From a virus (taxonomy: Duplodnaviria; Caudoviricetes): 48,342 nt of DNA. Shown here piece by piece: positions 1 to 48,342 of this stretch (position 1 is its first letter; every line of letters starts with the position of its first letter). A program made the position numbers and the translations under genes. The notes beneath the pieces are model-generated. The model worked only from the letters and a program-made list of their open reading frames with translations, was not told the DNA's origin and did no database searches. The DNA lies in the IMG/VR virus record IMGVR_UViG_3300037784_000042, positions 1-48,342 of that record; one strand, given 5' to 3'.

Positions 1-2
1 TT

Positions 3-1601
3 TTCATTTGCCTTGGTAACAAGCCCGTTACCGAATTAGAGCGAATACAGCCCTATTTAAGTGAAAACTATGTAAACACTATCTATTTATCGGATAGCGA
101 TATTAGGGCGTTTCCGGGGGCAGAGGGATTTGGTAGAAATGCAGGGTTGAACCTACCTAGACGGGTTCGATTTGTGACCAATACAAACAATACGGGAACG
201 GGTAGTTTACGAAGCGCTATTGATGCTGCTGAGATAGAAGCCGATAGTTTGACTGTTATTATTCCAAGGGTAGGAGGAACTATAACCCTTGGCAGCGACC
301 CTTTGATAAGCGGGACGGGCGGTAATGGAATCGGGAATATGTACATAGCTGGTCAGGCCGCTCCTGGGGATGGTATCAATATTAGGGGCGATGCCGTTAC
401 TTATGGTGGTATGCTTTGGCTTAGAGGCTCAAATACTATTGTACGGTATATTAGGATTCATGGGGGAACAGCTACGGGGTCTAGCGTAGATGCCTTGACA
501 ATAGCGACCCAAAAAAGCGTGGCAGCGCACACAGTTGAAGACATTATTATTGACCATTGTTCATTTTATTGGGGCAAGGATGAAAACATTGAGGTAGGGG
601 CTTATGATGGAAGTACAATGCAAAATGTTTCTATAACCAATTCCATCTATGCCGAAAACTTTGGTACTGGTTATGGAATGTTGTTGTACTCGACAGAGGG
701 AACAATGGACAATATTACGGTTTACGCTTGTCTAGGCGTAGATATAAAGGAGCGCCAGCCTTATATGTCAAACTGTAATATGGAGTACGAGGTCATCAAT
801 CAAATGTTACTGAATTTAGAGCATGTAACAAACTTTAGTGTGAATAAAGTTGATTGGATAGGCAACCACTACAAATGGAACAGTAGTTATCCTATGACCG
901 ACGGGGGTAATTTTAGTTTTAACTACACAGTCAACACTTTTGAGGTTTCACCCAATATAGCCACTTGCCCAAGCGACCCCGGATGTTGTGATAATGCCTC
1001 TTTAGGGGATTTACCTATTTATGTAGGCGACAACCTTCTTACAAATGACACTAGCGGAAACACTTTGTTTTCCCCAAGTTTAACAACTTGGAACGCAGCC
1101 TCTAGGGTAATAACGGAAAGTTTGATTACCCCTATTCCATCCGAAGATGTGGAAAGCACTTTTATAGGCCATGTAGGGGCTTCTTTGGTAAGGGATGGCC
1201 ATGACACTAGAGTGACGGATGAGTTTATCGCCAATGATAGGAATTACAGGCCAACAGGAGAAGCTGATGGTAATGTTGGCGGGCATGAAACCTATTCTAG
1301 CGGTACGCCTTACGTAGATACGGATGGGGATGGGATGAGCGATGCATTTGAAACTGCTAATGGTGGTGACCTAGACATCAATGATATTTTAGGGGAATAC
1401 ACTTTATCAGATGGTGTAACCAAAGTTAATCAATCACGGGACGTAAATAACTGGCAAACAACAGGGATGCGCGCAATCGATGTATTCCTTGCTGATAGTT
1501 TTTATGGGCGTAGAAGTGATTGGGATAGTTTCACAGCGACGGGAAGCGGAACAGTATTCAGCGCATCAAAGAGTTCACAGGCAATATTAATAGCAAATTA
1601 G
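3..1601 (+). CDS. PL1-family pectate-lyase-like parallel beta-helix protein, 5'-truncated; possible depolymerase
   Basis: The frame is open from nt 3, upstream of the ORF-track start at 147, and encodes RAFPGAEGFG. It also has IAGQAAPGDGI, IIIDHCSFYWGKDEN and C-terminal DTDGDGMSDAFE, motifs typical of Bacteroidota PL1 lyases. Confidence 0.8.
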   Translation, partial: FICLGNKPVTELERIQPYLSENYVNTIYLSDSDIRAFPGAEGFGRNAGLNLPRRVRFVTNTNNTGTGSLRSAIDAAEIEADSLTVIIPRVGGTITLGSDPLISGTGGNGIGNMYIAGQAAPGDGINIRGDAVTYGGMLWLRGSNTIVRYIRIHGGTATGSSVDALTIATQKSVAAHTVEDIIIDHCSFYWGKDENIEVGAYDGSTMQNVSITNSIYAENFGTGYGMLLYSTEGTMDNITVYACLGVDIKERQPYMSNCNMEYEVINQMLLNLEHVTNFSVNKVDWIGNHYKWNSSYPMTDGGNFSFNYTVNTFEVSPNIATCPSDPGCCDNASLGDLPIYVGDNLLTNDTSGNTLFSPSLTTWNAASRVITESLITPIPSEDVESTFIGHVGASLVRDGHDTRVTDEFIANDRNYRPTGEADGNVGGHETYSSGTPYVDTDGDGMSDAFETANGGDLDINDILGEYTLSDGVTKVNQSRDVNNWQTTGMRAIDVFLADSFYGRRSDWDSFTATGSGTVFSASKSSQAILIAN

Positions 1602-1602
1602 T

Positions 1603-1956
1603 ATGAAATATTTAATCGTTTTATTGTTTTTTCCATTGGTCGGGTTTAGTCAAAATATTTGGACTGATCTTAATTATCCTGATGTTTCGTTTAATGATTT
1701 ACCACAAACTGTAATTTATGATGTAGAGGTAGGCAAAGACACTTTAATTGTTTATAAAAAACATTGGGTTTGGGATAGAAATATGAGTTGTATGGTTGCC
1801 CATAATGGTACGCAATGCGACTGGAATGATCCTTTAAAAATGCGAGATATTTATATCGTTAAAAAAGGTAAAATAACACTATTGGAAACGCAAACAATAA
1901 GAACAAAAAAAGTGCCAAAAACTGTTTATGAAACAGAAGAGTATTGGGATAATTAA
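1603..1956 (+). CDS. Hypothetical protein with Sec-type signal peptide
   Basis: N-terminus MKYLIVLLFFPLVGFSQ; starts 1 nt after the previous stop. Confidence 0.7.
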   Translation: MKYLIVLLFFPLVGFSQNIWTDLNYPDVSFNDLPQTVIYDVEVGKDTLIVYKKHWVWDRNMSCMVAHNGTQCDWNDPLKMRDIYIVKKGKITLLETQTIRTKKVPKTVYETEEYWDN

Positions 1957-1973
1957 TAGCAAAATAGGAAGTT

Positions 1974-2513
1974 ATGGAAAAGACCATTAAAATAATAAAT
2001 GTATGCTCGATTATTGCTATTGGGTGTATTCTCGCTATGGTCATTGGCCGAACTGCTGAAAGTTGGTCACAGAACCACACAGGAGCTTATGATTTCCTTT
2101 TGTACGGCACATTATTGTCAATAACCATAGTTTACTTGCTTAGGGGTCTTTTCCATCACAGAAAAGAAAAAAAGGCGTTCAGATTGATTTGGAGACTGAA
2201 CAGGGGTGATTTTGATTTGATTACATCATTGTTTTTTGGATTTGTCCTAATATTTGGAGTGAACAGTATTTTTGATTGGGTGCAGTTTGCTCATATCATA
2301 TTTACGGCATTGGCCATAATTTCAGCAAGCATTGGGATGGTTTCCTATTTTAAATCGGGAGTTTCGCTGCATGGTGCGATATTGAGCGTTGCAACTTGTG
2401 GAGCATTATTCCTTTTCGCTTATTTAGGGAATGATCTTACAACGGCAGAAGGGGAAATGATAATTGCATTTCCTATTGTATTATATTTGTTATCAACAAC
2501 TAAAGACCATTGA
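1974..2513 (+). CDS. Multi-pass membrane protein
   Basis: About six hydrophobic segments; lies in the lysis region. Confidence 0.7.
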   Translation: MEKTIKIINVCSIIAIGCILAMVIGRTAESWSQNHTGAYDFLLYGTLLSITIVYLLRGLFHHRKEKKAFRLIWRLNRGDFDLITSLFFGFVLIFGVNSIFDWVQFAHIIFTALAIISASIGMVSYFKSGVSLHGAILSVATCGALFLFAYLGNDLTTAEGEMIIAFPIVLYLLSTTKDH

Positions 2514-2514
2514 T

Positions 2515-2883
2515 ATGGAAGCATTTTTGAATATTTTGACAATTGCAGGGCTAGGGTTCTTGGGAATCTTACTTTATGCTTTTTCCGTTGTTTGGAAAAA
2601 AATCAAACAAAACGGATTTAGTCCTAAAAAGTTTTTCAACGAAAATAAAACGTTTTGGTTGGTGTGCATTGCATTTAATGTTGTTTTGGCCATTGTAATA
2701 GCAGTAGTTCCAAACTTTGATGAGGTTTTAAGAACATTGGGCTTTGCGATATATGACGACAATTACGGCGGATATGTTCTTCTTGGAATTGCATTGGCTA
2801 TGGGGAGCGACAACACCAAAATGAGCGGTGATAAAAAGTTGGCAACTACCAATCCAACAAAAGAAGGTGGTGGTAAAACGTAA
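2515..2883 (+). CDS. Membrane protein, holin-like candidate
   Basis: ATG at 2515 (MEAFLN); about three TM segments and a charged C-terminal tail. Confidence 0.55.
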   Translation: MEAFLNILTIAGLGFLGILLYAFSVVWKKIKQNGFSPKKFFNENKTFWLVCIAFNVVLAIVIAVVPNFDEVLRTLGFAIYDDNYGGYVLLGIALAMGSDNTKMSGDKKLATTNPTKEGGGKT

Positions 2884-3223
2884 TATATCTGGAATATCGG
2901 CTTTTTTGGCAATGTTGTTGTTCCCAACAGCATATTGGATATGTGAATTTTTCTATCCATCAATGGATGATATTGCAAAATGGAGATTATTAAGGGATTG
3001 TTTACATGGTGTTCTTATCCTATTATTAGTAATAAGTTGTATTTTTATCAAGAATAAACTTACAATTGCTTCTTTAATGGGGCTTGGGGTACTTGTAATT
3101 TCTGATATTGTTGATAGGCTATTTTTTGGTACGTTCACTTTTGATTGGACGGATTGGCCTTCAATTGGGGCGGCGATTACGGTATTCTTGTTAAAAATAA
3201 GGACTAAATATGTTTCCACCTGA
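2828..3223 (+). CDS. Membrane protein (start uncertain)
   Basis: About four hydrophobic segments; overlaps both neighbours. Confidence 0.55.
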   Translation: MIKSWQLPIQQKKVVVKRNISGISAFLAMLLFPTAYWICEFFYPSMDDIAKWRLLRDCLHGVLILLLVISCIFIKNKLTIASLMGLGVLVISDIVDRLFFGTFTFDWTDWPSIGAAITVFLLKIRTKYVST

Positions 3224-3557
3224 TGAAAACTGGGTAAAATTTTGGGGTCAAGTTCTCCAAGTTTTGACAAAAACGATTTTTCCTGCAATAGTAGCAGTAA
3301 GCGTAGGAATAGCAGTAAGGATGCAACAAAAAAAAGTAACATTATTGAGTGCTGTTTGCTCGTTCGTATCGGGATGCGGATTGGCCTATATCACTGGTTT
3401 CTATATCGAGAACAACTATCCAGAGGATATAAGGCCGATACTCATTGGTGCGATTGCTATTTTAGGGGATAGATTCATATTGTGGTTGATCTATAAATTT
3501 GAGATTGATGCTTTTATGGAAACAATCATGCAACTATTTTTCAATAAGAAGAAATGA
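3210..3557 (+). CDS. Putative holin
   Basis: 115 aa, about three TM segments, basic C-terminus (NKKK), upstream of the endolysin candidate. Confidence 0.6.
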   Translation: MFPPDENWVKFWGQVLQVLTKTIFPAIVAVSVGIAVRMQQKKVTLLSAVCSFVSGCGLAYITGFYIENNYPEDIRPILIGAIAILGDRFILWLIYKFEIDAFMETIMQLFFNKKK

Positions 3558-3922
3558 AACTTGCCAAGGATATATTAGCAGTTTTAGGGGCAATGGGCTT
3601 TGTGCTTGGAATTGCATGGGGAGCAATGAAGTTTTATCAAAGGGCTTTTACATCTGCTGAAATAAGAATGGAAACCGAAAAATTCATGCAAGAAGCAGAT
3701 TTGAACAAGGTTTATGGGGAATACATACTTGATTCGATAGAAGAAGTTCAAATGCAAGCATGGAGAAGAAAGCAAGAGGTCAAGGATAGTATAACATTCA
3801 AAAGGTTGCACGAGATGGATTCATTGATAAGATTAGGAGTGTACCTATCAAATAAGGCAGCAAAGGCAACAGACACCCTTAATATGAATATAGAGCATAC
3901 TTTAGAACACGTTGACCAATGA
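3554..3922 (+). CDS. Single-TM membrane protein of the lysis block
   Basis: N-terminal TM helix then a helical domain; ATGA overlaps at both ends. Confidence 0.6.
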   Translation: MKLAKDILAVLGAMGFVLGIAWGAMKFYQRAFTSAEIRMETEKFMQEADLNKVYGEYILDSIEEVQMQAWRRKQEVKDSITFKRLHEMDSLIRLGVYLSNKAAKATDTLNMNIEHTLEHVDQ

Positions 3923-4356
3923 AAACAATTCGTATTTATAGGGATTACTTTTTTGACCAAAGGGCTTCATTGGGCAGTTGCTTTGTTTTGGATGAAAAAT
4001 GCAACAGATTGTTCAAGTCCGTTTCATTAGAAAGAGGATGGATGGACAATGAAAGAAATGTGAGTTGTATTCCAGTTGGCGTTTATGATGTTGTTTTGGA
4101 ATATTCGCCAAGGTTTCAAAAAGATTTGTGGGAAATAAAGGGAGTTCCGAACAGAAGTGAGTGTAAATTTCATTCTGCAAATTATTGGCATCAATTGAAT
4201 GGTTGTATAGCATTGGGCAAATATGAAGATTTCTTGGACGATGATAAGATACCTGATGTTGTAAGTTCACGATCTACAATGGAGGCTTTTCACAAGTCAA
4301 TGGGCGATGATACAAAAGCTATTTTGGAAGTGTACAACCTATTTGAATTAATATGA
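3919..4356 (+). CDS. DUF5675-family protein, putative endolysin
   Basis: SLERGWMDN..SCIPVGVY..YSPRF..VPNRSECKFHSAN...LNGCIALG pattern; located between holin and spanin candidates. Confidence 0.75.
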   Translation: MKTIRIYRDYFFDQRASLGSCFVLDEKCNRLFKSVSLERGWMDNERNVSCIPVGVYDVVLEYSPRFQKDLWEIKGVPNRSECKFHSANYWHQLNGCIALGKYEDFLDDDKIPDVVSSRSTMEAFHKSMGDDTKAILEVYNLFELI

Positions 4357-4823
4357 AAAATACAATCTACATAATCGCTATTTTACTTTTGGTCGGTTGC
4401 CGTGCAAAAAAGGAAACCTTAAAAACGGAAATAAAACAGTCAGACACCTTGATAGTCAAATCAGAGGTTATCAAAGCACCTGTTTTGAACCAGTCTCTTT
4501 TAATAGAGCAGATTTGCGATACCATCACTGGCGAGGTTGTCAGATTCAAAAAGGTATTTGTTGTAAATGGTGACAGTATTCAAATCCTGACCAATGAAAA
4601 AAACGAACTATCAATCAAAATAAGCCAACGTGAGCGTGAATTGGAGAAAAAAGACAGTATAGTTCAAAAACTAAAAGAACAACTCTCACAGGTTTCGGAA
4701 AAGGTCATAATCAAAAAACATTGGCCTTCCATTTTTTGGTCTTTTGGAATAGGCGTTGCTTTAGGGATTATGTTGATGATCTTCAAACCCTGGAAACCTA
4801 TCTTTTCCAGTTTTATAAAATAA
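4353..4823 (+). CDS. Lipoprotein with C-terminal TM helix; unimolecular-spanin-like
   Basis: Lipobox LLVG-C at residue 16; C-terminal hydrophobic helix IFWSFGIGVALGIMLMIF; follows the endolysin candidate. Confidence 0.65.
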   Translation: MKNTIYIIAILLLVGCRAKKETLKTEIKQSDTLIVKSEVIKAPVLNQSLLIEQICDTITGEVVRFKKVFVVNGDSIQILTNEKNELSIKISQRERELEKKDSIVQKLKEQLSQVSEKVIIKKHWPSIFWSFGIGVALGIMLMIFKPWKPIFSSFIK

Positions 4824-4835
4824 AATCTGTTTATT

Positions 4836-5054
4836 TCATTTGGATAGGAGTTTTTCAGCTTCTTTTATGTGCATCCATCTATCCAATGGTTCTGCGTCAA
4901 CCATTTTAGTCAACATATCCCTCAACTCTTTGTTCTCTTCCTTTAGGGATTCATAATCTTTAGCTAGATAAACTCTTTCTGGCTCTATACCTCTCAAATA
5001 ACATCCGTCACCTTCTGGGTACATTAATTTTGATTTTACTTCATCTTTGCTCAT
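4836..5054 (-). CDS. Hypothetical phage protein
   Basis: Last ORF of the minus-strand arm, with a coiled-coil-like segment. Confidence 0.6.
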   Translation of the reverse strand: MSKDEVKSKLMYPEGDGCYLRGIEPERVYLAKDYESLKEENKELRDMLTKMVDAEPLDRWMHIKEAEKLLSK

Positions 5055-5194
5055 TTTGTTTTAATTAGTTGTTTCTAAATTATCTTCTTGCGATTTTTCT
5101 TTCAGTTGTTCAGACCAACATCTTGAACACTGGCAAGGTGTTTGCATTTGACAGGCTGGATACCAATACCCATAACATTTGAAGTTATTTTGAC

Positions 5195-5545
5195 TCATTT
5201 TGTTTTTGTGTTTTGGTTATAGATTTCAATTGCTTTTTCCAATGCTGATTCTCTGGCTTCATTTAATGATTCAAAATCTTCTTGTTCGTAAATAAGTCGA
5301 GATAAAAAATAATCCTCCCCTTCTTCTATGTTTCTTTTTGATATTTCTACTTTCCAGTAATTTGCACCCCAATAAAAAGGAGTTTCAACTAATATATTTT
5401 TACACAAAAAGAAATCAATATACACCCCCCATTGCATCGATTCCGTCAATTCACACCATAACATTGCATCTTTAACATGTAGTTTTTCATGAGTTCTATC
5501 AAACCAATCCTTAAAATCCCTATCAAATTGTGTTTCCTCTTTCAT
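5195..5545 (-). CDS. Hypothetical phage protein
   Basis: 116 aa, tightly packed with neighbours. Confidence 0.65.
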   Translation of the reverse strand: MKEETQFDRDFKDWFDRTHEKLHVKDAMLWCELTESMQWGVYIDFFLCKNILVETPFYWGANYWKVEISKRNIEEGEDYFLSRLIYEQEDFESLNEARESALEKAIEIYNQNTKTK

Positions 5546-5798
5546 ATCTTGTTCTTTAGGTGGGTTAGTAGCTAATCACATCCCGAGATAAAACCAAGTC
5601 TTTTTTGCATTGAACTTGATTCTTTTTTAAATCTATGGAATGCAGCTTTTTCAATATCATCTTGATTAATATCCAACACCTCCTGCATTTTGTGTTTGTA
5701 GTAGGATTCTGCAAATTCACAAAAGATTTTTGTATTGCTGCCATGTGCGGTGACATATCACCTTTATTAAATTTTCTAAAATATTCCTCTGCTTCCAT
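5542..5798 (-). pseudogene. Probable disrupted small phage gene (frameshift plus premature TAG)
   Basis: MEAEEYFRKFNKGD continues more plausibly in a shifted frame as TKIFCEFAESYYKHK...GFISGCD*LLTHLKNKI, ending in an ATGA overlap with the next gene. Confidence 0.45.
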
Positions 5799-5818
5799 TG
5801 TATTGGTGTTTTTAGGGG

Positions 5819-6070
5819 TTAGTACCCATTAAAATCAGGTAATTTTGAGTAAATTTCGTTACTTATCTTGCTTTTTGTTATTGTAAATTCATCACTAAAA
5901 TCCATTTCCTCCATATCTGATTTTAAGAAATGCAATAAGTTTTCAATCGAACTAAATACTTGTTGTTGTTTATTGATAGTTGATGTAAGTATGTAAACAT
6001 TTATGTATTCCTCTTTTTTTTTAAACATACTTTTTGGTTTAAAAACATTAATACTTCTTTTTTTGCACAT
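5819..6070 (-). CDS. Hypothetical phage protein
   Basis: ORF in the minus-strand operon. Confidence 0.5.
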   Translation of the reverse strand: MCKKRSINVFKPKSMFKKKEEYINVYILTSTINKQQQVFSSIENLLHFLKSDMEEMDFSDEFTITKSKISNEIYSKLPDFNGY

Positions 6071-6274
6071 CCCTCTAATCTTTATCGGTTAATTCAATCC
6101 TTTCCTCTGTTTTCATTGGTCTTGTTCTTTATTGATTTCCTTATATTTCTTTAATACTGATTGATAAGTTGCTTTCTCTCGCTCCATTCCACCTAAATCA
6201 TTACAACCTTCAATCATCCTTTCTAACCAATTCTTAAATTCTTCCATCTTACTTAGTTTTATTGTTGTTTAAAA

Positions 6275-6428
6275 ATTGGAGTGGTGGCAGTCCTTTTTAC
6301 GGCCCTTTGCCAACTCTTAGGTATTGAGTGCTCCATCCCTTACTGCTAGGGTTTCGCTTTGCTCCCTACTTACGGGGCGGATTACCATTGTTCCATTTAC
6401 TGCTCATTTTTAGCATCACCACTCCAAT
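6275..6428 (-). ncRNA. Candidate structured RNA with a 12-bp closing stem
   Basis: ATTGGAGTGGTG (6275-6286) is the exact reverse complement of CACCACTCCAAT (6417-6428); GC-rich interior with short hairpins; intergenic. Confidence 0.45.
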
Positions 6429-6687
6429 ATGTCAATATATTAAGGCAGCGGTGTTGCACAAGCTAGAATTTTCAAACAAACGTTAATTGTTTATTTTGCA
6501 AGCCGCTGCCGTTTGTTATTTAGCTTTCATCAATCAATAAATGAACTTCACTCCAAAAATCAACCAATTTTTCATATTCATTTACTTTATTGATAGCGTG
6601 GCCCATGGCAAGACTTTTATTTCCATTATAATGCTTGATTAATTGTTCAGCTTCTTTTTCTTCCATCACATAAACTGTTTTAATTGG

Positions 6688-6900
6688 TTATAAATCATAT
6701 GCCACGAAATCACCTCTCATATCACAAGTAATCCCGATGAACCTTTTGCATTTACATTTCATCATAATAAATCCTTTTTTGGATTTTTCCCATTTAGGCT
6801 CTATCTCATCAAAAGGAATATGCCTTTCACAATGTGGGCATTCTGCTTTTGATTCTATAAGGGTTATTATTCCTTTAGGCACTCTTATTGTTTTACTCAT
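6688..6900 (-). CDS. Small zinc-ribbon protein
   Basis: CPHC and CKC motifs. Confidence 0.6.
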   Translation of the reverse strand: MSKTIRVPKGIITLIESKAECPHCERHIPFDEIEPKWEKSKKGFIMMKCKCKRFIGITCDMRGDFVAYDL

Positions 6901-7286
6901 TCCCCCTTGGTATTGTTGATTGCTTTTAAAGCATTTTCAAACTGCTCTTTAGATGTCCCTGTATTGAAAGTAGCCCATTTATTACACTCGGAAACCAAAT
7001 CAATTAAAGCATCTCTTAATTCATCCCTTTGCATTAATAGTTCGGATGGGAAAAGACCTGATTTGTTGGCTGTGGTTCCTGCATCGGCTATTAGTTGGGC
7101 GTTGGCTTCCGCTTCTTCTTCAATCATCCATGTCCATACGGTAATAAATTCTTCGTTTAATATTTCCTCTCCAAATTTTGAACAAATCGCATGAACATCT
7201 TGCCCGTGTTTATAATCAAACTTTTTTTCAATTCTCCACTCCCCTTTTGTAATCTTTAAGTCTTTCATTGTTGTTGGTTTAGTCAA
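6897..7286 (-). CDS. Hypothetical phage protein
   Basis: TKGEW...EAEANAQLIA pattern common in phage early proteins; start probably at MKDLK. Confidence 0.65.
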   Translation of the reverse strand: MTKPTTMKDLKITKGEWRIEKKFDYKHGQDVHAICSKFGEEILNEEFITVWTWMIEEEAEANAQLIADAGTTANKSGLFPSELLMQRDELRDALIDLVSECNKWATFNTGTSKEQFENALKAINNTKGE

Positions 7287-7449
7287 AACCTTTTAAATCA
7301 TCAACGATTTCTTCTAGTTCTGATATTAATGTTAATCTTTCTTCGTCGTCAAATAGCCCCATGTCTTTTTTAAAACCATCTATTTCAATTTCAATATTGA
7401 CGTAGTTGCTTACTTTTCTTGAATTAATTTTTATCATCTCTCTTTACTT

Positions 7450-7710
7450 TTATGGAAGCGGAACCGCTTTAAATGAATTTTCTATATCCCTCTCAACCTT
7501 AGATATTGCAATTAGAATATCATTAGCCGTCCCTTGGTCTTTCAGCCTTAAATCCAAATAGTTTTTTAAAAGGTCTGATAACCTTGGAAAATACCAAGTA
7601 TCTCTTGAAGTGACTTCTTTGCCTTTTTCGTTGGTGTAGGTCTTTTCATAATTCAACATCCAATTATTTGAATCCGATGTTACTGTGTAGTTTTCGTTAA
7701 GTCTTATCAT
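7450..7710 (-). CDS. Hypothetical phage protein
   Basis: Compact ORF in the minus-strand operon. Confidence 0.6.
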   Translation of the reverse strand: MIRLNENYTVTSDSNNWMLNYEKTYTNEKGKEVTSRDTWYFPRLSDLLKNYLDLRLKDQGTANDILIAISKVERDIENSFKAVPLP

Positions 7711-7747
7711 TTTTCCTTTGTTTTATGGAAGCAATGAGGCTTCCTGG

Positions 7748-8566
7748 TTAATCAATTATTCTTTTTTGGTATTTTTCTGTGAAGGTTTTTTTTAAATCAT
7801 TGTCATTGGCCAATTTCCTGAAAAACTTCTTGACCATCAACCTTTTGGCCTCTGCAATCACAATAGGATCACGTTTTCTTTCAATAGCGTTCATAATCAA
7901 CTTAAAATGTTCTTTTTCTTCAATGCTCAAAGGTTTTTTCGATTCAATGTCAAACCTTAAAACTTCCTTTGCTTCCTCATATACTTTTTTCTTTGTCTCT
8001 GCATCAGTGGGCAGAAACCCATCATCGTAAAGCACTTCGTAAATGTACGCATCCCCTGTTGAAATGTTGCCCAATGCCCTGTATTCCCCATAGATCCTCA
8101 AAACACCTTTTGCAACAATCGAATCCTTTTCCTTTTGTGAAAGTTGGGGTGCTTCTTGGTCTTTTTTCACAAGGTCAAGATTGTGCTTTCTCCTGATTTC
8201 TCTTTTCCATTCGATGTACTTTTTCAGAACATCACTAACATAAGACGCGTTAAAAAGCTGAAAATGCTCGGTTTTATCGCCAAGAACACCGAATCTTTCC
8301 ATTTTAAAGGCAAAGTACAGTTCATCAAAAGAAAGGTTCTTAAAAACGCTTAAAATAAGTTCAACTATTTCGGTCTTGTTGTGGGTCGGAACGGCATCCT
8401 TTATCCCAAGTTGGTTGGTTGTGTGCGTAATCCAGTGCGAAACCTCTTTTGAAATAGTGTAGCTGTCCGAAATATCACGGATTTTTCTGTGTTCCACGAT
8501 GCTTCTGACAAATGCCACTTCGCCCAATGACAACCTTTCTTCTTTGTAAACTGCTAATTCACCCAT
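7748..8566 (-). CDS. Hypothetical replication-region protein
   Basis: 272 aa, overlaps the upstream gene; positional inference only. Confidence 0.6.
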   Translation of the reverse strand: MGELAVYKEERLSLGEVAFVRSIVEHRKIRDISDSYTISKEVSHWITHTTNQLGIKDAVPTHNKTEIVELILSVFKNLSFDELYFAFKMERFGVLGDKTEHFQLFNASYVSDVLKKYIEWKREIRRKHNLDLVKKDQEAPQLSQKEKDSIVAKGVLRIYGEYRALGNISTGDAYIYEVLYDDGFLPTDAETKKKVYEEAKEVLRFDIESKKPLSIEEKEHFKLIMNAIERKRDPIVIAEAKRLMVKKFFRKLANDNDLKKTFTEKYQKRIID

Positions 8567-8993
8567 TTTGCTTTCTGATTTTATCTATAAAGTCTGTTGG
8601 TATTGGTTCGGAATTTTGTCTTATTGTTTCTTCGGTCTGTCTGTTTATGGTTGGTTGCTTTTTTACATTAAATGAAAACTTAGAGTTCTTTGCCCATCTT
8701 GCCAATCTTTTTGAAATATCAAAGGATTTTTCCTTTTCCATCCTGAACTTTCTATCGTTTTCCCCGTGTTCTGACCAATAATCATAGAACTCACGTAACA
8801 TTTCTTTTGGATAGTCTTTGGTAAATTTAGCGACTTTACGCATAAAATCTTCTTTTCTATGCTCAATATCATTGATTTTCAGACCATTGTCTTTAAAAAA
8901 CTGTTCTATTTGTGGATTAGTTATTTTAACAGATAACTGTGAACAGTTTTTATTCCACCATTCTTTGAATTTATTTAATTCTGATTTATTCAT
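8559..8993 (-). CDS. Replication-initiator C-terminal-like Bacteroidota phage protein
   Basis: FYDYWSE..RMEKEKSFDISKRLARW motif recalled from Bacteroidota phage replication proteins. Confidence 0.55.
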   Translation of the reverse strand: MNKSELNKFKEWWNKNCSQLSVKITNPQIEQFFKDNGLKINDIEHRKEDFMRKVAKFTKDYPKEMLREFYDYWSEHGENDRKFRMEKEKSFDISKRLARWAKNSKFSFNVKKQPTINRQTEETIRQNSEPIPTDFIDKIRKQNG

Positions 8994-9898
8994 ACTGTTT
9001 TTTCTTTAGACAAACACCTGTAAAGTATCAAATTAAATTTTTCTATTTGGCTCATATCCCTTGTGTTTAATTTAAAAGCACACTCGTCTAAATACGATTG
9101 TAAATGTTTTTCACTTACAGAATGATGTGCGTTTCTAATACTTTTTTTTAATGTAGACCAAACATTTTCTATTGTATTGGTGTGAACATCGCCTCGGACA
9201 TATTCTCTTGTAGAGTGTTCCACAAAATCATGTTTATACCCTTTAATGTTTTTATATCCTGCATATCCGTCAGTGTATATTGTAGAACCTTTTTCAACAT
9301 ATTTTTCTATGATTTCAATCATAGTACTTTTTTTTCTGTCCGGAATAACTTCTATTATAACAAAACCACCTCTTTCAATCAAACCTATAATTGGTGCTTT
9401 TCTAGTAGTTATTCCTCCCCATCTTGTCCATTTATTGCCTTTACTTACAAATGCCTCGTCAACCTCGACAATTCCATTTAATTTTCTTGGTGTCTGATAA
9501 AGACAATACCGTATTTTATTTTGCATCATCCAAGCTGATTTTTGGGTAATGCCTAAATTTCTGGCATATTGAATAGATGATAAGTTCTTTTTGTTTATAG
9601 AGTTTTGATAAATCATAAAAAACCACGATCTAAGAGGTAATTTTGAATTTTCAAAAACACTTCCAAATCTTATAGTGTATTTTTTGTTACAAGACTTGCA
9701 TTTCCAACCTCTATTGGTCTTGTATGGATTAATACAGCCACAATGAGGACAAGCTGGTGTTTCTGAATGAAACATTAACATAGATATATATATTTCACAA
9801 AAATCTTCATTGAATAATTCTAAAAAATCAATAACTCCCAATTCATTTTGTTTTTCTAATTCTTGCGGTGTCATTTTTATTTTTTTTGAGCGTGTCAT
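8990..9898 (-). CDS. IS1595-family (ISXO2-like) DDE transposase
   Basis: Zn ribbon CPHC..CKSC, HTH (ARNLGITQKSAWMM), VEVDEAF, IYTDGY, HTNTIENVWS and HLQSYLDE motifs. Confidence 0.85.
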   Translation of the reverse strand: MTRSKKIKMTPQELEKQNELGVIDFLELFNEDFCEIYISMLMFHSETPACPHCGCINPYKTNRGWKCKSCNKKYTIRFGSVFENSKLPLRSWFFMIYQNSINKKNLSSIQYARNLGITQKSAWMMQNKIRYCLYQTPRKLNGIVEVDEAFVSKGNKWTRWGGITTRKAPIIGLIERGGFVIIEVIPDRKKSTMIEIIEKYVEKGSTIYTDGYAGYKNIKGYKHDFVEHSTREYVRGDVHTNTIENVWSTLKKSIRNAHHSVSEKHLQSYLDECAFKLNTRDMSQIEKFNLILYRCLSKEKTV

Positions 9899-10208
9899 TT
9901 TTATACAGCCCTTTTTCTCCCCCTATTCAAAGCGTTGTTTTAAAAACTTTTTCATAGACAGCTAAAAAGTGCTTGCAAACCCGAAAAGTCCTACTCAATT
10001 TGTTTGAATGAGGGGTCATGGTTGTGAATTGGCACACACAGAGCCACGTTTTTTTTGTCAAAAAAATGCTTTTCGTTTTACTCGACTTTCGGAGTTGCAT
10101 CTCGCTTCATCCTATTAATTCGCCAAAGTTGAGTGATTTTGTTCTTATGCTTGGAGAAGTGGTCAACTGCCTGTTAGTAACTCCACTCCTTGCAGTGAAC
10201 TATCTTGT

Positions 10209-10316
10209 AAAAAGAAACCCCTAGGGTCTGGGAGAGTCGCCTAGGGGTCTTTATATCGTGGGTCTGCGATCCACTCTAAATATTTTTCCTTGAACACCTC
10301 TCCCGTGTTCACAATA
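10209..10316 (-). ncRNA. Leader RNA element A: 5' hairpin, middle hairpin and terminator with complementary loops
   Basis: TGAACAC/GTGTTCA stem with a GGGAGAG loop (minus strand); terminator CCCCTAGG/CCTAGGGG whose loop contains CTCTCCC, followed by a U-tract. Confidence 0.6.
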
Positions 10317-10324
10317 CAAATATA
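10317..10324 (-). promoter_or_regulatory. Bacteroidota sigma -7 box (TATATTTG)
   Basis: Matches TAnnTTTG immediately upstream of element A. Confidence 0.6.
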
Positions 10325-10346
10325 CTATTTTTTATACATACACAAA

Positions 10347-10727
10347 CTATTTTAACTTTAATTCTAATTGACTTAAATCCAAAAAATCTGAAAATTCACG
10401 TTCGCCCCTCTTTTTCCATTGGGCGAATTTTTCTTTTTTACGCTCATAGGCGTTCTGTACCTGCCTCATTGGGTCTGGTTGATGTGTAAGTACCTCATGG
10501 GTGAATCCGTGGTTTTTCGATACTTGTTTTACCTCTATCACGCCCATGTCCAAAAGGTCTGAAACCCTTGCAACAACAGTTTGGAGTTTAATGCCCATAC
10601 CATCCGATATAAGCTGTCTGTTCGTTACATTGTTGTCAATGATATATTTCAATATCCTTGCCATGTCTGATTTTGCTTGGCCGCTTTCCACTTGACGTAG
10701 AAGTGCCTTTAGTCTAGTCTTGCTCAT
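10347..10727 (-). CDS. Winged-HTH DNA-binding protein
   Basis: NRQLISDGMGIKLQTVVARVSDLLDMGVI. Confidence 0.65.
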   Translation of the reverse strand: MSKTRLKALLRQVESGQAKSDMARILKYIIDNNVTNRQLISDGMGIKLQTVVARVSDLLDMGVIEVKQVSKNHGFTHEVLTHQPDPMRQVQNAYERKKEKFAQWKKRGEREFSDFLDLSQLELKLK

Positions 10728-10732
10728 AAATT

Positions 10733-11518
10733 TTAAAATAATTTTTGTTGTATATTATCATAATTTGTTGGCATATTACTCCAAATTGCTTCGGTAGTCT
10801 TATACATAGAACCTTGCATTTCTTTCATTGGCTTAAAATCTAACCAATCGGCTTTTGTATTTTCACATACAATGGTTTGACCTAACCTGTTTTTACACCA
10901 ACCCGAAAGAAATTTAAAGTCAATATCTTTAGTGCTTTTAACATACCATTCACCACCAAATTGATATGGTGGGTCAACATACCAAGTGGCTTTTTGGTTT
11001 TCTATATTTTCATAGCTTCCAAGTTTTATATCCCAATGTCTTATTTTAAATAAATTATCTGCAATTCGCTTTTTTGCGTCACCCCAAGTATTGTAGTCTT
11101 TTGCTGTTTTTTTAGGTTGAGCTGAACCACCATTTATACAAAAACCAATAAGCCATTTTTCTTCGGTGCTTAAATAAAAATCATCTACTGTATCGCCTGT
11201 TTTTAGGTTAGGCAATTCCATTATATCTTTTACACTTGCTTGCTTTAAGTATTTCCATAAATCTACAATTACAGGGTACTTGTCAACTAATAATATATCT
11301 CTTTCAAACCATTTCAAAGAATATCTGGCAGAACCAGCAAAAGGTTCTATTATCTTATCAAATTTTGGTGGGGGATATAAGTCAACCACTTTGCTTTTAC
11401 TTCCGTAATATGACCACATATATACGTTTTTTGAATTTTCGTTATTGTTATCGTTTTCGTCCTGTTCGCATTTGCAGGTGTCGTTGTTCAACCAACAGTC
11501 ACATATTCTATCTTTCAT
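10733..11518 (-). CDS. DNA adenine methyltransferase (D12/Dam-like)
   Basis: YYGSK, EPFAGSA (SAM binding) and YVDPPY (catalytic); the true start may be 11419. Confidence 0.85.
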   Translation of the reverse strand: MKDRICDCWLNNDTCKCEQDENDNNNENSKNVYMWSYYGSKSKVVDLYPPPKFDKIIEPFAGSARYSLKWFERDILLVDKYPVIVDLWKYLKQASVKDIMELPNLKTGDTVDDFYLSTEEKWLIGFCINGGSAQPKKTAKDYNTWGDAKKRIADNLFKIRHWDIKLGSYENIENQKATWYVDPPYQFGGEWYVKSTKDIDFKFLSGWCKNRLGQTIVCENTKADWLDFKPMKEMQGSMYKTTEAIWSNMPTNYDNIQQKLF

Positions 11519-11662
11519 AGGTCAAGTTTCAATTGTTCAACACTTAATTTTTGAATATGTTTCCATACATGTTTTTTGCATAGGACGAAATTTCCTAGTT
11601 TTCCCCCATGATAACAGCATTTTCCTGATGGGATATATGATTTGTTCATAATTCTAACTTTA

Positions 11663-12493
11663 TCAATTAATTTCAATTAATTTCATTCCATAATTATTTA
11701 CTCCTTTTTTAATATTTAAACCATCTACTTTTTTTAATTTATTTTTTTTAAATGGTTTATAATTTACTTGATGATGCCATCTATTAAATTTCCAAACCAC
11801 TTTAACTACGTCAGGATGTTGTTTTTTAAGACTTTCTGCAAATTCACGTCTATTGTCTGTTTTATTATAAATGGAATCAGTATTACCTCCTTTCATTCTC
11901 ATTGTAGTAACTTTTCCAATAAGAAAAGCATTAAAAAGTATTGTGCAGTAACCCATTTTTAAAACTCTTAAACATAAATCCGTATCTTCATTATACAAAC
12001 CTCTCCATCTTAAATTCAAATTATTATCTATAAGTATGCAGGAATAAATCCTAGTATTTAAAGTGAACGGTTTAATAGTGTCGGTTGTTTTACAAAATGA
12101 ATAATAGTTCATTCCACTAATTGGAACATTTTCAAATCTTTCTGTAAAATCCTCACAACACCTAAAAATTGTTCCATCTAATACTTTTGGTTTCATGTTT
12201 CTATTTAACCTATGAAAACCTTCAATATTATCATCTAAAACCCAATGTCTTTTATGTCCAAGATTTAATGAATGTTCCCAAACAAAATTTCTAACAGGTA
12301 CAGACCCCTTACCTAAATTACTAAATGGTGTTATTAATATTTTAGCATCGGGCCATTCTCTTTTATAGTCTTTATATTCCTGTGGTTCTACTACAATAAA
12401 AAAAGGAACATTCATTAGTGTAAGTTCTCTAGCCGTTAAACAATTTTTAGACCTAGATTTGCTTATTACATAAACAGGATATTTAGGGTTCAT
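11663..12493 (-). CDS. TET-associated/GREB1-like GT-A glycosyltransferase (TAGT), putative DNA base glycosylase-transferase
   Basis: YPVYVISKSR, WVLDDN, TRIYSCILI, WRGLYNEDTDL and MKGGNT motifs. Confidence 0.75.
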   Translation of the reverse strand: MNPKYPVYVISKSRSKNCLTARELTLMNVPFFIVVEPQEYKDYKREWPDAKILITPFSNLGKGSVPVRNFVWEHSLNLGHKRHWVLDDNIEGFHRLNRNMKPKVLDGTIFRCCEDFTERFENVPISGMNYYSFCKTTDTIKPFTLNTRIYSCILIDNNLNLRWRGLYNEDTDLCLRVLKMGYCTILFNAFLIGKVTTMRMKGGNTDSIYNKTDNRREFAESLKKQHPDVVKVVWKFNRWHHQVNYKPFKKNKLKKVDGLNIKKGVNNYGMKLIEIN

Positions 12494-12710
12494 GTTTATA
12501 TCTTTTATTTGAATTTTTACCTCTTTCTAATTTTGGGTGCCATATACTTTTAGTTTTTTTAGTAAGTTTTTGGCCAATCAACTTTGAAAATTCAATTAAA
12601 TCTTCTTCTGTTTCAAATCTTACTTTTATAACTGAAAATGGTTTTTTTGCCTCCTGTATAAACTCTGGCATACCATCCCATAAATTACTACCATCAAATA
12701 AATCGCTCAT
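12483..12710 (-). CDS. Small protein typically found beside TAGT genes
   Basis: WDGMPEFIQE..VRFETEED..FSKLIGQKLT..SIWHP. Confidence 0.6.
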   Translation of the reverse strand: MSDLFDGSNLWDGMPEFIQEAKKPFSVIKVRFETEEDLIEFSKLIGQKLTKKTKSIWHPKLERGKNSNKRYKHEP

Positions 12711-12880
12711 AATCCCAATATTTTATCGAGCATTTGTTTCTCGTATTTTGTCAAAGTTACTTTTTCGTTCAGTTTCATTGAAAGGAGTTCAGGGGACATT
12801 CCTATTTTTTGGGCCACCCATTTCTGTGTCCTTCCCTGCTGCTTTATCTTTCTTTTGTAGTAATCGTTAGATTTTTCCAT
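12707..12880 (-). CDS. Cro-like HTH protein (57 aa, absent from the ORF track)
   Basis: MEKSNDYYKRKIKQQGRTQKWVAQKIGMSPELLSMKLN...; ATGA overlap with the downstream gene. Confidence 0.65.
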   Translation of the reverse strand: MEKSNDYYKRKIKQQGRTQKWVAQKIGMSPELLSMKLNEKVTLTKYEKQMLDKILGL

Positions 12881-13097
12881 TGTTGATTTTGCTAGGTATT
12901 TCCAAGTAAGCTGTTTCGTATTCCTCTATCATCTTTTCAGTGGGCAGTTCGTCCAATTCCTTTATCCTTTGACGGATAACGTCCAATCGGTCGTTTATCT
13001 TTATCCTGTCCAGTTCTTTGACCAAATTGTAGTCAAGATGGTTCTGTAAGATGTTAGCCTCATGTTTGAGTTCGTAGATCATCTGTGCCAATGTCAT
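12867..13097 (-). CDS. Hypothetical phage protein
   Basis: Operon-packed ORF. Confidence 0.55.
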   Translation of the reverse strand: MTLAQMIYELKHEANILQNHLDYNLVKELDRIKINDRLDVIRQRIKELDELPTEKMIEEYETAYLEIPSKINNGKI

Positions 13098-13104
13098 TTA
13101 TTGT

Positions 13105-13305
13105 TTATTGTTTAAGTACTTTAAAAATAGACCCTTTGGAGATACATTTCATAACGATTGAAAAGTTCATGTTAATGATAACTGCTGCTGGTTTAACCCC
13201 CCAAAGTGGATGATATACCGATTTTTTGTTTATGGCCAATTCCATTAACTCGTTCGGGCTTTTTACAAAATCACCTTTGTAACAGTTTTTAGATACTCTC
13301 TCCAT
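13105..13305 (-). CDS. Hypothetical phage protein
   Basis: Operon-packed ORF. Confidence 0.55.
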   Translation of the reverse strand: MERVSKNCYKGDFVKSPNELMELAINKKSVYHPLWGVKPAAVIINMNFSIVMKCISKGSIFKVLKQ

Positions 13306-13930
13306 TTTTCAGTTCTTTTAGTTTTTTTTGGTAATATTTTCTAACCTCAATAAGCTGTTCCCTATCCCATTTATGGTCTATTTTCTTGTCAAGTTTGGAC
13401 AATTTCAAAAGTTCGACAACCTTTTCTTTTCCAATTCGTTCAGGAAGTCTTGAAATATACGCAGCTTCGTTACCGTCCTTGTGAATGTTGCATCCGATAC
13501 ACTGACCGTGTATATTGTTTTCGTGAAATCGTATAGTGCTGAACAATTCACTTTTAAAGCAATGTCCTGCTTGAAAATCACTTCTGTAAGGTACTCCACA
13601 ACTGATACACGGCTTTCCTTTGTCACGGGCTTTTATGTAAGTGTGGCAAGCGTTTTTTGTGTTGGTCAAAAGAGTGTTCAATGACTTTCTTTCCTTTTCC
13701 TCTTTTTCAAATTCCTCAAACTCCCTTCGTGGTTTTGTTGCCTTTAATGCTGCTGCTTGCATTTTTTCTTTGCCTTCATTGGTCGAAACAAGCCATTTCT
13801 GATAGCATTTGCAATCTATTCCCAAACCATATTTTGATTTATATGATTTTAGACCGTTTCTTTTTGTGAATGGAAGTGGAGTATTGCAACCATACCCTTT
13901 GGCAACACCAGTACCCTTACATTTTTTCAT
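13289..13930 (-). CDS. ninG: NinG/Rap-family recombination endonuclease
   Basis: YIKARD..PCISCG..FQAGH..RFHENNIHGQCIGCN. Confidence 0.85.
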   Translation of the reverse strand: MKKCKGTGVAKGYGCNTPLPFTKRNGLKSYKSKYGLGIDCKCYQKWLVSTNEGKEKMQAAALKATKPRREFEEFEKEEKERKSLNTLLTNTKNACHTYIKARDKGKPCISCGVPYRSDFQAGHCFKSELFSTIRFHENNIHGQCIGCNIHKDGNEAAYISRLPERIGKEKVVELLKLSKLDKKIDHKWDREQLIEVRKYYQKKLKELKNGESI

Positions 13931-13951
13931 CTTTTTCTCATTTGAGCGATT

Positions 13952-14341
13952 TCAATCAATTTCAATAACAGGAAGTGCCAATATACTACCTTTTAGAACC
14001 ATGCTTCCTATGTTGTTTGCAAACCACTGTCTTATTTTTGGCTTAAAATGATAAGTCCATTTATCATCTTTATTTTTAAAATTTTTTAAAGGATCGCTTA
14101 AAACAATTCTGTACTGCCACTTACCTATTTCACGGTTATAATAATTATCTCTTTCATCTTTTGGATAATTATTTACTTCACAATATAGTTTTACCATAAT
14201 TTCCCAATTTAATGGCGTGTTTTGTTTAAGGCAATCATGTAGAGTTGAAAGAAGTTTTTTCTGTTTGCCATTCAATTGATTGTTTATGCCAACCTTCATC
14301 AATTGAATTTCTTGTCCATTCAATGTTACTATGTTACTCAT
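13952..14341 (-). CDS. Hypothetical phage protein
   Basis: 129-aa ORF in the operon. Confidence 0.6.
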   Translation of the reverse strand: MSNIVTLNGQEIQLMKVGINNQLNGKQKKLLSTLHDCLKQNTPLNWEIMVKLYCEVNNYPKDERDNYYNREIGKWQYRIVLSDPLKNFKNKDDKWTYHFKPKIRQWFANNIGSMVLKGSILALPVIEID

Positions 14342-14623
14342 TTTAAATAACCTGTTTCAAGTTCTGATTCTGTTTTGTTCACATGAATTTGGTAGTTCAT
14401 TGTTTCGAGTTCTTTTTGGATTCTTTCCTTTCCTTGGTCATTGGCCAATGTAACATTGACCCTTCGCATCAAAACACCGTCCTTATAGCAGTCTAAATAT
14501 GTGTTCATAGTTTCATTATATGGAGTTCAATAAATACACAGTAAAGCGTTTTAAACTTTCCATCTGGCAGTATATAAAGCAACCACCTTAGCATATAAGA
14601 TGCAATCAATTTTCTAATTTCTT

Positions 14624-14893
14624 TCATAACACTTCTAAATTAATTTCAACCTTTACGGGCGAGTTTAAAATAAGTTCTTCACGCCCATGATGGACAGTGG
14701 GAACGGATTTAACAGAAACATAGGAAACCCGATAAATCTCCACTTCCTTATGAAATCTGTCAATTACTTCTTTCAGTTCTTTTTCAAGTTCTCTTTTTTT
14801 AGTCTGTATTGCTTCCATGATTAATCTTTGATTTGACTGGAAACATAAATATCCGTTAGGTAAAGAATCAAATAGATCAGTCCTATTGTACAA
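14624..14893 (-). CDS. Hypothetical phage protein (start probably MEAIQ)
   Basis: ORF in the operon. Confidence 0.45.
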   Translation of the reverse strand: MYNRTDLFDSLPNGYLCFQSNQRLIMEAIQTKKRELEKELKEVIDRFHKEVEIYRVSYVSVKSVPTVHHGREELILNSPVKVEINLEVL

Positions 14894-14916
14894 TACGCTT
14901 CCATGATTTTTAGTTT

Positions 14917-15873
14917 TTAGTTTAACGATTTTAAATACTCAATAGCTATCAACCTACGTTCTTTTAATTCTTTTATGAAATCATCGTTTCGATAACTTTT
15001 TTTCTCGATAATCCTTTCTTCCAAGGGTATATCGTTTCCTTCGTCCATCCATTGTTCTTTAGTGTAAAAAAGGTCGTGGTATGGAAAAGCATGGGTGAAT
15101 CGCTCATAATCGAATATGAGCATACGTTCAATGTCCATGCAACGTTTTCTGTACTCGTAATAGTTTTCGTGTTCTTCGTCTGGACAATCCAAAACATAAT
15201 ACTCCTTCAATTTTTCGTTGTTCAGCCCATGTTCGTGAATGTTCACAAGGCAATAGGCAGTTACCCATTCTTCCGCACCAGTAAGGTTCATGTAAACCTG
15301 GTTTTGGCTTTCATAGTCAATGATCAGTTCGTCGCTTGGAAACGGGAAAGTGTCCAATGACCAAGAACATTTTGTATCGTAACCTATTTTATCCCCTTTT
15401 CTCCAAATATCAGGCTCTCCCTCAAAAAAATCATTGTAAAGCCTTTCGGTGTTCTTTGTCAACAATACCCTTTTACCTGTTTTGTTGAGGTACATTTGAT
15501 AGTTGGTGATTGCTTCTTCCTCCTGTGATAATCCTTTCCTTATGTACTTTGTGCTGATATTGAAGTTACGGTTGTAGGTTTCCATCCTGTGGATTTTCCG
15601 TAGTTCATTGGTCATAGTCTTGGGAAGGGTTTTATCTTTTTCTTTTTCATTGAGCAATGCAAGCCTATCTTCCATGTTTTGTGTCAATGGCTTTACTGGT
15701 TTTCCGTTTTCGTCGTTCTCACCCCTTGCATTGGCCATTTTTCTAGACAATAGACCTGCTCTTTCCTCTTTTTCTTTGTCAGTAAGTCCAATAGTACCCA
15801 CAAGAAGTTTGTGCGCTTGACTTGCGCGAAATGTGTATTTATCCCAATCTATTTTTCTGCTCATTATTTTCAA
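14917..15873 (-). CDS. YqaJ/lambda-exonuclease-like PD-(D/E)XK nuclease
   Basis: FRAS, KG..QEEEAI, GEPD, DTKCSW and YESQNQVYM motifs; close to recT. Confidence 0.75.
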   Translation of the reverse strand: MKIMSRKIDWDKYTFRASQAHKLLVGTIGLTDKEKEERAGLLSRKMANARGENDENGKPVKPLTQNMEDRLALLNEKEKDKTLPKTMTNELRKIHRMETYNRNFNISTKYIRKGLSQEEEAITNYQMYLNKTGKRVLLTKNTERLYNDFFEGEPDIWRKGDKIGYDTKCSWSLDTFPFPSDELIIDYESQNQVYMNLTGAEEWVTAYCLVNIHEHGLNNEKLKEYYVLDCPDEEHENYYEYRKRCMDIERMLIFDYERFTHAFPYHDLFYTKEQWMDEGNDIPLEERIIEKKSYRNDDFIKELKERRLIAIEYLKSLN

Positions 15874-16153
15874 GTTGTCTTTTTAGTTTAAAAAATCCAC
15901 GTCCATCTTTTATTGATTTTCCAGTATGCCAACCAGAATAAGGGAAAAACTGTACCGTGTGTCCGTTGTGAATAAAGTTTAATTGGTTTTGTCCAATTAT
16001 ATCAACACAATACCCAAGTTCTTCAAGTGCTTTTTTGCATGAATCAACTCTTTTTGGTTCAAGTTTTAATTGCCTTTCTTTATCAAGTCGCCCCATGTCA
16101 AATAAAAGTATGATCGTTATAATCGTCGTCGTCCAATGGTTCATCTTCTGCAA
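15839..16153 (-). CDS. Hypothetical phage protein (start probably MGRLD)
   Basis: FFPYSGWHTGKSIKDGRG motif. Confidence 0.55.
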   Translation of the reverse strand: MQKMNHWTTTIITIILLFDMGRLDKERQLKLEPKRVDSCKKALEELGYCVDIIGQNQLNFIHNGHTVQFFPYSGWHTGKSIKDGRGFFKLKRQLENNEQKNRLG

Positions 16154-16239
16154 GCCTCTTTATAAGAAACCAAGCAAAGAACGCAAGTAAAGGAAAACAT
16201 ACCGCTGCTATTGAAATTAGTGTTTTCATAGTTATTTTT

Positions 16240-16581
16240 TTAAAAAAAGTCGCTAGGGTTCAATCCTAGATTTTCGTAATTGTCCTCCAATTCTTCCTTG
16301 TTTTCCAAAGATTCTTTTTCTTCAAGTTCCTTCCGTTTGTCGATTATTGTAGATTGCATGACAAGCCTTTGATATTCCGTAGGTTCGCATTCTGTCCAAA
16401 CGTTATTTACCTTTTTCAAATATTCGTCCACGACCAATGAAAACCCGTCCTTGCACTCCCCATAAAAACCTATTGAATAAAACTGCTGGCTAATATCAAA
16501 TGCAATAGTACCAGTCAAATCCCATTCTACGCAATCGGCTTTTTTTATAAGGGTGTCAAATTCTTTTTGTGATAGTTTCAT
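16240..16581 (-). CDS. Hypothetical phage protein
   Basis: ATGA-coupled ORF. Confidence 0.6.
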   Translation of the reverse strand: MKLSQKEFDTLIKKADCVEWDLTGTIAFDISQQFYSIGFYGECKDGFSLVVDEYLKKVNNVWTECEPTEYQRLVMQSTIIDKRKELEEKESLENKEELEDNYENLGLNPSDFF

Positions 16582-16808
16582 AGTCCTAGTTCTAATAGTT
16601 CTTTAACGATTTCCTTGTTCCTTTGCATTGCATTGGAAGTTCTTTCCCAATAATCATAGCCACGGTTCTTTGATACGTTGTAGCCATGCTCTATATGCAA
16701 TAAGTTGTTCCTTTTTAGTGTTATGGTCTGTATGACCTTGGACAATGACATAAAATAGTCAGTTGCCATTACTTTGTCCCTGAATGATTTTATTTCTCCT
16801 GTTTTCAT
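16578..16808 (-). CDS. Hypothetical phage protein
   Basis: ATGA-coupled ORF. Confidence 0.6.
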   Translation of the reverse strand: MKTGEIKSFRDKVMATDYFMSLSKVIQTITLKRNNLLHIEHGYNVSKNRGYDYWERTSNAMQRNKEIVKELLELGL

Positions 16809-17056
16809 TGGTCGGTTATTAAAGTTTCAAAGTTCTTTGTGTTCCAACCTACATTGGTCAATTTTTCAAAAATGAACCTTGCCACGGTTTCAAGGCAAAG
16901 TTTACGGGCTTCGTTATTCGTATTCTCGGCCTCTGACAACAGTAAATGATGATAAGATACCAAACCCTCAACGCTATTTATTTTGTCCAACACGGGCTTT
17001 AAATAAAGCTGTCCGAAAAGAGGTAGGTTTGCCCAAAGTGATATAGGTAGTTCCAT
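16805..17056 (-). CDS. Hypothetical phage protein
   Basis: Coupled to recT by a TAATG overlap. Confidence 0.6.
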   Translation of the reverse strand: MELPISLWANLPLFGQLYLKPVLDKINSVEGLVSYHHLLLSEAENTNNEARKLCLETVARFIFEKLTNVGWNTKNFETLITDQ

Positions 17057-17961
17057 TACTTCTGTTTTTTAAGGATTATCTGTTCTTTGGTGTCAATTTC
17101 TGCGTGGAGTACCTTTTCCGAGTCTGGCACATTTGCCCTTGCAAATTCCACATCTTCCAAGGTCTTAATATCATCTACCAACAATTTCATTCGTTCCAAA
17201 TCTGGGTCGATTTGTGTTGTTTCGTTGTCGGGGTAATTGATTTCTGAAATTTCATCAATATTGTTGAACGATGCCTGGTCTGTTTCTACTGCCGTTTGCA
17301 TTTCAACAGAAAGGGGTGCAAATTTTGACAACAACAATTTCAAAACTGTTTTTTTGGCCATTGAATCAAAATCCGTAGCCCAAAGCCCACCACCTTTTTT
17401 AAAGGTCTGACTAAATTTTTTGCCATGGGCATTTAGTTCTTCATTGCTCATGTACATAGATTTTTCAAATCCATTTACCAAGGCAAAATAAGCTACATAA
17501 CCCACGGTTTTTCTTTTTACACGCTCTTTGTCGTCCTGAATCCAATCAAACTCTATTTCACCGCTTAAACGGTTTTGTGATTTTATTTCACCCTCAACAA
17601 CTTCCGAAACATTTATCGTCTTGAATTGGCCTGATCTTTGGGCAAGCTGGATGAACCCACGATATGAAATTTGAAACTGTGCCTTTACCATATACGAACC
17701 GTCCTTCTGTCTTTCGTTAAAAGGGATGATATAGGCAAACCCTATGTTATTGTTCAATGGAAGGTTTATTGTGGCTGCTGTCATTGCTGCGCCAATTACC
17801 GAATTAGGCTCTGCATTGGCCAACATGGAGTTTGATTTCACAATTTGCAAAACTGATGTTGCAAAGGTGCTTGCCCTTTTCCCTAATATTTCATCCAATC
17901 TGTTTTTTACGTTTTCGGATGAAAGTAAAGTTTGTACTTTTTGTGTTGTTACATTTGACAT
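17056..17961 (-). CDS. recT: RecT-family single-strand annealing protein
   Basis: GFAYIIPF, AQFQISYRGFIQLAQRSGQ and WATDFDSMAKKTVLK. Confidence 0.9.
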   Translation of the reverse strand: MSNVTTQKVQTLLSSENVKNRLDEILGKRASTFATSVLQIVKSNSMLANAEPNSVIGAAMTAATINLPLNNNIGFAYIIPFNERQKDGSYMVKAQFQISYRGFIQLAQRSGQFKTINVSEVVEGEIKSQNRLSGEIEFDWIQDDKERVKRKTVGYVAYFALVNGFEKSMYMSNEELNAHGKKFSQTFKKGGGLWATDFDSMAKKTVLKLLLSKFAPLSVEMQTAVETDQASFNNIDEISEINYPDNETTQIDPDLERMKLLVDDIKTLEDVEFARANVPDSEKVLHAEIDTKEQIILKKQK

Positions 17962-18372
17962 TTTTTACTGATTTTTTAAAGTGAATGTTTTGTTTCCAAG
18001 TATGTGCAATATACATACAATTTAATTATTATTAAATGTTTGAAGCAAGTTTTTTAGTTAAAATTCTGGTTGTAGCCTTACTGCCCTTTCAAGGGTTTTC
18101 TTTTCTTCATAGGACATTTCCTCGAATTTCTTTCCGTGGACGTGCCACTTTCCGTTTTTTACCTCGTACTGTTTGAGGATTATCGGTTGTTCGGGTGTGA
18201 ATAGGTTTTTTATCATTGGTTTAGTTTTTTATAAAATCAATGTTTATGAATAATATATGAATGGTAAAGTCTTTTGTCCATGCCTTATATCCAAGTTGAC
18301 TTCCCCATATTTCAAAGGATATAGGTAATGCCCATGAGCCAAATGTCGTGTAAATTTCAATTGTGTAGTTTT

Positions 18373-18609
18373 TCATTGGTCAATTTCTTTTAGTCGTTCG
18401 ATTATTTTACTTTTTTCCGTGTACCTGTTCTGTATGATGAACATTAAAAGGTCGTTGCTTTGTTTTTTACGCCATTCTATGGGGGTATTTTCGTTTTTTA
18501 TCAATTCATTGGCCAATTCAACCATTTTGTTTTTTTCGTGCCTTAGAACCGTGTTAATTGATTTTAACGTCTTTATCTCCAATTGGCGATTTGATAGTAT
18601 TTTGGTCAT
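18373..18609 (-). CDS. Hypothetical phage protein
   Basis: Operon ORF. Confidence 0.5.
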   Translation of the reverse strand: MTKILSNRQLEIKTLKSINTVLRHEKNKMVELANELIKNENTPIEWRKKQSNDLLMFIIQNRYTEKSKIIERLKEIDQ

Positions 18610-18612
18610 TTT

Positions 18613-18873
18613 TTAAAATGGTAAATCTTTTTCGTATTCTTTTTGAATTGTATTTGATTCAATTTCGTTGATTTGATTGTACAAATCAATTATAAAATCT
18701 TTCGGTAGTTCTATTTTAGTGTACTTGTTCTTTAATCTTTCCCTTCTTTGAAAAAAGCTGATTTTCATAACATTTACATCATGTTCGCAAATTTCACCAA
18801 CTTTTGGGTTTTTTATTTTTACCTGCTCTTTGCAAACAATTTTTACATCGTACTTTTGATTATAAAGGTTCAT
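18613..18873 (-). CDS. Hypothetical phage protein
   Basis: Ends in DLPF, an SSB-like C-terminal tail. Confidence 0.55.
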   Translation of the reverse strand: MNLYNQKYDVKIVCKEQVKIKNPKVGEICEHDVNVMKISFFQRRERLKNKYTKIELPKDFIIDLYNQINEIESNTIQKEYEKDLPF

Positions 18874-19032
18874 TTTTTACAGATTCAATAGGTTAAACAA
18901 TTCTTTAAATAGGCATACTAGGCCAATGATAAGGGAAACAAAGGACAAAACCAGTTCCCAATTCTTTTTTATAAATGAAATCATATTATTGTTTTTTACG
19001 ATTCCATTTTCATTTAGTGTCAAGATAATTTT

Positions 19033-19275
19033 TTACAAGTCCGTTTTTTTATAGATAGGTTTCTTTTTAAAGTCCCTGTATGCGTTTCCTAAATACCTGT
19101 ATTTTTTACGGGTCTTTTTGGCATTGGCCTGTTGAAGAATTTTTAGCCCTTCTTCCAATTCTTTATCCTTTACTGCCCTCCCTTTTTTATAGAGGAAATA
19201 GAGGGGTGCAAATATGGCAGCTAGGCCAATGATAATCCAAATAAAAGTTGTCATAATTTCAAGGTTTAAATTCAT
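19033..19275 (-). CDS. Small single-TM membrane protein
   Basis: N-terminal TM helix and a basic tail. Confidence 0.55.
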   Translation of the reverse strand: MNLNLEIMTTFIWIIIGLAAIFAPLYFLYKKGRAVKDKELEEGLKILQQANAKKTRKKYRYLGNAYRDFKKKPIYKKTDL

Positions 19276-19438
19276 CTATAATACGTAATGTAAGGGTATA
19301 ACTCAATCCAAAATCTTTTGCAATCTTAGTAACTTCGTTGTCTTTTGATCGGTAGAACGCATTGTAAACCGATAGTTTTTTATCGTAGGGAATATCTTTG
19401 TACAATTCCCGTTTTTTACGTGGTTTTTTGGTTTTCAT
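19259..19438 (-). CDS. Small HTH-like protein (59 aa, absent from the ORF track)
   Basis: MKTKKPRKK...VTKIAKDFGLSYTLTLRII. Confidence 0.5.
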   Translation of the reverse strand: MKTKKPRKKRELYKDIPYDKKLSVYNAFYRSKDNEVTKIAKDFGLSYTLTLRIIDEFKP

Positions 19439-19919
19439 TGTTTGTATTGGTTATTGAATATCCTACGGACGTAGTTTTTTACCTTCTCACTTTCAATAAG
19501 TGGCATAATTTCGTTCTCCAATTCGTTCAATTGGTGAAAGTCTTTTTTTATGTTGAATTTTCTATTGTACATTTTATTAGTTTTTTACTGTTTGATTTTT
19601 TTGATTCTTTTTTGCGTGGGGTTTAGATACACCAAGGTTATTAGTATTTGGTATTTATTATAGAAGCCAAATACATCTAAGAGACTATTTAAGTCAATTC
19701 TAAAGCAAAAGATGAAAAAGCTATTCTTTAACTACTTTTTCCAGCTATCCCCTAAAGTCCGTGGACAAAATACCAAATTGGGTCCAGGTTGTAACCTCGA
19801 TAACATTGCCTGATTTGCCTTTTTTTACTTTTTACCATTTACTTTCTCTTTTCAATGGTCTTGTCGTTTGAGTTTTTTAAGGTCTAACCGTGAAGAAACA
19901 CCCTAAGATTTAGGGCATT

Positions 19920-20028
19920 AAAAAAGCCCTTGGAGGGTGAGACTGCTCCTTGGGCTCTTTAATATTGTGGTTTGCGCCACTAAAAATATTTTTATAGATT
20001 CCAATCTAGTCTCACCTAAATCTTATCG
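19920..20028 (-). ncRNA. Leader RNA element B, paralogue of element A
   Basis: The 5' hairpin contains GGTGAGACT and the terminator loop contains AGTCTCACC; shares the AAAAATATTT..AGTGG..CGCA..CCAC.ATAT core with element A. Confidence 0.6.
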
Positions 20029-20036
20029 CAAAGATA
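20029..20036 (-). promoter_or_regulatory. Bacteroidota -7 box (TATCTTTG)
   Basis: TAnnTTTG directly upstream of element B. Confidence 0.6.
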
Positions 20037-20231
20037 GCGTATTTTTTAGAATGTGAAAGAACGTTTTGTTTTTTATGCTTAGTTTGGCATTAGTTTTTTA
20101 TTTGTAAGATTGGCCAATGCTGAAAAATCAACGTTGTTAACCTCTTTGGACATTGCAACCTGAAAATCCAGGTAATCCAAAAATTGTTTAATGTATTTAT
20201 ACTCGCTTTCCATTGCTCAATTTTTAAGGTT

Positions 20232-20519
20232 TTAAATATCTAAAATATTAACCGTCTCGCAATAATCTTGCGTATATCCATCTTCATTTAAACGCTCAAA
20301 AGTTACATTTAAACACTCAGTTAAAACACTTCTAACTTCTGGCATACAAAGAACATCCAACAATTTAAATAGATCTTTATGCTTTTGCGGAGGGCAAACC
20401 TTATTTATTTTATCAATCACCTCAACACCTATTGTATTGTGGATTTCTTCTTTTATAGCTTTCAAAGAATTGTATTCTTTGCCGTTATAAACGTATTTGG
20501 TTATTTCTTTAATTTCCAT
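20232..20519 (-). CDS. Hypothetical early protein
   Basis: ORF with an A-rich upstream region. Confidence 0.6.
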   Translation of the reverse strand: MEIKEITKYVYNGKEYNSLKAIKEEIHNTIGVEVIDKINKVCPPQKHKDLFKLLDVLCMPEVRSVLTECLNVTFERLNEDGYTQDYCETVNILDI

Positions 20520-20544
20520 TTTTTTAAGGTTTTACGCTTGTTTT

Positions 20545-20739
20545 TTAATCGAATACTATAAATGATATTTCTTTTCCGTCAGTAATTACGGGGTATTTTT
20601 TACCTTTATAAAACAATACAAATTCATTTATAGCCCCTTTTAATAGTCCAATTCCAAAAACAATATTTTTTATTTCAATCTTACGATTGGCTTTATATTG
20701 TTGCTTTAAATCGGCAATATTTATATCTAGTATTTCCAT
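20545..20739 (-). CDS. Hypothetical early protein
   Basis: ORF with an A-rich upstream region. Confidence 0.5.
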   Translation of the reverse strand: MEILDINIADLKQQYKANRKIEIKNIVFGIGLLKGAINEFVLFYKGKKYPVITDGKEISFIVFD

Positions 20740-20822
20740 TTTGTTTTTCTTTGCGCTTGTTTTTTAAGTTTCGGGCCAATGATAAAACACCAGCCCGAAA
20801 ACAATAAAACAACAAACAAATA

Positions 20823-21257
20823 TTAATTAGTCCTAAAACAAATATAATCTATTCCGTCAATCTCAATTTCATCATAATTATGATCATAAGAACCAAAAGC
20901 ATGACCATAACCGTCTGCTCCGACGTAACTGTTAATAAGGTCGTGGATTCCATCTTTTAACATGAGTTCCCCTAATTCAGAAAAACCTTCGGCTTTTTGC
21001 AATGCCTTAACCGCATTAATTGGAATATTGCAATTATCAGCGATAAACCAATCGTTAAAGCATCCCAAAATATAAGGGTCTGACTCGTATATGTCAATTA
21101 AAATATCAACCGCTTCCGATTCTTTTACAAAACGGTAATTATCAACTTCAAAATCATTTTCGCCAATGTTTTCGGCTAATTCCCTCACATCAATGTTTAA
21201 ATAATTTGCAAGGTTAACAATGTTTTTTAATTCGGTGTAATTGCTTAAAGTTTTCAT
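20823..21257 (-). CDS. Hypothetical acidic early protein
   Basis: DGYGHAFGSYD..E..YICFRTN motif seen in phage early proteins. Confidence 0.65.
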   Translation of the reverse strand: MKTLSNYTELKNIVNLANYLNIDVRELAENIGENDFEVDNYRFVKESEAVDILIDIYESDPYILGCFNDWFIADNCNIPINAVKALQKAEGFSELGELMLKDGIHDLINSYVGADGYGHAFGSYDHNYDEIEIDGIDYICFRTN

Positions 21258-21343
21258 TTTGTTTATTGTTTAAATTAATATTTGTTTTTGTTCTTTGTCC
21301 CCTCTACCGATCGAACGGAACGCCTAAAGCGGAGGGAGGTTTT

Positions 21344-21529
21344 TTACGCTGCCCAATCTTTTGTACAACGACTTGATTTGTAAACATTCATACCAGCTAA
21401 ACGGTACTCTTTAACCATTTGGTTAACGTATTTCCTAAATTCTTTGGGGCTTTGCCCGTTTTCCCGTGTAAATTCGTCAACTGTTTCAACACCGTACGTA
21501 CTTTTCATATTTAAATAGATTGTTTGCAT
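21344..21529 (-). CDS. Hypothetical early protein
   Basis: VETVDEF..EYRLAG..YKSSRC motif. Confidence 0.6.
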   Translation of the reverse strand: MQTIYLNMKSTYGVETVDEFTRENGQSPKEFRKYVNQMVKEYRLAGMNVYKSSRCTKDWAA

Positions 21530-21717
21530 TTTAATAAGGTTTAAGAGGTTAAAAATTAACTTAGATGACTTGTGTCAACTTGGCCACTGATAATGCCGTA
21601 AACAAGCGAACCAACAAGAACCAGAATAAGAGCAAAGGCGATAACTGGCAAAATGTTTTCTAGTTTAATGTAGTTTGAAGTTTTCATGTCTATTTGTTTT
21701 TGTTTTACGTTGTGTTT

Positions 21718-21933
21718 TTAAATGTTTTTTAAATCTGAAACCAACTCTAAAAATGTTAGTTTTTGCAAAGAGTTTAAATTTTCAGGTGCTTCCAGTGAAG
21801 ATATAACCGTTTTTATATCTGTTTTTAAATAGAGATTTTTAGCCTGTTTAATAACATACAAATCAAATCGCAATGAATTGTAAGGGCTCATTAATTTTAT
21901 TTGACGATTAAAGTAATTTAAATACTGGTCCAT
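21718..21933 (-). CDS. Hypothetical protein
   Basis: First ORF of the minus arm. Confidence 0.45.
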   Translation of the reverse strand: MDQYLNYFNRQIKLMSPYNSLRFDLYVIKQAKNLYLKTDIKTVISSLEAPENLNSLQKLTFLELVSDLKNI

Positions 21934-22496
21934 ATCCTAATATTTTAACTTGTAGTAAAAGTACGCATTAAATACATATAAAAATGTTAACGAAGTGTTA
22001 AAGTTTAATAATAGTGTTGAAACCCTAGTAAAATAAGGGTGTTCAAAAGCCTAAATATTTGAAATCATACGAAAAAAATATTGTTGTTGATGCAACAAAA
22101 ATTAAAAAAGGTGAATTGGCTAGATTGATTCGGCCAATGACAAAAGGAAAACCCCAAGAAACAACAGTAAAGCAACCAAAGAAACCAACCAGGGAAAGAA
22201 CAAAACAATAATAGTGACTAACTCCAAAGAAAAATAAAAGCCTCTTAAATCGCTTTAAAATAGGTTTTATCTAAATTAACCTAAATCAAGATTTTACTAA
22301 CTTTGGATTAAATTCAACGTTTTGCCCAATGATAAAAGGAAAACCAGTAAGAACAGAGACAGAGAAGAACAACCAAAACAAAAAAAAGAAACCTATCTTT
22401 TATTCAAACAAAACATTTTCCAAAATTCAAAACATCAATTTCAAGTAAATTAAATAGTATTTCACTACTCTAAAAAGTGTTAAAATCAATAGAATA

Positions 22497-23099
22497 ATGG
22501 CGGAAATCGTAAAAAAAAATACACAATTAATCGAAAACAATGAAGTTAATGAATTCGATAGGAGGGTTATCGACGAGTATTTCCTAAACGGATTCAACGC
22601 AACACGGGCAGTATTGACAGTAAAACCAGGGTACAACTATGGCAGTGCAGGGAACAAGGCGAGCGAGGTATTGAAGGATCCACGTAACAAAGGTTATATT
22701 CAACAAAAGCAGCACCAACACCAATCATTTGTAAACCTAGAGGCATATCAATTGTTAGGGGAACTAAAGAACATAGCAATGGCCGATGTGACTCTATTTC
22801 TAGGCAAGACGGAAGAGGAAGTGCAGCAAATGCCCGCTGATATAAGGCGAACACTCAAGAAAGTAACTGTAAAAGAAAAGAGTTACAAGAACGCAGAAGG
22901 CAAGCCCACAACGGAACGGACGTATGTTTATGAGTTGAACGACAAACTTACGGCCATTGAAAAGATAGGGCGGCATATAGGGTTTTACGAAGCAGATAAC
23001 AGGCAGAGACAAGTTAACATTAACCTAAATGACTTCGATAACGTTACACTTAACAACATCTTACAAGTAGTTGAGAAAGCCCAGGAAGAAAAGCCCTAA
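22497..23099 (+). CDS. terS: Terminase small subunit
   Basis: IDEYFLNGFNATRA..GY..A...ASEVLKDP; ELKNIAMAD; YELNDKLTAIEKIGRHIGFYE. Confidence 0.85.
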   Translation: MAEIVKKNTQLIENNEVNEFDRRVIDEYFLNGFNATRAVLTVKPGYNYGSAGNKASEVLKDPRNKGYIQQKQHQHQSFVNLEAYQLLGELKNIAMADVTLFLGKTEEEVQQMPADIRRTLKKVTVKEKSYKNAEGKPTTERTYVYELNDKLTAIEKIGRHIGFYEADNRQRQVNINLNDFDNVTLNNILQVVEKAQEEKP

Positions 23100-23447
23100 A
23101 TGTTGGCCGAAAAGCCATATTTCAAGGGTTAAGCCAGTCAAAACCACAAACAAATTCAACTATTTTAAACAATAAACTAAGCTAATCAAGATACTTTGCC
23201 GTTCCATAACTACATTTTAATAGATTATTAGCCTATTCAACCATTAAATAAGACTGTTAGCGCCATTCTAAAGCCTTGTTATTACTGGATTGTACGGTTT
23301 TTTGATGATAAACACCCCTATAACCCTAAAAAACTAGGTAAATGTAAAGCATACCCCCCCTACGCTGAAATGCGCTGTGCTATTCCTCTTTGCACAAAAT
23401 TTTTCGGGTACTTTTCAAAAAAAGTAGGGCTTTTTGTTGCGTGCAAC

Positions 23448-23500
23448 ATACAAAGTATTATATTTGTGGTATAAAATGTATCGTAGGCAATACAAAGTAT
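23448..23500 (+). promoter_or_regulatory. Promoter (-7 box TATATTTG at 23459-23466) flanked by two ATACAAAGTAT operator-like repeats
   Basis: Identical 11-mers at 23448-23458 and 23490-23500, each palindromic (ATAC-n3-GTAT). Confidence 0.55.
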
Positions 23501-23506
23501 AGAAAT

Positions 23507-23707
23507 ATGGAAAGAAATGATATAAAAAAGCAATTATATAGGGAAAAGCCTATTGCTAATTATGTAATGAGTACTGATAATGGTTTAGTGCTTTACAGAA
23601 CTAAGGTTGGTAACGTTTCTGTTTTGTTCAAAATACCGTATAAGGAATCAGTTGGTTTTGAAAAAGAGATGCCGGCTCAATTATTAATAAGATGGATGGA
23701 ATGGTAG
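23507..23707 (+). CDS. Hypothetical protein
   Basis: ATG at 23507 (MERNDIKK), just after the promoter. Confidence 0.6.
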   Translation: MERNDIKKQLYREKPIANYVMSTDNGLVLYRTKVGNVSVLFKIPYKESVGFEKEMPAQLLIRWMEW

Positions 23708-23895
23708 AGGAATTGGAATTTCGTGAGATATTGAAGGATAATGGCATGAATCAGAAAGAATTTGCCAAAAAGATAGGAATGAGCCATTCAGGGGTAAGGA
23801 GTACTTTGAGCAGGGGGACGAAGAACGGTAAAATCCCGTGGTTGAAGGCATTTTTGTTGGGATATAGATTGGGTTTTAACAGTAAAAAGGAATAG
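23701..23895 (+). CDS. XRE/Cro-like HTH protein
   Basis: ILKDNGMNQKEFAKKIGMSHSGVRSTL. Confidence 0.7.
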   Translation: MVEELEFREILKDNGMNQKEFAKKIGMSHSGVRSTLSRGTKNGKIPWLKAFLLGYRLGFNSKKE

Positions 23896-23897
23896 AT

Positions 23898-24287
23898 ATG
23901 ATTTTGGTAATGTTAAGGAGGTATTTAAGTAAAGTAAGAAATCGTTTGTTTTGGGAGAGGGCAGAGCAGCGCAAAATGTTGAAGATAATGGCGAGGATGA
24001 GATTAAATGAGGAAACGTATAGGAATAGGTTTGTAGATGATATTAGGCGTTCGTTTGAAGGTTTGGAGAAGGTGCTTCCATGTGGTTATGGTGAAGAGAA
24101 AAGGGATTACGTTCAAAAACTTTGGTGTCATTCTGTGATATTGCAGTTAGCGGATGATATTCGTTCAGGCAAAATAGTTGTTGGTAGTGGCAGTGTAATA
24201 AAAAAGGTACTGAAATCGGAAATTGATAAAGAAGGTTGGGTGGATGCAAGAAGTTCTTTTAAAAAGCAATGCGATGAAAAACAATGA
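23898..24287 (+). CDS. Hypothetical protein
   Basis: Operon-packed ORF. Confidence 0.55.
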   Translation: MILVMLRRYLSKVRNRLFWERAEQRKMLKIMARMRLNEETYRNRFVDDIRRSFEGLEKVLPCGYGEEKRDYVQKLWCHSVILQLADDIRSGKIVVGSGSVIKKVLKSEIDKEGWVDARSSFKKQCDEKQ

Positions 24288-24561
24288 TAATATGAAGGTG
24301 TATATGATATTTTTTTGTGAAGGATATTACCCAAGTAGTGGTATGGGTGATTTTGTTGATTTTGCGAATGATTATTTAGGGGCGATGGATGTATTGTACT
24401 ATGCGGTTCACGATTTTAAAAAAGATGGTATGGGCAATCTTAATGATTGTAGAGGTGAGATATTCAATGTTGAGACTGGTGAATTGTGGAAGTATAATGT
24501 TTCAAACCCAAATGAGATTGTTTTGTTTGAGACTGAAAAAAAATCGACCTCAGAGCGGTAA
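24274..24561 (+). CDS. Hypothetical protein
   Basis: YYPSSGMGDF motif seen in small phage proteins. Confidence 0.55.
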   Translation: MKNNDNMKVYMIFFCEGYYPSSGMGDFVDFANDYLGAMDVLYYAVHDFKKDGMGNLNDCRGEIFNVETGELWKYNVSNPNEIVLFETEKKSTSER

Positions 24562-24634
24562 TGAATGGTGGTGTTGCGGTGGGGGCTGTGCTTACTCTTG
24601 CGTGCTGTTGGCCGAGAACTTAAAATTTGACGGT

Positions 24635-24883
24635 ATGAAATTTAAGGATATTAAGACGGAACGTGAGTTTTTTGATTTTGCAGATGTTTGGTATCAGAGA
24701 ACGCATAATTTGAGGCGTGTTTGGCAAGATGAATCGGAAACAGAAAAAAGGCGATTAAAAGCGTTTGTACTATTTCAAAAAATGGCAATCCGTGTTTCAT
24801 TGCTTTCTAGGATTGCTACTAGATTTCAACATAGGACACCTAAATTTGACAACGGAAGTAAAATTGAATTTAAGTCTTTGTAA
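24635..24883 (+). CDS. Hypothetical protein
   Basis: ATG at 24635 (MKFKDIK). Confidence 0.5.
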   Translation: MKFKDIKTEREFFDFADVWYQRTHNLRRVWQDESETEKRRLKAFVLFQKMAIRVSLLSRIATRFQHRTPKFDNGSKIEFKSL

Positions 24884-25179
24884 AAATAGTTGCATCTGCA
24901 ACAAAAATAATTAATTGAATGAGCGATAAAATGGTTTCTTTTGCTGTTCGTGTTCTTGAAAAGGGTCAGAGCAGTTGTGTTATCATTGGCTGTTCTGATA
25001 TTGTTGGGTTTGTTTCGGATATGTCGAATGTCAGTGGCCTAGAATATGGGTTTAGAGCCACTGCCGAAAAGGAATACGAGGTTTACATTAAAAAATAAGC
25101 GTGTTTTAAGCTGTAAAAAGCCTTAAATCAACAAAAAAGTAAAAATAAGAAGTATTGATTGACCTTAAAACTAAAAATT

Positions 25180-25460
25180 ATGGCGTTTAAAGTTGGACAA
25201 ATAGTAATATGCATAAACGGTTCCGATGAATGGGAAAGTTATGCTGATGGCTCTATCAGTGATGGCCCAAAAAAAGGAGAAATCCTTGTAATTGACTTTA
25301 TTGAATGTTATATAGGTGAGTTTTTTTAGGATTCAATAAGTATGATGTTAAAGAGGGCTATGACTCTTCTTGTTTTAGGCCACTGGAACTGGATTACAAT
25401 TTTGTTCAGGAAATAATCAGGCAAGTAACGCCAAAGCACAAGGAACTATCAAAATTATAA
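25180..25460 (+). pseudogene. Small phage gene split at a T7 homopolymer
   Basis: MAFKVGQIVICI..GPKKGE..EFF-stop; one extra T at 25321-25327 restores LGFNKY..FRPLEL..SKL-stop. Confidence 0.55.
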
Positions 25461-25580
25461 TCATTGGACGGGTACAGGTATATTTTCATTTCTATAAAGG
25501 ATTATTAACCGAGTTGTAAGAAATAGCTTGATTACAATGCCCGTCCTTTTTTTAAACAGTAACAAATTAAACTTTATAAT

Positions 25581-25772
25581 ATGGAAACATTGAACAAAAT
25601 TGCAACAGCTTTTACAGCTATTATTTTATTGGTGTTGGTAATAACAATACCTGTAATGCTTTTATGGAATTGGCTTATGCCTGACATATTTGGATTGCCT
25701 ACTATAACCTTTTGGCAAGCAATGGGATTATCTGCATTAGGTAATTTTTTATTTGGGACAAGTAAAAATTAA
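25581..25772 (+). CDS. Small membrane protein
   Basis: LLWNWLMPDIFGLPTITFWQAMGL motif. Confidence 0.7.
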   Translation: METLNKIATAFTAIILLVLVITIPVMLLWNWLMPDIFGLPTITFWQAMGLSALGNFLFGTSKN

Positions 25773-25774
25773 AA

Positions 25775-26023
25775 ATGAAATTAAAAATCTATTTCAGTAA
25801 GAGTTCTCATTTGCCATGTGTTGAATATGGGGATAGTGTTTTAAAGGCAGAAGATTTAGAGGTGAATGTTCCTGTCATTGGCCAATGGTTCCCAAATGAA
25901 TCACCTTCATGGGCTTTGGTAGGTGAAGCTGATGAAATCATATTGAACAACGGTAAAATCACCATAGGAAACAACAAAGAATACGTTTCAGAAGGAGAAA
26001 TTATGAAGTCATTGGACAATTGA
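25775..26023 (+). CDS. Hypothetical protein
   Basis: Operon ORF ending just before the tRNA promoter. Confidence 0.55.
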   Translation: MKLKIYFSKSSHLPCVEYGDSVLKAEDLEVNVPVIGQWFPNESPSWALVGEADEIILNNGKITIGNNKEYVSEGEIMKSLDN

Positions 26024-26024
26024 T

Positions 26025-26032
26025 TATATTTG
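26025..26032 (+). promoter_or_regulatory. Bacteroidota -7 box (TATATTTG) for the leader/tRNA unit
   Basis: TAnnTTTG ends 4 nt before the leader ATG. Confidence 0.65.
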
Positions 26033-26036
26033 CAAC

Positions 26037-26120
26037 ATGAAAACGTTTAACACATACTTTTCTTATTGGTCGAGTTGTAATTTTTACAACATCGTGAGGG
26101 GAATTGTATGCGTTATCTAA
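26037..26120 (+). CDS. Putative attenuator leader peptide MKTFNTYFSYWSSCNFYNIVRGIVCVI
   Basis: 14 of codons 4-18 encode F, N, Y, S, W or C, matching the downstream tRNAs; lies between the promoter and the terminator. Confidence 0.75.
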   Translation: MKTFNTYFSYWSSCNFYNIVRGIVCVI

Positions 26121-26142
26121 ATAGATATATTTAATGATATAT

Positions 26143-26171
26143 AAACCCTCTAGGAAACTAGGGGGTTTTTT
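26143..26171 (+). terminator. Intrinsic terminator (attenuator) ahead of the tRNA array
   Basis: AAACCCTCTAG-GAAA-CTAGGGGGTTT followed by a T-run. Confidence 0.8.
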
Positions 26172-26174
26172 ATT

Positions 26175-26260
26175 GGGTGTGAGTTCACTATTGGTTTGTG
26201 GAGGCGGTCTGTAAAACCGTAGCCCGTTTGTCGGTACTGGTTCGATTCCAGTTACACCCA
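26175..26260 (+). tRNA. tRNA-Tyr (GTA)
   Basis: Acceptor GGGTGTG/TACACCC, anticodon loop CTGTAAA, long variable arm, GGTTCGATTCC T-arm. Confidence 0.85.
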
Positions 26261-26265
26261 CAAAA

Positions 26266-26347
26266 GGAAGGTAGCGCTAAGGTGGTAAACTAGATTTGAA
26301 ATCTAGGCTATCGTTTTTCGATAGAGGTTCGATTCCTCTACCTTCCT
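26266..26347 (+). tRNA. tRNA-Ser (TGA)
   Basis: GGAAGGT/ACCTTCC acceptor, CTAGA-TTTGAAA-TCTAG anticodon arm, long variable arm. Confidence 0.85.
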
Positions 26348-26352
26348 CAAAT

Positions 26353-26436
26353 AGAGAATAAAATTGTCAGGTGACAATAACCGTTTGCTAAACGAGTTGA
26401 GGTGAAAGCCTTGGGTTTCGACTACCCTATTCTCTT
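26353..26436 (+). tRNA. tRNA-Ser (GCT), non-canonical
   Basis: AGAGAAT/ATTCTCT acceptor, loop TTGCTAA, variable arm, GGGT-TTCGACT-ACCC T-arm; mismatched anticodon stem. Confidence 0.7.
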
Positions 26437-26442
26437 CAACAT

Positions 26443-26515
26443 GGCTTTGTAGCTAATTTAGTAAAGCAACTGCCTGTTAAGCAGAAGAATGTGGGTTCAA
26501 ATCCCACCAAAGCCT
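26443..26515 (+). tRNA. tRNA-Asn (GTT)
   Basis: GGCTTTG/CAAAGCC acceptor, CTGC-CTGTTAA-GCAG anticodon arm. Confidence 0.9.
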
Positions 26516-26520
26516 CAAAT

Positions 26521-26589
26521 ATGCCCCGTCTTGGCAAGCACCAGTGGTCTCCAAAACCACAGGGAAGGGTTCGATTCCTTTGGGGTGTG
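26521..26589 (+). tRNA. tRNA-Trp (CCA) with a short D-arm
   Basis: GTGGT-CTCCAAA-ACCAC anticodon arm, AAGGGTTCGATTCCTTT T-arm, acceptor with two G-U pairs. Confidence 0.75.
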
Positions 26590-26593
26590 CTAT

Positions 26594-26666
26594 GGAAAAG
26601 TAGCAATGATGGTTCATTCGGTAGACTGAAAATCTAACAATGTTGGTTCGATTCCAACCTTTTCCA
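26594..26666 (+). tRNA. tRNA-Phe (GAA)
   Basis: GGAAAAG/CTTTTCC acceptor, TAGA-CTGAAAA-TCTA anticodon arm. Confidence 0.85.
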
Positions 26667-26671
26667 CAAAT

Positions 26672-26742
26672 GACAAGAATACTGATGGTGAAGTGATTGG
26701 ATTGCAAACCCAATATTTACGGTTCGATTCCGTATCTTGTCT
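26672..26742 (+). tRNA. tRNA-Cys (GCA)
   Basis: GACAAGA/TCTTGTC acceptor, loop TTGCAAA, U73 discriminator. Confidence 0.85.
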
Positions 26743-26818
26743 CTGATTTTATTATATTTGTCTTGATCGTACATACTCCCATATATTATTTTTCTTTTTA
26801 GTGTTATCAATTATTTTT

Positions 26819-26848
26819 CCCGTCATGCTTAGGTGTGACGGGTTTTTT
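26819..26848 (+). terminator. Intrinsic terminator after the tRNA array
   Basis: CCCGTCATGC-TTAG-GTGTGACGGG followed by T6. Confidence 0.75.
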
Positions 26849-26853
26849 GTTGG

Positions 26854-26884
26854 AAAAAAAATCCCCGCCAATGATGACGGGGAA
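26854..26884 (-). terminator. Intrinsic terminator for the convergent minus-strand block
   Basis: A-tract then TCCCCG...CGGGGA hairpin. Confidence 0.6.
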
Positions 26885-27116
26885 AACTAAAATAACTAAC
26901 CAATTCAAATAAATGAACGTCATAAAGTTAGTCAATTACTTTAAAATTATCCGATATAAAATGTGAATCGTTTTCGTATATCCTGCAAAATAGTACACCG
27001 TAGTCGTGTATTGCTTCTCCAACAACCTTTCCATTGGCCAAGAGATTAAAAGTCGATTTACTGTATTCTAGCATTATTTTATGGTTAGTTCTTGTCCTGT
27101 CAATGAAAAACAGAGG

Positions 27117-27590
27117 TTAAGCATATAAATATCTTTTACCATTTAAAATATCGCTTATTGTAGATTTTGAACATCCCATTTTTTTAGCGATTAAATACCT
27201 CTTCATTCCTTCTTTATCAAGTTTAAAAATCTCGTTTATTTGTGACTTGTTAAATTTTGAATTCCAAAGCAATTCTCCATTTGGTTTTAATCCGTTTTTA
27301 TGTGCATGAATTTGATTCTGTGAATTAGTTACCCATTCTAAATTTTCAACCCTATTATCACCTTTAATTCCGTTTTTATGATTTACTTGATTTTTTCCTT
27401 TTTGTCTTTCAATATAATATTCAGCAACCAATCTATGGATGTATTTTTGTACCTGAACACCTTTAATCGTAAGAGTTACTTTTAAGTAACCGTTTCCATT
27501 ATTTTGAGGCTTTAATTTTCGTTTAGTTTTTTCATTTACAATATCTCCATTTGGATATATTAAATACTTCGTACTTGCGTATCTTTTCAT
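27117..27590 (-). CDS. HNH endonuclease (HNH_3-like) with C-terminal HTH
   Basis: YIHRLVA..QVNHKNGIKGDNRVENLEWVT..NQIH. Confidence 0.85.
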   Translation of the reverse strand: MKRYASTKYLIYPNGDIVNEKTKRKLKPQNNGNGYLKVTLTIKGVQVQKYIHRLVAEYYIERQKGKNQVNHKNGIKGDNRVENLEWVTNSQNQIHAHKNGLKPNGELLWNSKFNKSQINEIFKLDKEGMKRYLIAKKMGCSKSTISDILNGKRYLYA

Positions 27591-27991
27591 TCAATCAATT
27601 CTTTTTGTTCTATGCAAAAATACGTATTTTGAAGTGTATGAACAAAAGGTATTTTGATTTTTTTACCGTTTACTAATTCAATCCGAAAAGATAGTGTAGG
27701 GGTTTTACTGACCTTAACTAATATTCCATCTTTTACATATCCCCAAGCAAATAATTCAAACCCAAAATCCAAAAGCCATTGTTCGGTTAGGGGTATGGGT
27801 TCAATTTGGTCTAAATCATATCTATATCCATCATCAACTCCTATGTAATGACCTAATTCTATAAAATCATCATCAAGATAAATATCGACCACCTTTGTAT
27901 TACTATCTGTTTCAGAGCAATAAACATAATTCCCAATCCTTAATTCTTCTGCTTTAATCATACCAATGTAAATTTGAATAAATAGTATCAA
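27587..27991 (-). CDS. Conserved Bacteroidota-phage hypothetical protein (start probably MIKAEEL)
   Basis: ELRIGNYV..EPIPLTEQWLLDFGF..VHTLQN. Confidence 0.7.
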   Translation of the reverse strand: MILFIQIYIGMIKAEELRIGNYVYCSETDSNTKVVDIYLDDDFIELGHYIGVDDGYRYDLDQIEPIPLTEQWLLDFGFELFAWGYVKDGILVKVSKTPTLSFRIELVNGKKIKIPFVHTLQNTYFCIEQKELIE

Positions 27992-28538
27992 TCTGTCTTT
28001 CGTTGAAATTATCGGGAATGTCGTATTGGGTTGACCTATATCCCAACTTCATAATGTTTCCTTTTTCTTGTACGTGCCTCAACCCCATTATATGGCCTAT
28101 TTCATGTGCCAATGTTCCATTGGTCTGGAAGTTTTCCCCTAACACTATTTTACCATAAGACCCATATCCAAAAACCCGTGTAACCGCATATCCAGCAACA
28201 CCGTCTTTGTACATATGTTCCATTGGAACAACGTAAAGCATAATATCGCCTTCTTCCCCGTTCGGCAATCCATCGGAATAATCCAAATCCCTATCTTGAA
28301 GTATAAGGTTTATGCCAATGCCATAGCGGTTGAAATAATCGGCATTGACCTCTAGGTTCATATCATCGAACAAAAGTTCAACATCGCCTACTGGTACAAC
28401 TTTTACGTCAAGGACAACATCTTGAAAAGGTTCAAATGGATATACTGTTTTTGTATCTGCCGAAAACTCATGGTTCGTGCATGACGTGAACACCATCCAG
28501 CAGATGATTGCAAGTGCTATGTATTTAAGTTGTTTCAT
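27954..28538 (-). CDS. Lipoprotein zinc metalloprotease (metzincin, M10-like)
   Basis: Lipobox VFTS-C; HEIGHIMGLRH (HEXXHXXGXXH) followed by the Met-turn NIM. Confidence 0.8.
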   Translation of the reverse strand: MKQLKYIALAIICWMVFTSCTNHEFSADTKTVYPFEPFQDVVLDVKVVPVGDVELLFDDMNLEVNADYFNRYGIGINLILQDRDLDYSDGLPNGEEGDIMLYVVPMEHMYKDGVAGYAVTRVFGYGSYGKIVLGENFQTNGTLAHEIGHIMGLRHVQEKGNIMKLGYRSTQYDIPDNFNERQIDTIYSNLHWYD

Positions 28539-28720
28539 TCCGTAATCTGCATTAAAAGATTATCAATTCGCATATCAATGTTTGAAATACTACTTTGATA
28601 ATTCATGGAGGCATTGCTCCAGCTCATATCATTAAATGGAATGTTCTTAAATTCATAGGTTAAATCATCCCTTTCCTTTGAAAGTTTTTGTATCAAATCT
28701 TTTAAAATCTCGTTTCTCAT
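28535..28720 (-). CDS. Hypothetical protein
   Basis: ATGA-coupled ORF. Confidence 0.55.
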   Translation of the reverse strand: MRNEILKDLIQKLSKERDDLTYEFKNIPFNDMSWSNASMNYQSSISNIDMRIDNLLMQITE

Positions 28721-28920
28721 ACCAAATACTCTTTTAAATCCTTGTTCAGTTCGTTAATCAATTTTATCAAGGTAGAGGAATAAATATCACCTCCCCTTTT
28801 CAATACTTGAAATATTGTCCTGCTCAATCCCAAATCCCTGCATACTTCTGTCTGTGTTTTTTCCAAGTAGTTGCAATGCTTCAATAAATCGTCGTGTAGT
28901 TTGTTGTGGTCTAGTTTCAT
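28717..28920 (-). CDS. XRE-like HTH protein
   Basis: TQTEVCRDLGLSRTIFQVLKRG..STLIKL. Confidence 0.7.
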   Translation of the reverse strand: MKLDHNKLHDDLLKHCNYLEKTQTEVCRDLGLSRTIFQVLKRGGDIYSSTLIKLINELNKDLKEYLV

Positions 28921-29252
28921 ATCAAATCAGGGGTTTCGTGTATGTTTCCGATTACTTCAACATCAGTCAAGTTAATTTGATAACCTCTGAACGCTCTGTT
29001 CGCGTTTTCTGAAGTTGAGTTTATTTTTATAAGTTGCTTTTTTTTATCCGTAAAATTTTGCGGAAAATAACCCTCTATTATATCCCCTTCATAGATTTCC
29101 TTTCCGTTCTTGTCCTTTAGGCCTGTGTATTGCATTATTGGAAATAAAGGAGCATTTCTATGGCATAGTTCACCGTTATAAAATGTCCAATCATCCAAAT
29201 GCAGTAAAATCATTTTCTCCCCGTCCCATGCCCTAAATTTTATTTCTCTCAT
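28917..29252 (-). CDS. YopX-family protein
   Basis: MREIKFRAWD..MQYTGLKDKNGKEIYEGDI..EVIGNIHE. Confidence 0.9.
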   Translation of the reverse strand: MREIKFRAWDGEKMILLHLDDWTFYNGELCHRNAPLFPIMQYTGLKDKNGKEIYEGDIIEGYFPQNFTDKKKQLIKINSTSENANRAFRGYQINLTDVEVIGNIHETPDLI

Positions 29253-29743
29253 TCTCTATAAGTTTTAGCAGTTTCTTGTCTATTTTTTTGATGATTCTTG
29301 GCAAGTGCCTTTCATGGGAGTGTCCAATTTCAGTGTTTGAAAGTGATTTGTTCAACACTTGCATCAAAACGACCAGATCGGTCTTTGTTAAATTTATCTG
29401 TGGCATAAATAATTGTTTTCAAGATTAAAAAAAGCAAGGGAAGGAAACCTCATAAACCGACCCCTGCCTAACCAAACCAAACTAACTCTCTTTGTTTAAA
29501 AAATCATTCAGTATGTACCTAATGAAACTGGATATTCCAGAGTGACCATATTTAGCCCTCTTTTCTTCCAATTTGTCCAATGTTTCTTGCTCGATAAAAA
29601 AGTTGAATCTTTTCATTGTATGTTTTGTATATGCCAAAATTATGTATTTAATCTGTATGCTGCAAATAAAACTTCAATAAATTATTATTTTCCTATCTTT
29701 GTACAAGTCCAACACCTCCAAGGACATTGTTTTCAAGATCATT

Positions 29744-29772
29744 AAAGCCATCACACAACGATGGCTTTTTTT
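29744..29772 (+). terminator. Terminator-like hairpin just upstream of terL
   Basis: AAAGCCATC-n7-GATGGCTTT followed by a T-run; -7 box TATCTTTG at 29694-29701. Confidence 0.6.
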
Positions 29773-29786
29773 GTAATTTAGCACGT

Positions 29787-31253
29787 ATGGACGGACAGAT
29801 AGAGGCAATGATTTCACAGTTGTCGCCAATTGATATTAGGGCGCAACTTTTCAAGAACAGGGATTTTGACTTCATAGTTAAGCAAGAGGCCAATGGCGAA
29901 GTCAAGGAACACAAAAAACAGAGGCAAGCACTTGAAATCCTTACTTCCAATAAATATTCAGAGTTTTTGTATGGTGGCGGGGCAGGTTCGGCAAAATCAT
30001 GGACAGGTTGTGTTTGGTTATTGTTCATGGGCATAAACTATCCAGGAACTAGGTATTTTGTTGCACGTAACGAGTTAAAGGCATTAGAAGAATCGGTACT
30101 TGTAACTTTTCACAAAGTATGCAAGGCTTACGGGTATTCAGACTATAAATACAACGCTGTAAAGCACTATATCACGTTGGGCAACGGCAGTGTTATCAAT
30201 TTTGTCGAGATTAAAAGGCAACCTTCCGACCCATTGTTTGAAACATTAGGTTCTACCGAATACACGGCAGGATGGATAGAGGAAGTTGGTGAGATTGATG
30301 AAACAGGGGCGCAAGTTCTTTCAAAAAGGGCAGGTCGCCACATGAACGACAAGTACGGAATAAACAAAATCATATTTTATACCTGTAACCCTAAAAAAAA
30401 CTGGGCAAAACGTGAGTTTTACGACAAATGGAAAAAAGGTGAACTAGAAGATTTCAAATGTTACCTTCCCGCCCTTGTGCTTGACAACCCTTTTATTGAA
30501 AAATCATACGCCAAAGACCTTGAATCCTATAAGACTACAAACAAAGTATTGTACGAACGTCTTTATAAAGGGAATTGGGACTATGAGGACAACCCTTATC
30601 AGCTTACGGACTATGAAATGATTGATGCTATGTTTACCAACAATCATGTCAACAAGGATATTAATGGAAATCAAATAAAAGCAAAAAGGTACATTACTGC
30701 CGATGTTGCAGGTATGGGTTCAGACAGCGCACGAATAGGATATTGGGAGGGTTGGGAATTAAAGGAGGTAATATCTTTTGATAAATCAACATCAACAGAT
30801 ATAGAAATGGCAATTAGGACATTGCAATTCAAATACAAAGTGGCTAAACCAAGATGTATCGCTGATTATGACGGTATGGGTTTCGGGGTTGTTCATGGAA
30901 CTGGAATAAAAGCGTTTAGAAACAATGCTAGACCAATACAAAAAGGACGTGAAGTTGCCAACTTCAAAAATTTACAAGTACAATGCTTGTATTATTTAGC
31001 TGAAAAAATCAACAATGCTGAAATAAACATATCTGCCGATTTGACCAGTACAGAAATAGAGCAGATAAAAGAAGAAATGACACAAATACAGTCAAAGGGC
31101 GACCATGATCCTGAAAGAAAACTTGACTGTAAATCAAAGGCGGATATTAAAGATTCCATTGGCCGAAGTCCAGACTGGCGAGATATGATGCTCATGCGTT
31201 CATACTTTGATTTAAAGAAAACAACGGCAGATTTGACAACAACTTGGAATTAA
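29787..31253 (+). CDS. terL: Terminase large subunit
   Basis: Walker A LYGGGAGSAKS, Walker B GWIEE, YTCNP, nuclease motifs TADVA and SPDWRD. Confidence 0.9.
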   Translation: MDGQIEAMISQLSPIDIRAQLFKNRDFDFIVKQEANGEVKEHKKQRQALEILTSNKYSEFLYGGGAGSAKSWTGCVWLLFMGINYPGTRYFVARNELKALEESVLVTFHKVCKAYGYSDYKYNAVKHYITLGNGSVINFVEIKRQPSDPLFETLGSTEYTAGWIEEVGEIDETGAQVLSKRAGRHMNDKYGINKIIFYTCNPKKNWAKREFYDKWKKGELEDFKCYLPALVLDNPFIEKSYAKDLESYKTTNKVLYERLYKGNWDYEDNPYQLTDYEMIDAMFTNNHVNKDINGNQIKAKRYITADVAGMGSDSARIGYWEGWELKEVISFDKSTSTDIEMAIRTLQFKYKVAKPRCIADYDGMGFGVVHGTGIKAFRNNARPIQKGREVANFKNLQVQCLYYLAEKINNAEINISADLTSTEIEQIKEEMTQIQSKGDHDPERKLDCKSKADIKDSIGRSPDWRDMMLMRSYFDLKKTTADLTTTWN

Positions 31254-31316
31254 TCAATAAAAATTTTTACCTTTGAACAAAATGGCATAAGAGAATATGT
31301 CCTCCATATTATTGAT

Positions 31317-33008
31317 ATGTCATTGGATTTCATTAAAAAAGGACACAACAAAAGTTCACTTGATGTTGCGGTAAGGCAGCAAAAACAGTTGCGTTATTTC
31401 CTTTGTTCCGAGATACAGGAAGATTTTAACGAAGATTATTTCAAAAACTTTATGGACAGGAAGCACTATACTTCCGACCAATTCCTAAATTGGGTAAAGA
31501 ATGTCCTAAAGCCAGATAACTTCAAGTCTTTCGCTAAATATCTTAGAAACCCCAATGCCTCTTCCAAACTTATTGATTCAAGGGTCAAAGAGCCACTTTC
31601 CAGAGTGTTCTTTTCAGAAGATTCCTATTTCAACTATATCATCAATGGCAAAAGCATTGACTTTCCAAGCACAATAGACGACAATTTTGATGAAAGGTTA
31701 TTCGATGCGGTGCTTTTTAGGCACAACGATATTCTGATACACGACATGAAGGATGTTAATGTGCCAAAAAGAATGTTTTTGGGTATTGACAAGGTGGTTT
31801 CGATAGACGTTGACGAAAACGAAATAGAGCGCATTGCATACACAGCAAAGAAAATCATAAATGGCGAAAAGGTCTATGGTTATGTTTACATGGACGACAT
31901 GGTATATCAATTCTATGAAAAAGATGGAGATACCCCGTTGGTCAATGAACCGCACGACCTTGGAAAATGCCCAGCCGTCTTTGTAAGTAAGGACTGTTTT
32001 GACAATGACCCCGTTGTCAGAAAATCAATCTTTTCTTATTTAAGGTCAGATTTTGAGGAATATGTGTTCTTAAAGACCGTTCAAAAAATGGTCGAGCCAA
32101 ACGGGGCAATCCCCATCACTGTAAAGATAAAGACAAATGAGGTAACAAGTGAAAGTGATGATATTGAAGGGGTGGCAGGTACACCAATGTCAGTTGAGGA
32201 ACTTGGATCACAACAACCTAGTGTAAGGTCTAAGACTTCCGTAAAGGCATCTTTGATGCAAGCGGGTACTGAAATAGGTGTGCCAGCAGTCGAAAAAACA
32301 GATGGTTCGATAGATACCGACTTGGCCAAGAACTTAATTACGTTCTACCGTATGCCAGTCGATTCCCTAAAATACCTCAACGATAGGATAAAGGAAATTG
32401 AGAAAGAAATTGTAACTTCTTCCATTGGAGATTATTCAGAAGGTGTAGAAGGGTCAATGAACGAAAAGCAGATACAAAAGACCTTTGTATCAAAAGAGGA
32501 CAAGTTAAGGTGGCTTTCAAATACAATGACTTGGGCAAGAAAACATTCAGATCAAATGATGCTTTCTTTGCAACATGGGCCGAACAATGTAGTTTCAGAC
32601 GTGTTCTATGGTTCTGATTTCTTTTGGGAAACACCTGAACAGTTGTTCAAGATGTTCTTAGAAGCACCCAACAGTATTGAAAGAAAAAATATTTTGATAA
32701 GGCTTACCAAGCGTAGAAACCTTTTCAATTTAGAGAAAAAACGTAAGGAAACCATACTTTATCAAATCATGCCATTTGCGAGCGATAAGGATTTTCAATT
32801 GGCAATAGACAATGGTAGGGTGGATGAAAATACCTTTGAACTTCAAAACAGATTTTACTATTACATCAACCTTTTTGAAGCCGAATACGGAAGTATAGTT
32901 GACTTTTGGAACGGAATACCATCGAATGATTCAGGAAAAATAGTATTTTTGAACAATTTACTAATTAAATTAATAGAAGATGGCAAAAAAAACATCAGTA
33001 CATCTTAG
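31317..33008 (+). CDS. Portal protein (putative)
   Basis: 563 aa directly after terL; PHDLGKCPAVF motif typical of portals. Confidence 0.7.
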   Translation: MSLDFIKKGHNKSSLDVAVRQQKQLRYFLCSEIQEDFNEDYFKNFMDRKHYTSDQFLNWVKNVLKPDNFKSFAKYLRNPNASSKLIDSRVKEPLSRVFFSEDSYFNYIINGKSIDFPSTIDDNFDERLFDAVLFRHNDILIHDMKDVNVPKRMFLGIDKVVSIDVDENEIERIAYTAKKIINGEKVYGYVYMDDMVYQFYEKDGDTPLVNEPHDLGKCPAVFVSKDCFDNDPVVRKSIFSYLRSDFEEYVFLKTVQKMVEPNGAIPITVKIKTNEVTSESDDIEGVAGTPMSVEELGSQQPSVRSKTSVKASLMQAGTEIGVPAVEKTDGSIDTDLAKNLITFYRMPVDSLKYLNDRIKEIEKEIVTSSIGDYSEGVEGSMNEKQIQKTFVSKEDKLRWLSNTMTWARKHSDQMMLSLQHGPNNVVSDVFYGSDFFWETPEQLFKMFLEAPNSIERKNILIRLTKRRNLFNLEKKRKETILYQIMPFASDKDFQLAIDNGRVDENTFELQNRFYYYINLFEAEYGSIVDFWNGIPSNDSGKIVFLNNLLIKLIEDGKKNISTS

Positions 33009-33543
33009 GGTGTACAAAGGTGCTGAAATCCTTAAAAGAGAGGATGGAAGCATCAAAAATGAGAACTGGTTGGTAAAAATCGACTACGGTTCGGCACAAT
33101 GGATGAACTTTTTGAAGAACATACCTAACAACGGGTATGGGAAGATTGAAGTTGAAAGAGTTATTGAGGTAGAAAATGTTCTTGAAGAAAACGGCACTTT
33201 TAGGGGTAAAGAAAAAGTGACGGAAGTAAAGGACATTGAAAAGTACAAAAAAGAAGTAAAGATTGCTTCAAAAGGTGCTGAAAAGCCTTTGACCAAAGAA
33301 CAACAAAGGATAAAAGAACTTGAAGAAAGGCTTGCTAAATTGGAAGGTGATTCTGATAAAAAAGAATCAAAGCCCAAAAGTGAAAAAAAGGATGATAATA
33401 CCAAAAGTGATGATTCGTCCGATGATATAAGTGCTTTAAGGGAAGAGTACAAAAAACTAAACCCAGAGGGCAAAGGTGCTTCTCCAAAATGGAAAGCAGA
33501 CGTTCTTAAACAAAAAATTGAAGAGTTTAAATCAAAATCATAA
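32980..33543 (+). CDS. Charged hypothetical head-module protein
   Basis: K/E-rich, with a small C-terminal helical (HeH-like) segment. Confidence 0.6.
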   Translation: MAKKTSVHLRVYKGAEILKREDGSIKNENWLVKIDYGSAQWMNFLKNIPNNGYGKIEVERVIEVENVLEENGTFRGKEKVTEVKDIEKYKKEVKIASKGAEKPLTKEQQRIKELEERLAKLEGDSDKKESKPKSEKKDDNTKSDDSSDDISALREEYKKLNPEGKGASPKWKADVLKQKIEEFKSKS

Positions 33544-33549
33544 GAGAAT

Positions 33550-34464
33550 ATGAGCGATGATAATTTTACGTTGAACGATGAGTTCGTTCAGCAACATGGG
33601 TTGAGTGAAGAGCAGATTTCTGCTATTTCAGAACACATAACCAAAGAGTTTGTTCCTACAATTAAAAAAAATTGGGCAGAGCAAACAAACGGAGGTTTGG
33701 AAGCAATGTTGGACGGTGTTTCAAAATATGCTATTGACAAAACTGGTGTTAAGATACAACGTGAACGTGGTGAAAAATGGGGAGATTTTTTAAATAGACT
33801 TTCAGATACCAAATTAGAATCTGACAAACTAGCCCTTGAAGAAGAAAGAAAGCAATTACAAGAAAAGTTGAAAAACTTTAAGGGTGATGATGAAGTAAAG
33901 GCACAATTGCAAGAATTTCAGTCCAAGAACAATGAACTTTTGAAGCAAGTTGCCGAACTTGAAAAACTGAAAGGCTACGATGAAAAGTATGAGCAGACCT
34001 ATTCAGAACTGACCAAGTTCAAAAAGGATTTTGCTTTCAATGGTGCAAAGCCAAATTTTCCTGAATCGGTGAACCAATTTGAAGCCGACCATTATTGGAA
34101 CGAGTTTAAGTCCAAGATTGAGGAAAAATACAATATCGAGGTAGTGGACAACAAGGCCATTGCCATTGACAAAGAGAACGAACATCGCAGAATTGACTTG
34201 AAGGAACTGGTCAATGCAGATGAAAGTTTAAAACGCCTTACAGAAGGCAGAAAACAAGGAGGAACAGGGGCCGACCCTGCAAATCCGATTGAAGTGGACG
34301 ATTTGCCATTCAGCTTGAACAAAGGAATGGACAGTACACAAGTATCAAAATTAGTGCAAGAACACTTGGTAAAGAAACTAGGTAGCACTACCCATGAGGA
34401 TTATACAAAAGAGTTTGCCACTCTTTATGCGAAAGCAAAAGAGGCATTGAAACAAGCTGCATAA
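33550..34464 (+). CDS. Scaffold protein (putative)
   Basis: Coiled-coil, acidic, directly before the capsid gene. Confidence 0.6.
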   Translation: MSDDNFTLNDEFVQQHGLSEEQISAISEHITKEFVPTIKKNWAEQTNGGLEAMLDGVSKYAIDKTGVKIQRERGEKWGDFLNRLSDTKLESDKLALEEERKQLQEKLKNFKGDDEVKAQLQEFQSKNNELLKQVAELEKLKGYDEKYEQTYSELTKFKKDFAFNGAKPNFPESVNQFEADHYWNEFKSKIEEKYNIEVVDNKAIAIDKENEHRRIDLKELVNADESLKRLTEGRKQGGTGADPANPIEVDDLPFSLNKGMDSTQVSKLVQEHLVKKLGSTTHEDYTKEFATLYAKAKEALKQAA

Positions 34465-34527
34465 TCCTAATATTTTTTTGCGAGAGAACGCATTTGTAAA
34501 ACAAAGTTTAACCCTTAATTATTCAAA

Positions 34528-35604
34528 ATGAGTTACTTAAATGCAACTTTATGGAATGACCTGCAACTCTCGCAAGCAACAAACGAAAAACGCTTCCCAG
34601 AGTTAGGCTTGGTCGATGCCGTAAAAGCAAGTACAGCGAGTGTTGATTACATTCCACCTTCTGCAAGACAGCAGATGCAGGAACTTTCTTCATTGAGAAA
34701 CATGGAGATTCCAGTAATCAAAGACCAGACCGTTACCGTTGTAACGACCCCTGGTTTTGCAAACATTCCTTCCAACTTGCCAGAAACGGACAAATACCAG
34801 TTCACAGCTTATGATGTGTTTTCTGGTTTTAGACACTATCCTTCTGCCCATGACAACAACATGGTGGATAGCGACTTCCAAAGAGAACAAGTGATGTTGA
34901 ACGTTGCCCATGCAATGGGAAATTCAATCGAAAGCATCCTTGCCACCCAAATGGAAGCAAGAAAGACCCAACAACTTGGTTACACCGTACCTGTATCACA
35001 AGGCGATGGAACATTCACTTTCAGCACCTCAACGGACACTTTGACCGTTAACAAGGCTGCCCAAAAAGAGACCATGTTCTACAACTTGTCACAGTTGATG
35101 GAGGCCAATGAGATTCCAGGGAATTATCGTATTGTAACAAGTAGGGCAGGTTTGGCAGTTCAAATGTCAGAAGCAGCCAAGTACGGTTCAAACAACGATA
35201 AGAACCTTCAAGCACTAGGATTCCTTCCTGCCGATAGGATTCACAAAACTGGAAACATTTCAAATGGTTCCGATGTGTTTAGTGGGTACTTCTTTAGGGA
35301 TGGAGCCATTGGCATGATCGAGAATTTCCCTTCTGACTTCCGTAAGCGTACCGTTATCGGTGAGCGTGAGTGGAGCGTTTCCGATATGGAGATTCCTTTT
35401 ACTCGAATGAGAGCCAATATCTATACCAATAGAGAGGCTACCGATGCAACCGCATTGATTACTTCTGGTACAGATTCCAACGTAATTATGTCTCACTTTG
35501 AAGAAATGGCCATTTGGATTCGTTTCTACGTTGTGTACAGATATAATTCTGACTTGGCCAATCGTGTGAACGACATCGTAAAAGTTGTTGGTGCTACATC
35601 TTAA
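34528..35604 (+). CDS. Major capsid protein (putative)
   Basis: 358 aa; called from position and composition. Confidence 0.7.
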   Translation: MSYLNATLWNDLQLSQATNEKRFPELGLVDAVKASTASVDYIPPSARQQMQELSSLRNMEIPVIKDQTVTVVTTPGFANIPSNLPETDKYQFTAYDVFSGFRHYPSAHDNNMVDSDFQREQVMLNVAHAMGNSIESILATQMEARKTQQLGYTVPVSQGDGTFTFSTSTDTLTVNKAAQKETMFYNLSQLMEANEIPGNYRIVTSRAGLAVQMSEAAKYGSNNDKNLQALGFLPADRIHKTGNISNGSDVFSGYFFRDGAIGMIENFPSDFRKRTVIGEREWSVSDMEIPFTRMRANIYTNREATDATALITSGTDSNVIMSHFEEMAIWIRFYVVYRYNSDLANRVNDIVKVVGATS

Positions 35605-35630
35605 TGTTTAATCTTTAAAAATACTTAGAA

Positions 35631-36050
35631 ATGAGTGGAGAATATAAAACAGACGTTAGTGGCAACAACGCTCCAATAGAAGAAAATCTTATTGAGGTAA
35701 TTACCGCCAGCAAGACACTTTCTTATGAGGACAGTGGCAAGACATTTTTGATTGCCACCGATGCTTTGGTTGTCACGCTTCCTGCAACAAAAGCAGGGGT
35801 TGAATTTACATTTGTCAATTCAGGGGCCGATGGAAACAATATCATTACCGTTTCACCAAATGCCGATGATGCTGTCTTTGGTTCAGTGGCCAATGCTGCT
35901 GCCGATAGCGTTTCTGGCGGTGTAGTGAATAAGGATATTATCAACACCAAGGCAACTGCTAATAAGGGAGATTACATCAAACTTAGAGGTGACGGTGCTG
36001 ACGGTTGGTATATTGTTGGCGGTGTCGGAATTTGGGCATCAGAGGCATAA
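35631..36050 (+). CDS. Head decoration/structural protein
   Basis: DSGKTF..VTLPA..GVEFTF..GD....DG..GWY beta-rich motif. Confidence 0.55.
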   Translation: MSGEYKTDVSGNNAPIEENLIEVITASKTLSYEDSGKTFLIATDALVVTLPATKAGVEFTFVNSGADGNNIITVSPNADDAVFGSVANAAADSVSGGVVNKDIINTKATANKGDYIKLRGDGADGWYIVGGVGIWASEA

Positions 36051-36079
36051 TCCAATAATAACTATTTAAAAAGGTAGGC

Positions 36080-37228
36080 ATGGTACTTGGTTTTTCAGAG
36101 GATTTTACAAGCGATATTGTACTTGATTCACAGTTAAGGGCATATCCTGATTCGGGTTTGTTCATAAATACTGGCGTTCATAACGCAGTGACCTTGCAAA
36201 ATCTTCTGGACTACCTACCAAAGACAGAATTTACTTTTTCCGCATATGACAATACCGCTTCATACGGTGTTTTCTTAACGTCTAGGGACAAATCCAACAT
36301 TGTGACAAAGAGTTCAAAGATATTTGAGTGTATCTTGGCCAATGATGGTGACGACCCACAAGACCCAGAAGAAGCAAATTCACTTTATTGGGTAGAGACC
36401 AACATAGAATCGCTTCGTTTGAAGCTGTTCTTTCAAAGTGTCCTTGATAGGGTTTATTCCGATCTTGGACTTACTAGAAGATTGGTCAACAACCAGTACA
36501 TCTATGACAGTGGTTCAGAATCCTTTACCAGAGCATTGCCCAATGATTATTCGGCAATAGTTTTGGAGCCTAAAGGTTCGGACTACGTTGATTTTAGGAT
36601 AAATGAAATGTGCCTTAGAAAGTCAGGCACAACGCCCGTAAATGTGTACGTGGTCAATGAAGGAAATTTATTGGACACCATCACACTTGCACCTGACAAT
36701 GGAAGAAACACTTTTAGGGCTACCAACATAGTTCTTTCTGGAAAAGGAAGGTTCTATTTGGTTATTGATAGTACGGAAGTAATATCTAGCAATGTAAGTG
36801 TTGATTCTTTCAAGTACAAGGGGTTTGTTGTGTACACTAGCAGCGGTATAGGGGATGCACCTGAAACTGCTGTTTATGACAGGGCAACCGTTTCCATTGG
36901 CCTAGGAATCAATGTTACAGCCTATCTGAACCCAACAAAGTTCATTGACAATACGATAGCGGAACTTGCACCTTTTATTAGGGCAACGTTCGAGTATATG
37001 GCATTCAATATGTTCTTGTCCAATCCTAACCATAAAAGCAACCGTTCGCAACGTGGTATTCCCGAAGAGGGAGTATTATTGGCTGAACTGAAAAGTTTTG
37101 ATGGTGACACTGTGGTAAGAAGGTATCACAACCATAAAAAACAAGCCATGAAACTTGTTGAAAGGGTATTTGATACCGAACTTTCCGAAAAAAAGGATGG
37201 TTTGAGCATTAAAGTAGGTTCGATATGA
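36080..37228 (+). CDS. Structural protein (head-tail adaptor candidate)
   Basis: Position in the morphogenesis operon. Confidence 0.5.
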   Translation: MVLGFSEDFTSDIVLDSQLRAYPDSGLFINTGVHNAVTLQNLLDYLPKTEFTFSAYDNTASYGVFLTSRDKSNIVTKSSKIFECILANDGDDPQDPEEANSLYWVETNIESLRLKLFFQSVLDRVYSDLGLTRRLVNNQYIYDSGSESFTRALPNDYSAIVLEPKGSDYVDFRINEMCLRKSGTTPVNVYVVNEGNLLDTITLAPDNGRNTFRATNIVLSGKGRFYLVIDSTEVISSNVSVDSFKYKGFVVYTSSGIGDAPETAVYDRATVSIGLGINVTAYLNPTKFIDNTIAELAPFIRATFEYMAFNMFLSNPNHKSNRSQRGIPEEGVLLAELKSFDGDTVVRRYHNHKKQAMKLVERVFDTELSEKKDGLSIKVGSI

Positions 37229-37779
37229 GCGTAAACCATACATTGGCTACACCCATTGGCCTAGATAAGACAATCCAACGGTTGCAGACAAAGGTTTATG
37301 ACCTTTTAACAAGCAGATGGTCTGGAAATATCGAAGTCTATGGCAGAGCCTATAAAAACCCGAAAAAAAAGACGGGTTTTGTGCTTGAATGGTGGAACGC
37401 TGCAAAAGAGGACTACGAAGATGTTTATTTCAACGATAGTTCATCCGATGCGGTGATTTTCTTCATTGATTCCAGGACGGACGTATCAGAGGACAGAAAC
37501 GCATTTTTGGCCGATATTAAATTGGTCGTAATGTGCAACCTCAAAAAGATACTTCCTCCCATTGGAAACAACAAGAGAAGGGATGAGGAAAGCCATAGGG
37601 ACGTAATGGAAGCCATAAGAAATGCAAACGCTATCACAACAACGGGAATAGAGAAGGACATGGGCGATATTTTTTCGGGCATAGATACCGAAAAGATAAA
37701 GTTCAACAATATCCATCCCTTGCACTGTTTTGCGATACCTTTGAGATTAAGTTATTATTTAACAGATAAATGCGATTAA
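37225..37779 (+). CDS. Structural protein (tail terminator candidate)
   Basis: Position upstream of the tail tube gene. Confidence 0.5.
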   Translation: MSVNHTLATPIGLDKTIQRLQTKVYDLLTSRWSGNIEVYGRAYKNPKKKTGFVLEWWNAAKEDYEDVYFNDSSSDAVIFFIDSRTDVSEDRNAFLADIKLVVMCNLKKILPPIGNNKRRDEESHRDVMEAIRNANAITTTGIEKDMGDIFSGIDTEKIKFNNIHPLHCFAIPLRLSYYLTDKCD

Positions 37780-37780
37780 A

Positions 37781-38002
37781 ATGAGTAAAAGTAAAAACCA
37801 GAACTCGGCCAATGCGAAACAAAGCGTTCCAACTTTGGAGTTTACCCTAGTTCGTGATGCTTCCATCAGTGGAAAAATCCGTGAAAAAGGACAAAAGGTA
37901 GGACTTACCAAGGAAGGTTCGGAAGATTTTCTAAAGAAACATTTGATTTCCAAGGAAGAGTATTTCGCCAAGTTGAAAGAGTTCGACAAAAAACGTAAAT
38001 AA
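37781..38002 (+). CDS. Small hypothetical protein
   Basis: Operon-packed ORF. Confidence 0.55.
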   Translation: MSKSKNQNSANAKQSVPTLEFTLVRDASISGKIREKGQKVGLTKEGSEDFLKKHLISKEEYFAKLKEFDKKRK

Positions 38003-38004
38003 AA

Positions 38005-38937
38005 ATGGCTACATTAAGCGAAGTATTAAATCTAGTAGCTTGTGGTGCAGAAGCCGTATTGGGTACTGGTACAATTGGTTGTAAGCCCTTCTTGAAGAAG
38101 GTTTCTTCCATTTGGCTATTGGAAAGCGGATTCGTCCTTGACGGGTCTCAAACATTCAATAAAACCTATGTACAGTTGTTACAAGCACAGGGCAAGCTCA
38201 TTGTTTTGAAGGGTATCGAGAACTTTACCGATAACACCCCTGACAACGTTACCGAAGAATTTGAAAGTGGTATCAAGAAGCACGTTAGAAAAGCGAAGTA
38301 TGAATTTGCTGCGCAGTTCAGTAAAGGAATGTACTTCAATGCTGCTTTGGACTACCTTAATTCAGATGGTTCTTATGATGCGTTGTTTGTGGATGTTGAT
38401 GGTAATATCTTGGGTACAGAATCAACCTCTGGAAGTTTGAAAGGGTTTACATTGGGTATGCTCCAAAAACAAAAGTTAATCTGGGCCACTGATTCAACCG
38501 CCCAACGTGAAGGCATCATGTTTCAGTTAACAGTCCCAAACGAGTTTGATCGTGATTTTAAATTCGTAAGTGGAGGACAATTGGACTTCAACCCAGAAAC
38601 ATTGGACGGTATCAATGAGATAGTTCTTTCATTGAGCGCACCATCCGATACCGACACATCCATTACTGTTACAGCAACAAGAAAACAGGATGCACAACCC
38701 TTTACAGGGGCGGATTACACAAATTTCTTGGTGACAGATCAAGGTTCGACCAACAACCCAACGGCAGGTGACGATTCAGCAACGGCAGGTACTTATGTAC
38801 TTACTGGAATGACCGCACTTGACACAGGCGATGTTGTTACGGTAAGGCTTTATGATAATTCCAACAACAGGAGCATCATAAACCTTAGCGATGTATTGTA
38901 CAAATCTAACACAGCAACTTCAACGACTGTTGCATAA
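38005..38937 (+). CDS. Major tail tube protein (putative) with Ig-like C-terminus
   Basis: 310 aa with a T/S/G-rich C-terminal beta domain, followed by a terminator. Confidence 0.65.
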   Translation: MATLSEVLNLVACGAEAVLGTGTIGCKPFLKKVSSIWLLESGFVLDGSQTFNKTYVQLLQAQGKLIVLKGIENFTDNTPDNVTEEFESGIKKHVRKAKYEFAAQFSKGMYFNAALDYLNSDGSYDALFVDVDGNILGTESTSGSLKGFTLGMLQKQKLIWATDSTAQREGIMFQLTVPNEFDRDFKFVSGGQLDFNPETLDGINEIVLSLSAPSDTDTSITVTATRKQDAQPFTGADYTNFLVTDQGSTNNPTAGDDSATAGTYVLTGMTALDTGDVVTVRLYDNSNNRSIINLSDVLYKSNTATSTTVA

Positions 38938-38971
38938 TTTTAAGTTTAGTTTGTTTATTGTTTGAAGTGAG

Positions 38972-38997
38972 GGGGCGGTTCATACCGTCCCTTTTTT
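38972..38997 (+). terminator. Intrinsic terminator
   Basis: GGGGCGG-TTCATA-CCGTCCC followed by T6. Confidence 0.7.
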
Positions 38998-39000
38998 GAT

Positions 39001-39462
39001 ATGTCATTGGCCAAGTATTACATACAGAAGATTCAGCAAGTGGATTCCCAACTGGAAGAAGTGGGGAAAAAGGCCATTGAGGAAAACATGGACTTTATTA
39101 TGTTCCTTTTAAAAGAGAAACAGTTGGGCGAAGGAATAAAGTCAGATGGGTCAGATGCGCCAAATTACAGTTATTGGACACAGTTTTACGCCAAAGGCAA
39201 TCCACCACGTACAGGAGTTTCAAGTAAGGAACCAAGCGAAAAATTTAATTTTGAGTGGCAAGGCACGTGGATAGACAGCCTTTACATCAAAATAGCCAAT
39301 GATGGATTTGATATTTTGGCAAGGGACAGAAAAACATCAATTCTTGAAAAAATGTCAGGCGGAAAGATAACGGCATTGACCGAAGAACACAATCGCATGA
39401 TCAATGATGATATAATAAAACCTGCCCTATGGGAACATTTTGTAAATAATGTCGTAGGGTAA
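39001..39462 (+). CDS. Tail/neck completion protein candidate
   Basis: QLGEG..DG..YS...QGTWIDSL pattern of Bacteroidota phage neck proteins. Confidence 0.5.
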   Translation: MSLAKYYIQKIQQVDSQLEEVGKKAIEENMDFIMFLLKEKQLGEGIKSDGSDAPNYSYWTQFYAKGNPPRTGVSSKEPSEKFNFEWQGTWIDSLYIKIANDGFDILARDRKTSILEKMSGGKITALTEEHNRMINDDIIKPALWEHFVNNVVG

Positions 39463-39587
39463 TATTTTTTTGCTAATTTAGCAGTGGGGAATCTACTTCC
39501 TTTAGGCAAGCCACCCACGGGAGGCCTTACATTTGCCGATTAGAACTGTTCCAAGTTCTTTTTATATCCCCGATTAAATATTTCAAT

Positions 39588-40253
39588 ATGAATTTACCGT
39601 TTCTTAAAAAGAAGCGCACCAATGTAAGATATTACAGGTCGTGCGATGAACTTTGGATATATAATTTTCATAAGATAATGTCCACTGGCAATTATGCCTA
39701 TATGGTCATTGGCTGGGACGAGTATTCTGAAATTGAATATGACAAAGAGGAAGCGATAAAAATATTTGGGGGTATTTACAATGAATACTGCAAACTGACA
39801 GCGAACAATAACGCAATAAGGTATTATAGAACGGTTCAGAGGCTTTCATACCTTAAAATGAGACGAGAGGTTGCTGCAAGGATTTTGGTTCAGATAACCA
39901 TGCGTAAAATGAAGCAAAAGATATTCATGGGTTACATTGAAAGCCTTAAAAGTTTTGGTTTCAAGTATGAACATGAAAAATGGGATTTAAATGGGATAGA
40001 ATCATTGTCAAGGCAATTAAGGGCTTCGGCCAATGAAATAGGATTGTTGGAGAACGAGATAAAGGAGATTACGACCACTGGCGAATACGTCCCATTTGAA
40101 AAGGAAGTTGTACAGGTAGAGCAAGCATTGGGAAGAAACATGATAGACCCCAAATCGACCACTGTAGCAAAGTGGTGGTACATGATAGAACAGATAAGGG
40201 AAATATCCGAACACCGTAAAAAACAAATGGCAAAACACGGTAAAAACAGTTAA
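39588..40253 (+). CDS. Tail assembly chaperone candidate
   Basis: Directly precedes the tape measure gene. Confidence 0.5.
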   Translation: MNLPFLKKKRTNVRYYRSCDELWIYNFHKIMSTGNYAYMVIGWDEYSEIEYDKEEAIKIFGGIYNEYCKLTANNNAIRYYRTVQRLSYLKMRREVAARILVQITMRKMKQKIFMGYIESLKSFGFKYEHEKWDLNGIESLSRQLRASANEIGLLENEIKEITTTGEYVPFEKEVVQVEQALGRNMIDPKSTTVAKWWYMIEQIREISEHRKKQMAKHGKNS

Positions 40254-40258
40254 GGACA

Positions 40259-43183
40259 ATGGCGGACAATAAAATTCAAAATTCAATTGATGCCGTAAGG
40301 AAAGGGTTAAAGGAAATTCTTACGGACATGGAGGTTATCGACAAAAAGATAATCGCCACTGCTGCCAATGCCCAAAAAATAGGGTCTGGATTTAAGGCAA
40401 ACACCCCTGATGGACTTACCCAAATATTAAAACAACAAAACGATTTATTGTCCAAGATGAACGGTCTTTTGGACACACAGAACAACAACACAAAGAAACT
40501 AAACGCAAGCAGAAGGACTTTAAAACAACTTTCAGGGGAAGAGGTAGTGAATCAACGTAAATTGGCCAAGAACGCTGATTTGCAAGCAAAATCAATAAGC
40601 AATGTAGTTGGAGCATACGATAGGTTGGTGGCTAAATACCAAATCGCAAAAAATAGACTTAATGATTTAAATGCAGCACAAAAGAAAAATACTGTTGAAA
40701 TACAAAAAGCAACAAGAGAGTTTAGAAAATATCAAAACAAGTTAAACGAAGTAAACAGGGCTACTTCCAATTTTTCTAAAAATTCATTAGGTGGGATGGT
40801 TCGTGGCTTTAGAAATCTAACAGGTGCTTTTGGGTTGGTTGGTGGCGCAACATTGTTTGCTGAAATGACCAGAAACATATTCAATTTGGTAAAAGAAATT
40901 GAAAAACTAAATTATTCCCTTGGGCTAATAACCGAATCACAAGGGGAATTTGCACAAGTTCAGCAATTTCTAATTGACATTTCAGAAAGATACGGTCTTA
41001 GTTTGATTGATGTTACAGAAAGATATACAAAGTTTCTTGCTGCATCAAAACAATCTGGGCTAGCACTACAAGATACCGAACAGATATTTGAAAGCGTTTC
41101 AAAGGCATCTGCCGTTTTGGGGCTTAGAACAGATGAACTTACTGGTGTTTATTTGGCATTGGAACAAATGCTTTCCAAAGGAAAGGTTACAACAGAAGAA
41201 CTTCGTAGGCAGTTGGGTGAAAGACTTCCTGGAGCATTTGGTATTATGGCCGAAGCATTGGGAGTAAGTGTTTCACAATTAGATGAAATGCTCAAAAAAG
41301 GAGAAATTCTGTCCGCAGAGGCACTTCCAAAATTTGCCAAACAACTTGAAAAATCATACGGAATAGAGGCAGTAAACACTGTTGATACACTAACTGCTGC
41401 ACAAAACAGACTATCTACTGCATGGACTAATTTTGTAAGTGGCGTAGAAAGTGGAGAAGGTACAATTTCAAGGGTTTTTAAAGGAATATTGGGGGTCGCT
41501 GAACAAATGGTTAACGCTTTAGCAAAATTGACCCAAGGAGATACGTCTTTTTTCAATGAAGAAAGAGTGCGTATTGCAAAACAAGAAATGGAGGATATGG
41601 AGGCTGTCGCAAAACAATTAGGTCAGACCATAGAAGATGTTGCGAGGAGAAACTTTTTTGATTATACAAAATCAGTGGAAGAAGCAAGGGAAACGGTAAA
41701 TTCACTTAAAGAAAGGAACAAAGAACTTTCAGATGAAATGGCAAACATGAAAAATGCCGAAGTTTTTTCTTCCAAACAATACCGTGAATATTCACAAAAC
41801 AATGAATTACTTGAAAAAGCGAGCCAAGCCCTTGCAATACGAGAAGGGAGATTGGATGCAGTAAACCAAGTTTTACGAAAAAACACAGAAGAAACAATCA
41901 TAAACAATGATCAAGAAAGTAAAAAACTAGAGGCTTTAAGAGGTTCTATTGCGTGGTTGGAACAATACATTAAAAAGCTAGAGGAAGAACAGTCAAAATT
42001 AGGCACAACAACAGAACAATACCGTGTTTATACCCAAATGATTCAAAATGCAAATGAAGAACTTATAAAATTAAGGGCTACATTGGACAATTTGGGGGTT
42101 GACACAACAGATATAAAGGTAAACTTTGATTTTAAAGAACTGCAAAAGCAATTAAAAGAAGGGTTTGGTTTTGAAGATGATAGTCTTTTTAAAGACATGG
42201 TTAAAAACACTAAAAACGTAATGGACGAGTTTTCCGAAAATTGGGAAAACACAATGGACAGTGCGGAAGCCTATGCAGAATTGAAACTAAATACGGTAAA
42301 AGAAATATTTGGTGGTGTTTTCGATACTTTTTCAGAGGCATTTGATTTTGATTTCAGTTCAACTGATTTCATTTTTGAAAGTTTATTGGACAAGGAGAAT
42401 GAACTATTTTCAACCGACAATATAGATGAGTGGGCAAACTTCTCCAAAGAAGCGATAGGAAGCGTTTTAGATGCTTCATTACAGCGTTATCAAATAGAAC
42501 TTCAAGAGGCTCAAAGGGCAAGGGACTTGATTGTAAACAACGAACTCGCCACTGAAAAAGAAAAAAGGATTGCCCGTGAAAAGTTTGAGGAAGAAGAGCG
42601 AAGAATCAAGACAAAACAAGCAAAAGAAGAAAGAAGAAACACGCTCATTAAAATAGCAACAGATACCGCTGCTGGTATTGTTTCTGCATTGGCGCAGATT
42701 CCAAAATTTGACTTTGGTATTTCTGCAACTGCTTTTTCTGCCTTTATTGCAGCGAGTGGGGCAGCGCAAGCAGCGTTGGTTGCATCACAGCCTCTTCCGA
42801 AGTTTGCAGAAGGTACAAAATCACCATTGGCCGATGATACATTGGCATGGGTAGGTGACGGTGGTAGAAGAGAGGCCGTTACCAAAAACGGAAAGTTATT
42901 GGATATTACGCCAGACCGACCTACATTGGCCATGTTACCAAAAGGCGCAGAGGTTCAAAAAGATGCAAGCGAATGGATAAACAATGCGATTTACAGAATG
43001 AACATGAGTGCAAACGGTGAACTTTTAAACTCATTTGATGCTGATTATTTATTACATGACGAATTGAAAAAGATGCGTTCGGCCAATGATAGAACGTGGC
43101 AAGAAGTAAAGAAACTTGCAAAAAGACCAATATTTGTAAAGAACACAGTAAAAGTAATCCAAGAAGATTCCTATAAGATATGA
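40259..43183 (+). CDS. Tail tape measure protein
   Basis: ALEQMLSKGKVTTEELRRQLGERLPGA tape-measure domain; long helical protein; PKFAEGT near the C-terminus. Confidence 0.9.
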   Translation: MADNKIQNSIDAVRKGLKEILTDMEVIDKKIIATAANAQKIGSGFKANTPDGLTQILKQQNDLLSKMNGLLDTQNNNTKKLNASRRTLKQLSGEEVVNQRKLAKNADLQAKSISNVVGAYDRLVAKYQIAKNRLNDLNAAQKKNTVEIQKATREFRKYQNKLNEVNRATSNFSKNSLGGMVRGFRNLTGAFGLVGGATLFAEMTRNIFNLVKEIEKLNYSLGLITESQGEFAQVQQFLIDISERYGLSLIDVTERYTKFLAASKQSGLALQDTEQIFESVSKASAVLGLRTDELTGVYLALEQMLSKGKVTTEELRRQLGERLPGAFGIMAEALGVSVSQLDEMLKKGEILSAEALPKFAKQLEKSYGIEAVNTVDTLTAAQNRLSTAWTNFVSGVESGEGTISRVFKGILGVAEQMVNALAKLTQGDTSFFNEERVRIAKQEMEDMEAVAKQLGQTIEDVARRNFFDYTKSVEEARETVNSLKERNKELSDEMANMKNAEVFSSKQYREYSQNNELLEKASQALAIREGRLDAVNQVLRKNTEETIINNDQESKKLEALRGSIAWLEQYIKKLEEEQSKLGTTTEQYRVYTQMIQNANEELIKLRATLDNLGVDTTDIKVNFDFKELQKQLKEGFGFEDDSLFKDMVKNTKNVMDEFSENWENTMDSAEAYAELKLNTVKEIFGGVFDTFSEAFDFDFSSTDFIFESLLDKENELFSTDNIDEWANFSKEAIGSVLDASLQRYQIELQEAQRARDLIVNNELATEKEKRIAREKFEEEERRIKTKQAKEERRNTLIKIATDTAAGIVSALAQIPKFDFGISATAFSAFIAASGAAQAALVASQPLPKFAEGTKSPLADDTLAWVGDGGRREAVTKNGKLLDITPDRPTLAMLPKGAEVQKDASEWINNAIYRMNMSANGELLNSFDADYLLHDELKKMRSANDRTWQEVKKLAKRPIFVKNTVKVIQEDSYKI

Positions 43184-45369
43184 TCGACAACATTCGACAT
43201 AAGAACGACACTGAATATTACCTTTCCTCAAAGAGCAGGGCTAGGACAAGAATACCCGAACCCATAAACCACGATGAAGGAAACAGGAATATCTATGAGC
43301 GTGACAAGGATTCCAAAGGATTTTTGACCACAAAGACCAATGATTTGGAGTTCACTGGCGAAGGTGCTGAATTTCTTATCAACCAATTCTACACAAAGGG
43401 CGTTGTAGAGGACGTATTAATGGAGCGTGAGATAAAGTCCGATGATCGGATTGATGAAAGGTGGCGTTCGACCATTCCCGTTTATTTGGGAATGAAGGAA
43501 TTGGAATATACCGAAAAGGTAGGTGGCAGCAATGTTGCAAAAACAAAAGCCGTAGAGGGAGGTCTTAAAAAGTTGATTGATGCAAGGAAAGATGATGAAA
43601 TAGACCTAAAGACAACAGTTGATTCATTTGGTAACGCTATTCCTGCATTACAGACCGAAAACATACTTTTGGAAAGCAGACAGATATTCCTAAGAAGTGT
43701 TTTGAGCGTTGAGGACGGTACTGAAATTGGGGTATTGGCCAGTGGCGATAATCTGAACGCTAGGGCAATACCTTTCCAAGTTGACATAAACAGCGACAGG
43801 AGCAATATAGACAATGCACTTGGTGATAAACTTGCAGCGGTAAGCGGTAATTATGCCAATCTTGGTTTAGATGTTTTTGGAAACTGCTTTCTTACAGATT
43901 CAGATACCGATAAAAAACTTACCATAAACGGAAAGGTAAAAGTAACATTGATTGATGGTGGTTCTTTCGGGACTATGAAAATGGACTTGAATATTTATAG
44001 TGACGGTAGGGATTTTATCTATGATTCCGATAGGTCAATTCCTTTGGTGGCAGCCAAGCCAGTTACATTGGGCAACACAATGGAATACACCTTTAGCGAT
44101 TTTGAAGTAAACCTAAAAAAAGGGGATAGTTTGGCAGTGGCCATGTTATCCACTGAAAACGGTATTAGATATGAGGTTTCAGAAACGGAAATAACCATCA
44201 CAGAAGATTCTTTGTTTCCTTCAACTAACTGTAAATGTTTGACTTATAAACAGGTTATCAACAGACTTTTACACATTATAACGGGTAGTGACAATCTTTT
44301 GGTTTCTGATTTGTTGACCAGTGGGCAACTTGCCAATGACCTTTTGACCAATGGATTTTACATTAGGGAATTTCCAGACATTATTAACGAAGGTACTGAC
44401 GAGGAAAGAAAAATACAGTTTAACGTATCACTTCAACAAGTGTTTGACCACATAGAGGCACTTTTACCTAAAGCATGGTGGGTAGAAAACGTTGGAAACC
44501 AAGAAAAATTGTTTTTGGAGCCATATTCTTATACCCAAAGGAACGAAGTAACGATTAAATTTGGAGAAGAAGATGATTCTGGTCGTACCGTTTACGTTGA
44601 AGCAAGCGATATTAAACGCAAGGCAGAGGGTAAATTGTTCTTTGGCAAAATAGAGTTGGGCAGTGAAAAAGGTGGTGACGATTACGAAGAAGTGGAAGGA
44701 TTGAGGTCTATAAACGGTAAAGCGACCTATGCTACCATAAACAAGAACAGTGAAGAGGTTTACAGCAAACTATCGCCATTTAGATTAAGTGACATAGACA
44801 TTGAGTTGCCAAGACGTAAACCCTATGTTTTATATCCAGAGGAAGATACAAGGTACGACAGCGATATAATGTGTATAAGGGCTAAAAAAATAGGAAGCCA
44901 ATATTACCTTAAAAAGTGGCAAGATACGTTCTCACAAGTGCCGACAGGTCTTTATAGGCCAGATTCAGCATATAATTTGGACATAACACCAGCACAATTG
45001 TTGATTTATTCGCACAGTTCAAATATTGCAACGGCAGTTTATCATTATCCAAATGAAAAGATAATATTTTCAAGTTCAAACTGTAACAGTGCGTATTCTA
45101 GCAAGCGCATTGGTCAGGATTTGATAAAGGAAGATGAACCAATACCCAACAGCAGATTGGACGTACCTACGATAAAACCAGTAACGATTGAGTGTACGGC
45201 ACAGATTACACAGGCAATCGAGGACAAAATCGTTGGAAAGACCGATGGCGTTTACAATTGGTTTGGAAGAATGGCATTAAAGACTGGTACGGAAATAGAA
45301 TATGTAAGGATAATGAAAGTTGATCCTAACAAAGAAGGAAAGTTGAAAGTAATAGAATCATACTTATGA
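43180..45369 (+). CDS. Tail tip/baseplate structural protein
   Basis: 729 aa directly after the tape measure gene. Confidence 0.6.
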   Translation: MIDNIRHKNDTEYYLSSKSRARTRIPEPINHDEGNRNIYERDKDSKGFLTTKTNDLEFTGEGAEFLINQFYTKGVVEDVLMEREIKSDDRIDERWRSTIPVYLGMKELEYTEKVGGSNVAKTKAVEGGLKKLIDARKDDEIDLKTTVDSFGNAIPALQTENILLESRQIFLRSVLSVEDGTEIGVLASGDNLNARAIPFQVDINSDRSNIDNALGDKLAAVSGNYANLGLDVFGNCFLTDSDTDKKLTINGKVKVTLIDGGSFGTMKMDLNIYSDGRDFIYDSDRSIPLVAAKPVTLGNTMEYTFSDFEVNLKKGDSLAVAMLSTENGIRYEVSETEITITEDSLFPSTNCKCLTYKQVINRLLHIITGSDNLLVSDLLTSGQLANDLLTNGFYIREFPDIINEGTDEERKIQFNVSLQQVFDHIEALLPKAWWVENVGNQEKLFLEPYSYTQRNEVTIKFGEEDDSGRTVYVEASDIKRKAEGKLFFGKIELGSEKGGDDYEEVEGLRSINGKATYATINKNSEEVYSKLSPFRLSDIDIELPRRKPYVLYPEEDTRYDSDIMCIRAKKIGSQYYLKKWQDTFSQVPTGLYRPDSAYNLDITPAQLLIYSHSSNIATAVYHYPNEKIIFSSSNCNSAYSSKRIGQDLIKEDEPIPNSRLDVPTIKPVTIECTAQITQAIEDKIVGKTDGVYNWFGRMALKTGTEIEYVRIMKVDPNKEGKLKVIESYL

Positions 45370-47513
45370 GTACAATAAGTTTTACATTGACCACGCAAGC
45401 ACTTGATTTTTCCCCCCAAACAAGGGGAAATATTTTAGTGACTTTTAATGATGGGAATCAAAATTTCAACCTTAGCCTAGCATTGATAAATGGAATTGCT
45501 ACCTCTGGTTATTTTCAGGAGGTCGCATGGGATAATCCAAATGTTGAAGATTCAGACGATCAACAAGCGGAAAATTATAGAAATGCCTTTAACAGAGACT
45601 ATAAAAACATTGGTGGCACTAAAAACCTTGCTGCATCAAGGGTTGACAATACAATAACCATAACTGCAACAGTAGGCACTTTTGTAAGCGCATCTTATAG
45701 TGGCAATGTACTTGTTTTCAGTGGTCTCGACATAAACAACACAACACAGGTTGTTCCTGCAAACTTAACCATAACAGCAAGTTCAACAGGGAATTGCAAT
45801 ACGATACAGCACGCTTTTGTGGCCACTGGTGATGGTGCGCCTTTTAGGGTAAATAGGGGAGGTAACGATTTGATTTCGGATTGGGATGGCACTTCTGAAA
45901 ATCTAAACCTTGATAGAACTGGTACAACCCAAGTTTATTTCCTGTACAATTCAGATGATGAACTTGTTGACACGGTTGCGCAATTTGTTCCAAGAAAACT
46001 TGCGGAAGGAGATTTTGATATTGAGATAAACCAATATGAGGATAGTGCCGATGTAATAGTCAACAGAATTGTTTTTCTTGCATCCACAGCACCATTGGAG
46101 TATTCGATAGATGCGGTTTCAGCAACAACAGGGGGCAGTTACCAAACATCAAATACGTTTGCAGGAGTTTTTTCGGGTCAGTACAAAGTTTTTATAAAGG
46201 ACAAATACGGGTGTGAAATATCAAAGAACATTGTAGTAACGGAATTTCAAGATGCCACTGAAAATGAAGTTACTAGGTATTTTGAGATAATGGAAGGGCA
46301 GTCTTTTTGTTTTTCACCCCATGTTCAACATACGGCATTGGTCAAAAAGAACTATTTCAACACATGGTCTTACAATGAATATGTGCAGGGTGCAAAATAC
46401 AATACATTCCATATTGTGGATGCGCTTGATGGATTTAGGGGTGTACAGTTTAAAAGCAGTTACAATTGGCACTATATTACAATGCATAAGTGTGACGGAA
46501 CAAAAGTAAACATCCCACCTATACTTATCAGTCAAAACCTTGGCGCAAAAGAAAAATTTGATTGTATGTTGTACCCAAGCCCAGATGTTGACGGTGAAAC
46601 TTGGGTCTATTTCAATGGCGGAAACGAATATACAGCAGATACCACAACTGTAATAGGTTCTTCGCCCTATGATGGTACTACTCCTACATGGGCGCAGATA
46701 GACCAACTTGTTTTTGTTGACGATACTGGTCTAAGGATTACAAAGACTGGATATGATGCAAACATTGGCGGATATTTTGTGGTCGAACTTGAAACAGCAT
46801 CCGAAACTTCGGGTTTTGTCCAAGTCACGTACAACAAACATCCTTACAACCTATATGAGTTCTATGTGAACATTTCCGATATAGACAATTCTTGTGTTAT
46901 AGTGGTAGAAAAAGCATTTGATGGTGAAGGTTTGATAGAGGGCGACCCTTGGGTAAGTGAAAGAATAAAGAAAAAAGAGGATAGTGACGATATACTATAT
47001 CTTGAGTGGAACGATACCAAGAACAAAGCTGATATTGTATTCCAAAGTGGACTTAAATGTTTTGCAAGGTATGAAGGTGTGGTAAGACCTACCGATGATA
47101 CCGATTCAGACACTTATTCAGGTGACGGTAATGTATATTCTATATCCCAAGTATCAAGGATTGATTTTAATATAAAAATTGAGGGCATTACCTATAAACA
47201 GGTGAACCAATTGAACATTGCAAGTGCTTTGAGTGGATTCAAGTGTAACGGAATTTCTTTGGTTGCCAAGGAATCGGCCAGTGTAACTCCACTGGGCGTA
47301 AGCAATCTTTTCAGATGGGAAAGAACATTTGGATATGGTACAAACGCATTGGCAGAACAACAGGACGAAATAGTTTACAGTCCAACAACAGGAGTTGATG
47401 GCGGTGGTGGTGATGGGATAAGCGAAACACCTGATTTGAGCGGAATTACATTGATTGTTGACAGTGACGGAAACTTAATAAAAGACGACAACGGTAATTT
47501 GATAAAGATTTAA
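45366..47513 (+). CDS. Tail structural protein with Ig/SprB-like repeat
   Basis: PLEYSID..YQTSNTFAGV.SGQYKVFIKDKYGC motif. Confidence 0.6.
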   Translation: MSTISFTLTTQALDFSPQTRGNILVTFNDGNQNFNLSLALINGIATSGYFQEVAWDNPNVEDSDDQQAENYRNAFNRDYKNIGGTKNLAASRVDNTITITATVGTFVSASYSGNVLVFSGLDINNTTQVVPANLTITASSTGNCNTIQHAFVATGDGAPFRVNRGGNDLISDWDGTSENLNLDRTGTTQVYFLYNSDDELVDTVAQFVPRKLAEGDFDIEINQYEDSADVIVNRIVFLASTAPLEYSIDAVSATTGGSYQTSNTFAGVFSGQYKVFIKDKYGCEISKNIVVTEFQDATENEVTRYFEIMEGQSFCFSPHVQHTALVKKNYFNTWSYNEYVQGAKYNTFHIVDALDGFRGVQFKSSYNWHYITMHKCDGTKVNIPPILISQNLGAKEKFDCMLYPSPDVDGETWVYFNGGNEYTADTTTVIGSSPYDGTTPTWAQIDQLVFVDDTGLRITKTGYDANIGGYFVVELETASETSGFVQVTYNKHPYNLYEFYVNISDIDNSCVIVVEKAFDGEGLIEGDPWVSERIKKKEDSDDILYLEWNDTKNKADIVFQSGLKCFARYEGVVRPTDDTDSDTYSGDGNVYSISQVSRIDFNIKIEGITYKQVNQLNIASALSGFKCNGISLVAKESASVTPLGVSNLFRWERTFGYGTNALAEQQDEIVYSPTTGVDGGGGDGISETPDLSGITLIVDSDGNLIKDDNGNLIKI

Positions 47514-47529
47514 TTTATAACTTTGAAAC

Positions 47530-47778
47530 ATGAGTAGTTTAGCAGAAGTTACAGCAAGATTGGCCACGGTAGAGGCAATCATATCTGGGGCGGTAAGCGT
47601 TCCAAAGGGTTTTGTTGACATAGACGAAACAAAAGTGGCAGATAAGACTGGATGGATGGTATCTGGTGTAGGGAAGCCAAATATCAACGGTGGATTAAGG
47701 TTTACTGGTATTAGTTCAGTGGCCAATCCTACGGAGGATGCACATTTTAGTAAATTCACATATTTAGCATTTGACTGA
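47530..47778 (+). CDS. Hypothetical protein
   Basis: Preceded by a TAACTTTG -7 box at 47518-47525. Confidence 0.55.
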   Translation: MSSLAEVTARLATVEAIISGAVSVPKGFVDIDETKVADKTGWMVSGVGKPNINGGLRFTGISSVANPTEDAHFSKFTYLAFD

Positions 47779-48342
47779 TGAAAAAGATATTTTTTATAGC
47801 GGTTTTGTTGGTTGGTTACTTTGCCATTGGGCAGAAATTCCCAACAGGTATAGTGACTGGCCCAATGACCACAACGGAAATAAACGCCATATCAAGCCCA
47901 CAAGAGGGCAGATTGATAGGGAACAGCACAACAGAAACAGTTTGGTATTACAATGGAACTGCGTGGGTTGATACGGGGAATCCAATTGTTGATGCAAGTG
48001 GTTTTGGGACTAATTTGGACAATACCATAACCGACCTGCAAAAACTGGCTAATGCAGTAGATACTTTGACTGTTTCAAGTGGAATAGCAGACGGTGATAA
48101 AGGTGATATAACCGTTAGCGGTTCAGGCTCTACTTTTACAATAGATAACGGTGTTGTCACAGAGGCAAAACTCAACACAACGGTAAACGCTTCTTTGGAT
48201 TTAGCCGATTCTTCGGTGCAGCCTGCTGATTTGAGCGATTATGTGGATAAGACCTCCAATGAAACTATTGGGGGCGAAAAAACTTTTACTGGTCAGACAT
48301 ATATCGGTTCATCACCAAGTGACAATAATAAATTAAGATTGG
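47778..48342 (+). CDS. Tail-fibre-like protein with signal peptide, 3'-truncated (absent from the ORF track)
   Basis: MKKIFFIAVLLVGYFAIGQ...DGDKGDITVSGSG..TIDNGVVTEAKL..NETIGGEKTFT fibre motifs; open to the end of the window. Confidence 0.7.
   Translation, partial: MKKIFFIAVLLVGYFAIGQKFPTGIVTGPMTTTEINAISSPQEGRLIGNSTTETVWYYNGTAWVDTGNPIVDASGFGTNLDNTITDLQKLANAVDTLTVSSGIADGDKGDITVSGSGSTFTIDNGVVTEAKLNTTVNASLDLADSSVQPADLSDYVDKTSNETIGGEKTFTGQTYIGSSPSDNNKLRL

Follow-up and report, generated by a model that had tools for sequence, protein, structure and literature searches.

A candidate ribosome-mediated attenuator ahead of a seven-tRNA array in a phage genome

The tRNA array and its leader

The window, i.e. 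the whole stretch of DNA analysed here, is an entire virus record of 48,342 bases, in which a family scan identifies, amongst others, the small and large terminase subunits, portal and tape measure proteins, RecT, NinG and an exonuclease, with no match to an integrase family among the 61 window proteins scanned. Between terS (22497) and terL (29727) lies a compact unit in which a promoter box, a short open reading frame (ORF) and an intrinsic terminator precede seven tRNA genes, and which is closed by two back-to-back terminators (Table 1). ARAGORN finds five of the tRNAs, Rfam adds tRNA-Cys, and tRNA-Ser(GCU), missed by both programs at default settings, is recovered by its cloverleaf fold and by a profile, which accounts for all seven tRNAs that an earlier sequence-only reading had placed behind the terminator. 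The anticodon stems of the tRNA-Ser(GCU) (26385-26391) and tRNA-Cys (26702-26708) contain mismatches, possibly reflecting nuclease evasion or decay.

Table 1. Features of the leader/tRNA unit in the window
Feature	Position	Strand	Basis
Bacteroidota primary-sigma -7 box TATATTTG (TAnnTTTG type), predicted +1 at 26037	26025..26032	+	sequence
Leader ORF, 27 codons, predicted leaderless	26037..26120	+	ORF reading
Sensor block, codons 4-18	26046..26090	+	window statistics
Region 1, predicted pairing with region 2 when ribosome-free (anti-antiterminator)	26048..26064	+	folding
Inner hairpin of the predicted 1:2 structure (core 26074-26090)	26071..26094	+	folding
Region 2 (begins GAGGG), predicted antiterminator strand	26096..26115	+	folding
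Region 3, predicted pairing with region 2; CCCTC at its 3' end serves as terminator 5' arm	26132..26150	+	folding
Intrinsic terminator (3:4), followed within a few bases by tRNA-Tyr	26143..26171	+	terminator prediction, fold
tRNA-Tyr(GUA)	26175..26261	+	ARAGORN, Rfam
tRNA-Ser(UGA)	26266..26348	+	ARAGORN, Rfam
tRNA-Ser(GCU), irregular anticodon stem	26354..26438	+	cloverleaf fold, profile
tRNA-Asn(GUU)	26443..26516	+	ARAGORN, Rfam
tRNA-Trp(CCA)	26521..26590	+	ARAGORN, profile
tRNA-Phe(GAA)	26594..26667	+	ARAGORN, Rfam
tRNA-Cys(GCA)	26672..26742	+	Rfam, fold, profile
Pair of back-to-back terminators at the end of the unit (26819-26848, +; 26883-26855, -)	26819..26883	+/-	

The promoter box and the leader ORF are located where the sequence-only reading had put them. 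According to the available text of PMC9723704, the -7 box of Flavobacterium occupies positions -12 to -5, which would place the transcription start on the A of the leader's ATG, and the ORF, formerly described as near-leaderless, is therefore predicted to be strictly leaderless. As 58 copies of the -7 motif occur in the window, the motif alone is weak evidence; no good -33 box is visible upstream of the leader by inspection of the sequence, and a sigma-70 scan, which addresses the wrong promoter type for Bacteroidota, gives no promoter at 26025. An exact gap of 4 nt between box and ATG is found in 30 of 98 unique units of the survey described below, compared to 0 of 19 ORFs preceding control terminators. 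Together with the relatives of the unit, the promoter box suggests a Bacteroidota host for this phage.

With respect to the surroundings, an ORF of 82 codons that belongs to no known family (25775-26023) has its stop 13 bases 5' of the leader start, and because there is no terminator between the two, transcripts from upstream may also enter the leader. On the other side, an HNH endonuclease gene on the minus strand (27117-27590) converges on the array; HNH genes neighbouring tRNA arrays have been reported before (PMC8421152, available text). Two further minus-strand genes (11663-12493 and 10733-11518) code for a glycosyltransferase-like protein (PHROG 842) and a DNA methyltransferase, respectively, and are possibly involved in DNA modification. 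A terminase search yielded 17 related phage loci, none of which has a tRNA array within the flanks examined, and a BLAST comparison of the region with named phages returned matches to single tRNAs only and no close relative.

The sensor block of the leader comprises three Phe, three Asn, three Tyr, two Ser-TCN, one Ser-AGT, one Trp, one Cys and one Thr codon, so that, as had been noted from the sequence, 14 of its 15 codons specify Phe, Asn, Tyr, Ser, Trp or Cys, and all seven codon boxes of the array, both Ser boxes included, are matched. Amongst the 46,296 stop-free six-frame windows of the genome this is the only one with 14 such codons, and none of 200,000 shuffles of the block's 45 bases reached that number; 13 of 15 are reached by 11 windows, two of them being the leader itself.

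Leaders and arrays in related loci

Loci for comparison came from scans of sequence collections with tRNA-pair and terminator-tRNA patterns, and the survey comprised the matches listed (L001-L384), duplicates included, plus the window, with a detector that is blind to codon content. Among the listed loci there are at least 640 tRNA runs, at least 175 of which have a terminator within 25 bases upstream, and in 134 of these 175 a short ORF (14-50 codons, ending 10-55 nt before the terminator) is present, compared to 19 of 88 control terminators. The 134 units derive from 125 viral contigs, eight metagenome contigs and the window. As 465 of the 640 runs among the listed loci have no upstream terminator, many arrays function without the attenuator layout; a scan of the genome collection for Trp-then-Phe gave 75 loci and no unit, and in Bernardetia the array lacks an upstream terminator.

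For the statistics, 100 units with at least two tRNAs and enough room to the locus end were kept and grouped into 61 clusters at 60% leader identity. Based on first-round tRNA calls, for which the detector took a wrong ORF in L186, missed some tRNAs and accepted ATG starts only, the match between a leader and its own array was 0.432 compared to 0.254 ± 0.016 for shuffled pairs (50 clusters, 0 of 100,000 permutations) and, when leaders were clustered at 35% identity (44 clusters), 0.434 compared to 0.254, bearing in mind that such permutation figures overstate independence because of shared ancestry, tree-free statistics and searches seeded with window-like tRNA pairs. The match is highest at codons 6-15 and declines over the last eight codons. 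Three GTG-start leaders that match their own arrays by eye (L032, L123, L146) lie outside these ATG-only counts. After the tRNA calls had been improved and two clusters exceeding 11 anticodon types set aside, the covered fraction of an array's codon boxes was 0.963 for its own leader compared to 0.593 ± 0.034 in shuffled pairs (59 clusters, coverage being complete in 50), and the match was 0.66 in frame compared to 0.22 and 0.21 in the shifted frames. The co-variation of leader codons with tRNA content that the sequence-only reading had proposed to look for is thus found, and instead of the same codons being kept by different arrays, the codons change with array content.

This also applies to isoacceptors of a single amino acid. 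Where the only tRNA-Leu is of the UAG type (11 units), leaders contain 15 CTN versus four TTR codons, and where it is Leu-UAA/CAA (four units), 11 TTR versus one CTN; likewise, there are 15 CGN versus two AGR codons with only Arg-ACG (18 units), and four AGR versus no CGN codons with only Arg-UCU/CCU (four units). In arrays with both Ser tRNAs, TCN occurs in 19 of 20 leaders and AGY in all 20; Ile codon boxes follow the isoacceptor weakly. Amongst 18 Tyr/Ser/Ser arrays, Asn codons are present in 9/9 leaders with a tRNA-Asn versus 0/9 without, Leu codons in 7/7 versus 2/11 and Trp codons in 13/13 versus 1/5. In 21 Pro/Gln/His arrays Glu codons are tracked (6/6 versus 1/15), there is no significant tracking for Arg (p 0.33) or Asn (p 0.49) in this type, and some detected leaders match their arrays poorly (L237, L320, L310, L214). 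The identical seven-tRNA order of the window is headed by eight leader clusters, all of which cover the seven boxes.

Amongst named phages, Cellulophaga phage phi38:1 (KC821614.1) carries three units with a separate leader and terminator for each, and in one of them the window's seven tRNAs recur in identical order, preceded by a leader of 29 codons in which the same six amino acids appear reordered. Leaders matching their arrays were also found, outside the fixed test set, in Maribacter phage Panino (two units), in Tenacibaculum phage Gundel_1 (one unit or more) and ahead of the chromosomal arrays described below. L186 is identical to a stretch of phi38:1 (3090/3090 bases), and in four of eight RNA runs for this locus one assembled contig spans leader, terminator and tRNAs; strand, ends and level are unreadable in these contigs, which may derive from DNA, and their common start falls at a promoter sequence that is repeated in that genome. 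In phi38:1 a minus-strand hypothetical gene is annotated over one of the leaders, and leaders of tRNA arrays are mostly overlooked in annotation.

Near-complete tRNA sets occur in L018, L043, L134 and L379, where they are arranged in three blocks, each with its own leader, that are split approximately by the first codon base (A/G; U plus Ser-AGY; C plus Glu). In L381, the region about 120-250 bases past tRNA-Cys contains a second promoter box and, behind it, a hairpin with a U tract that precede a protein gene; this is possibly another regulated leader.

Predicted switching and competing explanations

For the window RNA, mutually exclusive 1:2, 2:3 and 3:4 helices are predicted. The terminator (3:4) is indeed strong, as had been supposed, with a stem of 11 bp (26143-26168) followed by a U tract and z = -4.7 for 26120-26175. 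In the predicted ribosome-free fold, 26048-26064 pairs with 26099-26115 around the inner hairpin, possibly a pause hairpin, and the terminator is left free; once the 5' part is masked, the predicted partner of 26096-26115 becomes 26132-26150, so that the terminator's C-rich arm is captured. Both pairings proposed in the sequence-only reading, i.e. GAGGG (26096-26100) with CCCTC (26146-26150) and the hairpin formed by GTTGTAA and TTACAAC, recur in these predicted folds, but the five-base match alone is at chance level, since complements of this type reach 4-6 bases with other terminators. The modelled support for the pairing is the longer 2:3 helix together with the 1:2 helix, the latter having been overlooked in that reading.

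In line with such pairing, the ORF tail and its own terminator arm pair at -10.3 compared to -6.6 ± 0.23 kcal/mol in shuffled pairs (81 clusters), an effect not seen for the 5' part of the ORF used as a control in these clusters, and 1:2 pairing amounts to -10.4 compared to -7.6 ± 0.3 after shuffling (69 clusters). The own tail ranks first for its own terminator in only 16 of 81 clusters, the window having rank 7. The longest perfect complement was also tried as a measure of covariation, the own pair being best or tied in seven of ten cases and not in the window, and was rejected as too weak alone.

In a switch model with a ribosome footprint of 12 nt (9 or 15 nt shift the drop by one codon either way), the predicted capture of the terminator core is 0.22 with no ribosome, 0.80-0.96 with a ribosome stalled at codons 2-17, 0.31 at codon 18 and no more than 0.18 at later codons, falling to 0.00 at the stop; modelled antitermination hence ends at codons 18-19, where the cognate block ends. 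A ribosome reaching the stop would cover region 2, whereupon the terminator would form; one stalled at codons 2-17 would leave region 2 free to capture the terminator 5' arm; and in the absence of a ribosome region 1 would hide region 2, keeping the array off. Since the leader is written in the array's own codons, the ribosome is predicted to stall, and the array to be induced, whenever any of these tRNAs is in short supply, and the newly made tRNAs may in turn relieve the stall and close a feedback loop. At full-length equilibrium the terminator is favoured even with region 2 free (-20.7 versus -15.5 kcal/mol), and the model therefore requires co-transcriptional kinetic trapping and tight coupling; such trapping is accepted for the trp attenuator. 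Across the survey a strict three-state pattern is predicted for only 14 of 61 clusters, and stalling raised the modelled capture in 45 of 61.

At the level of sequence and predicted structure, the unit displays every feature of a classical attenuator that can be assessed in this way. It is probably a ribosome-mediated transcription attenuator sensing the supply of cognate tRNA, and comparison strongly supports this interpretation, first put forward from the window's sequence, by the co-varying and frame-specific codons and by the co-variation of leader tail and terminator.

An attenuator of the same architecture could instead sense amino-acid starvation, i.e. uncharged tRNA, like the trp, his and ilv leaders; stalling at an uncharged tRNA would trigger it mechanically, and Flavobacterium amino-acid operons have been reported to possess leader-peptide attenuators (PMC9723704, available text). 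However, the leader codons track the isoacceptor and not the amino acid alone, an added tRNA would supply no amino acid, and the chromosomal copies described below adjoin RtcB and an RF-1-domain gene and not biosynthesis genes, making starvation an unlikely signal. It might also be argued that the tRNAs are subject to fixed, leaky transcription, as many units are predicted to antiterminate even when ribosome-free (mean capture across clusters 0.54), or that the leader responds to any slowing of the ribosome with no tRNA-specific switch in vivo, as the PA5471.1 leader is induced by ribosome-targeting antibiotics (PMC13041342) and a cyanobacterial trn array by general translational stress (PMC8421152), in each case according to the available text. 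The array-by-array changes of the leaders, which extend to the codon box and are confined to the reading frame, would then be unneeded, and both versions are accordingly regarded as improbable.

A functional small peptide might be suspected from the aromatic- and Cys-rich leader product, and translation-free, T-box-like binding of tRNA from the fact that codons are by definition complementary to anticodons. However, identity to the window peptide is only 16-36% in nine related leaders, and the residue order is scrambled even between relatives with the same array, which points to the codons and not to the peptide; Rfam gives no match besides tRNA, and thus no riboswitch family, in the window at gathering score; and start, stop and frame are kept across units with a stop-to-terminator spacing of mostly 17-30 nt. 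Either mechanism is therefore considered very unlikely. The AT-richness of codons for F, N, Y, S, W and C, the windows with 13 of 15 and the irregular anticodon stems might suggest that the block arose by chance in AT-rich DNA or that the unit of this phage is a dead remnant. Either is hardly credible in view of the shuffling result, the intactness of all parts and the modelled switch boundary, which falls where the codon block ends. The unit is a real, non-random feature.

For the tRNA-sensing attenuator, the usual trigger may be cleavage of host tRNAs by defence nucleases or, with about even probability, general tRNA decay or overload during infection. The counter-defence role against host anticodon nucleases proposed in the sequence-only reading is plausible.

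Chromosomal copies and known systems

Long tRNA arrays were also found in five of 401 genomes of the family of G006, a genome that holds a Flavobacterium-titled locus (L405 in G544, L406 in G430, L407 in G545, L408 in G749 and L409 in G476). A terminator and the start of a leader, about 42 codons in length, lie upstream of all five chromosomal arrays, as established by script for three and by reading the sequence for two. The leader of L405 covers 16 of 16 codon boxes of the main array and is without Ala, Gly and Val, that of L406 misses one of 16 boxes and that of L407 three of 19. RtcB lies just upstream of the array in L405, L406, L408 and L409 and is followed in the one chromosomal locus scanned by an RF-1-domain gene, which we take to be PrfH; an SPFH gene is located downstream of the array in all four loci scanned, and no phage family was found among the 30 ORFs scanned flanking the chromosomal arrays. 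The RtcB context would favour tRNA damage over amino-acid shortage as the signal, and the location of chromosomal copies beside RtcB implies that the attenuator circuit is not solely a phage counter-defence device.

In a sample of the phylum, 11 of 401 genomes matched; five of the matches are without any tRNA, one is without a tRNA at the match, L387 is without a tRNA call, and two are housekeeping Tyr-Gly-Thr clusters. The other two matches, L395 and L396 (G237 and G365), each have a lone chromosomal tRNA-Tyr next to an OsmC gene, preceded by a Tyr-Tyr leader and a strong terminator.

It is conceivable, at slightly less than even probability, that Bacteroidota phages and some hosts (next to RtcB) use a codon-programmable tRNA homeostat, in which spare tRNAs would be split into leader-listed blocks and the ribosome would act as a multiplexed detector of immune cleavage, inducing only the block with the tRNA that was destroyed. 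In that case one could read from the leaders which tRNAs come under attack.

The mechanisms of differential tRNA gene regulation have been called largely unknown (PMC8421152, available text). Why and when phages use the tRNAs they carry is a long-standing question, and the layout makes for a simple test, as each leader predicts which tRNA loss induces which block and the cultured pair of Cellulophaga phage phi38:1, with its three units, and its host is available. If true, tRNA genes would be under feedback control by their own decoding load, and one would have an in vivo anticodon-nuclease sensor that can be reprogrammed.

Leader-peptide attenuators are well established for amino-acid operons, examples being trpL, hisL and pheL as well as the multivalent thrL and ilvL. 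The window unit shares with them the short control-codon leader, the 1:2, 2:3 and 3:4 helices, the intrinsic terminator and, by prediction, stall-dependent read-through, but it is phage-borne, its output consists of tRNA genes and not of enzymes, and its leader samples six amino acids and seven codon boxes, mirroring the downstream isoacceptors. T-box riboswitches likewise choose between terminator and antiterminator in response to tRNA, but bind one uncharged tRNA directly and have no ORF.

According to the available text of PMC13041342, the PA5471.1 leader of Pseudomonas aeruginosa armZ acts by stalled-ribosome attenuation and, like the device predicted here, senses a tRNA defect, in this case a missing CCA-adding enzyme, via codons 3 and 4; unlike the window unit it controls a protein anti-repressor and has neither a tRNA array nor a codon mirror. 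The trn L-array of Anabaena is a silent spare-tRNA array with RtcB and HNH neighbours that is induced by impaired translation, but its control is at initiation, by the repressor TrcR on promoter repeats, and is not codon-specific (PMC8421152 and PMC10272220, available texts); neither 'attenuat' nor 'leader' occurs in the available text of PMC8421152. In anti-defence systems of the T5 type, phage tRNAs substitute for cleaved host tRNAs and the expression level is important, a T5-like tRNA-Tyr countering retron-Eco7 PtuAB (PMC11555353) and T5 tRNAs countering PARIS AriB (PMC12409363, both as available); expression is, in contrast to the control proposed here, ascribed to a strong promoter in the available text of PMC11555353, in which 'attenuat' and 'leader' are likewise absent.

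Control of phage tRNAs is not discussed in the available parts of PMC5335546, two supplements of which hold no relevant rows, and a literature search, mostly outside subscription papers, found no leader-peptide attenuator before tRNA genes, in agreement with the earlier remark that attenuation of phage tRNA arrays appeared to be undescribed. What is likely new here is therefore the use of tRNA genes as the output of an attenuator and a leader that mirrors its array down to the isoacceptor, the attenuator class itself being classical.
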